Position numbers and translations under genes: made by a program
Shown here: positions 1 to 64,000 of the stretch, in pieces
How the letters are laid out: each line of letters begins with the position of its first letter
Numbering within the stretch: position 1 is the stretch's first letter
The notes under the pieces: model-generated
Told to the model about the DNA's origin: nothing
What the model saw: only the letters and a program-made list of their open reading frames with translations
Database searches by the model: none
NCBI RefSeq assembly: GCF_018350175.1
Contig: NC_058377.1
Coordinates: 100,068,001 to 100,132,000, forward strand
Origin: Felis catus
Lineage: Eukaryota
DNA: 64,000 bases
Direction of reading: 5' to 3'

Positions 1-386
1 TTGAGTCTCTTATGTTTTGTCCCCCTCCTTGTTTTTATATTATTCTTGCTTCCCTTCCCTAATGATCATGTTTTGTACTTAAATTCCACATACAAATGAA
101 GTCACATGATATTTGTCTTTCTCTGACTAATTTCACTTAGCATAATACCCTCTAGTTCCATCCACATTGTTGCAAATGGCAACATTTCATTCTTTTTTAT
201 TACCAAGTAATACTCCATTGTATACACATATACCACATCTTCTTTATTCATTCAGCTGTTGATGGACATTTGGGCTCTTTCCATACTGTGGCTACCGTTG
301 ATAGCGCTGCTGTAAACATTGGGGTTCATGTGCCCTTTGAAACAGCACACGTGTATCCCTTGCATAAATACCTAGTAGTGCAATTG

Positions 387-525
387 NNNNNNNNNNNNNN
401 NNNNNNNNNNNNNNNNNNNNNNNNNNNNNNNNNNNNNNNNNNNNNNNNNNNNNNNNNNNNNNNNNNNNNNNNNNNNNNNNNNNNNNNNNNNNNNNNNNNN
501 NNNNNNNNNNNNNNNNNNNNNNNNN
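387..525. other. Assembly gap (N run)
   Basis: Run of N. Confidence 1.
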
Positions 526-3500
526 TGAGTTGTTAATTTTAGCCATTTTGTTAGGTGTGAGGTGGTATCTCATTGTGGTTTTAATTTGTATTTCCCTGAT
601 GATGAGTGATGCTGAGCATTTTTTTCATGTGTCTCTTAGCCATTTGGATGTCTTCTTTGGAGAAGCGTTCCATGTCTTTTGCCCTTTCTTCATTGGTTTA
701 TTCGTTTTTTGGGTGTTGGGTTTGATAAGTTCTTAATGTATTTTGGATAATAACACTTCCTCTGATATGTCATTTGCAAAATCTTCTCCCATTTGGTTGG
801 TTGCCTTTTAGTTTTGTTGATTGTTTCCTTTGCTATGCAGAAGTTTTTTATCTTGATGAGGTCCCAGTTGTTCATTTTGCTTTTGTTTCCCTTGCCTCTG
901 GAGATGTGTTGAGTAAGAAGTTGCTGCTGCTGAGGTCAAAGGGATTGTTGCCTGCTTTCTCCTCTAGGATTTTGATGGCTTTCTGTTTTACATTTAGGTC
1001 TTTCATCCATTTTGAGTTTATTTTTGTGTATGGTGTAAGAAAGTGGTCCAGGTTAATTTTCTGCATGCACTGTCCAGTTTTCCCAACACCATTTGCTGAA
1101 GATACTATCTTTATTCCATTGGATATTCTTTCCTGCTTTGTCAAAGATTAGTTGGCCATAGGTTTCTGGTTCCATTTCTGGGTTCTGTATTCTGTTCCAT
1201 TGATCTAAGTGTCTGTTTTTGTGCCATTAGTATACTGTCTGGATGATTACAGCTTTGTAATACATCTTGAAGTCTGGGAATGTGATGCCTCTAGCTTTGG
1301 TATTCTTTTTCAGGATTGCTTTGACTATTCGGGGTCTTTTATGGTTCCATACAAATTTTAGGATTGTTTGTTCTAGCTCTATGGAGAATGCTGGTGTTAT
1401 TTTGATAGGTATGGCATTGAATATATAGATTGCTTTGGGTAGTATAAACATTTTAACGATATTTGTTCTTCCTATCCAGAAGCATGAAATAGTTTTCCAT
1501 TTTTTTGTGTTTCCTTTAATTTCTTTCATAAGATTTCTATAGTTTTCAGTGTATAGATTTTTCACCTCTTTGGTTTTGTTTATTCCTAGGTATTTTATGG
1601 GTTTTGGTGCAATTGTAAATGGGATCGATTCCTTGATTTCTCTTTCTGTTGCTTCATTATTGGTGTATAGAAATGCAACCAATCTCTGTGTATTGATTTT
1701 ATATCCTTCAACTTTGCTGAATGCATGGATCAGTTCTAGCAGGTTTTTTTGGTGGAATCTTTTGGGTTTTCCATATAAAGTATCATGTCATCTGTGAAGG
1801 GAGAAAATTTGACTTCCTCCTTGCTGATTTGGATGCCTTTTATTCCTTTGTTTGTCTGATTGCTGAGGCTAAGACGTCCAGTACTATGTTGAATAACAGT
1901 GGCAAGAGTGGACATCCCTGTTGTGTTCCTGACCTTAGGGGAAAAGCTGTCAGTTTTTCCCCCATGAGGATGATAACAGTGGTGGGTCTTCCATATATAG
2001 CTTTTATGATCTTAATGTATGATCCTTCTATCCCTACTTGCTTGAGGGTTTTTATCAAGAAAGGATGCTGTATTTTGTCAAATGCTTTCTCTGCATCTAT
2101 TGAGAGGATCATGTGGTTTTTATCCTTTCTTTTATTGATATGATGTATCATGTTGTTTTGCAGATATTGAACCAGCCCTGCATCCCAGGAATAAATCCCA
2201 CTTGTCCATGGTGAATAATTATTTTAATGTATTGTTGGATCCGGTTAGCTAGTATCTTGTTGAGGATTTTTGCATCCATGTTCATCAGGGAAATTGGTCT
2301 GTAGTTCTCCTTTTTAGTGGGATCTTTGTCTGGTTTTGGAATCAAGGTAATGCTGGCTTCACAGAATGAGTTTGGAAGTTTTCCTTCCATTTCTATTTTT
2401 TGGAACAGCTTCAAAAGAATAGGTGTTAACTCTTCTTTAAATGCCCATCTGGCCCTGGACTCTTGTCTTTTGGGAGATTTTTGATTACTAATTTGATTTT
2501 ATTTTTACTGTTTACGGGTCTGTTCAAATTTTCTATTTCTTCTTGTTTCAGTTTTGGTAGTTTATATGTTTCTAGGAATTTGTCCAATTCTTCCAGACTG
2601 CCTAATTTATTTGCATATAATTGCTCATAATATTCTCTTACTATTGTTTGTATTTCTGCAGTGTTGGTTGTGATCTCCCCTCTTTAATTCTTGATTATAT
2701 TTATTTGGGTCCTTTCCATTTTCTTTTTGACCAAACTGCTAGGGGTTTATCAATTTTGTTAATTCTTTCAAAGAACCAGATCCTGGTTTCATTGATCTGT
2801 TCTACTGTTCTTTTGATTTTGATTGCCTTGATTTCTGTTCTAATCTTTATTATTTCCTGTCTTCTGCTGGTTTTGGGTTTTATTTGCTGTTCTTTTCCCA
2901 GGTCTTTAAGGTGTAAAGTTAAGCTGTGTATCTGAGACCTTTTTTCCTTGTTTAGGAAGGCCTGGATTGCTATGTTCTTCCTTCTTATGACTGCCTCCCA
3001 GAGGTTTGGGGTGTCGTGTTTTCATTTTCATTAACTTCCATGTACTTTTTAATTTACTCTTTAACTTCTTGGTTAGCCTATTTTTTCTTTAGTAGGATGG
3101 TCTTTAGTCTCCAGGTATTTGTTGTCTTTCCAAATTTTTTCTTGTGGTTGATTTTGAGTTTCATAGCATTGTGGTCTCAAAATATGCATAGTATGATCTT
3201 GATCGTTTTGTATTTGTTGAGGGCTGATTTGTGTCCCAGTATGGGATCTGTTCTGGAGAATGTTCCATGTGCATTTGAAAAGAATGTGTATTGTGCTGCT
3301 TTAGGATGAAATGTTCTGAATATATCTGTTAAGTCCATCCAGTACAGTGTGTCATTCAAAGCCATCGTTTCCTTGCTGATTTTCTGTCTGTTGCTGTAAA
3401 TGGGATGTTGAAATCCCCTACTATTATGGTATTATTACCAATGAGTTTCTGTATGTTGGTGATTAATTGATTGATATATTTGGGTGTTCAAGTTTGGGAC

Positions 3501-3751
3501 ATAAATGTTTACAATTATTAGATCTTCTTGGTGGATAGACCCCTTAATTATGATATAATTCCCTTCTTCGTCTCTTGTTACAGTCTTGATTTTAAAATCT
3601 AGATTGTCTGATATAAGTATGACAAATCTGACTTTCTTTTAGCTACCATTAGCATAATCCCCATACTTTCTCCATCCCCATACTTTCATGCTGAAGGTGT
3701 CTGTAGGTCTAAAATGTGTCTGTTGTAAACAGCATATAGATGGATCTTGTT

Positions 3752-4083
3752 TTCTTTCTTTCTTTTTTTTTGGTATTTTTATTTGATTTATTTTTTTAGT
3801 TTACATCCAAGTTAATTAGCATATAGTGCAGCAATGATTTCAGGAGTAGATTCCTTAATGCCCCTTACCCATTTATCCCATCCCCCCTCCCACAGCCCCT
3901 CCAGTAATCCTCTATTTGTTTTCCATATTTAAGAGTCTCTTATGTTTGTTCTCAACCTGTTTTTATATTATTTTTGCTTCCCTCCCCTTATGTTTATCTG
4001 TTTTGTATCTTAAAGTCCTCATATGAGTGAAGTCATATGATATTTGTCTTTCTCTGATTAATTTCGCTTAGCATAATACCCTC
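3752..4083 (-). mobile_element. 5'-truncated L1 3'UTR nested in the ORF2 endonuclease region of the host L1
   Basis: A T-rich tail is followed by L1 3'UTR sequence homologous to positions 1-156 and ~28690-28985. A 15-bp TSD TAGATGGATCTTGTT lies at 3737-3751 and 4084-4098. Confidence 0.9.
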
Positions 4084-6969
4084 TAGATGGATCTTGTTCT
4101 CCTATCCATTATATTACCCTGTTTCTTTTGATTGTAGCATTTAGTTCATTGATGTTTAGAGTGAGCCATGAAAGATATGAATTTAGCACCAGGGTGGCTT
4201 ATAGAGTTGAAGTTTCTGGTGGTGTTCTCTGGTCCTTTCTAGTGTTTGTTGCTTTTGGTCTTCTGGTTTTGTTTCATCTTTTCTTCCCTCAGAGAGTCCC
4301 CCTTAAAATTTCTTGCAGGGCTGGTTTAGTGGTCACAAACTCCTTTAGTTTTTGTTTGTCTGGAAAACTCTTTATCTCTCCTTCTATTTTGAATGACAGC
4401 TTTGCTGGATAAAGAATTCTTGGCTGCATATTTTTCCTCTTCAACACATTGAATATATCCTGTCACTTCTTTCTGGCTTGCCAAGTTTCTGTGGATAGGT
4501 CTGCTGTGAATCTGATCTGTTTTCCCGTATAGGTTAAGGACTTTTTTTCCCCTTACTGCTTTCATGATTCTTTCCTTGCCTGAGTTTTTGTGAAGTTGAC
4601 TTTGATATGCCTTGGTGGTGGTCAGTTTTTGTTGAATCTAATGCGAGTTCTCTGTGCTTCCTGGATTTTGATGTCTGTGTCTTTCCCCAGGTTAGGAAAG
4701 TTTTCTGCTATCATTTGCTCACATAGCCCTTCTACCCCTTTTTCTCCCTCTTCATCTTCTGGGGCCCCTATAATTCGGATGTTGTTCCGTTTTAATGAGT
4801 CATTGAGTTCTCTAATTCTTATATTGTGCTCTTTTGCCTTAGTTTCCATATTTTTTTCTGCTTCATTATTCTCCTAATTTGTCCTCTATAGTGCTGATTT
4901 GCTGCTCTGCTTCATCTAGCCTTGTCACCATGGCATCCATTCACAATTGCATCTTGGTTATAGCAATTTTACTTTCGTCTTGACTAGATTTTATTTCTTA
5001 TATCGCTGCAGAAGGGGATTCTATGCTTTTTTCACCCGAGCTAGTATTCTTATTATCAGGCTTCTAAATTCTGGTTCAGACATCTTGCTTGTATCTTTGT
5101 TGATTAAGTCCCTGGCTGTCATTTCTTCCTGTTCTTTCTTTTGGGGTGAATTCCTTCATTTCATCATTTTGTAGGAAGAAAAAGCATTAATAAAATTAAA
5201 AAAAAATTAAAATGAAAAACAACACAAAAAATCAAATACAACTTTGATTCTAGGTCCTAGGCATGCTTTGGTTGAAGCTTGGTAGAATACAGAAAAAAGA
5301 GAAAGAAAAGAAAAGGAAAAAAAAAAAGGAAAACATTTGATAATTTAAAAAGATGAATACAATAAAATAGAATAAAATTAAATGATGAAAGTAAAATAGA
5401 ATAAAAAAGATTTACAAAAGTAAAAAATATAGTGGAAACAAAAATCTTTTTTATAAAAACAGAAAATAAAAATAAATTTTTTCTCTTTCTATATTCAGGA
5501 TTAATAAAAAGTAAAAAAGTTGAATAGATGGACCAGCAAACAGAATGAAATATGGTTGAAATTATGTCATTTCCCCTAGAAATAAAACAATGAAGCACTT
5601 CATAGTCCATAAACTAAGCGGGTAGAGAGACTTGTGCTGTTCTTCTAGAGTGTGGTTGGTGAAGTTGAATGGGGCTTGGTGTAATGGCTCCATTCTCTAC
5701 TTGATGGCACTGCTTAGCTTACTGGGGTTGATCACTGTGGCCCTGTTGTGTACCTGTGTATGTGCATGCATGGGAGAGGTGAAAATGGCATCTCAGCTAC
5801 CCAGTCTCTAGTATCAGAACTCTCTGCTCTTACCCACTGGTAATTGTGCACCCCTCCTTTATCTCTGGCTTCCATCCACTCCTTGCTTCCACACTGCCTG
5901 CAACTAAGCCATCAGCCTGCCAGGCAGCACCTCCTTCCCGAGTTTTATCTTAGATGGGGCTGTGTTTCCAAACCCCTCACTTCTCAGGATCCTGCAGCTT
6001 TGACCTGCTCACATCCTCTGGGGAAGGGTCTTGCCAAGCAATGGCTAGGTGCCAGCTTGCCCCAGGAACGTTTGAGTGACTGCACTGGTACAGATGCCCA
6101 GAGACTGCCACCCCACCCCAGGAAAAAGTTCATGGGATCATGTAGCAGCAGTGTTTCAGGGATTATGTTAAATCACAACACACATCTGGCGACAGGCTTC
6201 ATTGGCTTTTAATGTTCGTGTTCGCACACCAACAAACATGGCTGTTATCTGAGGTCTGCTGAGATCTTTGCCTGTTGGGAGCAGCCACAGCCTCTACCAA
6301 ATGTCCTCTCAGCAGGTGAACTGCCTCTCCCCATGTGACCCGAGGACCCCTTGGCCCATGCTGTCTGCTCCTGGGGATTTGCCCTTCCCACCAGAGCTCT
6401 TCCAGGTATCGAGCTGCAGAGTTTCAGACTCTGTGCTCCTCTGTTTATAGAGTCTTAATGGTATTTAAACCTTCTCCTTTCTCCTTTCTCTTTTCTCCCT
6501 TTCTTGTTAAGTCCCTTATGGGTGCTTCCACTCCTTCTCTTACTCTCCATCTGCTTTCAGGGTGAGTGCTTTTCCTGTACTGCTCCCCCCCGCCCCCACC
6601 CTGTCTCCGTATTCTCTCTGCAAGCAAAAATAGCTCCCTATTCTCCATAGCTTCTCTCTCCCCCAGTTTACCTCTCCTTGTTGTGTACCTGCCAAGTTCA
6701 AGTTGTGCAGAATGTCGTGTTACTCCTCAGATCAATTTTCTAGGTGTGCAAGATGGTTTGGTGTTGATCTAGCTGCATTTCAGGGACAAGAGAAGCAAAA
6801 AACTTCCATGCTCCTCTGCCATCTTGGACCCTCCCCTCAGACAGGTCCAGTGTTAGAATCATTTAGACCTGAAAACAGTTTTCTGATTCCCTGGATTGTT
6901 GAAACTTTCTTATATCACATAATTTGTGTTCTTGCAGAGCTAACTACTTTTTTTGTGCTCAGAGAAGCC

Positions 6970-7899
6970 ATGGGAACCAAGAACAACGTGACTGAATTTG
7001 TGTTGTTCGGCCTTTTCCAGAGCAGGGAGATGCAGTATGTGTGCTTCGTGGTCTTCTCCCTCTTCCATGTACTCACTATCCTGGGGAACCTTCTGGTCAT
7101 CATCACCATCAATGCAAGCAAGACCCTGAAGGCTCCCATGTATTTCTTCCTCAGCCACCTCTCTTTTGCCGACATGTGCTATCCATCTGCTACCACACCC
7201 AAGATGATCGCAGACACTTTTGTGGAGCGAAAGACCATCTCCTTCAATGGCTGCATGACCCAGCTCTTTTCTGCCCACTTCTTCGGTGGCACTGAGATAT
7301 TCCTCCTCACAGCCATGGCCTATGACCGCTATGTGGCCATCTGTAGACCCCTGCACTACACAACCATCATGGGTCAGTGGAAGTGTGGCTTGCTGGCCGG
7401 GGCCTCCTGGGTGGCTGGCTTCCTGCATTCCATCCTACAGACACTCCTGACAGTCCAGCTGCCCTTTTGTGGGCCCAATGAGATTGACAACTTCTTCTGT
7501 GATGTTCATCCCTTGCTGAAGCTGGCCTGTGCAGACACCTATGTGGTGGGGCTCATTGTGGTGGCCAACAGTGGCATGATCTCTTTGGTGTCCTTTATCA
7601 TCCTTATCATCTCCTATGTGGTCATCTTGTTGAACCTGAGACACCAGTCATCTGAGGGCCGGCGCAAGGCTCTGTCCACATGTGGCTCACACATCATCAC
7701 GGTCATTTTGGTCCTCGTGCCCCCCATGTTCATGTACATTCGTCCCTCCACCACCCTGGCTGCTGACAAACTTGTCATCCTCTTTAACATCGTCATGCCA
7801 CCTTTGCTGAACCCTCTGATCTACACGTTGAGGAATAATGAGGTGAAAAATGCCATGAGGAAACTGTTTAGGGTACAAGGGAGTACAGGGGAGAAGTGA
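6970..7899 (+). CDS. OR4S1: Olfactory receptor 4S1, 309 aa, intact
   Basis: [10 protein letters not shown] start with N-glycosylation sequon. OR motifs [32 protein letters not shown] and [12 protein letters not shown] are present. Closely matches the recalled human OR4S1 ([22 protein letters not shown]...LGEK). Splice acceptor TGTTCTTGCAG ends at 6937. Confidence 0.93.
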
Positions 7900-8475
7900 C
7901 AGTCCAGGGAATCTCATTAAGCCTGGAACTTGGGAGACTTCCCATCTTGTAGCATCTCCAATTTAATGCTTGTAATGACAACTGTGTAATAATAATAATC
8001 CCACATATTCCTTCAACCTTTCATTCATTAAGTATTTATTGTCTGCAGTCAGTGAGGCATTGGGGATATGAATAAAAGTAAGATGTAACCTCTACCCCAC
8101 AAGAGGATCACAGTACAGGAGGCTCTTAGTGATACCGAAGGGCTCATTCAGGAAACCTGTGAGGTCTATAATTGAGGGAACCTCCAGGAAGGCTGAGTAG
8201 CTCATCTACAACCATGGAGAATACTACTACATAATTCCTTTATTGTGGCTAACATAGTGCTCAATGACATTTATTCTCTCATGACCTCCAAGTCACTTTA
8301 TTTGTGGTCCTTCATTTCATGCTCTCAGCCGGCAGATGAATAAATAAGTGTAGAGAGGTTATAGGATTGACCCCAAGTCACCAAATAGACCCTGAGCCAG
8401 GTGAAGACCAGAATGTAGGTCCCCTAAGTCCACTTTCAGGGCACTCCTCACCTCAGAACATCTTGACAAAGACCG

Positions 8476-8928
8476 TGTGAAAATTAATACAGGGGGTCCT
8501 CACTGAAATGGAGTCAGGAGGCCAGCAGGGGGAGCACTCATGCCCTATCACCATGGTCCTCAAAAGCAGAGTCCACAGGAAAAGAGGACGGTAGAAGGCC
8601 ATACAGCTTTACTATCCCTGCAGGAGGAAGAAAGTCCGCTCTGCTCCAGGCAGCAGCCCAACAAATGAGAGACAGCCACAGCTCAGCCAATGAAAAGACA
8701 CTATGCTGAGAACTCCCAGTTTACTCCAATGAATTTTGTGTTTAGAACAGCCACTGCCCCCCACACCCCCCCCCCTTCCTCTATAAAAGAGTGTTCCTTT
8801 CCTTAATTTCAGGGATTTATCTGTGGTTTCCCATGGTTATCTAATTCTGGGTTGCAATTCTGTGCTATTCCCCTTTAAACCGGTTTTTGCTGGTAAGATA
8901 ATGGGCAGTTTTATTTTTAAGGTTAACA
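8476..8928 (+). mobile_element. Solo LTR (carnivore ERV-like)
   Basis: TG...CA termini, flanks ACCG/ACTG (4-bp TSD with CpG decay), CCAAT boxes and TATAAAA at ~8782. Confidence 0.7.
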
Positions 8929-9074
8929 ACTGAGTGAATGGACACTGGGCAGGACGGACCAGGAAGTTTTGAAGGACCAAGGATTGGTGGTGACCAGTGA
9001 GGATGGAGAACAGAGCCGGGGAAGGCTAGTTGTCAGCACTTTTCTCTCTCCAGCAGAGCAGGGACTGTGGCCCC

Positions 9075-9489
9075 TGATGAGGGCAACAAAGACAAGAAAA
9101 ATGTAGTTTAAATTAAATCTCCTTACAGCTTGCATTGCACTGATACCAGAGACCTACAGTGAATAACTGCCTCAAGGAGTTTCTTGCTGCCTTAATGTCT
9201 ACATTTCATTAAAAATTAAAGGCAACCTTACCTTGACAATAGCTAAATCTTCAGGGTCTTGTAAGACCCTGCTTTCACCATACAGAAATTCCTTTGAAAC
9301 TATCTCTACCCTCCCTCCCTCCCTCCCCAAACTTAAAAGTCTATGAGTCACTCCTCATAACCCCAGTGCAGCTCTTTCTGCCCAGGGGTCCTGTCCCTGT
9401 GCTATAATAAAATCACCTTTTTGCACCAAAATGTCTCAAGAATTCTTTCTTAGCCGTTTGCTCATGAACCCCACTTCGTAATTTCATCA
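9075..9489 (+). mobile_element. Solo LTR (carnivore ERV-like)
   Basis: Terminal inverted repeat TGATGA...TCATCA, AATAAA at ~9406, flanks GCCCC/GCTCC. Confidence 0.75.
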
Positions 9490-9590
9490 GCTCCCATTTA
9501 TCCCCTTCTGTCTTCCTTCGTTTTGCTGCGAGAGGGAAAGTTTATGCAGAATGGATTAGGAGGGCTGCACTGGACATCTTGCTTAATTAA

Positions 9591-9949
9591 TGTTGGTTTG
9601 CAAACCGCCCTTCGGGCAGGGAGAGGCCAAAGAAAGAGGCCGCTCCAGATCAGTAGGGGCAGGTTTAATGAGCAGGTTTAATAAGTTACATAGGAGGCTG
9701 TCTTAAGTGGGACCCAGACCAGTAGATTTCCGCACCTGCTGCCAGAATCTTAAAAGGTTATACAGAGACCATTAGTCCAGATGGTTTCAATAACTCCTTA
9801 CACTCTCAAGGTGAGTGCTCGGAAGCGGCTGAGGGAAGGTGGGCAGAGAGAATGTTCATTGGAGAGGGGCTGGTGGGGATCCTCCAATTCTTTGGATACA
9901 GCCTGAGGGCCAACCAGCAGTCATGACCTCTCAATGACCTTCTGCAACA
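9591..9949 (-). mobile_element. Solo LTR
   Basis: Termini TGTTG...CAACA with an exact 5-bp TSD ATTAA (9586-9590, 9950-9954). Orientation is inferred from TTTAAT/TTATA motifs. Confidence 0.75.
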
Positions 9950-10764
9950 ATTAACCATTCACGGGTCATTCGCCCCTGTTGGGTGTCAATTTCCTCATTT
10001 CCAAATGGAGACAGTAACAATACGAGCTTCCAGCGTCTTCGGAAAGTTGCTTTGTAAAGTCCTATATGAAAGTCTGTTGTGCAGAGGTCGCTCCCACACT
10101 GTTTATGCTGTGGTCCTGTTGTCCTAAAACCCTGACTACTCTCCTAAATGCCAGGTGGATTAATTCGCTTCTCAAATGTTTATCGATGACTTAACATGTG
10201 GTAAGTACATTTTTTTATTTTTATTTTTTTCCATCTGGCTTTGAGTTTATTCAATGCAGGCCACCCAGCCCTTCCTCAGAGTGGTGGCTGAATTTGGGGA
10301 ACAAAACAAAGGCCTCTGAGGTGAGAGTGTGGATTAGGGTGGAGCCTGGGGTGAGGTGAAGGTGTATGGGAGGCTCTGGTCCTCAGCGTTGGCTGTCCCC
10401 CCCGACCCTCTATTTTCGGCAGGCTGCGGTGGGGTTGAGGGGCAGGTCTGCAAGGAACAGGTCCTGGGCTTTTTGCTACTTCCGGTCCCCCTTCCTTTCT
10501 GCCCTGTGTCCTTACTTTGGAGGTTCAGAGACTAAACTTTCCACCTGGCTGGGAAGGTGGGGGAAGGACGGAAGGAAGGAGGGGCCCAGGCCCCAGACCA
10601 TGGCCCTGGTGCCTTTCCTGGGTAGGAGCTAGAGGGACAGCAGAAAAGCAGCGACAAAAATCTTTTCATTCATGAAACTTACATTTACGTGGGTGATAAA
10701 AGTTACTGTTACTGAATTCTTCCAGTATGCCAGACTCTATTCTAAGTGTTTTTAGTGAGTCTCT

Positions 10765-11380
10765 GTCTCCGACTGTGAACTTCACAAGAGTTTCGCAGTT
10801 TTGTTTTCTCTCCCCTCAGAGAGGGTGTCTGCAGCTGACAGGAGCTGGGTGTTCCCCCTTCCCCCAGGTTAGTGCTGGTTAACTAGTTTCCCCTGAGTGC
10901 GGGCCTTGTGAAGAACAGGCGTTCTGGTACATTTAAACACGGTTCCTTTTCTTTTCCTCTCCCTGCTGGAAGTACGAGGGGATTTTTCTCTGATATTGAC
11001 TGTGGGCACCTGGTCGAGCTCCTGGAGGTAAATCTCGCAATATTGTGGGCGGCCTCCTTACTGGGTTTTCTGGGGTTTTTAACTCCCAGACTTGTTCATG
11101 CTGAGCCACCCGCGCTTCACTGATTATAGTTCAGGTTTTCCTACTCCGGCCCTGATCGCTGCTGTGGTTTCCTCTTATGCATCTCTGCTCTGGGAGGCTG
11201 CAACCCCCGCGTTCCTCCGTCTTCTCCCTAGTCTTGGGGGCAGCGGTTTGCCCTGTGTACTCCCTCTTACGGACCCAAGAGGAGTTGTTGGCTTTTCAGT
11301 CTGTTCAGCTTTTTTTTTTTGCTTAGGATGGAGTGGAGACTTCCAAGCTCCTTCAGTGGGAACCGGACTGGAATCCCTGT
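10765..11380 (-). mobile_element. Ancient L1M (L1MC/MD-type) 5' region fragment
   Basis: Resembles the recalled L1MC/MD 5' consensus (CCCTGCTGGAAG..GAGGGGATTTTTCTC..CTCCTGGAGGTAAA). Confidence 0.5.
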
Positions 11381-11660
11381 TCTCCCTGTTTTGACTGTAT
11401 TAACCACTTTAGTTGTGAGGACAATCTCATGAAGTTGACATACTCATCAGAAGTGTGATCGGGTTTGGGTGAGGATGGCAGTGTTGAAAAACTCCGTTCC
11501 GTCTGATGCCTAATCTAAGTACAAATGTTCATCTTGACTATGAGAATAATAGCAATAAAACAGCAGTGGACCCCTCAAAAGCACAGTATCCTGAGAAGTT
11601 TTCATAGATCAGCTTTATCTGTGTTGAATAAATGATTCCTTTAAAAGTCCTTGGAAGTTT

Positions 11661-11883
11661 GGGGCACCTGAGTGGCGCAGTCGGTTAAGCGTCCGACTTC
11701 AGCCAGGTCACGATCTTGCGGTCCGTGAGTTCGAGCCCCGCGTCGGGCTCTGGGCTGATGGCTCAGAGCCTGGAGCCTGTTTCCGATTCTGTGTCTCCCT
11801 CTCTCTCTGCCCCTCCCCCGTTCATGCTCTGTCTCTCTCTGTCCCAAAAATAAATAAACGTTGAAAAAACTTAAAAAAAAAAA
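11661..11883 (+). mobile_element. SINEC_Fc (young felid Can-SINE)
   Basis: tRNA-derived head, (CT)n, AATAAA/poly-A tail; TSD AAAAGTCCTTGGAAG at 11643 and 11884. Confidence 0.95.
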
Positions 11884-12484
11884 AAAAGTCCTTGGAAGAA
11901 TAGGAACATGTATGTCTGTTCAGGTTTGAAGATAAATGCAAGTGTAGAGAGACACAGGCCAAATTACTTATATGGAGTCACATACAAGGACTTCCAATTG
12001 CTAGTTAGTGCCCTGATCACCGTAGAAAACACCATCAAATTAAGAAGATCTCATTGTTTCCCAGTTACTCCTCTTCCCTCAGTGAAACCCCATCTTAATG
12101 TTCCTAGTACAGACATTCTGGTAGTTGTAAATAGATGAAGCTTCTTGGCTGGACCCTGAAGCCACTCGCTCTTATGCTTTCTTTAAACTCCATTTAATAA
12201 CCTTTTTTTTTTTGTCAACTTTCATTCACCCTCCAGGACGGAGTCTCCCTGGAGGACTGCTTAATTCCAAATGTAAACAACATGTAATTTTTACTGCACA
12301 TTTATTTCTTCTGCCTCATTGGAGAGAGAGTAGACAACGGATGTTGTGGGAGCTGTGGTTTTGGGGAAAGGACCATGAACTCCTTGGAGGTTGGAAGCAC
12401 CTGCAGTGAAGGCAGAAAAGGAAAGTGACTAGAAGTTCAAATGCACCCCGCCCTCAGGCAGATATCCTTCATGAAAGTAATTTT

Positions 12485-12682
12485 TGGGCACCTGGGTGGC
12501 TCCGTTGGTTGAGCATCTGACTTCAGCTTGGGTCATGATCTTGTGTTTCGTGAGCCCCACGTTAGGCTCTCTGCTGTCAGCCTGTCAGTACAGAGCCCAC
12601 TTTGGATCCTCGGTTCCCTTCTCTCTGCACCCCCCCCCCCCTTATGCTCTCTTTCTCAAAAAATAAATAAAACATTAAAAAA
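12485..12682 (+). mobile_element. Can-SINE
   Basis: GGGCACCTGGGTGGCTC head and A-rich tail. Confidence 0.9.
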
Positions 12683-12729
12683 AGTATTTTTTTCTTACCT
12701 GCCTTTAAAAATATTTGAGACAAAGGAAC

Positions 12730-13950
12730 CCATGACACACGCATTGTAAACATAATTATTTACTCGACATCCATGAATTTGATATCCAATCAAGCACCAA
12801 AACGATAATTTGTATCTGTGTGCTTCTCCTCTATTCTGTTTCTCACAAATGATAACCAATATACTGAAGATAGGCTTTCAGTTTCCTTACTTTATGAAAA
12901 TATTCCAACATGTGGCTGTATGCCTTAACAATACTTATTCAGTTTTGCTTGTTTCTCATTTTATAAAAACGTTGTTATACATGTATTGTCTCCTGGACTT
13001 GCTTTTTTCCCCTCAACGTGAATGAATTTCAGAGATTCATCCGTGTTTTTGCCTGTCGCCGTATTTCACCGTTTGTCCCAGTATACAATATTCCATTGGG
13101 TGAATATGTAATATTTTCCTGTTCTGTCAATCTACCTTGGTTGTTTTCATGCTAAGAGTGCTTTCATGAGCGTTTTTGAATATGTGGAGAAGTTCACCTG
13201 TGATAGATACCCGGGGATGGAATTGCTGTGTTAAAGAGTATGCAAATGTTCAACTTTACAACGAAAATGTCAACTTGCTTTTGAAAACAAACGGTGGTGG
13301 TAGTATTCATTCCACTAGGAATGCATAAGAGATTTTGTTGATGTACATTCTTGCCAACACGTAGTATTGCCAAGACTTCTGAATGGTTTTGCCAATCTAG
13401 AGGGTATATGTGGCATGTAATTCCTGATTACTAATGAGGTTGAGAATATTTTCATGGTTCTTGTCCTACCTGCTGCTTTTTTCCCCTGTGAATTGTCAAT
13501 TATTATCTTTTGCTTGTTGTTCTCTTGAGTTTCTTGAATGAAAAAAAAAAATGGGTTTCTAAGTGTTTTGTGTATATTTTGGCTAATGTTCTGTCAGATA
13601 TGTTGATGATAAGTTTAGCTCATAACTTGTCTTTTCACTTTATGCTGTGTTTATCATTTTTGTTTTCAGTGTATAATAGTTTTAAATTTCCATTACTGTT
13701 AGTTAGTGCTTTTTGTGCCTTAAGAAATAGTTTCTTAGGTCAAGGTCAGGGTGATATTAATTGATATTCCAGAATTTTAAAGTTGTGCCTTTTTACTGAA
13801 TTTCTTATTTTACTTAAAATTGATTATTGGGCATTGTGGAGGAAAGGATTCAATTTTATTTTTTCCCTTATGGAAAACCAAACATTCCTTCATCATTTAT
13901 TGAATAGTCCTTTTCTCCATTCGTCTACAGTGCCACTTCTGACATATATC
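12730..13950 (-). mobile_element. Degraded ancient L1ME-type 3' region
   Basis: T-rich diverged L1 3' motifs (GGAATTGCTG..AAGAGTATGCAAATGTTCAACTTTA; CTGATTACTAATGAGGTTGAG). Confidence 0.55.
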
Positions 13951-13966
13951 AAGTTTCTGTATTTTC

Positions 13967-14434
13967 TTTTTTTTTTAAATTTTTTATTTTTTCTAAATTT
14001 TTTTTTAACGTTTATTTATTTTTGAGACAGAGAGAGACAGAGCATGAACAGGGGAGGGGCAGAGAGAGAGGGAGACACAGAATCTGAAACAGGCTCTGAG
14101 CCTGTCAGCACAGAGCCCCACACGGGGCTCGAACTCATGCACCGCAAGATCATGACCTGAGCCGAAGTCGGATGCTTAACCGACCAAGCCACCCAGGCGC
14201 CCCTTAAAAATTAAAAAAAAAAATTTTTTTTTCCAACGTTTATTTATTTTTGGGACAGAGAGAGACAGAGCATGAACGGGGGAGGGGCAGAGAGAGAGAG
14301 AGACACAGAATCCGAAGCAGGCTCCAGGCTCTGAGCTGTCAGCACAGAGCCCGACGCGGGGCTCGAACTCACGGACCGTGAGATCATGACCTGAGCCGAA
14401 GTCGGACGCTCAGACTGAGCCACCCAGGCGCCCC
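13967..14434 (-). mobile_element. Two tandem/nested SINEC elements
   Basis: Two reverse SINE bodies end in CAGGCGCCCC at ~14203 and 14434. Outer TSD CAAGTTTCTGTATTTTC at 13950 and 14434. Confidence 0.93.
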
Positions 14435-14559
14435 AAGTTTCTGTATTTTCATGAGTTTGTTTCTGGACCAAACCTACACTCTTTTAATTACTATAATTTA
14501 TGTCTTGATATCCGGTAGGACAAGTTTCTCTAATTCTATTTTTTAAAGAATATCTTGTT

Positions 14560-14812
14560 CCGTGTTCACGCTCTGTCTCTCTCTCAAAAATAAATACACA
14601 TTGGGGCACCTGGGTGGCTCAGTAGGTTGAGTGTCCAACTCTTGATTTCAGCTCAGGTCATGATCCCAGGATCGTAGGATTGAGCCTCGTGTCAGGTTCC
14701 ACGTGGAACATAGAGCCTGCATTCTCTCTCTCTCCCTCTGCCCTCCTCTCCTCCTTGTGCTCTCTCTAAAAAATAAAATAAAATAAATATTTGAATAAAT
14801 AAACATTAAAAA
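14560..14812 (+). mobile_element. 5'-truncated SINE with a second Can-SINE nested in its tail
   Basis: SINE 3' remnant followed by a GGGGCACCTGGG head at 14603; TSD AAAGAATA(T/C)CTTGT. Confidence 0.8.
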
Positions 14813-14969
14813 AAGAATACCTTGTCTGTTTTGAGTCTTTATTTTCTAGACAGTTGTAAATCTAAATTGTCACATTCCACAAAATAACTTACTGGGATTT
14901 TGTTTTGAATTGTATTGTTCTATAGATCTTTGGGAAGAACTTACATTGGGGTAACTCTGATTTGCTTAT

Positions 14970-15420
14970 GTGTTAATGTAAACAAAGTCTTCTGAAAAAT
15001 CTAAAGGCATAGAGTTCTGTGACTAATAAGTGATTTATGAAACATTTGTTCCCAGGAAAACTGTTAAGGGAGTAGAGGAAGCAGGACAGAGAGAAATATG
15101 AACAAGGATGCAGTTTCAGGTGAATTCCAGCAGAGGGTCACTTCAGACTGATTTTGCAGAACTCTGGAGTGTAAATTATGCCTGGAGTGTGATTAGAAGC
15201 AAGTGAGTGGAGTTTTGATACTCCCAGACTGTTTAGACATTAGCTAAGGGCTTCTCTGGGTTTGGGTTGAGGCATAAATTCCCAGATACTTATGTCTGTG
15301 TATAATATAGGGAAAATTGACTCCAGCCCCAAGACAATATGTGTTAATTGTTGGCAAAGTATATAAAGGGTTATGGGTTAAAAAAAAAAAAAAGGATAGA
15401 GATCTGGACAAGGTTCTGAA
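14970..15420. mobile_element. MLT1-like (MaLR) LTR relic; paralogous copy at ~29760-30500
   Basis: AAGTGATTTAT...TAAGGGAGTAGAGGAAGCAGGACAG resembles the MLT1 family. Confidence 0.5.
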
Positions 15421-16301
15421 CACACCTTGACATTCTTTGTCATGTTCTTTATTTTGGTGGTGTTTAATGTTTTAAATCAGGTTGATAAATTGCTGCACCC
15501 AGCTCCTTTGATTAGATGTATTCTTAGGAACATTATGGCTTTGCTGCTATTATAAATAGCATCTTTATTTTTTCCAGATTTATTTGCATGTAGTTTATGA
15601 CGTGTAAATTTAAGGCATGCAAGGTGTTGGTTTGATACATTTATATATTGCAAATAGATTACCACCATAGCATTAGCAAACACCTCCATCCCGTGACACA
15701 TTTATCATTTCTTTTTTGTGTAAGAACATTTAAGAGTTACTCTTAGCACCTTTCAACTATATAAAACAGTGTTATTAACTATATCACCATGCTCTGGATT
15801 AGATCTCCAGAGCTTGTTAATATTATAACTGAAAGTTTGCACCCTTTGACAATATCTCTGTTTCTTTTATCACCTCGCCCCTCATACCCACTATTTTGCT
15901 GTTTCTCCGCGTTTTCTTAGATTTACTTTTTTTTTTTTTAGATTTTGTGTAAGTGATATGATACAGTATTTGTCTTTTACTGTATGACTTATTTCACTTA
16001 GTATAATGTACTTAAGGACAACCCATGTTGATGAAATGGTAGGATTTCATTCTTTCTCATGGCTGAATAATATTCCAGTGTGTGTATGTGTGTGTGTATG
16101 TGTGTATGTATGTATCTATATATCTATCGCATCTTCTTTATCCAATCATCTGTTAACAACCATTAGGTTGTTTCCATATCTTGGCTATTGTGAATAATGC
16201 TACAATAAACATGGGAGTGCAGATATCTCCCTGATAATACTGTTTTCCTTCCTTTGAATAAATACCCAGAAGGAGGATTGCTGGTGCATATAGGAATTCT
16301 A

Positions 16302-16450
16302 NNNNNNNNNNNNNNNNNNNNNNNNNNNNNNNNNNNNNNNNNNNNNNNNNNNNNNNNNNNNNNNNNNNNNNNNNNNNNNNNNNNNNNNNNNNNNNNNNNN
16401 NNNNNNNNNNNNNNNNNNNNNNNNNNNNNNNNNNNNNNNNNNNNNNNNNN
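16302..16450. other. Assembly gap (N run)
   Basis: Run of N. Confidence 1.
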
Positions 16451-16587
16451 AGCAGTAGCTCATTGTGGTTTTTATTTGCATTTCTCTGATGATTAGTGTC
16501 ATTGAGCACCTTTTCATGTACTTGTTGACTATTTGTATGTCTTCTTTGGAAAACTTTCTATTCATTATTCATTTCTCTGCCCAACAT

Positions 16588-16591
<4 letters not shown>

Positions 16592-16628
<37 letters not shown>

Positions 16629-16632
16629 TGTG
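16592..16632. repeat. (TG)n microsatellite
   Basis: Direct observation. Confidence 0.95.
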
Positions 16633-17251
16633 TTGACTATTGAGTCAAATAAGTTATTTATATATTTTGGATACTAACCCTTTATCGGGTATAGGATTTA
16701 TAGCTATTTCCTCTCATTCTTTAGGTTGCTTTATCATGTTGTTGGTTTCCTTTATAGTGCATAAGATTTCAGTTTGATGTAGCCCCACTTGTTTATTTCT
16801 GCTTTTTTAAAATCGGTGTCAAATCCAAAAAAACCATAGGTCAGGACTTATGTCAAGGAGCATTCTCCCGATTTTTCTTTTAGGATTTTTATTGTTTCCA
16901 GTCTTTTGCTTTTTAAAGTTTATTTATGATTTATTTTGACAGACTGAGAGGGTGAGCAGGAGAGGGGGAGAGAGAGAGAGAGGGAGAGAGAATCCCAGGC
17001 AAGCTCTGCACCATCAATGCAGAGCCTAATGTGGGGCTCAAACTCACGATATGGTTTCAAGTCTTATGTTCAAGTCTTTAATCCATTTGAGTTGATATAT
17101 GTGTATGGTAAGAAGGGACCCAGTTTCATTCTTTTGTGTGTGACTATCCTGATTTCCAAACACTTTTTATTGAGGAGGCTATCCTATCCCCATTGTATAC
17201 TCCTGGCGACTTGTCATAAATACTATGTATGCATGCGCTTGTTCCTGGGTT

Positions 17252-17303
17252 CTCTATTCTATTCTATTCTATTCTATTCTATTCTATTCTATTCTATTCT
17301 ATT
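17252..17303. repeat. (CTATT)n pentanucleotide microsatellite, about 10 units
   Basis: Direct observation. Confidence 0.95.
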
Positions 17304-18679
17304 GATTTATGTGTTTGTAATAAAGTTTGAAATAAAAATGATGCTTCGAGCTTTGTTCTTTCTGAAGATTTTTCTGGCTCTGGAGGGTTTTCTTTGTTTC
17401 TGTGCCAAATTTAGGTCAGATTTTTATATTTCTGTGAAAAATGCCATTTGAATTATGATGGGGATTTCATTGAATTTGTAGATTACTTTGGGTAGTATGG
17501 ACATTTTAATAATATTTATTGTTTCAATCTATGAGAATGGAATATTTTCTAATTTATGTGTGTCTCTAGTGTTTTCATCAGTGTCTTATAGTTTTCAGTG
17601 CATAGATCTTTCCACCAACTTGGTTAAAATTATTCCCAAGTATTGTATACCTTTAAATGAAATCATAAATGAGATTTTTTTCTTAATTTCTCTTTCAGAT
17701 AGTTCCATTATTAGTATATAGATGCACAACTGAGTTTTGTATATTGATCTTTTATCTTAAAACTTTACTGAATTCATTTATTAGTTCTAACAATTGGCTA
17801 TAGTGGGTTCTATTTGTTTCCATACAAATTTTAGGAAAATTTCTGTGCAAAATGCCATTGGAATTATGATTGGGATTGCATTGAATCTGTGGATTGCTTT
17901 GGGTCGTATGGACTAAGTCAACATGACTTAATGAACATGCACTATATGCCAGAGACTGATAGATGGTGAGGAACTAGGATCTCAGTGACCTATATATGAA
18001 TCCATAAATGTTCACATTGGCAGGTACCGTGTGGATAATCCAGCTTCACTCAGTCATTTTCTATAGAATCAGAACAAGGTTGGGGGTGGGGGTGGGGGGA
18101 GAAGTGGAGAGGTAAATGACGCGTTCAAGTTAGTTACTAGATTATTTATGATCAGAACTAGAGCCCCGCTGTCCTGGCCCCTGTGCAGTCCTCACTTTCC
18201 TCTCTCTTCATTCTCCTTTCTGTTCTCAGTAGTTCAGTCTGGAAAAAAAATTCCCTTTATGTCCTTCCTTCAACTTTCTTCTGTTTATTATTCTTCTCTA
18301 TTCTCTTTTGCACCTCATTATTTGGTGCAAAAACTTCACAGAAATCTCACTAAACTAATTGAAACAGATTTTGAACCTTTCCGAATCATAGTTTATTTGG
18401 CAGTGTTTCACCCGAGAGAAAAGAAATTCCATGGGGAAGTTGTTCCCTTGATGATAGTGTGTGGCTTAGTTTATTTTAAATAGTTCAGGGATCTAAGCAT
18501 TTAGTCAGAACCCTTGGACTCGGTGGGTACATTTTCTACATAAAACATAGCATCTTAAATTCTCTGAGTTTGCTGATTCCTGTGGCTTTTATTTGTTTCT
18601 TAGATATTATCCAAATATCAACCCAGATCCAGATCATCTGAACTTTACTCTTCTGTGATTCATCTTAGATGCCATCATT

Positions 18680-19200
18680 TGTTCTCTAAAAGCCCCCAGG
18701 AACATGGTGTTTTGTTCTAGGGGGCAAGACCTGATTCTTGAATTGCTGTAGCAGCAACCACCCAGGGCCATCAGAAGGTAGCTTAGTGATTTCCAAGTTA
18801 TTAACCTGTCAAGTATCTAATGTGTGGCTTTGGGAAGCAATTGATCTCTCTCAGTGTCTGTTGCCTCATTTGTAAATAGAGGAGGTTTGATTAAAAGCTC
18901 TAAATATTTTCACCACTCTTAGGGGCTTAGTTGAGTGTGACGAACTGTGCTCGCTGGACCCTTCCGTGAGAAATCAGCTAGGTGGGGAGTATTAGCCAAA
19001 GCACCTTACTTGTCCAGTGATCATGACTTCCAGAGAGGAACCTAATGCTCCATCTCACTGAACCAGATCACTGCCTTGAAAATGAGTTATTCTAACAGAG
19101 TGACTACCTTCATGCTGAGCTAGAGGCACTTGAGTACACTTGAGATCCATCTGACCCAATTCCTTGTTCCAAGGCAGAACAAAACCACACCAGGTAAGTG
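18680..19200 (+). promoter_or_regulatory. Candidate promoter and non-coding first exon of the OR4B1-like gene
   Basis: EBF/O-E-like CCCCCAGGA (~18694) and ACCCAGGGC (~18760). Consensus donor CAG|GTAAGT at 19191-19199 could pair with acceptor TTTTATTGCAG ending at 23430. Confidence 0.35.
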
Positions 19201-20040
19201 ATATGGCTGGAAGGAAGGCACAAGGCATATGATGTTGAGCAAGTCAGTTCCTTTCTTTAAGCCACAAGTTTTAATTTTAAAGGAGGTGGTTTGGTATGGA
19301 GTACTTTTTGGGGTGTGCACCAGGGATGAGGCTATGGGTTAAATTTATTCCTTTGTTTTTATTGTTAAATATATATGATATAAAATTTGATGATTTCAAA
19401 GATCTTTCCAATTTTGGGACTCTTTGAGGTCCCATTTGGGAATTATGAAGTGGGAGTGTGTGCTTGGAATGGAAGTTTCTCTAGGTCATCTGAGATCAGT
19501 CACATTGGCACATCAAGCTCTTTCTTACATTGAATTCTGGGCATTGTCTGCATTCTATTCTTCTGTGGTCCAGAATCCAGGAGGTCACGTGATGTAGAGT
19601 CTGCAGGCTCTTATGCTGATTTAGGCTTTTACATGTTCATCACATTTTCTTTCCATGTGTCTTGGTAAGGCAGTATTGTGGGAGAGAGGAAGTATTTCTT
19701 ATTAGCTCTGTGGGAGAGATGGTGGGAATGGCTGGTGGCAGAGAGCAGAGAGAGGAATTAATGCAGAAAAGACAGAAATGACTGAAATGAAAAGGTGGTT
19801 TTCAGAGAGAAAGACTATCAAGTATTTTATCTCCTTGGGATAACGCCTGGAAAAACTTGACCTAACATGATTTTTTTCTTGCCTCTAGTGATCTCTCAGA
19901 TTGGTCCCATTATATTTTCCTTAGTTTCAGGAATGGATAAGAAAACAAACAGTTAAGTTCATGCCTAGATAAAAGGTATATGTTTGTGTAGACCAACAAA
20001 AATATACCTTAGACCTCTCATGAAAGAACATATTTAATTT

Positions 20041-20236
20041 TATTTTTTCTTTTTTTATTATGTTTTTAATTTTTTTAAATTTCTAAATTTTTAAATTTTT
20101 AAATTTTTTTTCAATATATGAAGTTTATTGTCAAATTGGTTTCCGTACAACACCCAGTGCTCATCCCAAAAGGTGCCCTCCTCAATACCCATCACCCAAA
20201 CTCCCCTCCCTCCCACCTCCCATCAACCCTCAGTTT
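20041..20236 (-). mobile_element. Short felid L1 3' end
   Basis: TTTATTGTCAAATTGGTTTCC..CACCCAGTGCTCATCCCAAAAGGTGCCCTCC is the reverse of 26606-26785; flanked by AGAACATATTTAATTT. Confidence 0.9.
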
Positions 20237-20252
20237 AGAACATATTTAATTT

Positions 20253-20471
20253 TTTTTTAAATTTTTTTTTTTCAACGTTTATTTATTTTTGGGACAGAGA
20301 GAGAGCATGAACGGGGGAGGGGCAGAGAGAGAGGGAGACACAGAATCAGAAACAGGCTCCAGGCTCTGAGCCATCAGCCCAGAGCCCGACGCGGGGCTCG
20401 AACTCCCGGACCGCGAGATCGTGACCTGGCTGAAGTCGGACGCTTAACCGACTGCGCCACCCAGGTGCCCC
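20253..20471 (-). mobile_element. SINEC_Fc (young)
   Basis: Reverse SINE with intact CpGs; TSD AGAACATATTTAATTT. Confidence 0.95.
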
Positions 20472-20529
20472 AGAACATATTTAATTTTAACTCTTCACTT
20501 CTGTGTTATGTACTTAGAAATTGTATAGG

Positions 20530-20760
20530 GCAGTGATTGTAGAGCTCTGGATCTATGGTGAGGCTACTTGGATTGGAATCCTGACTCCACCACTGTGGAG
20601 CTTCTGGCCAGGTAATTCATTTCTCTTTGATTCTGTTTTCTCCTATGTATAAAAGGGGGTGAAATTAACCCCCAAATCATGGGTTTATTGTGAGAGTCAA
20701 ATCCATAATGTATCTAGAACATTTGTAAAGTATATGGCACAAGTACTATTGTAGAGCTCG
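20530..20760 (+). mobile_element. MIR relic
   Basis: MIR-like core (GAATCCTGACTCCACCACT..GTTTTCTCCTATGTATAAAAGGGG..TTGTGAG). Confidence 0.55.
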
Positions 20761-20929
20761 ACATCATTATTAATGAAAAATGCAGTTAATAAAAAAGATT
20801 TAAGAATATTAAACAGATATATTTGATTATTATGATGGTATATTTCTTAGTAGAAGATACAGTCCCCAAAGCTATAATTATATAGCAACCTGTTAATTTG
20901 TATAAAAGAAGTATGATAACAAACCATAG

Positions 20930-21800
20930 GAGCACAAAGGAGAGAATATATTATTCCTGGTGGAGTGATAGTCTTTGTGCAATTAGAAAGAAGGAACACT
21001 AAACACAGAGAAGGGAGAAAGTCACCTTGGAATAGGAAATAGGTGTGTAACAGTCATTTGGGAATGACATGGGTGCAAAAATAAGCAATGGCCAGTTCAA
21101 GCAGGACCTGGACTTTATGCTAAGAATGTTATAATTTAGGCTGTGGGCAATAGGGAGATATTGGTAGATTTTGGGTAGAGAAGTAACATGAAGTACACTG
21201 AAGTATAATCACCAAAGTATTTTCCAACGCTCAGGGACAAGAAGGTGCAGATGGGTTGGAGTATTAAATGCAAGCTTTGTTCAACACACCAGACCGGGAC
21301 TGAGTTGGAAGGTGGGTAGTGTTGGAAGGGCAAGGAGAGGGCATATCTGGAAAAGGAGGCTCTGTTGCGAGAATAAGCAGGGTGGGCTATGGGACAGGGA
21401 GAGAACCTGAAAGAGGCGAGTTGAAGTTTAGGGGGTAAGAGGATGATTGCTGAGGTGGCTCAGTGTGTGAAAATCTTTAAAAGTGAATTGTAGGAGTTCA
21501 GGTTTTCCTCCAGCTATTCCCACGCAGGGGAGGATCCGAGGAAAGAAAGATCTAGGAGACAATTTTCTGGCTGCAGTGTGTGGGATGGATGGCAAGGGCA
21601 TCTGGAGATGAAGAGGTATTGGTAATCTGGGCATCTGCTGAGAGAATGTGAGAAGGGGTGGCGGGAAGAATGGAGAGAAAGGGCACACAGGGGGATGGTT
21701 TAATGAGAAATTAAAGGGGTGTGATGATGACTGGTGTGGGCATGAGGGAAGGCATGGGTCAAATATGATCTCAGAGCTATAGCCTGGGCATCTTGGATGG
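20930..21800 (-). mobile_element. L2 relic
   Basis: Purine-rich L2-like motifs (GGACTTTATGCTAAG..GGCAATAGGGAG..TTTT). Confidence 0.4.
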
Positions 21801-22000
21801 TTTTATGAGCATTTGATTATTAATGAGTCTTAAAATCTTTCCATATGTATACTGATATTTTTACTTATTCTTTTGTGAATCTCTCTCTTTTGCCCATTTT
21901 CTATTGCGATACAGGTATATTTCTTAGAGAAGTTCATTTTCATGTTGGGTTATTAAGCCTACAATTTTTATTGCTCTAGAACATGAATTGCTTTATTATT

Positions 22001-22239
22001 ATTATTTTTTATTTTTTATTAAAAAAATTTTTTTTTCAACGTTTATTTATTTTTGGGACAGAGAGAGACAGAGCATGAACGGGGGAGGGTCAGAGAGAGA
22101 GGAAGACACAGAATCTGAAAAAGGCTCCAGGCTCTGAGCCATCAGCCCAGAGCCTGACGCGGGGCTCGAACTCACGGACCGCGAGATCGTGACCTGGCTG
22201 AAGTCGGACGCTTAACCGACTGCGCCACCCAGGCGCCCC
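22001..22239 (-). mobile_element. SINEC_Fc (young)
   Basis: TSD GAATTGCTTTATTATT at 21985 and 22240. Confidence 0.95.
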
Positions 22240-23470
22240 GAATTGCTTTATTATTTTAAGGTTCAATGATTTTTATTTAGTTTTAAACTTCAACATGTGT
22301 GCTTATATGAGGAACTCTGGCTCACAGTACTGTGTTCTGATCTGTCCGTATCACTGACTTTTGTTTTCTCTGTGGATTCTGGTACTTGATGTCCAGGTGT
22401 GTTTTTAGTTCTTAAGTATATTTCTTAAAAATTTCAGTATGAAATCAGGGTTATGGGGGAAAAGAGTGGAGATTAAATTTAGAACAGAGAATCAAGGTAT
22501 CATGATTTTTCATCCATGTTTTTCATGGGTCGTATGTGGTGGAAAAAATTCCTAACATGGCACCTTAATCTAGAGACTACTTTAAATCACATGACATTGT
22601 TAGCTTGAGGCGAATATTAGATCTGTATTTATTCTGTATAGTCTAGTGTGTTTATACATATATTAGAGGTGCTCGGTAATTATCTGTGCCAGGGGAGTAG
22701 CTCATAGAGACATCTTAACTCTTGTACACTTTGCTGCTAACTATCAACACAGAGCCAGAGCAGGCAGGCTGGCTAGCCATAACAATGCTCTCAGAGGGCA
22801 ATCTCTTTGAATTCAGGATATCTCAGTAGTTTGAGCAGTGGGGAAATAGATGTGAAAGTCACATGAAATGATGGAGACAAACTAGTAAGTTGAATTCTGT
22901 CCAGGATTTGAGCATTTGTCATACAAACAGTCATCGAAGCTGAAGACTGGCAGAAGATTCTGACCTCTGAATGAAGGACAGTATACTCAGGACCTTCTGG
23001 AAAGGGAAGAATTATCTGTGGGAAGATGTTTCTCAAGGCAGAAATTAAGGAAACAAGGAATTCAGGAGTAGAAGTGTCTCATGAAGATTCCCCAACAGAA
23101 GAGAGCTATTCAAATGCAATGAAGATAATAAAGGCTATGAAGTTGAATGGCTCCCCAAATTCAGAATCTCTTGTAGCGAACTAGAAAGAATACTGGCTGA
23201 AGTCTGAAAGCCTGGCTCTGAGGCCCAGAATTCACCGCTTTCTGTGTGATTCTGGGTAAATAACCATCTCCCTGAGCCATAATTTTCTAATATATGAGCT
23301 GTCATTAGATTGTCTATATTTAATGCTGAATAAGTACATATGGGCTAAATGAATGGGCAAAGTGGTTTATACTGTCTAACGTGCTATAAATGAGGTGAAC
23401 TGATTGCAATCAGTTTCTGTTTTATTGCAGGTCTCTCATTACCTGTGCCCAGAACACCTGATTAGATTCC

Positions 23471-24400
23471 ATGGCGAGTACAAATAATGTGACCGAGTTA
23501 ATTATCGTCGGTCTTTTCCAGGATCCAGAAGTGCAGAGGGCATGCTTTGTGATGTTTCTTCCTGTGTACCTGGCGACAGTGGTGGGCAATGGTCTCATTG
23601 TTCTGACAGTCAATGTCAGTAAGAGTCTGCGTTCCCCCATGTACTTCTTCCTTAGCTACTTGTCCCTGGTGGAGATCACTTACTCCTCCACTGTTGTCCC
23701 TAAATTCATCACAGACTTACTTGCCAAGATTAAAACCATCTCCCTGGAGGGCTGTGTGGCTCAGATATTCTTCTTCCACTTCTTTGGAGTTACTGAGATC
23801 TTCCTGCTGACGGTAATGGCCTATGACCGCTTCGTGGCCATTTGCAAACCTCTTCACTACACCACCATCATGAGCCAGTTTGTGTGTCGTCTTCTGGTGG
23901 CTGTTTCCTGGCTCGGGGGCATAATTCACTCCATGGTCCAGATCCTTGTTACTGTTCAGCTGCCGTTCTGTGGTCCCAATGTGATTGAACACTACTTCTG
24001 TGACCTCCATCCATTATTCAAGCTTGCCTGCACTGACACTTCTGTGGAGGGGGTTATTGTGTTGGCCAACAGTGGATTAATCTCCGTCTTCTCCTTCCTC
24101 ATCTTGGTGTCCTCCTATATTGTCATCCTGTACAACCTGAGGAACCATTCTGCAGAGGGGAGGCGCAAAGCCCTCTCCACCTGTGCCTCTCACATCACAG
24201 TGGTCCTCTTGTTCTTTGGACCTGCCATCTTCCTCTACATGCGACCCTCCTCCACCTTCACTGAGGACAAACTGGTGGCCGTGTTCTACACAGTTGTCAC
24301 CCCCATGTTGAACCCCATCATCTACACACTCAGAAATGCAGAGGTGAAAAATGCCATGAGGAAGCTGTGGGAGAAGAAAGTGAACTCAGAAGTGGGATAA
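23471..24400 (+). CDS. OR4B1: Olfactory receptor, OR4B subfamily (OR4B1-like), 309 aa, intact
   Basis: MASTNNVTEL..GLFQDPEVQ; [15 protein letters not shown]; KALSTCASH; RPSSTFTEDKLVAVFYTV; PMLNPIIYTLRN. Matches the recalled human OR4B1, but exact orthology within OR4B is uncertain. Acceptor AG at 23429-23430. Confidence 0.88.
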   Translation: MASTNNVTELIIVGLFQDPEVQRACFVMFLPVYLATVVGNGLIVLTVNVSKSLRSPMYFFLSYLSLVEITYSSTVVPKFITDLLAKIKTISLEGCVAQIFFFHFFGVTEIFLLTVMAYDRFVAICKPLHYTTIMSQFVCRLLVAVSWLGGIIHSMVQILVTVQLPFCGPNVIEHYFCDLHPLFKLACTDTSVEGVIVLANSGLISVFSFLILVSSYIVILYNLRNHSAEGRRKALSTCASHITVVLLFFGPAIFLYMRPSSTFTEDKLVAVFYTVVTPMLNPIIYTLRNAEVKNAMRKLWEKKVNSEVG

Positions 24401-24959
24401 AAATGAAAAAATGAAAAAAAATTCTTAAGAACAGGACTATATATGCATATTCTGTTTTTGGTCAAATGTAAAGAACAGAACAAAAGTTAACTTATTCATA
24501 TATATTTTTTTGTGGTAGATAAATGAGCCCCTTATACTCCATGTTATCAGTTGTAGCTCTTTCATTGCTGTCTGTATTTTGGAGAATTTTCAAATTGAGT
24601 TGCATCTCTTCTCCTGTTGTCCATAGTGCAAAGTGCACAGATTTCAGGAGGGATCATCTAGACTGGAATTTCCATCTGGAATTCCCATCCTATCATCTTC
24701 TGCCTGTACAGCCTTGGGTCCATGCATTTTGCCTTTTGGTGTTAGCATATGGTGTGTGGAAAGTCTGTGGACTTGGAGAATGAAGTTTATGTTTTGCTTT
24801 CCTACTGATGTGGTCTTGTGGGAGTCACAGGAAAGCATTTTTACTTCATTTGGTGTCCCTACCCCATTAATTTAATTCCAATGCCTAAAATTCCGTAATA
24901 GGAGATTTGTTTCATGACAGTAGGGCATTGCTAGAATGGCAGTATCTCTTGGAGGTGAA

Positions 24960-25361
24960 GTACAAATGCTTATATTTGTCATATCTTCTTGATGGATTGA
25001 TTCCTTTATCCCTATACAATTTTTTGTCCTTTGTTACCATTTTTGGATTAAAATCTATTCTGATATAAGTATAGCTACCCCTGCTTTCTTTTGTTTTGGA
25101 ATTTCTTTTCTATTGATTTACTTTGAGCCCATATTTGCCCCTAAATCCGAAATGTGTCTCCTGTAGGCATAGTTGGGTCTTCTTTTTTCTTATTCCAATC
25201 AGTCACTATGTCCTTTTTGATTGAATTTAACCCATTAACATTTAGAATGAATTATTGATATAATTTATAGTTTATCTTGTTAATTGCTTTTGGTCTGTTT
25301 TGAATTTCCATTGTTTCTTCTGTTTCTGCCTACCTTTTTTTAAATATGTTTATTTACTTAT

Positions 25362-25421
<60 letters not shown>

Positions 25422-26345
25422 AGGGGGAAAGGGCAGAGGGGAGAGAGAGAAGGGGCTTGATGTCACAAACTGAGATCAGGACTGGAGCCAAAATCAAGAG
25501 TCAGATTCTTAAATTACTGAACCAACTAGGTGCCCCCGTTTCTGCCTACCTTTGTAAAAGGTAATTTTCTGTGGTGGTATGCCTTTGAGAATCGACTCTG
25601 CGTTTCTGCTTTGTTGTTACTATGAGGCTTACATAAAATATCTTAGAGATAAAACAATCTATTTCAAGTTGATAGCAACTTCAGTTGCATATAAGATATC
25701 CACCCTTTACTCCTCTATTTTGTGTTTTTGATATCACAATTTACTTCTTTTTATATTGTGTATTCATTAACAAATTACTGTATATATTGTTATTTTAATA
25801 CTTTTTCCTTCAACTGTTGCAGTTAAGTGATTTTCACACCATTGTATTATAGAATTAGTTTTTGAAATCTGACTTTATATTTCACCTTACTATTGTGTTG
25901 TATAATTTGGTATGTTTTTGTGTCACTAATTTATATCTGTTCATTTCAGCTTGATAGTTCCTTTGAACATTTCTTGCAAGGCAAGTATTTGGGAAATATT
26001 TTGGAAAAGTCTGCCTTTACTTGTGAAGGACAACTTTGCCAGATGGAATATCCTTTGCTTTTTTTTTTTTTTAATTTGAATATTTGAATGTGTCCTGTTG
26101 CATTCTCCTGGTCCGTAGGGTTTCTTTGGAGAAATCTGCTGGTAGCTTAATGGACATTCCTTTGTAGGTTATAATGTTTTTCTTCCTCTGGCTGTTTTCT
26201 TCTCCTCTGGCTGCTTTTAGGATTCTCTTTATCTTTGGTTTGATGTTTTCGTATAATGTGTCTTAGAGAAAATCTTTTTACATTGAATTAATAGGGTGAT
26301 CTGTTAGCTTCTTGTACTTGGATATTCAGGTGTCCCCAGGTTGGA
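24960..26345 (-). mobile_element. Old L1M fragment (ORF1/ORF2 junction region)
   Basis: CTGATATAAGTATAGCTACCCCTGCTTTCTTTTG and GAGAAATCTGCTG..CCTTTGTAGG L1 motifs. Confidence 0.7.
25338..25537 (-). mobile_element. Can-SINE with a long (GA)n tract
   Basis: TSD GTTTCTGCCTACCTTT at 25322 and 25538; (GA)n at ~25364-25416. Confidence 0.9.
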
Positions 26346-26605
26346 GAAGTCACTTTTCTGTCTACAAAATATTCAGAAAATAAAGTTAAGAATCAAGGCA
26401 ACAGGCTAGGTTCATTCACTTAATCTTTATGAGGCATGCTGTGGAATTATTTTCAAAAAGAAGAGCTTACTTATTTTGTACTAGATGGCTACTCCCCTTA
26501 TACTTTAGCCTCTGTGCTGTTACAGGACACCCACAGTGATCCCTTGGTTTTGAAATAGATGTAGTAGCAGATCGAGGATTCAGGGATCAAATAAAAACTC
26601 ATATT

Positions 26606-26785
26606 GTTAGAGTGGGAGAGAGCCAAAGCATAAGAGACTGTTAAAAAACTGAGAACAAACTGAGGGTTGATGGGGGGTGGGAGGGAGGAGAGGGTGGGTG
26701 ATGGGTATTGAGGAGGGCACCTTTTGGGATGAGCACTGGGTGTTGTATGGAAACCAATTTGACAATAAATTTCATATAAAAAAAA
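26606..26785 (+). mobile_element. Short felid L1 3' end
   Basis: G-rich L1 3'UTR, AATAAA and poly-A; TSD AAAAC(CC)TCATATT. Confidence 0.9.
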
Positions 26786-27604
26786 CCCTCATATTAACAT
26801 CTGAGTTCCAAGCCCTGGACAAGGTGCAATATAGGTCATAAACCCATGGGTAATCTAATCCTTGGTGACAAAGTGCCGGAGCCAAGATCTCAAGTCACCA
26901 AGGCATGTCTGGCATGAGCTTCTTTCCCCAGCAGCCCAGTTTGGCCGACTCTGGAAACATCCTCTCCCCGCCTGGGCTTCTGAGCTCTGCTCAGGCTGTC
27001 TGCGCAGAAACTACATCCCAGGAAGATGGAGAACTGAGTCGGACCACATTATTGTTCATTTTCTCGCCGGTGTATCGTTTTAGATCTTGCTCCTCAGGTT
27101 TGCTCTGCTTGTGTTATGAACAGAAATCTCCTCTCTCTGTGTGACCCCCACTCCCATTCTGGAAGCCGGCCATGGGTGGGCAGCAGGAGAGAGGAGAGTG
27201 ATGCAGGTGTTGGGAGGAAGCCCTGGAGCCTGGTCTAGTCCAAGCTCCGCCCAAAGGGCCGTGTGATTCTGGGTCCAGATTCCTCTTCTGTGGAAGGAGG
27301 CTTCCACAAGCTTCCTTCCGAATCAAACAGCTGATGGTGGCTCAGTGAGGGAGCTAGCAGGAGAGGCCCGACTTGACGCCTCTGGTGAGGGCTATTGTTG
27401 GAGGAAAAGTGGGAGAAAAGCATGCTGGAAAAGGCTGGTCAGAGCAATATTATTTGTCAGAATCCACAGAAGGAGGAGTTCCATGGCAGAAAGGTATAAT
27501 GAGAACTCATGAGGTGGGGCAGATTTATTGTGGAGATTTGAAAAATGTTCACCGAAGTTGTTTATCGGGGCCACTGTGTTTCGTATTTTTCTTGTTTTAA
27601 AGCT

Positions 27605-27793
27605 TCTTTATTTATTTTTGAAAGAGAGAGAACAAGTGGGGGAGGAGCAGAGAGAGGGGGAGAGAATCCCAGGCAGGCTTCATGTTGTCAGCACAGAGCC
27701 CAATGTGGGGCTCAAACTCACAAACTGTGAGATTGTGACCTGAGCCAAAGCCAAGAGTTGGACACTTAACTGACTGAGCCACCCAGACACCCC
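27605..27793 (-). mobile_element. Can-SINE
   Basis: Reverse SINE body ending GCCACCCAGACACCCC. Confidence 0.9.
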
Positions 27794-28029
27794 TCCCCCC
27801 CTCCCCGTTTAGAATTTCTTAACCATAAAGCCTGGAAAGGTGTGGTTATATGATGTTTGAGAACACATACTTATCTTTCAGAGTCCCTTCCTTGGCTCTG
27901 CCAGTTAAAGAGTCAGAATTAAAGTCACCCTGCAGGTGACATGTTACTGCACTGTGAATGGTTTACTGGTCTGATGACCTCTTTATGCAATTACCTCTCG
28001 AATGTTTGCCATTTTGATTTAGAGTTTCA

Positions 28030-29210
28030 TTTTTTTAAGTTTTTTTAATTTAAATCCCAGGCAGTTAACATACAGTGTTAAATTGGTTTCAGGTGTACAA
28101 TGTCGTGATGCAACACTTTGATACATCAACCAGTGCTCTTCACAAATGCCCTCCTTAATCCCCTTTGCCTATTTTGCCCATCCCTCCACCCACCTCCCCT
28201 CTGGTAAACATCAGTGTATTCTCTACAGTTACGAGTCTGTTCCTTGGTTTGTCTCTCTCTCTTTTTTCCCCTTTGCTCATTTGTTTTATTTCTTAAACTA
28301 CACATATGGGTGAAATAATATGGCATTTGTCTCTGAGTGACTTATTTTGCTTAGCATTATACTCTCCAGCCCCACTTACATCATTGCAAATAGCAAGACT
28401 TTGTTCTTTTTTATGGTTGAGTAATATTCCATTGTATAATATCCCACATCTTCTTATCCATTCATCAATCGATGGATAACTTGGACCGTTTATATAATTT
28501 GGCTGTGGTAGATAATGCTGCTATAAATATTGGGGTGCATGTATCCCTTTGAATTAGTATTCGTATGTCCTTTGGGTAAATAGTAGTGTAGTTGCTGGAT
28601 CGTTGGGTAGTTCTATTTTTTTTTTTTTTGTCTCAGACTTCTCACCTTTTATTTTTAATTTTTTAATTTAATTTTTAATTTTTTAAAATTTACATCCAAA
28701 TTAGTTAGCATATAGTGCAACAATGATTTCAGGAGTAGATTCCTTAATTCCCCTTACCCATTTAGCCCATCCCCCTCCCACAACCCCTCCAGTAACCCTC
28801 TGTTTGTTCTCCATATTTATGAGTCTCTTATGTTTTGTCCCCCTCCCTGTTTTTATATTATTTTTGTTTCCCTTCCCTTATGCTCATCTGTTTTGTCTCT
28901 TAAGGTCCTTATATGAGTGAAGTCATTATGACTTTTGTCTTTCTCTGACTGACTAATTTCACTTAGCATAATACCTTCCAGTTCCACCCACGTAATTGCA
29001 AATAGCAAGATTTCATTTTTGATTGCTGAGTAATACTCCATTGTATATATATAGCACAATTTCTTTATCCATTCATTCATCGATGGACATTTGGGCTCTT
29101 TCCATACTTTGGCTATTGTTGATAGTGCTGCTATAAACATGGGGGCGGGTAGTTCTATTTTTAACCTTTTTGAGGAACCTCTATACTATTTTCCCAAGTG
29201 GCTATGCCAT
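28030..29210 (-). mobile_element. Older carnivore L1 3' end interrupted by a younger L1 3' end (28621-29146)
   Basis: Two L1 3' ends are present. The inner one has TSD GGGTAGTTCTATTTTT at 28605 and 29147 and an ORF2 C-terminus (MFIAALSTIAKVWKEPKCPS..WVELEGIMLSEISQ). Confidence 0.9.
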
Positions 29211-29219
29211 GTAGTTAAT

Positions 29220-30121
29220 AATTATAAATGGCCCATTATTGTTAGTATTTTTTGCACCTGTTTATGAAATACTGTCTTAGGTCAAGGTCAGGAAGATATT
29301 AATGGATATTTTATTTCAAATGTGTAATGTGCCTTTTTCATTTAGATCCTTATTCCACTTAAAATTGATTGTTAGGGATTATGTGACGAAAGGCTTCAAT
29401 TTTATTTATTTTTTCTTATATGGAACACCAAGTGTTCTATCATCATATCTATATCAAATTTCTATATTCGTATGAATCTGTTTGGGGCCAATCCTATACT
29501 CTCTTAATTACTGTAGTTTATGTCTAGATATATGGTAGGGCACGTTTCTCAATTTTTTTTTTTTAAAGAATATCTTGTCTGTTTTGAGTCCTTTTATCTT
29601 CTAGACAGTTTTAAATCTAAATTGTTAAATTCCACAAAATAACTTACTGGGATTTTGTTTGTATTGTTCTATAGATCATGTTGGGAAGAACTTACGCTGT
29701 ATGAGATCATGTCATTATTTTCACTGGTATGAGATAAGCCTGATTTGGTTATGTGTTACTGTAAACCAAGTCCTCTGAAAAATATAAAGATACAGAGTTC
29801 TGTGACTGACAAGTGACTTATGAAACTTTTATTCCCAGGGAAACTGTTAAGGGAGTAGAGGAAGCAGAACAGAGGAGTAAAATATAAATAGAATTCAGGT
29901 GAATTCTAGCAGAGGGTCACTTCAGACTGATTTTGCAGAACTCTGGAGTGTAAATTATGCCTGGAGTTTGATTAGAAGCAAGTGAGTGGAGTTTTGATAT
30001 CCAGACTATTAATATATATTTTTAAGTTTATTTATTTATTTTGAGAAGGGGAGAGAGAGAGAGAGAAAGAGAGAGGAAGAGAGAGAGAGCACACATGCAG
30101 GCAGGGAAGGGGCAGAGAGAG

Positions 30122-30175
<54 letters not shown>

Positions 30176-30452
30176 ATCCCAAGCAGGCTTTCCATTGTCG
30201 GCATAGAGCCCGACACAGGGCTCGAACTGTGAGACTATGACCTGAACCAAAATCAAGAATCATATGCTCAACCAACTGAGCCACCCAGGCACCCCAATAC
30301 TCCCAGATTCTTTAGACATTAGCTAAGGGCTTCTCTGGGTTTGGGTTGGGTATAAATTCCCAGACACTTTAATACAGGGAAAATGGACTCTAGTAGCCCA
30401 AGGGCAGCATGTGCTAGCAGTTGACAGTAAAGACAAATGAAGTTCATGGGTT

Positions 30453-30483
<31 letters not shown>

Positions 30484-30670
30484 GCGATATGGACAGGGAT
30501 ATGGACAGACCTTGACATTCTTTGTCATGCTCTCCTTTATTTTGGTGCTCTTTATTTTTATTATTGTTTTTAACTTTGGTGGTTTTTAAAGTGTTAGAGA
30601 CCACCAGCTCCTTTGATTAAATTTATTCTAGGAAACTTATGGTTTTGTTGCTATTGTAAATAGGGTCCTT
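29220..30670 (+). repeat. Ancient duplicated block, copy 2 (paralog at ~13680-15570)
   Basis: For example, CAGAGGGTCACTTCAGACTGATTTTGCAGAACTCTGGAGTGTAAATTATGCCTGGAGT is identical in both copies. Confidence 0.85.
30010..30295 (-). mobile_element. Can-SINE with expanded (GA)n
   Basis: Reverse SINE; the empty site is visible in the paralogous block near 15215-15235. Confidence 0.9.
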
Positions 30671-30687
30671 AAGAATTGCATCTTCTA

Positions 30688-30902
30688 GGCACCTGGGTGG
30701 GGGGGGGGGGTTAGTCACTAAGCGTCTGACTCTTGATTTCAGCTCAGGTTATGATCTCATGGTTTGTGAGATAGAGGACCGAGTTGGGTTCCGAGCTGAC
30801 AGCGTGAAGCCTGCTTGGCATTCTCTCACTCCTCTCTGCCCCTTTCCCACTCACTCTTTCTCTCTCAAGATAAATAAAAAACACTAAAAAAATCTTTAAA
30901 AA
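30688..30902 (+). mobile_element. Can-SINE (poly-G run in head)
   Basis: TSD AAGAATTGCATCTTC at 30671 and 30903. Confidence 0.88.
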
Positions 30903-31689
30903 AAGAATTGCATCTTCCAAATTATGTCATATAGAAATGTAATGATTTTTTGTTTTTAATTTATATTACCAAAACTTTATTATTGCTAATAATTTTTCTG
31001 TAAACGCTTTAGGGTTTTCTAGTAGACAATAATATCATATGGAAACGCTACTGGTGTTCTATCTTCCTCTCTATTTTTTTGAAAACATCTCTGGGTAAGA
31101 ATTATAGCACAATGTCAGATATAAACAGTGATGATAAGATTCTTATTTTTAATTTTAAGGGGACTATTTCTAAATTTCCCCATTACGAATGATGCTTGAT
31201 ATAGATATGGACCATATGTGGCTTCCACGTAGTGTAATGTTTTCAAGATTCATTTACATTGTAGCTTGTATCATTACTTCATTTCTTTCTATGGACCAAT
31301 AATACAGGGTTACTGGAGGAGTTGTGGGTGGAGTTGCTGTTCTCTTGGCTACCCCGGTTCTAGGGTATGAGGTATATGGTAGGTAGGCAGTTAAAACTTC
31401 ACAGCCCTATCTTACAGCAAAACAGCTGCCTCATTCCTCACCAAGCTTTTCCCTGGTCATCATTGGGTTTTTACTAAATTCCAGAGTTCTGCAAAACCAG
31501 TTTTTACCATCTCATTAGTTGTTCCTGGTGGTAGGGGGATTGAGCCCTAGAGTTCCCTGCTCTGCTATTTTCAGTGATACTACTCTTGTAATCATCATAA
31601 TTCTCTAATTCAATATTATCTCCATTTTACCAGTGTGTACGCTGAGGCACAGAGAAGTTAAGTTACTGGCTCAAGATCATAGAACTATA

Positions 31690-31895
31690 GGGGCACTTGG
31701 GTTGCTCAGCTGGGTAAGTGTCTGACTCTTGTTTTCAGCTCAGGTCATGATATCACAGTCATGAGATCAAGCCCCATGTCAGCTCCCACATTGTGCATGG
31801 AGCCTACTTAAGAGTCTCTCTATCCCTCTCCCTTTGCCCCTCTACTGCTCTTGTGTGTTGGTTCTCTCTCTCTCTCTCTCTCAAAAAAAAAAAAA
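31690..31895 (+). mobile_element. Can-SINE inserted in a MIR
   Basis: GGGGCACTTGGGTTGCTCAG head and A tail; the flanks contain MIR core CTGAGGCACAGAGAAGTTAAG. Confidence 0.85.
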
Positions 31896-32199
31896 AGATC
31901 ATAAAGCCATAAATAGTGGAGTCTGGGTCTAGAAGATGAAATTTCTATACTAATGCTAGTAGTTTCTTGATAAATATTTATGACTACAATATAGCAGGAT
32001 ATGGACATTAAACTTTCTTTTTGTGTGATAATGATTTTGACTCTGGTTTTTATTTGATCATGAAGGTCTACTGAGATTCAGAGGCTTCTTGAGTAGAGTA
32101 ATATATAAATTTTGAAGGGAAAAGGGGAAGGAAAAAGGCCAAAAAATGAGGAGGTATGATTCAGACAATGTAATGTGTTTATCAGATCATTTAATTTTT

Positions 32200-32582
32200 T
32201 TCTCTTGGGCACACAGACTACATTTCCTAGCCCCCTTACATCCATGTGGGGTCTTATAAATAATGGGTAGAAGATGTATCCCAGTTTAGGCTTGATTCAT
32301 AAAATGTCCTCAGTGATCCTTAATCTCTGTGTGGTCATTGGCTAGGTGGGTGTAGATGACCTAGAAGATGGTCCTGAAGTTTCAGGAGACTGGAGGCATC
32401 ACAAAATGGGAATGGGCCTGTATGTGGGGTTCATGGCTTGGTGGAGAGTTGCATGTGAGACCTTCCTGATTAGGCCAATCTGTATTGGATTCAGTGTGAA
32501 TGACTTTCACTGGGATTATGCCACTGAGATTTGGGGCTGTTCTGTATTATTAAAGCATTACTAACCCGTGCTAATTAATACA
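32200..32582. mobile_element. MLT1-like LTR relic
   Basis: GGCACACAGACTACATTTCCTAGC...GCCACTGAGATTTGGGGCTG...CTAATTAATACA terminus. Confidence 0.55.
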
Positions 32583-33237
32583 GAGAACTAAAAGATAGGG
32601 TTCCTAATGAATTTATTCAAGAAGATGAGGGATGGAAGAGGTAGGGATGGGGCCCCTATAGGGGGGCTGGCTGAATGGACCATTCTCAGGAGCACTATGC
32701 AGGGGGCCAGCTGTCCTGGGTAGAGCCCTTGCCATGCTGTACCTCAACCTCAGGATTGCACTGATCGCCATCCTTCTAACATTGTGGATACCTCCCCACA
32801 ATGCCCCCAGCCACCTGGAGCCCAGAGGATGTACTTTGCACACAAATACTGCATTAGGGGTGGAAGAACATCACGACTTGACTTGGGGGGGCAGTTTCTG
32901 AACTTAGGAAACTTGAGATCCCTAAGCTGGGTGAGTGGTTAGTGGAGCAGCTGCACATTATAGAATAAATGAATGTAAAATGCTGCTAATCACATCTGCT
33001 CTGTCTTCTACACGGCATTCTGATGAACGGAGATGGTAATGGATGAGAAAATCCTCTGTAAAATGGAATGCACGAATAAGAGCAAACACAATTCTTCCTA
33101 TTAACGGTCTTCAACTCTAGGCTGCCCCTGAGTTATGTTGTTGGATTACTGAGAAAGCTTCCTGATCCCACATCATATTCTCAAAATGAATTGTTATATC
33201 TCCTAGCTTGACTATGCCATGAGGTAAGGAGACATGT

Positions 33238-33262
33238 TGTGTGTGTGTGTGTGTGTGTGTGT
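33238..33262. repeat. (TG)n microsatellite
   Basis: Direct observation. Confidence 0.9.
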
Positions 33263-34479
33263 TTTCTATTTAATTTTCCTGAATCCTAAATCCCGCCATG
33301 CATAGTGTTCAGCTCAGTGGTGTTGGTTCTCTTGGATGGAAGAACGGACAGATGGACTGAAGGCCAGAGAGGTGAAGTGGTTTGACAAGCCTGTAGATTT
33401 TTTGAGCTGGATCCTACCTCTTGATTTCCATCATTCCCCACCACCTGTCCCTTTCATCGACTTCTCTGAGCTGCTATTTCCTTTCTGTGAAAATGATGCA
33501 CTAGATCTATATAAACTTTTCATCCTCCTTACCAGATTTTAGATTTCATGATTTCAAGAAAAATTTAATAGGTTTCCTAGAGTTTCCTTCTCACAGTTCT
33601 CTTATGCACCCTCTGGGTGATGAATGACCAGTGGGAGGAGGAAATAGACAAACGCATGAAGCAGGTGACACCATGCGCTAGCACACTGGAGTTTAGACCC
33701 AAACCTCACAGAGCTTCATTTAAGAGTTGGGATGCCGAAAACACTGTGGAGGGATGGGGGCCACTGGGTGCTGTGGGGGAAGGTTAGGGTAGGTGAAGGG
33801 AAAACTTTAGATTTTTGGAATCGCACTAAAAAAAAATGACACCTGAGTCTTTCAGTGTACTAAGAACAATGGCAGAATTCATCTTAGGCTTTTTAAGAAA
33901 AACATTTTCCTAATCATTTGATTTTTATAAGGCAAGGTTCTGAGTCTCTGGAGAGGAGGCGATTTAGGCAGAGGAGAGAACGAAGTGGCTTTACTTAGTA
34001 ATGTAAATGAATATAAAACAATAAAAGGGTGGCTCTCATGAGTGAAGAGTTGTAGCCATGTTTAGTTTTGCTCTCCCAGTGGGCTTGGGACAGACATCTG
34101 GGGCTCTGAGTAGGGGGGAGGAGAAGACCTGGCAAATGGATGGACCTGAGTGGAAGCAGGACCCCAGGAGATGGAGGCAAGATGGTCCAGAGACTCCCTG
34201 GCAGGCATTTGTGAGTTGGTGGCCGCTGGGAGCATGGGTACCTGCTATTACAATTTAGGATTTTCCTAATAGCTGTACTTCCTTTATGACATCCTCAGTT
34301 TCTGTAATTCAGCCAAGTGTCCGGATGCAGAAGAGAAGGAAGGGAGACACTGCAGTGGCACAGGAGTGGTGATGAGGTGGCTGGATGCACGTGGTTAGGG
34401 AATAGTGACCTTGGCAATGATAATGATGGTGGCAATAACAGTAGTAGTGATACCAATACCTACACAGCACATGCTTGCA

Positions 34480-34910
34480 TACTACGTGCCAGGCATTGTT
34501 CTAAGCATTTATAAGTGAACTCATTTTATCCTCGTCTTGGCCTTATGAGGTAGGCACTCTTTTTTCCAGCTTTCCTGAGAGATTATTGACATATGACATA
34601 TGTAAGTTTAAGGTGTACCACGTACAGTATGTGATGATTTGATATATGTATATGTTGAGAAGTGATTACCCCAATAAGATTAGTTAACACCTCCATGCCC
34701 TCACATAATTACCATTTTTTTTGTGTGTGTGTGTATGGTGATAACACTTAAGATTTACTCTCTTGGCAACTTTGAAGTATATAATACAGTACTGTTAATC
34801 ATAGTCACCATGCTGTACATTGCATGCCCAGCTGGACACTATTATTAGCTCCATTTTACAGAAGAGAAAACTGAGGTAGAGAAGACTTAGGGTTAAGTAA
34901 TTTTCCCAAA
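34480..34910 (-). mobile_element. MIR interrupted by an L1MA 3' end (~34560-34830)
   Basis: GTGCCAGGCATTGTTCTAAGCATTT ... CATTTTACAGAAGAGAAAACTGAGG; the internal TTTAAGGTGTAC..GATGATTTGATAT is an L1MA tail. Confidence 0.65.
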
Positions 34911-36149
34911 GGGGAAAACCCGAGGCAGAGAACTTGAGAGGAGTGACTTCCTGCTGGCACCCAAGATAGTGTGGTAACCTATTTGTCCTTGGTTACCTGT
35001 GGTAGCCAAGTATGCCCTTGGAAGGCTTGAAAATTTGGATCCAGAGTTTCAACATTTGTGACAAACTTTGTCCACTTCTCTGTATTTCCCCACCTTGGCT
35101 CTGGGCCATGTCAGTAGACCTGGTTAGCCTCTGAGACAGGGTCTCACAGGACTATGGTGTTTAACTCCTGGTCCAGTGCCAGCTACTTCCAGCTGGCTGG
35201 GAGGAGAGAGTTAGTCTCTTTCAGGAGCCAACTCTCCAGCTCAGACACTCAGGGAAGTCACTTTGAACTTGTTCCAGTTTTCAGGGCAAGAAGGACGATA
35301 GGATTTAAGTGTTCCCAATATGGTTGGGACATAGAGTTTTTGATTTCATCCAAAAGACCTGACATCAGGGCATTAGAGGATCATCTAGGGGATGGAGCAG
35401 CCATCTCACCCTGTCACCCGCCTCCCCACTCTGACCCCAGAGAGCCATCAGGGACTTAGGACCCACTTTAGGTGAGTTCAGTGCTATGGTGGTTGCAAAA
35501 TGTGGCATGTCGGGATCTGCTCTTACAGGTGGAAACCAAAATTTCAACAGGCATTCCAGAAATTTTAAATCCTCCTGATTTTTTCTAGAGGAAAGGTCCA
35601 AGCAAAATAATAAATTGTACATTATTCAAGTACTTCACCTTGGCTGTACAAGTAAGTTTTCTCAGTGTTGATTTATTTTCTGATAAATTCAAATTTTCTA
35701 TTGTTTTCTATGTAAAGAGACAATGAAATAACCCACTTGATTTTTGGTAATGCTCCTAATTTCATCCTTCTCTTTTCTGAATTTTGATGAAACTTTCCAA
35801 AATCCTACTTATTCTTGGTATTTGGGTCTGAATTGAGAACAAAAGCCTTACAAATAATAACAACTTACGTTTTTTCCCTGGAGCTTTATAGTGTCTACAG
35901 TCTGTTCATTTACTTTCTTATCTGACTTCTCAACACCCTTCAGATGAAGTATTGACATCACTGTTTTAGAAATGAAGAAACTGAGGCTCAACGTGGCTGA
36001 GTGGAGGAGCTGAGACCTCCACGGTTTGTTTGATGGCAATCTCAGACTCTCAGGATCCAGTAGCGTTAAGAACATGCCATCAGACCCAGACCCAGAATGT
36101 CTCAATCTTGTGTCATGAGTCCCCCACCCATTTAGAATTGCAATAAATT

Positions 36150-36255
36150 TCTTTTTTTAAATATAATTTATTGTCAAATTGGCTTCCGTAGAACACCCAG
36201 TGCTCATCCCAACAAGTGCCCTCCTCAATGCCCATCACCCATTTTCCCCTCTCGC
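36150..36255 (-). mobile_element. Very short felid L1 3' end
   Basis: TTTATTGTCAAATTGG..CACCCAGTGCTCATCCC; TSD GC(A/G)ATAAATTT. Confidence 0.85.
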
Positions 36256-37798
36256 GATAAATTTATTTTACGTGATTTCTTCACCTGTCTTCTGCCAACC
36301 CTTTTTATTCATAAGACTATAAGACTGATAACATGGAGTATTCTCAAGCTCTTTCCTAGAAAGACTCATCTTCTTTTTAATAAAAAATATATTTTCAGTC
36401 ACCCTTATCTATGAGGATCAATGGGTTTACCTGGGAATTGTACGGCACTTTCTTCTGAGATTCTGCAGCCTTCTGAAAAAGTAACTCTTTTGATTTCATT
36501 TGACTTTCTCTGCTCACAAATCTCACAATTATTGTTGGGGAATGGAAGCATCAGCACTGGCCAGTGTGTTGAAATTTACAAGCCCTAATCAATAATTTAG
36601 ATGTCAGGACTGGAGCTTAGATATCTAGAAGGACATTGCTGAACTTGAAATACAGGGATCCAAGGTCAGGAAGGCTGGGCTGGGGTGGGGAAAGTCATGG
36701 AGCAGAGGCATATCAGTGGCGGGGCAGGATGGAGCAGATGGTAGGGAGGCCTGAGCGCTACCAGTAAGGGGCCATGAGGTCGTGGGTGGCAAGGGGCCCA
36801 GGTGAACGTTAAGCTTATCTGTGCAGTGTGAGACTGACAGTGTGTGGTGTGAGGGAACTGTAGGTAGCATTGTGACAACTGAGGGTGGTTTCCACCCTAA
36901 ATTACATTCAAGTTAGGGTGGGGCTCTTCTTCATGTTCGTAGAATTCCTTGGGCAAATTTATCTGGATACCATACACTCTGTGAGAATGGGGACCATGCT
37001 TGCTTCATTTGCTTCCTCAGCCACCAGCCTAATATACCTGACGTAACACTTGTTGATTGAATGAATGAGTGCGTGGACCCTTAAGCCTGCTGTGAATCCA
37101 GGGACCTGAGGATGTACTCCAAATTTATATGGCTCACAAATAATTTGAATGTAAGAGTTCCTTCATGGGATAGTATTTCGTCTTTGAAGGTGCATGCAGA
37201 ATGTTTAGACTCCTTTCAGACTTGTCACTGCTGAGATAACTAATCTTGGAGATGCACAGGCCAGAATCAGTGGGTTGGTGGGCAGGACCTTAAAGGAGTG
37301 ATCTGGACCACAGAGGTCCCTGAGGAGCATTTCTGTGGGGATAGCTGGGGAAAAAGTGAACATGGATTTTATTCTTCTAGATAACACACAGAAGAGGAAA
37401 TGAAGTGTAAAGAGGTTAAAAACCAGCTCGAGTTCACATCATTAGGAAGTGTCAGATTATGGGGAGGTTGTAAAGGGAGAGCAGCGGCTCACAGATGGCA
37501 AGGGAAAAGTTACGTTTGCTAACAGGCTCAGCCAGTTACAGCTGACAGCACTGTTCCTCACCTCCAGCTCTCCTCACTTGACAGGGGAGAATACTACGGC
37601 TCAGGAAGATGATGTGAATTTCCAAAAGTCTCACAGTCACCTTATGGAAGAGTCAGCACTAGAACCCAGACTTCCCGACTCCTGTTGGGCTACTTAGGAA
37701 AGAAAGCAGCTAGAAACTCTCAGGAGGTTTGACTAATGTTCATAGAATGGTGCAATGAACGGTGTGTAGGTTTGAGGTCAGGCCTGGCTGTGGTCAAG

Positions 37799-37944
37799 TT
37801 CTATTTTCTACCACCCACAGCCCTAGGATAGTATGTAGGAAAAGAAAATTCACTGACATTTAATTTTATGTGCTCACATTCTGTTCTACCACTTATAGCC
37901 CTGGGATAGTATGTAGAAGAAAATTCATTGATACTTAATTTTAT
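37799..37944 (+). repeat. Diverged tandem duplication of about 70-75 bp
   Basis: TTCTACCAC..AGCCCT(A/G)GGATAGTATGTAG..GAAAATTCA.TGA.A.TTAATTTTAT occurs twice. Confidence 0.85.
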
Positions 37945-39489
37945 CATCTATGAAGTTATTTTTCTGCCTCATGTAATGATGAAACAGTATGGTACATAAT
38001 AAAGCACTGAGTTTTACATTCAAAGGGACCAATTATAGGAACATAAAATTTTCTCTACCAGTTCCAACAACTTCTTTGACAAGAACCCTCAAGAGCTGGC
38101 ATCTAAGAGACTGAGATTGAGAAACACTGATCATCCACAAGTGACTTCTCAGTTCCCTCTAAATTACTCTTTATAGCTTTAACAATTTCTGAAAGGGAGA
38201 AGTATATTGGATAGTAAAACATGGGAAGTTGTTCAACATTAGCCGTGGTCAAACAAATATGAATTTTAAAAAGTCAGATGAAATTTAGCCAGAAATAAAT
38301 CCTGATATCCATTACTAGCTAGGGTGAAAGAGGTAACCTCCATTTTGGTGTTAGTTATGTAAATTGGGGACTTTTTGGTGAGAGATATCAAAAGTCTTTA
38401 TAATATCTATACCTTACTGTTTAGTATATACATCTGAGAAATTATCCTAGGGACCTAGAGATGACTTAGTGCATGATTAAGTTTTCTGTGGTATTAGAAA
38501 AAAAAAATGGACTTGTTATTAGATACATCTACTTGACAGAATAATAGGCAATCATTAAAAACAGTGCATTATAATGATATGGGAAACATTTAAGTTATAT
38601 TGATCAGGATAATATATAAACATATGGTGTGATATGTGTTATGGTGTGATAATATATAAACATCTATAGATGGAAGAAAGGATAAAAGAAAAATACATTA
38701 GAAAGTAAGTTTTTCTTTTTGGATGGTATTACTCAATAATTTTTTCTCCTCCTTTAAATATTTTCTAAACTCTGTCTCATCACCATAGGTTATATTTGTA
38801 ATTACTTTCCCCTCCTTTTCCTAAGAAGATCCGCTGATACCCAGCTTAGGCAAAACCCTGGAGCTAGCAACTTTGTCTCTCCTTCTGTTCCTTTTGTCTG
38901 CTCTGTGTCTGAGTAATCTGGGTTTTGAAGGACACAGTGGTATAGGAGAGAAGGACAGACTGGGGAGTTAGAAGACTCCCACAGACTGGGATCTGTGTTC
39001 AGTCTCCCACAACCTAACTTCTGTGAGTTGGGTTTGCTCTTTAATACCTCTAGGTGAAAATGTTAGCATCTGAAAGTCAAAGATTTTTGCACCAGCTTAT
39101 ATAAAAAACCCCATCCTTAATAGCTTTTTAGCCAAAAAAAAAAAAAAGGTACTCTATAGTTCATAAATGGATAAAATTCCTTATTTGGCTTTTGAACTCA
39201 GGTCACTTAGGATTGTGGGAATTTTCCAAATCAGAGAAGAGATTATGAAACATTTTTTTTCCTCTGCAGGAACTTTCTTTAATCCTATCTAGGCATTCAA
39301 CATACGCATCATTCAGAGCAGCGGAAGGAGGACCAGATGATACAGAAGGATGGACCAGATGACATGTTACAAGAATACTATTGGTTCTGTTAATTTACCG
39401 TGTTAGAATGTAAGTAATTCTGATAAGAAGCTATCGACCTCCTTAGATCCAGGTATTGTAAGTTTCCTATATTATTTGGTTTTATTTTT

Positions 39490-40230
39490 TTATTCATTCA
39501 ACACACAGTCATTGACTACTGTTCTAGGTCTGGCAATAATGACAATAGACACAAAGAATCTTCTTTAAAGATACTCTAAGTGTAGGGTGGGAAGGTGGAG
39601 GGAGACCAATACAACATAGTGTGTGCAAAGAGCTAGGGTAGAGATGCAATCTGGGTGCTGTAGGAATACAGTGAAAGTCCTTATAATCTAGCCTGGGTTG
39701 GGGGAAGAGGCCATCTTCCTTGTGGAGATAATAGCTGAGCCTATTTTCGGAGGATGTATGGGAGTAAGCCAGGAAAATTGGGAAAGATTGGAGGAATAGC
39801 ATGTGGATGACAATGAGGTGTTGGTGAGCATGACTTGATCAGGGGATTTAGAGTAGTTTCATATGGTTAAAGCACATGGTAGTGGACAGGGATGGATAAC
39901 ATGGTAGGGCAGTAAGATCCAGGGACTTGCAATGAGACTAAAATGCTTAGATTTTTATCTTGAAGGTAAAAAGGAGCCATTGGAGGATATGATTGAATGA
40001 TTGAATTTTATGTGCAATACTAGATGCAGTGTGGATGATTGAGCAGGTGTCTGCATGAGATATGAGGCAGGAGAGAGGGATGACCTTGTTGGAGCAACCG
40101 TCAGATTATTTTGCTAATTGATCTCAGTCTAGTGCTGAGAACTATGGTTGGGGCATGATAGGTGCTCAAAATGTTTCTGGAATGAATGAATGAATGAATG
40201 AATGAATGAATGAATGAATGAATAGATGAA
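39490..40230. mobile_element. L2 relics ending in a (TGAA)n tract (~40180-40222)
   Basis: ATTCATTCAACA start, and TAGGTGCTCAAAATGTTT..GAATGAATG L2 3' tail. Confidence 0.6.
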
Positions 40231-40433
40231 TGTTAAGGTGTTGCAGACTCTGAGTCTGGAGTTCTCTCTTGTCCAGCAAGAGAGCAGATGTAGAATTGAG
40301 AGAGAGGCTAATGTCGCGGAGTGGACAAGAACCCCGAGTAAGGGTCCTTGCTCTGTTTTTATTAGTGTCAGAAGGCTTACACACGTGATGGATGTGCAGA
40401 AAAAGACAATGAATCCATGAACATTAACTCGTG

Positions 40434-40913
40434 TGTTAGAGAAAGGAGGTTTCGAAGATACCTGGTGTTAGGGATGTGGGTCAACGCAAAACAAAATCCT
40501 GGCTCTGGGCAGATGGCTGTTTAAAGCAGGCACTAGGCACTGCTTAGGGTTATCTTATCTTGCCTCAGGGATAAGACAGATAGAGCATGCTACCTCAGGG
40601 TCAACAAGGCACCTTTCTTTTGCTAATTAGCTCCCCTCTGGGCAGCTTCCCTCTTCTGTGGTCTATAGCCCTGTTTACCTATACTGGTCCTTCCCTCCTG
40701 TGACAGCAGCTTTCTGCTTCTGTATTATGTTGGCGGTGCTTCCGCCCAGTTTTCCTAATCTTGGATGCTTTCATCTCATGGCTTCCTAATCCTATGCCTT
40801 TGTTCTAAACTGGGGGTGCTTTCGCCCTGTTTACCTAATCTTGGATGCTTTCATCCTAAACCTTGTTAACCCATGGGTGCAAGCTCAGGAAATTCCTAAA
40901 CTTATTCCCCCCA
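40434..40913 (-). mobile_element. Probable solo LTR with an internal ~43-bp direct repeat, about 0.6 kb upstream of the OR at 41534
   Basis: TG...CCCCA ends; GGTGCTT.CGCCC.GTTT.CCTAATCTTGGATGCTTTCATC at ~40735 and ~40815. TSD not resolved. Confidence 0.55.
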
Positions 40914-41533
40914 GTAAAGAACAAGACTTGATAAGGTGTGGTGACTAATTTTGCAATTATGAGGTGGACTAGTGAAGGGAGAAGTCAAGGATGACTCACT
41001 CCCGTGTTTGTAGTGGGTGGCGGAGGAAATGCGGAAGGGGGAGCAAGAGCTGAGTTGGGCTTGAGATGAGGAAGTCGGTGCCCATGTGCATTGAGGAGTA
41101 CAAATGGGAGTTAGAAGTGTAGCTCCAAAAAAGCAACTGTAAAAAAAAAAAAAAAATTAGAGGGATTATTTTCCCAGAAGTGGTTCTTTTCAGTGAACTA
41201 AAATTTATATTATCCTTTTATCACAAAAAAACTTCCATGAAGATATTTTCAGTCAGAAAACAGAATTCATACTTACCGGTTAAAATGCAAGAGAGGTAAT
41301 ATTTCGGGAGTTGTTTATTTTATCTGCTATTTAACTTTGTACTCTGTCAAAATTATTAATTAGAAATGCAGAAAATGATTTTCATTATTAACAGGTTCTT
41401 TGGGATTCAGGATTTGGGATAATGCTATTCCACAAACACTGATTTCCCCCAACTTGAAAAAATTTCTTGAAAGAGGTAGTAATACATTTTTCTTGGGAAA
41501 TCTCTTTTCACCCAAGTCCTTGCTCATGGATTC

Positions 41534-42442
41534 ATGGATAGTCCACGAAACATCACGGAATTTTTCATGCTGGGACTCTCGCAAAACTCTGAAGTGCAGA
41601 GAGTTTTGTTTGTGTTCTTTTTGATTGTCTACCTTGTCTCTGTTGGGGGCAACCTACTTATCATGATCACCATTATCTTCAGTCCCACCTTGGGCTCCCC
41701 TATGTACTTTTTCCTGTCATGTTTGTCCTTTATTGATACTTGCTATTCCTCATGTATGACCCCCAAACTCATTGCAGACTCCTTGTATGAGGGGAGAACC
41801 ATCTCTTTTGAGGGCTGTCTGATTCAATTCTTTGTTGCCCATTTACTGGGAGGAACTGAAATCATTCTGCTCACGGTCATGGCCTATGACCGCTACGTGG
41901 CCATCTGCAAGCCTCTGCACTACACGACCACCATGACCAAGCATCTCTGTGCCCTGCTGGTGGGGGTGGCTTGGCTGGGGGGCTTCCTGCATTCACTGGT
42001 TCAGCTCTTCCTGGTCCTTCAGCTGCCCTTCTGTGGGCCTAACGTGATCAATCACTTTGTCTGCGACCTGTACCCCTTGCTGGAGCTCGCCTGCACCGAC
42101 ACATATGTCATTGGCGTCCTGGTGGTGGCCAACAGTGGTGTGATCTGCCTGTTGAACTTCCTCATGCTGGCTGCCTCCTACATTGTCATCCTGCGTTCCT
42201 TGAGGTGTCACGGTGCCGAGGGGAGGCGCAAAGCCCTCTCCACCTGTGGGGCCCACTTCACTGTTGTTGCCCTGTTCTTTGTGCCTTGTATATTTATTTA
42301 CATGCGGCCATCGTCTACTTTGTCCGTGGACAAAATAGTGGCTGTGTTTTATTGTATTTTGACACCCATGTTCAACCCCCTGATTTATACACTGAGAAAC
42401 GCAGAGGTGAAAAATGCCATGAAAAACCTATGGAAAAAATGA
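41534..42442 (+). CDS. OR4C3D: Olfactory receptor OR4C3-like (mouse Olfr140/Or4c3d type), 302 aa, intact
   Basis: [18 protein letters not shown]..; [15 protein letters not shown]; KALSTCGAH; [37 protein letters not shown]. Both termini match the recalled mouse Olfr140. Confidence 0.85.
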
Positions 42443-42934
42443 GCAATTGTGGATAGAAGATACAGGTACCGTAAGGAAAGAAATAACGAGTCATTCTCAG
42501 TATAAGTTCATATTTTCATGATGAGAGCTGAGAGACTATTAAAAATTTCCAGAATAAAACTGATTTGAATGTTTGAAATTATGTCTAGTCTATCCATGTC
42601 CTGTGATACTGGCCAGACAAATTATTATACACAACTTCAATTTCTTTTAAACAGTTTACACTGCATTGCAGAACATGGAAACACCAACTCTTCCTCACCT
42701 TTGTCTGAGATGGAGCCTTCATCAGCCTGGGCTAGTAAGAGTCTGTGATGAGTAGGACCCCTTGTTGGAGTGAAAAGTATGACCCCTGGTCCTCCAACTC
42801 TGCACATCAGAATATGATCAGAGTAGTTACTGATGGTTCACCTATGCCTGATTCTATCTACAATTTTTTTTTGAAATTTTACTGAAATGGAGTTTAATGT
42901 GATTTTTTTCCATTTAAAAACATTCTGCTGTTTT

Positions 42935-43110
42935 TAAAAATGTTTGTTTATTTTGAGAGAGAGAGAGTTAGAACTTGAGTGGGGGAAGGGCAGAGAGAGA
43001 GGGAGACAGAGAATCCCAAGCAGGCTCTGTGCTCAAACCCATGAACCATGAGATCATGACCTGACCTGAAATCAAGAGTTGGACGTTTAACCAACTGAGC
43101 CACTCATGTT
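42935..43110 (-). mobile_element. Can-SINE (internally deleted)
   Basis: Reverse SINE motifs. Confidence 0.8.
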
Positions 43111-45177
43111 CCCCCTCCCATGCTGATACACTTACAAAATTGCCAGGAGTCCACAGCAGAAAAAAGGTCAAGACCAGCTTTATCTGGCATGTTCCAGACA
43201 GAGGCTGCTCCACTGGGTGGGTCCTGGACAGAAGACCACAAGGCACAGACTGACTCTGGGGGACACTGGGAGGGGTTGAGCAGTCTTCAGTTGCCCCTGA
43301 GATGGACATTGTCCTCATAGCCTAATCTATATTCTCTATCTGCCGTGTGGATTCTTAGACAGTGGTCCAAATCTTTTATGCCATAAGAAGTTTTGAAGCA
43401 GCATCTTGGATAGCAACAGTTGAATGTCCTTTCTCTGAGAGTCCCTGTTTGCTTCTTTGGCTCTGAGGGAAGAGCCAAAGCAGGGGCCTTCTGGGCATCA
43501 TTGGGGTCCATGAAGGGATGAGTTGGTTTTGGAACAATACCAGAAATAATCTATAGCTTGGGACTATGAGAATGCAGCAAATACAATTAGGAATTACTGA
43601 ATTCAAATCCTGGAAGTGCACAGAATAGGTTTACACTAAAATGAACGTAACTATAGTATGTTGTGAAATTATGCAATAAATATCTAAACGTTGTGTACAT
43701 GTGACCACACACACGCACATGCGCGCGTGCGCACAAATAATTGAGCATTGGTTTGGTGCATCAGCTTAGAAGTAGGATCTCATATTCTCATAAGAAGTTG
43801 ACATGGTTTTATTTTTAAAAATGAAGAAAACGTATTCACAGGGGCTGATTTACTTAGCCAAGAGTGAGCTGGAATTTAAATCCGTATCATTCTGCTTTCA
43901 AGTATGATCTTGCCAAAATGCACAGTGCTTTACTATCTACTGATCTTCCTCTGCATGTTTTATTTTGCGTTTCCTGCTTGTGAGCTTCTTGTTATCAACG
44001 TCCTTATTGTCAATCTCTGATATGAACTTGCCAGATTTATTTAAAGTCTGACGTCACTATCCAGTATATCATCCAGGAGGCTTTGATTCTCTCTAATCCA
44101 CACGGTAAAGTGCTTTCTCCTGGTCACTCGTTACTGTGGGATGGCTTTGCTTTCCATTCATATGTCTTAGAACTTGAACCTTTTGGGTCCTCTGGTCAGG
44201 TGACCCCCATATTCTGTTTGAGGGCTGCATTTTATTGATAACTCATTGCCACCTACATTGGGTACATGTGGGAAGAGCTCCAAGAGAACCTCTTCTCTTG
44301 TTGGTCAGACAAGTGGGCTAGAGAGTGAAGGGGTGGATACTTTCCTTTTCTTTTTCTGTCTTCTTTTTTTTTGTTTTGTTTGTTTTGTCTTCTGATTTTT
44401 ACTCTCCTAGACCCCAGACAATCCGATGGCAGAGAAGCGTAACAAGGGTAATAATGGTGGTGTGACAGGTGCCTTAAACTCTCAGGGAGTGAAACTTTTT
44501 ATTTGGCCATTGGAGCTGTGATCTCAGGTGCCTGGAACAAATCCTTTTTATTCTCTCTGTCCTCCTGAATCTCGGCCATTGACACAGACTCCGTTGTGGG
44601 AAGTGTGTAGCACAGAGGAAAAAAAAAAAAACTAAAGCCAAATTTCCAGGGCCAAAGGCACCAGGGAGATCAAGGAGAGGAAGGGCCCAAGACAGTCCTC
44701 TCATTAAGTTGTGTATGAATTCCAGGGCTCTCCGCCTTGAAGCTGCAAACTTGTGGATCTGAACTCAAGCAGCATACCAAGGTCTTTGAGACCAGCATTA
44801 CAGGACAGACCACAACTCGAGTCCCAGACTGGCCACTGGGTGGCGTATATGTGGGACAGAGCTGAAGAACACTGCAACGGATTTGGTAACTGAACTGACA
44901 TTGGAACCACAGCCCACAGAAGATGGGTTAGAAATTGGGACCTGAAACTAGCAAGGTTAACTGCCTGCTAAAATTAAAAAATCCAAAATTCTTAATTTAA
45001 AAAAGAGTATCATTACATGATATTCAAAATATCCAGGATACAAGCTGAATTTGCCCAGTATATGGAGAAGCAGAAATCTCAACCTGCCAAGGGAAAAATA
45101 CGACCAGCAGAGGCAATGATACAGATGTTGGAATTTTCAAAGACTTTAATTATATTATAATTATATTTAATTATATT

Positions 45178-45598
45178 NNNNNNNNNNNNNNNNNNNNNNN
45201 NNNNNNNNNNNNNNNNNNNNNNNNNNNNNNNNNNNNNNNNNNNNNNNNNNNNNNNNNNNNNNNNNNNNNNNNNNNNNNNNNNNNNNNNNNNNNNNNNNNN
45301 NNNNNNNNNNNNNNNNNNNNNNNNNNNNNNNNNNNNNNNNNNNNNNNNNNNNNNNNNNNNNNNNNNNNNNNNNNNNNNNNNNNNNNNNNNNNNNNNNNNN
45401 NNNNNNNNNNNNNNNNNNNNNNNNNNNNNNNNNNAAATTCCAACATCTGTATCATTNNNNNNNNNNNNNNNNNNNNNNNNNNNNNNNNNNNNNNNNNNNN
45501 NNNNNNNNNNNNNNNNNNNNNNNNNNNNNNNNNNNNNNNNNNNNNNNNNNNNNNNNNNNNNNNNNNNNNNNNNNNNNNNNNNNNNNNNNNNNNNNNNN
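45178..45598. other. Two assembly gaps separated by a 22-bp island
   Basis: N at 45178-45434 and 45457-45598. Confidence 1.
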
Positions 45599-46025
45599 AA
45601 GGGCAGGCATACTGGAAACAGATAGAAAGATAGAAAGTGTCAGCAAAGAAATGGATATTATAAAAAAGAATGAAATTGAAAATGGAGAACCGAAAGATTC
45701 AGTGGCCAGAATAAAAAAATCTCTGGCTGGGCTCAGTGGCACAGAAGAAATATAAAAGAAAGGTGAACTTGAAGGTAGATTGACAGAAATTATCTAGTCT
45801 GAACCACAGAGAGAAAAAAAAAAGATAAAAAATATTGGATAGAGTCTCAGGGCTAGTGAGACAATACCAAAATGTCTAACATCCATATTATTAGAGTCTC
45901 AGAAAAAGAGGAGAGACAATATGGTTTAGAAATACATTTAAAAAAATTTGGTGACATATATAAACTGATAGGTTCAGAAAGCTCAGCAAGTCTGAAACTG
46001 GACGACCTTAAAGAAAACCACCTGA

Positions 46026-46275
46026 GGGATGCCTGGGTGGCTTAGTCGGCTAAGCCGACTAACACAGCTTAGAAGTAGGATCTCATATTCTCTCATATTC
46101 TCATAAGAAGTTGAGCTTGTGTTCATGAGTTTGAGTCCCGCGTAGGGCTCTATGCTGACAGCTCAGAGCCTGGAGCCTGCTTCGGATTCTGTGTCTCCCT
46201 CTCTCTCTCTGCCCCTCCCCCGTGTATTCTCTCTCTCTCTCTCTCTCTCTGAAAAATAAATATTAAAACAAAATG
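46026..46275 (+). mobile_element. Can-SINE carrying an internal templated insertion
   Basis: SINE head and tail with TSD-like GAAA(A/T)CCACCTGAG; foreign segment at 46061-46122. Confidence 0.88.
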
Positions 46276-46485
46276 AAATCCACCTGAGACACATCATAAT
46301 CAAACAAAAAACCAAGACAAAGAAAATCTTTACATTATAAAGTGGAATACCTATGTAACCGTGAAGCAGTTCAGAAGTAGATTTTTAACTCTCCAGGATC
46401 CCTCGTGTCTCTTTCCAATCCTACCTCTTTCTCTCCCTTGAAGGTCAACACTAATGTGACTTTTATGATAAAACTTCTTTTCTTT

Positions 46486-46577
46486 TTTTAAAAATTTTTT
46501 AAATGTTTATTTATTTTTGAGACAGAGAGAGACAGAGCATGAATGGGGGATGGTCAGAGAGAGCATCCAGGCGCCCC
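46486..46577 (-). mobile_element. Internally deleted mini-SINE within an L1ME relic (~46350-47270)
   Basis: SINE tail joined to the terminal CCAGGCGCCCC; TSD CTTCTTT(T/G)CTTTT. Confidence 0.75.
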
Positions 46578-47541
46578 TTCTTTGCTTTTCTTTATACTTT
46601 TTACATTTACCACCTATGTACCCGTCTCTAGATTGGCCTATTTGACATTTTAAATAAATGCAATCATACTGAATATAATCTTTTGTGTCTAAATTCTTTG
46701 GCTCACCATTGTGTTTGTGAGATTCCTGTTCCTATATCTGCCATTCACCTACTTTCATTCTGTTAGTCCATTGTATAAATATATGAACCTTTTTTTATAC
46801 ATTCTGTTAATTATGGACATTTGAGTTGTTAACACTTTTATGCTGTTACCAATAGGTCTCTTGACATTCTTGGTGATGTATCTTCCGGCGTACGGCTACA
46901 TAACTTTCTCTTGGGTTTATACCTAGGAATAGGGCTTCTGGGTCATAGGTTATGTGTATATTTATGTTTATCCAATGTATACTTTGGAAAACTATTATAC
47001 ATGTTCACCAGCAGCTTATGAGAGATACTGTTCCTCCATATTGACAACAAACACTCAGTATTGACTGTCCTTTTAATTTTAGGCAAGTAGGGGAAGGATT
47101 GCAGTGGTATGTTATTGTGCTTCTGTGTCCTATTTGTCAGGTGATAAAAGAGGGGAACGCTACTCCCTAAGATGTTTACTGACCACTGGATGGCTTCTTT
47201 GCAAAAGTGCTGTTCCAGTCTCATGTGGTTGCTTTTATCTTATTGATTTGTAAGAGGTCTTTATATGTTCCACATCAGTCCTAGTTCTCTGAGAAGCAGA
47301 AGCTAAGACAGAGTCGATGTGCAAGAGATTTACTGGGTGAAACACTGGTGAGGGAAAGTGGGAGGGGCCGTCCAGAATGATGCAGCTCCCGCTGCTGTGA
47401 AAGAGAGCAGAGGAAAGGAAGGAAAGAAGTTCATGGACTGCAATGTAGCTCTAAGAGACAAGACCCAGGGAGTTCTTGACTTAAAACAAGAGTAGAGATT
47501 GGAAGCTGGGGAAGGGAGTTTTGAAGAAAGTGAAGGTTTTA

Positions 47542-47990
47542 TTAAAAATTTTTTTAATGTTTATTTTTGAGAGAGAGAGAAAGAGGTTGAGCAGGGGAGG
47601 GGAAGAGAGAGAGGGAGACACAGAATCTGAAGCAGGCCCCAGGCTCTGAGCTGTCAGCACAGAGCCCAACGCAGGGCTTGAACCCACGAACCCTGAGATC
47701 ATGACCTGAGCTGAAGTTGGACACTTAACCGAGTGAGCCACCCAGGTGCCCCTTGTTTTATTTATTTAAAGTTTATTTATTTATTTTGAGAGAGGGAGAG
47801 AGTGTGTGTGCATGTGTGCAACCCCCCCCCCCCCCATGAACAGGGGGAGAAAGGGAGAGATAATCCCAAGCAGCCTCCACACTGTCAGCAATGAGCTTGT
47901 TGCAGGGCTCAAACTCATGAATCACGAGATCATGACCTGAGCTGAGATCAAGGGTCAGATACTTAACCCACTGAGCCACCCGGGTGCCCC
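47542..47990 (-). mobile_element. Two tandem Can-SINEs
   Basis: Bodies end at ~47752 and 47990; outer TSD GTGAAGGTTTTA. Confidence 0.92.
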
Positions 47991-49484
47991 AAAGGTGAAG
48001 GTTTTAAATGGTCCTTGAGGAGAATTGGACAAATGTGTCGATTACAGAAATAGAGTAGGATCCCTGGGTGATGTTGATAAGCCTTTCGAAGGTGGTGACA
48101 TGGATTTATAGTGGACTAAATTCTCTCTGTTTTGTGACTCTTGATAGAAACTTTCAGGAAACTGGTTGGGGGAAGGCTTAGAATAGGATTCATTCAGCCC
48201 TGGGCAATTGCTGAGCACATGCCGAGCAGGCAAGGGTGCTGGGAAGGTAAACGTTTACAAAATGTTATGGAGGAAAACTTGCCCCACACGTCAGTTAAGT
48301 ATTCTACATGTGCATCTCTGTCAGTATTTATCAGCATTAAAAATATATAAAACGAACCCAACAGTTCCATTTATTTGATTTTGATTTGGTGATTCTATTT
48401 GTTTATGCCCCTGCTTTGTTTTGGAGGAGGCTACTGCTCCATGTAAATATAAGTTCCATGCTGCCAAGGACTGTGTCTGTCTCACTCACCAGGGTACTCC
48501 TGACATTTAGCAAAGTACTATCTTTTATTAAGTGGGACTGGAAAAAAATCCTTATTGAATGATTGAAATGGCAGAGGTACAATTCTGATTCACGTCATTT
48601 TGGTCTTTCGGCACACCACGCAGGAGAGGAATGGATGAAGGACAGTGATAACTCTTCTCTCAGCTTTAAGGGAGGAGATGAAAGGCCCCCCCCTTCTGAG
48701 CACAGAAGATCCTCAGTAAATGCTGTTGATTCTTGTTGGTGTTGTTCAGCCAGCAATTTCTCTAAAGACGCTGACCCTCCAGTGTCAGTTCCTGAAATAT
48801 CCTAACTCCCCTTTCCTCCTGACAATGTATAGTTTCTCTGTTGAGACACTAGAAGGATACTGGGCACTTGTAAGAGGCACAATAGAAGCCACTTCCTTGT
48901 GAGACCGAAATTGTAGTCAGGGGACTAATTAAATGATGGTGTCAACGTTGTTCTGACCTGTGAACGAGGCACAAACTCCAGTGAGTGATCCCCATGAGGG
49001 AGAATTAGTCTCCCCTAGAGAGGCAGAAAGCACATGGCACTGACTGTCCCTGTGCTGCCACTCCCAATTCCCTTATAAAAACCCTGTCCAGTGGAAGGAA
49101 AAAGCTTTTCTCGGAGACTGTGCTGGTGAATATCCTTAGCAGAAAGCAGAGCTAATGAACCGGTTACTCTGTCTAAAGAAGGCAGACAACGGAAAGTGGT
49201 GGTTGCATTGGAAAGGGCGTAGGCTGGGGTGAGGTGTGACCTGGGTTCCAGCCACACCTCTGTCACGGGTCACCCATGTGACCTTGGCTCAGTGCATCTA
49301 TATCTAAGATCTCTCTGAGTCTGAAATCCACCGTCTTTAAAACAGAGAATTGGAAAGGATGATTTTAAGTCCCATCAGGTTCTTAAGCAGACAAAAGGGA
49401 AGTGGATGACAAACAATTCCAGCTTCTTGTAAATGAATGACCATCATTTGTGTTTTCACTTCGTACTATTCTAAGAAACCTTCA

Positions 49485-49672
49485 GGGGCGCCTGGGTGGC
49501 TCAGTGGGTTGAGTGTCTGACTTTGGCTCAGGTCATGATGTCACAGCTTGTGAGTTCAAGCCCCGCATCTGGCTCTATGCTGTCAGCTCAGAGCCGGCTT
49601 CAGATCCTCTGCCTTCCCCCTGCCCCACCCCCCGCGTCTCAAAAATAAATAAACATTTAAAAAAAAAAAAAA
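49485..49672 (+). mobile_element. Can-SINE
   Basis: TSD AAGAAACCTTCAG at 49473 and 49673. Confidence 0.92.
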
Positions 49673-50519
49673 AAGAAACCTTCAGCTCAGATGAGTTTCT
49701 GTAATTGATAGCACCTGCTTCGTCTGTGCTTTGCCTCAATGTATAAAACATTCTAATCTCATCCAGCAGTTTAATCACATGAAACAGTGAAATTTGGGAT
49801 GTTACATTGGAGCTGATCTGGATGATCCTTTAAGAACTCTTCCAGATCCACCTTTCTGTGATGTTAGGAGGTAAAAACAAAGCACAACACAACACCTGGA
49901 GGAGACCTGTTGTTGTCCTCAGATCCAGTCAATGTAAGTTTTCTGTAATCTGTTTTTGAAAACTAAAGAAAAATGCAACTCAAAACTGTGGTGGGATAAT
50001 TTTACTAAAATTCTCATTACTTTCCACACAATAATTTTGTTTCTCATGGACAACTCAAACAGGAGACTTTTTTTTTTTTTTCTGGCTAGCTTTTTAACAA
50101 ATAATTTATTTTGTATTCCCACAAACTGCAGAGATGAATCAGCTTAACATTTTTATTTTTGGGCTGAATTCTGTGCTATTCATACCAATTTGCATTTTCT
50201 CTATTGTGTTCTGTATGGGAATCAGTTCTGTATGGGGATTAGCTCATTTTTAAATATTTATAATATTATAGTTTTGAATATAATTAGCTATTTCAATACA
50301 ATTAATTTAGTTTTGAACGTATCCACTTAGGTCCTTGGGTATTTAAGCCACATAATGAGTTTGTTGTCCATGGTGTTAATGATGGTGATTTTAGAGATGC
50401 CATTTTTGAATGTATATTGCATCCAGGCTCTGTACAAACACCCGGCGTGCCCTGTTATCATTTACTGCTCTCTGCAACCTCAAGGTATAGCAGTTCTTTT
50501 GTTTTCATTTTATTTTTAT

Positions 50520-50974
50520 CTATTTATTAAATTTTTAAAATGTTTATTTATTTATTTTTTTAACGTTTTATTTATTTTTGAGACAGGGAGAGACAGAGCA
50601 TGAACAGGGGAGGGTCAGAGAGAGGGAGACACAGAATCTGAAGCAGGCTCCAGGCTCTGAGCGGTCAGCACAGAGCCCGACGCGGGGCTCGAACTCACGG
50701 ACCGCGAGATCACGACCTGAGCCAAAGTCGGCTGCTCAACCGACTGAGCCACCCAGGCGCCCCTAAAATGTTTATTTTTAAGAGAGAGAGAGCGAGCGAG
50801 CGAGCGCCTGAGTGGAGGAGGGGCAGAGAGAGAGGGAGACAGTGAATCCAAAGCAAACTCCAGGCTCTGAGCTGTCAGCACAGAGCCTGACGCGGGCTTC
50901 GAACCCGCAAACTGTGCGATCATCACCTGAGCCAAAGTTGGACACTTAACTGACTGAGCTACCCAGGCGCTCCC
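50520..50974 (-). mobile_element. Two nested SINEC elements
   Basis: Bodies end at 50763 and ~50974; inner TSD TAAAATGTTTATTT. Confidence 0.92.
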
Positions 50975-51065
50975 ATTTTCATTTTATAAATAAGAAGATT
51001 GAGACTTTGAGAAGTTGTTCACAGAGGAAGGCAGAGGAAGGATTCACACCCAGATAAGCCTCCGT

Positions 51066-51292
51066 GACAGTATAGTGCGGTGAAGCCCACAGCATCTGTA
51101 TAGCAAGACTGCCTGGGTGCAAGCCCCAGCTCGGCCACTTCCTAGCTGAGCACGCTTCTGTGGGTTGCTCATATGTGTTTCACTTTCTTCCTCTGCAAAA
51201 GGGGGATGAAAACAGCAGTCTACTTCAAGGGGATAACGTGAGGATTAAACGAGCTGATATACGTAAAGCACTTAGGAACGTGCTTGGCAAAA
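51066..51292 (+). mobile_element. MIR
   Basis: GACTGCCTGGGT..CCCAGCTCGGCCACTTCCTAGCTG..GTGAGGATTAAACGAG..CGTAAAGCACTTAG. Confidence 0.8.
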
Positions 51293-51664
51293 ACTGCATG
51301 CGACCCAGGGATTTGCTCTTATCACCCCTGTCTGTGTTCTTGGCCATCACGTTTTACTCTGAAAAGGTCCCCATTTGACTCGTCACTTACAGAAGCAACT
51401 TTGCCTTCTTGAACTAAAACTGGGAGAGAGAAAAGGAGGGGGCAGCTTCCAGATCAACCCAGGAATCTTCTCCCCAGTATTTCTTATATCTTGTATATCT
51501 GGGTGTCTCTTCCTCTGACACTTAAATGTTCTCCCTTAATTCTTATCATATTGAACATCAGGTTTCCAGCAAGTTGGAAGATTTAGCTACTTTAAGGAGG
51601 CCTATGTTTCCAGGAGAGTAATAGATTGCTGGTGGGTAGGCTTAGTGTCAGTTTTTTGTTTAAA

Positions 51665-51880
51665 ATTTTTTATAAATGTTTATTTTTGAGAGAGAGAGAG
51701 AGAGAGAGAGAATAAGTGGGGGGCGAGGGGCAGAGAGAGAGGGAGACACAGAATCCGAAGCAGGCTCCAGGATCTGAACTGTCAGCACAGAGCCCTATGC
51801 GGGGCTCAAACCCACGAACCACGAGATCATGACCTAAGGCAAAGTTGGACGCTTAACTGACTGAGCCACCCAGGTGCCCC
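51665..51880 (-). mobile_element. SINEC
   Basis: Reverse SINE; TSD TTTTTGTTTAAAA. Confidence 0.92.
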
Positions 51881-51994
51881 AGGTTTTTGTTTAAAACCAG
51901 GGTAGGCATAGGCATTTTCTTACTATCACTAAGAGAAGAAAGGGTGAGTAGGAATATTCTACCTTGTAGCTGGTTAAGAGGGAGCCTCTGTTCT

Positions 51995-52270
51995 TCCTGC
52001 CCCTGGAGCTTCCTTTAATGAATAGGCAGATACTCATTACTTAATAGAATCTTCCACAGATGCTCAACAAACTTTTACTTTAAAGGAAGTCCTTCCTACA
52101 GATGCGGAAGAACTAGTAGCTTTTAACTAGAAGGATTTCACTGAGCCCAGGGAAAGCAAAACCAGAAGCATATAAAACGTGTAAAGCAAGGGGGCAAGAG
52201 TAATTTAAGTTTGGCCTCCTGGACATGATGCTGCCCACAGCACGGGTTCTGAGTGGGAGGGGTGAGCAGG
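51995..52270 (+). promoter_or_regulatory. Candidate OR4C3 promoter and first exon
   Basis: EBF-like CCCCTGGAG (52000) beside homeodomain-type TTTAATGA (52014). GCCCAGGGAA at 52145, TATAAAA at 52171, donor G|GTGAGC at 52262 and acceptor TCTTGACTTTATAG ending at 52824. Confidence 0.4.
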
Positions 52271-52862
52271 GAAAGAACCAGGAAGTCGGGGAGGTCTTCA
52301 GCTGCAGCCTATCAGCTTGTCTCAGATTTGCTTCTGTTTTACATCGGTTTGTGTTGCCATCAGAAACACTGACAGAAAGTGTAGCAAGCTTCATTGAAAA
52401 GTTCAAGAAGAAAGACTGAATTCAAAGGATGTGGACTAAACATGCCGAGTTTTCAGGAGATCCTAAATGTTCATGGTTTTCTCAGGTGCCATTGCATCTA
52501 TGTGGAACCATCCTGAAAATTGTCAGAGGCATACTCTAGTGGAAAATCGAGGTCTGCCAAATGTTCAGTTTTAGCAGTAATGAAACTAATATTTAGTTGT
52601 TTTCACGTAAGAACTTAGAAATCTACTGCCCAGTGATGCAAAAGTCAACAATAGACATACGCTCATATTTTGTGGTTAACAAAGTGAATTGATACAAAAA
52701 TATTGGAATGGAAAGAGTTAAGAAGGACAAAGGGAAGCAAGTGTGTCTGAAGAAAATCTGGCAGCACCTTCCCCCACCCTGTAATTAGTTCTCTTATGGT
52801 TGTGTTTTTCTCTTGACTTTATAGGCAATACCGTACCTGCATTCTCACTGTCCTTGAGCTAT

Positions 52863-53771
52863 ATGGAAATGCCACACAATATCACAGAGTTTTTCATGCT
52901 GGGACTCTCACAGAAGCCAGAGATACAGAGAGTCCTCTTTGTGGTTTTTTTGATCATCTATGTGGTCACCGTGTGTGGCAACATGCTCATTGTGGTCACC
53001 ATTACCTCCAGTCCCACCCTGGCTTCCCCCATGTATTTTTTCTTGGCCAATCTGTCCTTTATTGATACCTGTTATTCTTCCTCTATGGCCCCTAAACTCA
53101 TTGCGGACTCCTTGTGTGAGGGGAGAGCCATCTCTTTTGAGGGTTGCATGGCTCAGCTCTTTGGGGCCCATTTCTTGGGAGGTGTTGAGATTATTCTGCT
53201 CACGGTCATGGCCTATGACCGCTACGTGGCCATCTGCAAACCTCTGCACTACACGACCACCATGACCAAGCATCTCTGTGCCCTGCTGGTGGGGGTGGCT
53301 TGGCTGGGGGGCTTCCTGCATTCACTGGTTCAGCTCCTCCTGGTCCTTCAGCTGCCCTTCTGTGGGCCTAACGTGATCAATCACTTTGTCTGCGACCTGT
53401 ACCCCTTGCTGGAGCTCGCCTGCACTGACACATATGTCATTGGCGTCCTGGTGGTGGCCAACAGTGGTGTGATCTGCCTGTTGAACTTCCTCATGCTGGC
53501 TGCCTCCTACATTGTCATCCTGCGTTCCTTGAGGTGCCACGGTGCCGAGGGGAGGCGCAAAGCCCTCTCCACCTGTGGGGCCCACTTCACTGTTGTTGCC
53601 CTGTTCTTTGTGCCTTGTATATTTACTTATATGTGGCCATCGTCTACTTGGTCCATGGACAAAAACATGGCAGTATTTTATGGTATTCTGACACCTATGC
53701 TGAATCCACTCATTTACACCCTGAGAAATGAAGACGTAAAAAATGCCATGAGAAAGCTCTTCATTCAGTAA
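52863..53771 (+). CDS. OR4C3: Olfactory receptor 4C3, 302 aa, intact
   Basis: [75 protein letters not shown] matches the recalled human OR4C3. The first ATG after the acceptor is at 52863. Confidence 0.9.
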
Positions 53772-55100
53772 GAAACTACATGTATGTAATGAGTGGTAAA
53801 GCAGGAAGTAGAAATGACTTTATTTCTGTAAGTGTAACAAACCAAAACTCGTTCTGACTTCTGAATATCACCTTATTCCGTTATGTCTATCTGTTCATCT
53901 TCATAGGCTTTTAGGGTTTAGTCTTTTTACCTGAATTGCATAGTTTGGTTATAAAACAACGGTATAAGATGTATGTGGCATGAATCATTATTATCCCTGT
54001 TTTAGAAATGAAGAAACTTTGTCTCTTGATGTGATTGGTTAATCAAGGTTATCTGGCTGTGAGGTACCTAAGCCAATACCCCAAATCGGTTGTTTTTGGT
54101 CCATCATTCAGCTCTTTCACTAGCGATCCATGGTATATCTTTCCAGTCTGTGTGATAACGGAGCTGTAGAAACGTGAGGCAAAATACAACGTAAGGCAAA
54201 TAACTTCTTGCTTAGCTGTGGCTAGCAGTCTGTATGCATCCAGGCAGGCTTCTCTTCCTTCTTATCACCCTGTATGACATCCCTGGCATAGCTGCTGTTC
54301 TAGAAGACCTTTGCTCTGGAGACAGATCAACCTGAGTTTCTGTCCTATTTCCCGTGCTTACTTGTGGCACGACCTTGAGAAAGTGACTAAACATCTAGCA
54401 GCCTCTGATGCCTGTCTTTAAAATATAGATAATACATATCTAAAGTGTTACTGTGAGAATTAAATTAGAAAATAGATGTCAAATTCAGAATCCAGTTTCT
54501 GGCACATATTCCCACAACGTTTTATTTTATATGTTCCTCAACCTTTCCCTAATCTTCCATACAGAGGCTGCCTTCCTTCACTTTTCTATCTCTACTAGGT
54601 GTGAAAATAATGCTGTGCTTAGAGTAGATGACTTTGTTTTTGGCCAGTGATTATTTTTCCTAACTCCCTGTTTCAGATTCCAAGGGATGCTGGGGTTCTG
54701 GAATCTGAAATGTACATCCGTGTTTGCTCTGTTCTTTTCCTGGTTTTATGAACTCTGACGAGACCCTTTCTCAGGCTTCATTCTTTAAGAGTGTAGGCTC
54801 TCATAATTTCCAAAAAGTTTTTGTTTCACAGTATGTAATTCACCATGTTGCAACATACCCACTTTTTATGCTTGTACCAAAAAAGAAACTAGAAGTTAAT
54901 ATGAAAGTTTGTCTACTATAAGTATGCACAATTAGTCTCCAAGAACTGATTCAGGAGCTCATTAGGAAATAGTTACTGCTTTACCCTCAAACCTCTATGT
55001 CTCACAAAAATAACAGTTGCCGAGTTCTTGGGGAAAATAAATGTTGCCTTCTTTCATTTTGTCCCATTCTGATAGTCTAGTTAAAAAATTACGTATAATG

Positions 55101-55310
55101 AGGGGTGCCTGGGTGGCTCAGGTCTGGCTTCGGCTCAGGTCATGATTTCGTGGTTTGTGGGTTTGAGCCCCGCATTGGGTTCTGTGCTGACAGCACAAAG
55201 CTCAGAGCCTGTTTCAGATTCTGTGTCTCCCTCCCTCTCTGCCCCTCTCCTGCTCAGCTCTGTCTCTCTCTGTATCTCAACAATAAATAAATGTTAAAAA
55301 AAATTTAAAA
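55101..55310 (+). mobile_element. Can-SINE
   Basis: TSD-like AAAAA.TA.GTATAATGA. Confidence 0.88.
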
Positions 55311-55831
55311 AACTAGGTATAATGAGACCTTGAATTTTATACCTATTCATTTCTGCTGTTAAGATAATAAAAGTATGATTGAGCCTGTATTCCAATTAGC
55401 TAATAAATATGAAACCATGGTGAGGGTCACTAAAAACAGCCTATTGTTTTCTCGAATTTGCCACAATTTTATCTAAAGGAGACTTTCTAGAAAAGCATAC
55501 TTACTTCAGTTGAAATTTGATAAGCACCTTTTAGTACAGTTACCAACTAGCATAATGAACGATCCAAATGCTCCCCCCACTTTTTTTTAATCCCTCGTTT
55601 TTATTGCCTGAGTCATGATTAATAATGGCCCAACCAACTTACAAGTGCTGCTTATTTCTGAAAACATTTCAACTTGCTAGAATAAATACATGAATAAATA
55701 TCACCAGAAGTTTTCTATATGATTTCAAAATTATAACTAATCTTGTTCACAAAGGTAGCGGTGTCTCCATCTTGGAGTCTATGATAAAACCTCTTTCTCC
55801 CCAAATACATATTTATTTTAAAATTCAGAAT

Positions 55832-56064
55832 GGGGGCGCCTGGGTGGCACAGTCGGTTAAGCGTCCGACTTCAGCCAGGTCACGATCTCGCGGTCCGTGA
55901 GTTCGAGCCCCACGTCAGGCTCTGGGCTGATGGCTCAGAGCCTGGAGCCTGTTTCCGATTCTGTGTCTCCCTCTCTCTCTGCCCCTCCCCCGTTCATGCT
56001 CTGTCTCTCTCTGTCCCCAAAATAAATAAAAAACGTTGAAAAAAAAATAAAAGCATTTGCTTTA
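55832..56064 (+). mobile_element. SINEC_Fc (young) with an extra 3' segment
   Basis: TSD TAAAATTCAGAATG at 55819 and 56065. Confidence 0.93.
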
Positions 56065-56627
56065 TAAAATTCAGAATGTAGGACAACAAAGGTGAACAAT
56101 ACACACATGTGCACACACACGCGCACACACACACGTGCATGTGTAAATCCACCTATAAGACATTACCCAGTGAGAGTTGCCATCAGTGTTTTGGTAGATA
56201 TCCTGGTTGTCAGCTTTTCCTCTTCCTCCACCTCCTCCCTCCAGTCTTCTATTAACTTGGTTAAGCCTCTGCCATCCTAAAGCGTACCCTCTGGGGCTAA
56301 ATGATTCTTTGTTCACTTATAAGGCATCTTAAACTTTTCAGATCCTTGGTTTCCATGTCCAAGAATAAGCATTTTAATCCTTAGTGCATGCCCTTGTGAA
56401 AACCATGTGCGTGAAGACCACAGCACCTGACAGGTTGATAAGCCTCTAATAAATGATGGTGCCCCTGCCAGCGGGGAGCAGAAGAAGAAAGGCTGGAGCT
56501 AGCATAAGCTTCCAAATTTTAAGTACTGTTGAAAATATCCATGTGGTGTCAAAACAGAACTGCATGTGAGATTTTATTCCACAGCTTATTGTTAGTACTG
56601 GCAAGCTACTTAAAAAAGTAGTGTTTT

Positions 56628-56840
56628 GGGGGCACCTGGGTGGTTCAGTCGGTTGAGTGTCCGACTTTGGCTCAGGTCATGATCTCAGAGTCTGTGAGTT
56701 CGAGCCCCGCAGTGGGCTCTGTGCTGATGGCTCAGAGCCTGGAGCCTGCTTCCGATTCTGTGTCTCCCTCTCTCTCTGCCCCTTCCCTGCTCATACTCTG
56801 TCTCTCTCTGTCTCAAAAATAAATAAAAACATTAAGAAAC
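56628..56840 (+). mobile_element. SINEC inserted at the 5' boundary of the next SINE
   Basis: TSD AAAAAGTAGT(G/A)TTTTGGGG. Confidence 0.92.
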
Positions 56841-56855
56841 AAAAAGTAGTATTTT

Positions 56856-57065
56856 GGGGCCCTTGGGTGGCTCAGTTGGTTGAGCGTTCACTCTTGATTT
56901 TGGCTCCAACCCTTTGTTTCCTAATTCATGAAACGGGGATTTCAGGTCATGATCTCATGGTTTGTGAGTTCAAGCCCTGCCACAGAGCCTGCTTAGGATT
57001 CTCTTTCACTCTCTCTCTCTCTCAAAATAGACAAAATAAAAATAACAATCATAATAAAAAGTAAA
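56856..57065 (+). mobile_element. Can-SINE with a ~37-bp internal foreign insertion
   Basis: SINE head interrupted at 56907-56943. Confidence 0.85.
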
Positions 57066-57919
57066 AAGTAACAGGTAAAATTAATTAAAAAATAGTTTGT
57101 CACCTCTTGAACTTTCTTCCCTCAGTGAAGTTTTTCTTTTTTAATAGATGACAGCAGGATGAGTACATATTCATATCAAACATATTTACTATATTTTTTT
57201 TAATTCCAGAATAGGGAGTTGGTGGTGGGCTAGCTTCTAGTGTCCAGAGATCCTCACAGGTCCCGTTAGTTTCCTTGCTGGGATGGTAACTCACCATTAT
57301 GCTGTCCCTACTCATAAGTGGATGCCATTTATGACTTATTTTGAAGTTTAACGTGGGGCTGGGGCTGAAGTACAGATGTTTGGTCGTCCTGTGATCATGG
57401 TTGGTGAATGAAAGTGGCGGTGTTCTTGGGCTCTGGTGAGCAACTGTAGTCCCTGGCACACTTTCTGTGCTGGTGACATCTCTGAAGGCTGTAACCGTGT
57501 CTGAGCAATTTCACTAATTTTCAGCTGGCTCTTTTTTTTTTTTCAACCGAAATCATTTAATGCTTACAATTTAAGAAAGTATGTAATGTTTGTTGTCCAT
57601 TATACAGGCCAAAAAAATCAGTAGAGAGATGAAGTAACTTGCTTCCATTTACAAGGCTAATTAACGCAGCAGACAAGATGAGAAATCAAGCCTATTTGAT
57701 CTAAAGCTCTTAATCTTTGATTTCAAAGCATCTGACTATTTCTGAATCTCTCTTAGAATTTCATTATGTACATGTTATGAATTCTTTTCTATAATCTGGA
57801 TCTGTGGTCATTGTTGTTCTGTTTCGCTACACAAAGTTGGTTCATATATCACTGGTAATTTCCTGCCACAGCTGTTCAAAGTCATTGTTTCCTTTGTCCA
57901 CATCTAAAACACAACTTTA

Positions 57920-58112
57920 GGGGCACCTGGGTGGCTCAGTCAGTTAAGTGTCTGACTTTGGCTCAGGTCATGATCTCAGAGTTCATGGGTTCGAGCCCCG
58001 CGTCGGGCTCTGCACTGACAGCTCCGAGCCTGGATCCTACTTCAGATTCTGTATCTCCCTCTTTCTCTTCCCTTCCTTCACTGGTGCTCTCTCTCTAAAT
58101 TAAACATTAAAA
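57920..58112 (+). mobile_element. Can-SINE
   Basis: Head and tail present; TSD-like AAAACACA..ACTTTA. Confidence 0.9.
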
Positions 58113-58534
58113 AACACATGACTTTAATGTACAGGTAATTTCTGCCTTAACTCTACAGACTTGATCAATTATATTTCTTTTGCACCAGCCAATTTTTCCT
58201 CCAATTGTTTCTGCAGACAATTGTATATTACAGAAAATGGTGGCAATGTAATTTCTAAAAAAGTACCTTTGTGTGCCAGTATTCTCTTCTTGGGATTGTG
58301 CTAAGTAAAGAGATTTTTATCGCTGTGGTGAGAGAACATTTCTGAACCTCTTAAATTTACTACGATAAGAAAAAGTATACTTGGATGAAAGTACTTGAAG
58401 ACTCCCTGCTGTTGAATACTTTTTTTCACATGCAGTTTCTTTTTGTCTTTTAAACTAAAACTTCATTCTAGCTGTAGCACTGGGTGTAAAGAGTGTTCAG
58501 GACTATTGACACTGATCCGTTTCACACCTCCAAT

Positions 58535-58783
58535 CAGGGCAACATTATGACTTCTGTGGCCTGCTGGTAATTTTGTCCTCATGAGCCCTCCTCCTCCATT
58601 AACAATTTTAAAAATTATATTTTATAACTGCATTGATATAAAGATGACTATAGTCCAAGTTGGATTTGGATTACATTCATTGTTTCCTTATTTTAAAAGA
58701 AATTGAACATTTCAAGGGCTCCTAACATTATTGTAGGCCCTAGGCACCATGCCTACTGTGTCTTAATGGGTATGTCGACCCTG
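58535..58783. mobile_element. Non-autonomous hAT-type DNA transposon relic just downstream of OR4C45
   Basis: Terminal inverted CAGGG...CCCTG, internal GGCCCTAGGCAC motif and AT-rich core. Subfamily not assigned. Confidence 0.6.
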
Positions 58784-58938
58784 CCCACGACATACGTGCT
58801 CCTGAAGAAATCTGATCCAGGCAGCAAAATTGACTGCCCCGAGTTTGATCAGGGAAAGAAATCTCTATTTATTTAAGAAGGGAATAAATGTCTATAAATC
58901 ACCACTAGATATTTTTAGGTAAAGACTAATCACAAACT

Positions 58939-59868
58939 TCATTTATCACTGTTTTTCATTGTTTGCCCCCAGAGTTTCTTCATGACATTTTTCACTTCTG
59001 CATTTCTGAGGGTGTAGATTAAAGGGTTCAGCATGGGAGAGACTATCGTACAAAACACAGTCACAGCTTTGTCAGAGGGGAAGGAGGTCACGGGTCTCAG
59101 GTACAGGAAGGAACAAGGTACAAAGAATAAGATGACAACGGTGACATGAGAGGCACAGGTAGACAGGGCTTTGCGACGCCCTTCAGAGCTATGAGTCCTC
59201 AGTGAGTGCAGGATGACAACATAAGAAGCAACCAGCATAGAAAAAATGAGCGAACACAGCGATCCACTGTTGGCAGCAATCAGGGGCCCCAAAGTGCGAG
59301 TGTCTGTACAGGCTAGCTCCAGGAGAGGTATTAAATCACACATAAAATGGTCAATAACATTGGGGCCACAGAACGGTAACTGGACCATGAACAAAATCTG
59401 GATTCCTCCATGAAGAAAGCCTAAAATCCCAGCCATTGCCACGAAGAAACGACAGACAGGTCGTCTCATGATGGTCATGTAATGCAAGGGCTTACAGATG
59501 GCTACATAGCGGTCATAGGCCATGACAATTAACAAGACGATCTCAGCTCCAGCGAAGAAATGTTCTGCAAAGAGCTGAGTCATGCAGCCATTGAAGGAGA
59601 TGGTGTTCTTCTCAGAGATCAGGTCATAGATCATTTTGGGTGTTATGGAAGAAGAGTAGAAACCATCTATAATAGACAAGTAGGACAGGAAAAAGTACAT
59701 GGGAGAACCCAGGGCTGGGCTGATGAAGATGGTGACGGAGATGAGCAGGTTACCTGCCAGTGTGATCAAGTAGGTGATTAACAACACAGCAAATAAGAAT
59801 TTCTGCAGTTCTGGATTCTGGGTCAAGCCCAGCAAAATGAATTCTGTTACATTGCTCATCCTTTCCAT
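58939..59868 (-). CDS. OR4C45: Olfactory receptor 4C45-like, 309 aa (320 aa if the ATG at 59901 is used), intact
   Basis: [36 protein letters not shown]; [15 protein letters not shown]; [13 protein letters not shown]; DKAVTVFCT; [12 protein letters not shown]. Matches the recalled human OR4C45. Acceptor CTCTCCAG lies immediately before 59901. Confidence 0.88.
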
Positions 59869-60602
59869 GGATTCAGCTTGGGTTGTGAGCACATGGTCCA
59901 TCTGGAGAGATCACAGAGTTTCTGAGTAATATTTTTAATTCAACACTAAAAGTTTCCATCACCTCTGTAGTCCTGGCCTCTGGGATTGATGGAACCACAG
60001 CTTCCACTCACCTCTGCCACTTCGGAGACAGTTATAAAGAAGATTAGAAAGAGGTTAGATTTCTCTTATTCATATAAATTGAATATTAACAATATGTTAC
60101 AAACACCAGAATAAAAGCAAAGTGTTAATATGTATGTTGACTATGATGGACTTCCAAACTCTCTTTCTGGCTCTAAACCCTCACAGGTGGCTTTCTTTTG
60201 CTGTTTTTGGGACAATGTTTGTCAATAACAATGATTTTGAAGTTACATTTGCCCACTGGCATGAATATTTATAGATATATGGACACAATATTCTTTAAAA
60301 AGTCAACTGTATTCAGATAGGAAAGTGCCAAGCCTTACTATATCTATACCAGCAGTGTTCTTTGAGGTATGATTCCTTTCTGCCAAATGAATGCACGTAC
60401 ACACAGAGAGCTGCAGATGGGGTTTTCCCTCTTCAAAATGCCAAGGAACTGTCTGCATAACAGCTCATTGAGCAGCATTTCCTCAGTAGCCCTGGATGTT
60501 GTATCTGGCTCCAAATGGCTATTACACAGTCACTCTTCCCACATCTTTGGATATACATATACAATTGGTACAAAGTTCCCTTCAAAGTTCTCAATATTTC
60601 TT

Positions 60603-60811
60603 GGGGCGCCTGGGTGGCTCAGTCGGTTGGGCGGCCGACTTCGGCTCAGGTGATGATCTCGCGGTCCGTGAGTTCAAGCCCCGCGTCGGGCTCTGTGCTG
60701 ACAGCTCAGAGCCTGGAGCCTGTTTCAGATTCTGTGTCTCCCTTTCTCTGCCCCTCCCCCGTTCATGCTCTGTCTCTCTCTGTCTCAAAAATAAATAAAC
60801 GTTAAAAAAAA
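60603..60811 (+). mobile_element. SINEC_Fc
   Basis: 19-bp TSD AAAGTTCTCAATATTTCTT at 60584 and 60812. Confidence 0.95.
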
Positions 60812-62090
60812 AAAGTTCTCAATATTTCTTAAATGGATTTTCTGTGTAACTGGTCTTTCATTACATAAAAAAATGAGGCTCTGGATTAGATATATAATAC
60901 CACTCACATTTTACAAATGGAATTAGATGAGTCATAAAGTTTCCCTGGATTTCCTATTGATGAGACGGAAATGTTAACGTCGTCTAAGATAATACAATTT
61001 TTTTCTTTAGGCATAAGTTTAATCAATTAAGATAAATTTGAAATTTTCACTGCTAATTGGTGGAAAAAGTGGAATATATACAAGAATATATTCTTTTTTT
61101 TAAAAAATGATCTGTACGTGGATTTTCAAAAGTGATTACATGTTACAAAAGATCACAGGATATCTTATTCCTTCTCCCCCTCTTTTTCTCCTTTCTCAAA
61201 TCCCTGCCAAAAAACATAACCTATTTTTCCTCAAAACTATCTGGACACAGAAACCAGCATCATGATCATTCAGCTTCAATAAAGGTGAGGAAGGATATCT
61301 TTATCTTTAGTTTTACAGAACGCTGTCTCTTTAGTTGTTTCGTCTCTACCCAGGGCTCCTATAGGTGGTAACTATGTGCTTAATCATTCTTAATTTAATT
61401 CACAAATTCTAACTTCAATGTGGCAACATGGAAGTCATGAAAAGGGGAAACAATTTCAAATAATCACATATAAAACCTACCGAAGCAATCTATTTCTACA
61501 TACACGTTGACCACAATGTTGTTACAGTGACCTTAGGAGTTCTCAAAAGCGCCTCGTCTGGCAGCATCACAGATCGTGTTTTCTACTGCTATTTTCATGT
61601 TATCAAGCGCAAATTCATTTTTAGAGAATAAGATTACCTTCAATTCAAAGAATCTAATTGTAAAACCTATTCAGTGAAAATAATTTGGCTTAATTAAGTT
61701 AACTCTCAAAATTTGGGGAAAAAGATTTAGTTATTACTGACCTGGATCTAGTTGAGTGTGAATTCCAGTTTTTAGATTGAACTCAGTCATTGTTTTCTTC
61801 CCCTGGGGGCATAGCCCCCCAGCTGCAAATACACTCTATAAACTAACAAGTGGGACACTGGAATTCTCTCTCTAGACAGCTCTTCCAGTCTTGGACATTT
61901 TCATTTATTTTCGTTCCCATTATCAATCTGAATTTACTCAGAAAATGAGCTGTTTGAGTTAGGAAACTGCAGTGGCTCTAGATTTAATTTCTATTCACTT
62001 TCTTGGCCTCCTGTGGAAGTATAAACACATCTCCAAAACACATAAATTTTTCAGATCTCAGAACTGTATTCAATCTATATTAAAAACAAT

Positions 62091-62304
62091 GGGGGGCGCC
62101 CGGGTGGCGCAGTCGGTTAAGCGTCCGACTTCAGCCAGGTCACGATCTCGCGGTCCGTGAGTTCGAGCCCCACGTCAGGCTTGGGCTGATGGCTCAGAGC
62201 CTGGAGCCTGTTTCCGATTCTGTGTCTCCCTCTCTCTCTGCCCCTCCCCCGTTCATGCTCTGTCTCTCTCTGTCCCAAAAATAAATAAACGTTGAAAAAA
62301 AAAA
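62091..62304 (+). mobile_element. SINEC_Fc (young)
   Basis: TSD TAAAAACAATGGG. Confidence 0.95.
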
Positions 62305-62764
62305 TAAAAACAATGGGAACAATGAAAAATTCTTCAAATCAGAAAAAGCGAGTATATGAAACTATAAAATGTATAAGTGCATCAGATCCAGTTGATTGGA
62401 TGTTGTTTTTTTCCCAAATCCTGCCAAATTTATGTTTCCCAAGAAGTCCATGAACAGTGTGGTGAGAATTCTTTCTATTCCTGATTTAAGCTCTCCTTTT
62501 AACCCTAAGTGTGGGAACAGTGTCTCCCATATAGACCTTAAGTCTATTAGTTAACGTGCTTGGCTGTTGTCATTTACTTAAATCTCCTGTAATTCTTCAT
62601 CGACTCGAGAGAAATATTTAAATAGACATTCACAACGGGCAGGATTTGGTAAGGCATTGACCTCTCAAGTCCTCAGAGGATTCGTAATTGGTCCTGTTGG
62701 AATCTTTGCTGGAAGCAAAGCATCCACAAACATCATTAGAGGCCAGTTTATTTTTGTATCTTTG

Positions 62765-62856
62765 TTTTATTTTATTTTTTCTCCAACTTTTTGTTTAAAT
62801 TCTAGTCAGTTAACATACAGCGCAGTATTGGTTTCAGGTGTAGAATCCAGTGATTT
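62765..62856 (-). mobile_element. Extreme 3' tip of a carnivore L1
   Basis: T-rich tail then TTAAATTCTAGTCAGTTAACATACAG..TTGGTTTCAGGTGTA, similar to 28050-28100. Confidence 0.7.
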
Positions 62857-62950
62857 AAATTTATTTATTTAATCTATTTATTTAAGAAAGGGAATAAATG
62901 TCTATAAATCACCACTAGATATTTTTAGGTAAAGACTCTAATCACAAACT

Positions 62951-63078
62951 TCATTTATCACTGTTTTTCATTATTTGCCCCCAGAGTTTCTTCATGACAT
63001 TTTTCACTTCTGCACTTCTGAGGGTGTCGATTAAAGGGTTCAGCATGGGAGAGACTATCGTACAAAACACAGTCACAG
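62951..63078 (-). pseudogene. OR4C45 C-terminal fragment (last ~42 codons plus stop) within a local duplication
   Basis: Copy of 58939-59066 with 3 substitutions. Confidence 0.92.
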
Positions 63079-63082
63079 AACA

Positions 63083-63436
63083 TGGTTGAGCGTTCACTCT
63101 TGATTTGGCTCCAGCCCTTTGTTTCCTAATTCATGAAACAGGGAAATCAGGTCATGATCTCGTGGTTTGTGAGTTCAAGCCCTGCCACGGAGCCTGCCTG
63201 GGATTCTCTTTCACTCTCTTTCTCTCTCCCTTCCCCTGCTCTTGCACACACACACTCTCTCTCTCTCAAAATAAACAAAATAAAAATAACAATCATAATA
63301 AAAAGTAAAAAGTAACAGGTAAAATTAATTAAAAAATAGTTTTTCACCTCTTGAACTTTCTTCTCTCAGTGAAGTTTTTCTTTTTTAATAGATGACAACA
63401 GGATGAGTACATATTCATATCAAACATATTTACTAT
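63083..63436 (+). repeat. Duplicated copy of 56877-57192 (headless SINE plus unique flank)
   Basis: Shares the diagnostic SINE insertion and about 130 bp of unique 3' flank. Confidence 0.93.
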
Positions 63437-63824
63437 GTTTTATTTATTAGAGGAAAGTACTACTATATAAGGCACAAGCCACTCCTTTACGTACAGACTA
63501 TTGCAGATGGAGGAAAAAATAATTGCAAAGAAATTTCCTGTTTTGTGGGAATCAAAACACTCATGTGGTTACAATTATTGACCAGTGCTTAGCTGGTTCT
63601 TTGTGGACTCGTACATTTTCAGCCTGGCCTATCTATGAAGGCAAGTCCACTTTCAAATGAGTTCAAACAATGGAGGCCAAATGGTTTCAAGAAGAAAATT
63701 CCAAATATTAGAATAAAAATTTTAGTTTGTTGTCTGGTTATGTTAAAGAGATACAAAATGGGCTTGGTAACACACAGAGGCTGTGGGTCAGACAGGCTTA
63801 GATATGAATTCTGATTCAAGCAAA

Positions 63825-64000
63825 TTTTATTTTTTTTTAATTTATTTTTTGTTTTTTAATTATTTTTAATGTTTTATTTTTGAGACAGAGATAGACAGAG
63901 CGTGAGCAGGGGAGGGGCAGAGAAAGAGCGAGACACAGAATCCGAAGCAGGCTCCAGGCTCTGAGCTGTCAGTACAGAGCCCGATGTGGGGCTCGAACTC
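63825..64000 (-). mobile_element. SINEC, truncated by the window end
   Basis: T-rich tail and reverse SINE body. Confidence 0.9.

Follow-up and report, generated by a model that had tools for sequence, protein, structure and literature searches.

A two-piece, swapped-order local copy upstream of the Felis catus olfactory receptor gene OR4C45 and its possible origin by template switching

The window, that is, the whole stretch of 64,000 nucleotides of Felis catus DNA that was analysed, contains on its minus strand an intact reading frame of 320 amino acids (58939-59901), which was identified as the olfactory receptor gene OR4C45 because the cluster to which it belongs (six members) includes XP_006944363.2, olfactory receptor 4C45 of Felis catus. 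The OR4C45 of the window carries Thr314 (at about 58961), where most records have Ile, a variation among cats. Two other olfactory receptor genes, each of 302 amino acids (41534-42442 and 52863-53771), are 88% identical, with a long identical middle in the proteins; judged from their sequences, this suggests a recent duplication or gene conversion. A non-coding patch of 564 bases lies 3 kb upstream of OR4C45 and consists of two pieces copied from the neighbourhood of this gene. It adjoins a short piece of an L1 element; the labels SINE and L1 3' end, as used here for elements of the window, are presumed to apply.

Piece B' (62873-63078, plus strand) is a copy of 58864-59066, as found by self-BLAST and alignment, and comprises 75 nt of 3' flank and the last 128 nt of the OR4C45 CDS (58939-59066). 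Piece A' (63083-63436, plus strand) is a copy of 56877-57192, located within and behind a SINE that starts at about 56854, and is made up of a headless SINE and about 146 nt of unique flank. The two piece/donor matches gave self-BLAST E-values of 5e-93 and 2e-124. B' shows 200 matches to its donor, with 3 substitutions in 203 sites (62973, 63015 and 63028) and two small insertions (1 and 2 nt), while A' shows 303 matches, 12 substitutions in 315 sites, one 1-nt gap and 39 extra nt. Both pieces lie on the same strand as their donors and in swapped order, and their templates, 3.8-4.0 kb and 5.9-6.2 kb away from the patch, are both in direct orientation. From outer end to outer end the donor interval measures 2,190 bp, of which 519 bp (24%) were copied; its middle (57193-58863, 1,671 bp) is missing from the patch. 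The coordinates, the substitution and indel counts and the OR4C45 identity given by the first-pass annotation were all confirmed by self-BLAST and alignment, and the alignment likewise bears out the same orientation, the swapped order and the interval of 2190 bp.

Two features of the donor SINE (56854-57045), a private insertion of about 36 nt and a deletion in its interior, recur in the copy; a later loss of 39 nt is confined to the donor. The SINE head (56854-56876) is absent from the copy and the private insertion is present in it, in agreement with the earlier view that the event took place after the SINE was inserted. The 39 extra nt of the copy (about 63216-63254) align to the five other SINE copies of the window that were tested, and against all five the copy outscores the donor; it is therefore the donor, and not the copy, that was changed by the 39-nt loss, which lies between CT repeats. 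In the coding part of B', two changes, Tyr>Asp and Asn>Ser, belong to the copy, since Tyr and Asn are found in 27 of 27 protein rows. The difference at 62973 is due to the Thr allele of the window's own donor: the Ile of the copy occurs in 26 of 27 rows, and Thr is present at the equivalent residue in two of the six members of the OR4C45 cluster. At 63343, two sequencing runs read G, the letter of the donor, which is again variation among cats. Two conserved residues and the AG upstream are no longer present in the CDS fragment of the patch, no function is apparent, and the 0.56-kb scar seems to be dead. Within the window, self-BLAST detected no further trace of the unique parts of A and B, of the middle or of the gene; the middle, which had no other match there, contains a SINE that is 15-30% diverged from the remaining SINEs.

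The junctions of the patch were inspected one by one. The left junction (62857-62872, plus strand) consists of 3-4 extra bases and a 13-bp tandem repeat of the first 13 nt of B, with 1 mismatch. A poly(A) origin of this stretch was considered and rejected: the AATAAA at 58873 is just 4 nt from the end of B, and the 13-bp tandem repeat explains the stretch. At the central junction, a filler AACA (63079-63082, plus strand) is preceded by CAG, and the CAG at the end of B' is also found in the donor at 56873-56875, one base upstream of the start of A (chance 3.8%). The bases of the donor at which B ends are flanked, on the minus strand and within the OR4C45 CDS (59067-59096), by a stretch with 13 of 15 pyrimidines followed by AAG (not YAG), exactly at the end of B. 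On the other strand the same tract is a purine run, and such runs may stall polymerases. The two outer ends of the copy have CTAT in common in the donor (57189-57192 and 58865-58868), a coincidence spotted post hoc that has a chance of about 1%.

A direct repeat of 10 bp (TGTTTTATTT) at 62763-62772 on the plus strand matches 63436-63445 exactly and is a candidate target-site duplication; its right copy, also on the plus strand, is in 8 of 10 positions like the donor continuation (57192-57201). The first-pass annotation had called the target-site duplication candidate weak, which understates it, given that all 10 positions are identical and that such a match is expected by chance at 0.14% of 63,219 window positions, though at 46 of 517 (9%) of the sites that are as T-rich as the donor continuation. 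The nick site at the left repeat would read ATTT/AT, a modest fit to TTTT/AA, which is the L1 nick motif (PMC11702581). The decayed L1 tail at 62771-62796 resembles donor A at 56894-56919 in 21 of 26 positions, the sole other plus-strand place of the window at that level. This likeness is probably due to chance in T-rich sequence; if real, it would tie the tail to the same event as the copy.

The structure was compared with public sequencing data. Contigs of 4 of 24 public runs were aligned to 62330-63800: three runs from three studies, which hold the patch (holder runs X1, X20 and X6), and one outgroup-like run (X21, 89% of which was read). Sampled words from 62700-63600 are contained at a fraction of 0.74-0.78 in 20 of the 24 runs. 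In all three holder runs, positions 63049 to 63173 or 63175 are covered by a contig with no other letter; these junction contigs join 30 nt from B' through the filler to about 90 nt from A', the B' side being one letter below the 31-letter bridging rule when the joint is placed at 63078/63079. Contigs from three of three holder runs thus span B', filler and A' without mismatch, and this indicates that the central junction, for which the first-pass annotation had proposed a check by reads across 63078/63083, is not a misassembly. The left junction falls in a masked repeat (62856-62886) and the right one was crossed by none among the pieces listed, so that both rest on the assembly. In the outgroup-like run the flanks 62331-62487 and 63467-63701 are covered, with 21 differences in 157 nt and 40 in 235 nt (13-17%), and between 62488 and 63466 the pieces aligned are relatives of the repeats only. 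Beyond about 63535, the right flank showed no cover in the three holder runs, which may be due to a filter that takes out records. The contig depths in X1, X20 and X6 were 83.8, 24.8 and 83.4 at 62330-62855 and 96.8, 16.8 and 47.2 at 63049-63175, about 1.5-4 times those of most unrelated contigs of the same runs; depth is not copy number, and these values may hint at extra copies or at inflation by repeat words.

It might be argued that the patch is an artefact of the assembly, since the window contains four N gaps and the outer two junctions are not crossed by any contig listed. Against this, the central junction is crossed with 0 mismatches in all three holder runs, which come from three studies; X1 has, separately from the copy-type contig, a donor-type contig (5 differences, 1 gap); copy and donor are distinguished by 15 sites and 4 gaps; and the sampled words of the region recur in 20 of the 24 runs at the level given above. 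An artefact is therefore extremely improbable.

The L1 remnant consists of a decayed A-rich tail (62765-62793, minus strand, thus T-rich on the plus strand with 20 T, 4 A, 4 C and 1 G) and of a 3' tip of about 63 nt (62794-62856, minus strand), which shows 11-14 differences in 55 columns with respect to three other L1 3' ends of the window. Of these 55 columns, 8 group the tip with the more degenerate L1 type of the window, 6 group it with the other type and 4 are private to the tip. Copies of this other, younger type are 9.8-13.8% apart, compared to 2.9% for the duplication. Relatives of the tip were found in all four runs, the pieces listed having 12-17 differences per 78-86 nt; among them, tip-like pieces show 14-17 differences in the outgroup-like run and 12-16 in the holder runs, and the consensus of the loose ends in the outgroup-like run reads TTTAAATTC, as the tip does. 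A search for the degenerate L1 motif gave 0 loci in metagenome contigs and 0 in genome contigs. Two L1 3' ends of different type adjoin each other in the same orientation at about 28025-29145.

In three of three holder runs, tail and tip are contained in one unbroken contig, that is, they assemble as unique sequence. In a simulation which assumes that contigs break at shared words of 30-31 letters, such an unbroken contig had a probability of 0.07-0.08 for a divergence of 1.45% from an abundant family, of 0.16-0.18 at 2.4%, which is the upper divergence bound per copy, and of 0.67-0.84 at 7.5-10%. As a rule, mammals have one L1 lineage active at any given time (PMC5381506, a study whose species do not include the cat). 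On the basis of the mixed-type sites, of the younger type already being 10-14% diverged, of the unbroken contig and of the tips in the outgroup-like run, the L1 tip looks intermediate between the two window types and several times older than the duplication, an age that rests on 55-86 nt and three comparators from the window.

As far as the age of the duplication is concerned, 15 of the 518 sites compared are different in copy and donor, equal to 2.9% (CI 1.6-4.7%). The divergence of the two pieces (3/203 and 12/315) does not differ significantly (Fisher p=0.18), and equal age, as expected from a single event, is not rejected. The youngest SINE pairs of the window are 1.5-4.0% apart, like the duplication. 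Relative to the distance from the outgroup-like run (61/392), which is underestimated because of the 80% cut, the divergence of the duplication amounts to 0.19. A further indication comes from the protein: the copy carries Ser, which was observed in 19 of 19 cat-family rows (two of them unnamed records), while the hyena, meerkat and canid rows that extend to this position have Gly in 7 of 7 cases. The copy consequently arose after the Gly/Ser change; dating by changes of the donor protein yields an upper bound only. The cat-tiger split is placed at about 10.8 million years (PMC3778509), and we infer that the duplication dates from about the time at which the cat family spread.

We favour, at slightly better than even odds (a probability of about 0.5), a local templated insertion produced in one repair event by three DNA template switches of the FoSTeS/MMBIR type, beside an older L1 stub; the odds among this and the other readings are our own judgement. 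A germ-line DNA end, broken or stalled, would have been exposed at the L1 stub at about 62856. A first jump, 4.0 kb backwards, would have taken this end to 58864, from where 203 bp would have been copied, the first 13 bases of B being re-copied once. A second jump, 2.19 kb further back to 56877, may have been helped by the 3-nt CAG match, with 4 bases added, and about 355 bp would have been copied from there on. The return to the original template would have occurred at a T-rich site similar to the donor continuation, with little or some loss of the old L1 sequence. Later, the donor would have dropped the 39 nt between the CT repeats. The patch does hold copies of two local templates strung into one locus, the donors being intact, and shows short matches or inserts at its junctions (the 13-bp re-copy, CAG and AACA, the 8/10 T-rich likeness), the latter being an unspecific feature. 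A free circle is not needed, because a backward jump on the same molecule gives an identical end-to-start junction; according to PMC2621351, a rolling circle results when the switch goes to a site behind the break on the same molecule. That a single event was responsible, that its templates were DNA and what kind of enzyme copied them is what we infer; pieces A' and B' have no intron or editing mark that would tell an RNA from a DNA template.

Several observations sit uneasily with template switching on local DNA. The exact 10-bp repeat flanks the tip and both pieces, as the target-site duplication of one insertion would, and under template switching it must be due to chance (46/517 for T-rich sites) or be the old L1's own duplication, hit coincidentally. 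Moreover, both pieces have the sense orientation relative to the L1 as well as to OR4C45, B' stops directly after an AG whose context on the gene strand has 13 of 15 pyrimidines (0.05% of positions in 56-64 kb, noticed post hoc), and the microhomologies are short and unspecific. An alternative is one target-primed L1 insertion, in which about 90 nt of RNA with the L1 tail would have been copied from a T-rich nick, followed by a switch to templates of the OR4C45 strand (nascent RNA or nearby DNA), B and then A, and by closure in the 10-bp target-site duplication. An L1 3' end with A-rich tail is indeed present at one end with a co-oriented partner, the co-oriented tail, tip, B' and A' are bracketed by the 10/10 repeat, and known chimeras are built in this way, from a very short tip and a 5' partner (PMC13174262). 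Local genomic templates are known as well, with 3 cases in PMC11702581 and 22 in 10.1101/2024.08.27.596794, and the acceptor-like site at 59066 and the 4-nt filler would also suit such an event. On the other hand, the L1 part (tip and tail) seems to exceed the copied pieces several-fold in age, the longest pieces listed for three of three holder runs include nothing near-identical that could be the source of tail and tip, and the nick site fits its motif modestly. The templates described in the part of 10.1101/2024.08.27.596794 on which we rely typically measure less than 250 bp and lie no more than 15 bp from the site, while here they are 4-6 kb off; furthermore, there is no splice donor at 56877, and of the five strong GT sites upstream that resemble donors, none has the filler at its end. 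Splicing or back-splicing as a source of the B/A junction was rejected, since no GT follows 56877 on the gene strand and the six TGTT/GY sites in 56-64 kb are all weak donors. On account of the 10-bp target-duplication-like repeat that flanks everything, we retain the single L1 event as a doubtful reading. The L1 chimera put forward in the first-pass annotation is thus weakened by indirect evidence for a tip older than the copy, its target-site duplication candidate being less weak than claimed. In a highly improbable variant, L1 reverse transcriptase would have worked on a nascent germ-line OR4C45 transcript at its own locus, running to the RNA 5' end at the acceptor-like site 59066, adding 4 untemplated bases and continuing, by an end-to-end jump, in the distant 3' part of that RNA (or going round a circular RNA), the product being pasted 3 kb upstream of the gene.

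The remaining readings take the junction of 59066 with 56877 as a trace of a larger structure. The earlier headline was a 2.19-kb circle, or circular permutation: a 2,190-bp extrachromosomal circle would have been closed by joining these two ends, and a 0.56-kb fragment across the closing junction captured 4 kb from its source. The blocks are in swapped order and in the same direction, and the donor outer ends are joined inside the copy via AACA, so that the closing junction has a short insert, as described in PMC7450558; the CTAT at the outer ends could be added. Duplications made by circles are, however, defined in PMC7450558 by one opening point, so that the ends of the copy are adjacent in the donor, and the parts of PMC7188851 on which we draw give the same scheme. 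Here the ends of the copy, 57192 and 58864, are not adjacent in the donor: they are 1,671 bp apart and 24% of the interval was copied, 76% of the circle being absent. The patch resembles a circle junction, but by this definition is not a member of the circle-mediated duplications, and the headline fails on this adjacency. The cases in the sections of PMC7450558 that we use span 22-3,918 kb and landed 0.09-58 Mb away or on other chromosomes, and a free circle gives no reason for a same-orientation landing beside its source. We therefore consider the circle very unlikely. Insertion of the middle 1,671 bp into the donor at a later time, which would rescue it, was judged unlikely in view of the diverged SINE (15-30%) that the middle holds and of its lack of a match in the window. 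The patch might also be the deletion-trimmed remnant of a larger tandem array of OR4C45 units, or one copy that spans the junction in a 2.19-kb tandem duplication allele which collapsed afterwards. In Lynx rufus and in Lynx canadensis, two OR4C45-like proteins are present, each of which pairs with one from the other species (P0008/P0135 and P0127/P0134; tree support 0.75-0.88), from which a duplication of the whole OR4C45 in cats, in Lynx or earlier, may be deduced with low support; in addition, the copy retains 39 nt absent from the present donor, and tandem duplication plus deletion is a typical false positive for swapped order (PMC7188851). Deletion alone, by contrast, needs three units and three precise deletions, no other trace of A, B, the middle or the gene was found within the window, the two pieces are similar in age, and slippage between CT repeats simply explains the 39-nt loss. 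A tandem remnant is accordingly unlikely. Template switching, which the first-pass annotation had placed on a par with the circle, remains the best-supported option; it does not stand level with the circle, whose defining feature is missing owing to the 1,671-bp gap.

In this light, the patch would be an ordinary, already described kind of copy-and-paste scar of little importance in itself. It offers a clean example that a local copy in swapped order need not imply a DNA circle, and can be used as a presence/absence marker in cat phylogeny. If tip and copy had arrived together, it would add an instance from the germ line in which templates several kb away from the target were copied by the L1 machinery; if RNA had been copied in place, it would be a fossil of RNA-templated copying, and patches of a short L1 tip and a local copy would form a recurrent class. 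Our literature search, which left subscription papers mostly outside its scope, returned nothing on this locus.

The known systems can be compared with the patch as follows. Circle duplications (PMC7450558, PMC7188851) have in common with it two swapped blocks of unchanged direction, as well as donor outer ends that are connected by a short insert; with respect to those described in the sections on which we draw, the patch differs in that its outer ends are non-adjacent in the donor, in that 76% is missing and in being far smaller and closer to its source. L1 chimeras and locally templated L1 insertions (PMC13174262, PMC11702581, 10.1101/2024.08.27.596794) share with it a tail, a short 3' tip, a co-oriented 5' partner and a flanking repeat. 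Unlike the chimeras presented in the portions of these sources that we cite, the patch has an L1 part that appears older than its partner, the latter being neither an exon nor a small RNA, and, unlike the locally templated insertions, it has two templates 4-6 kb away rather than one of less than 250 bp within 15 bp. Inserts at human deletion breakpoints were reportedly traced by Abyzov in 2015 to template sites 2-6 kb away. The closest likeness in our preferred reading, template switching on local DNA, is to the local n-jumps, as local multi-template copies have been described (PMC7025897), and to the bridges of templated insertions (PMC2621351, PMC5120786), including a germ-line junction at which 376 bp drawn from three nearby loci were inserted (PMC5120786). 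As in the patch, nearby templates are brought into one locus in non-reference order, with short matches or inserts at the junctions and a return to the host chromosome. Compared to the FoSTeS/MMBIR cases in the passages of these papers on which we draw, which are tumour or patient events, the patch measures 0.56 kb, is old and common to many animals, and all of its junctions are direct.
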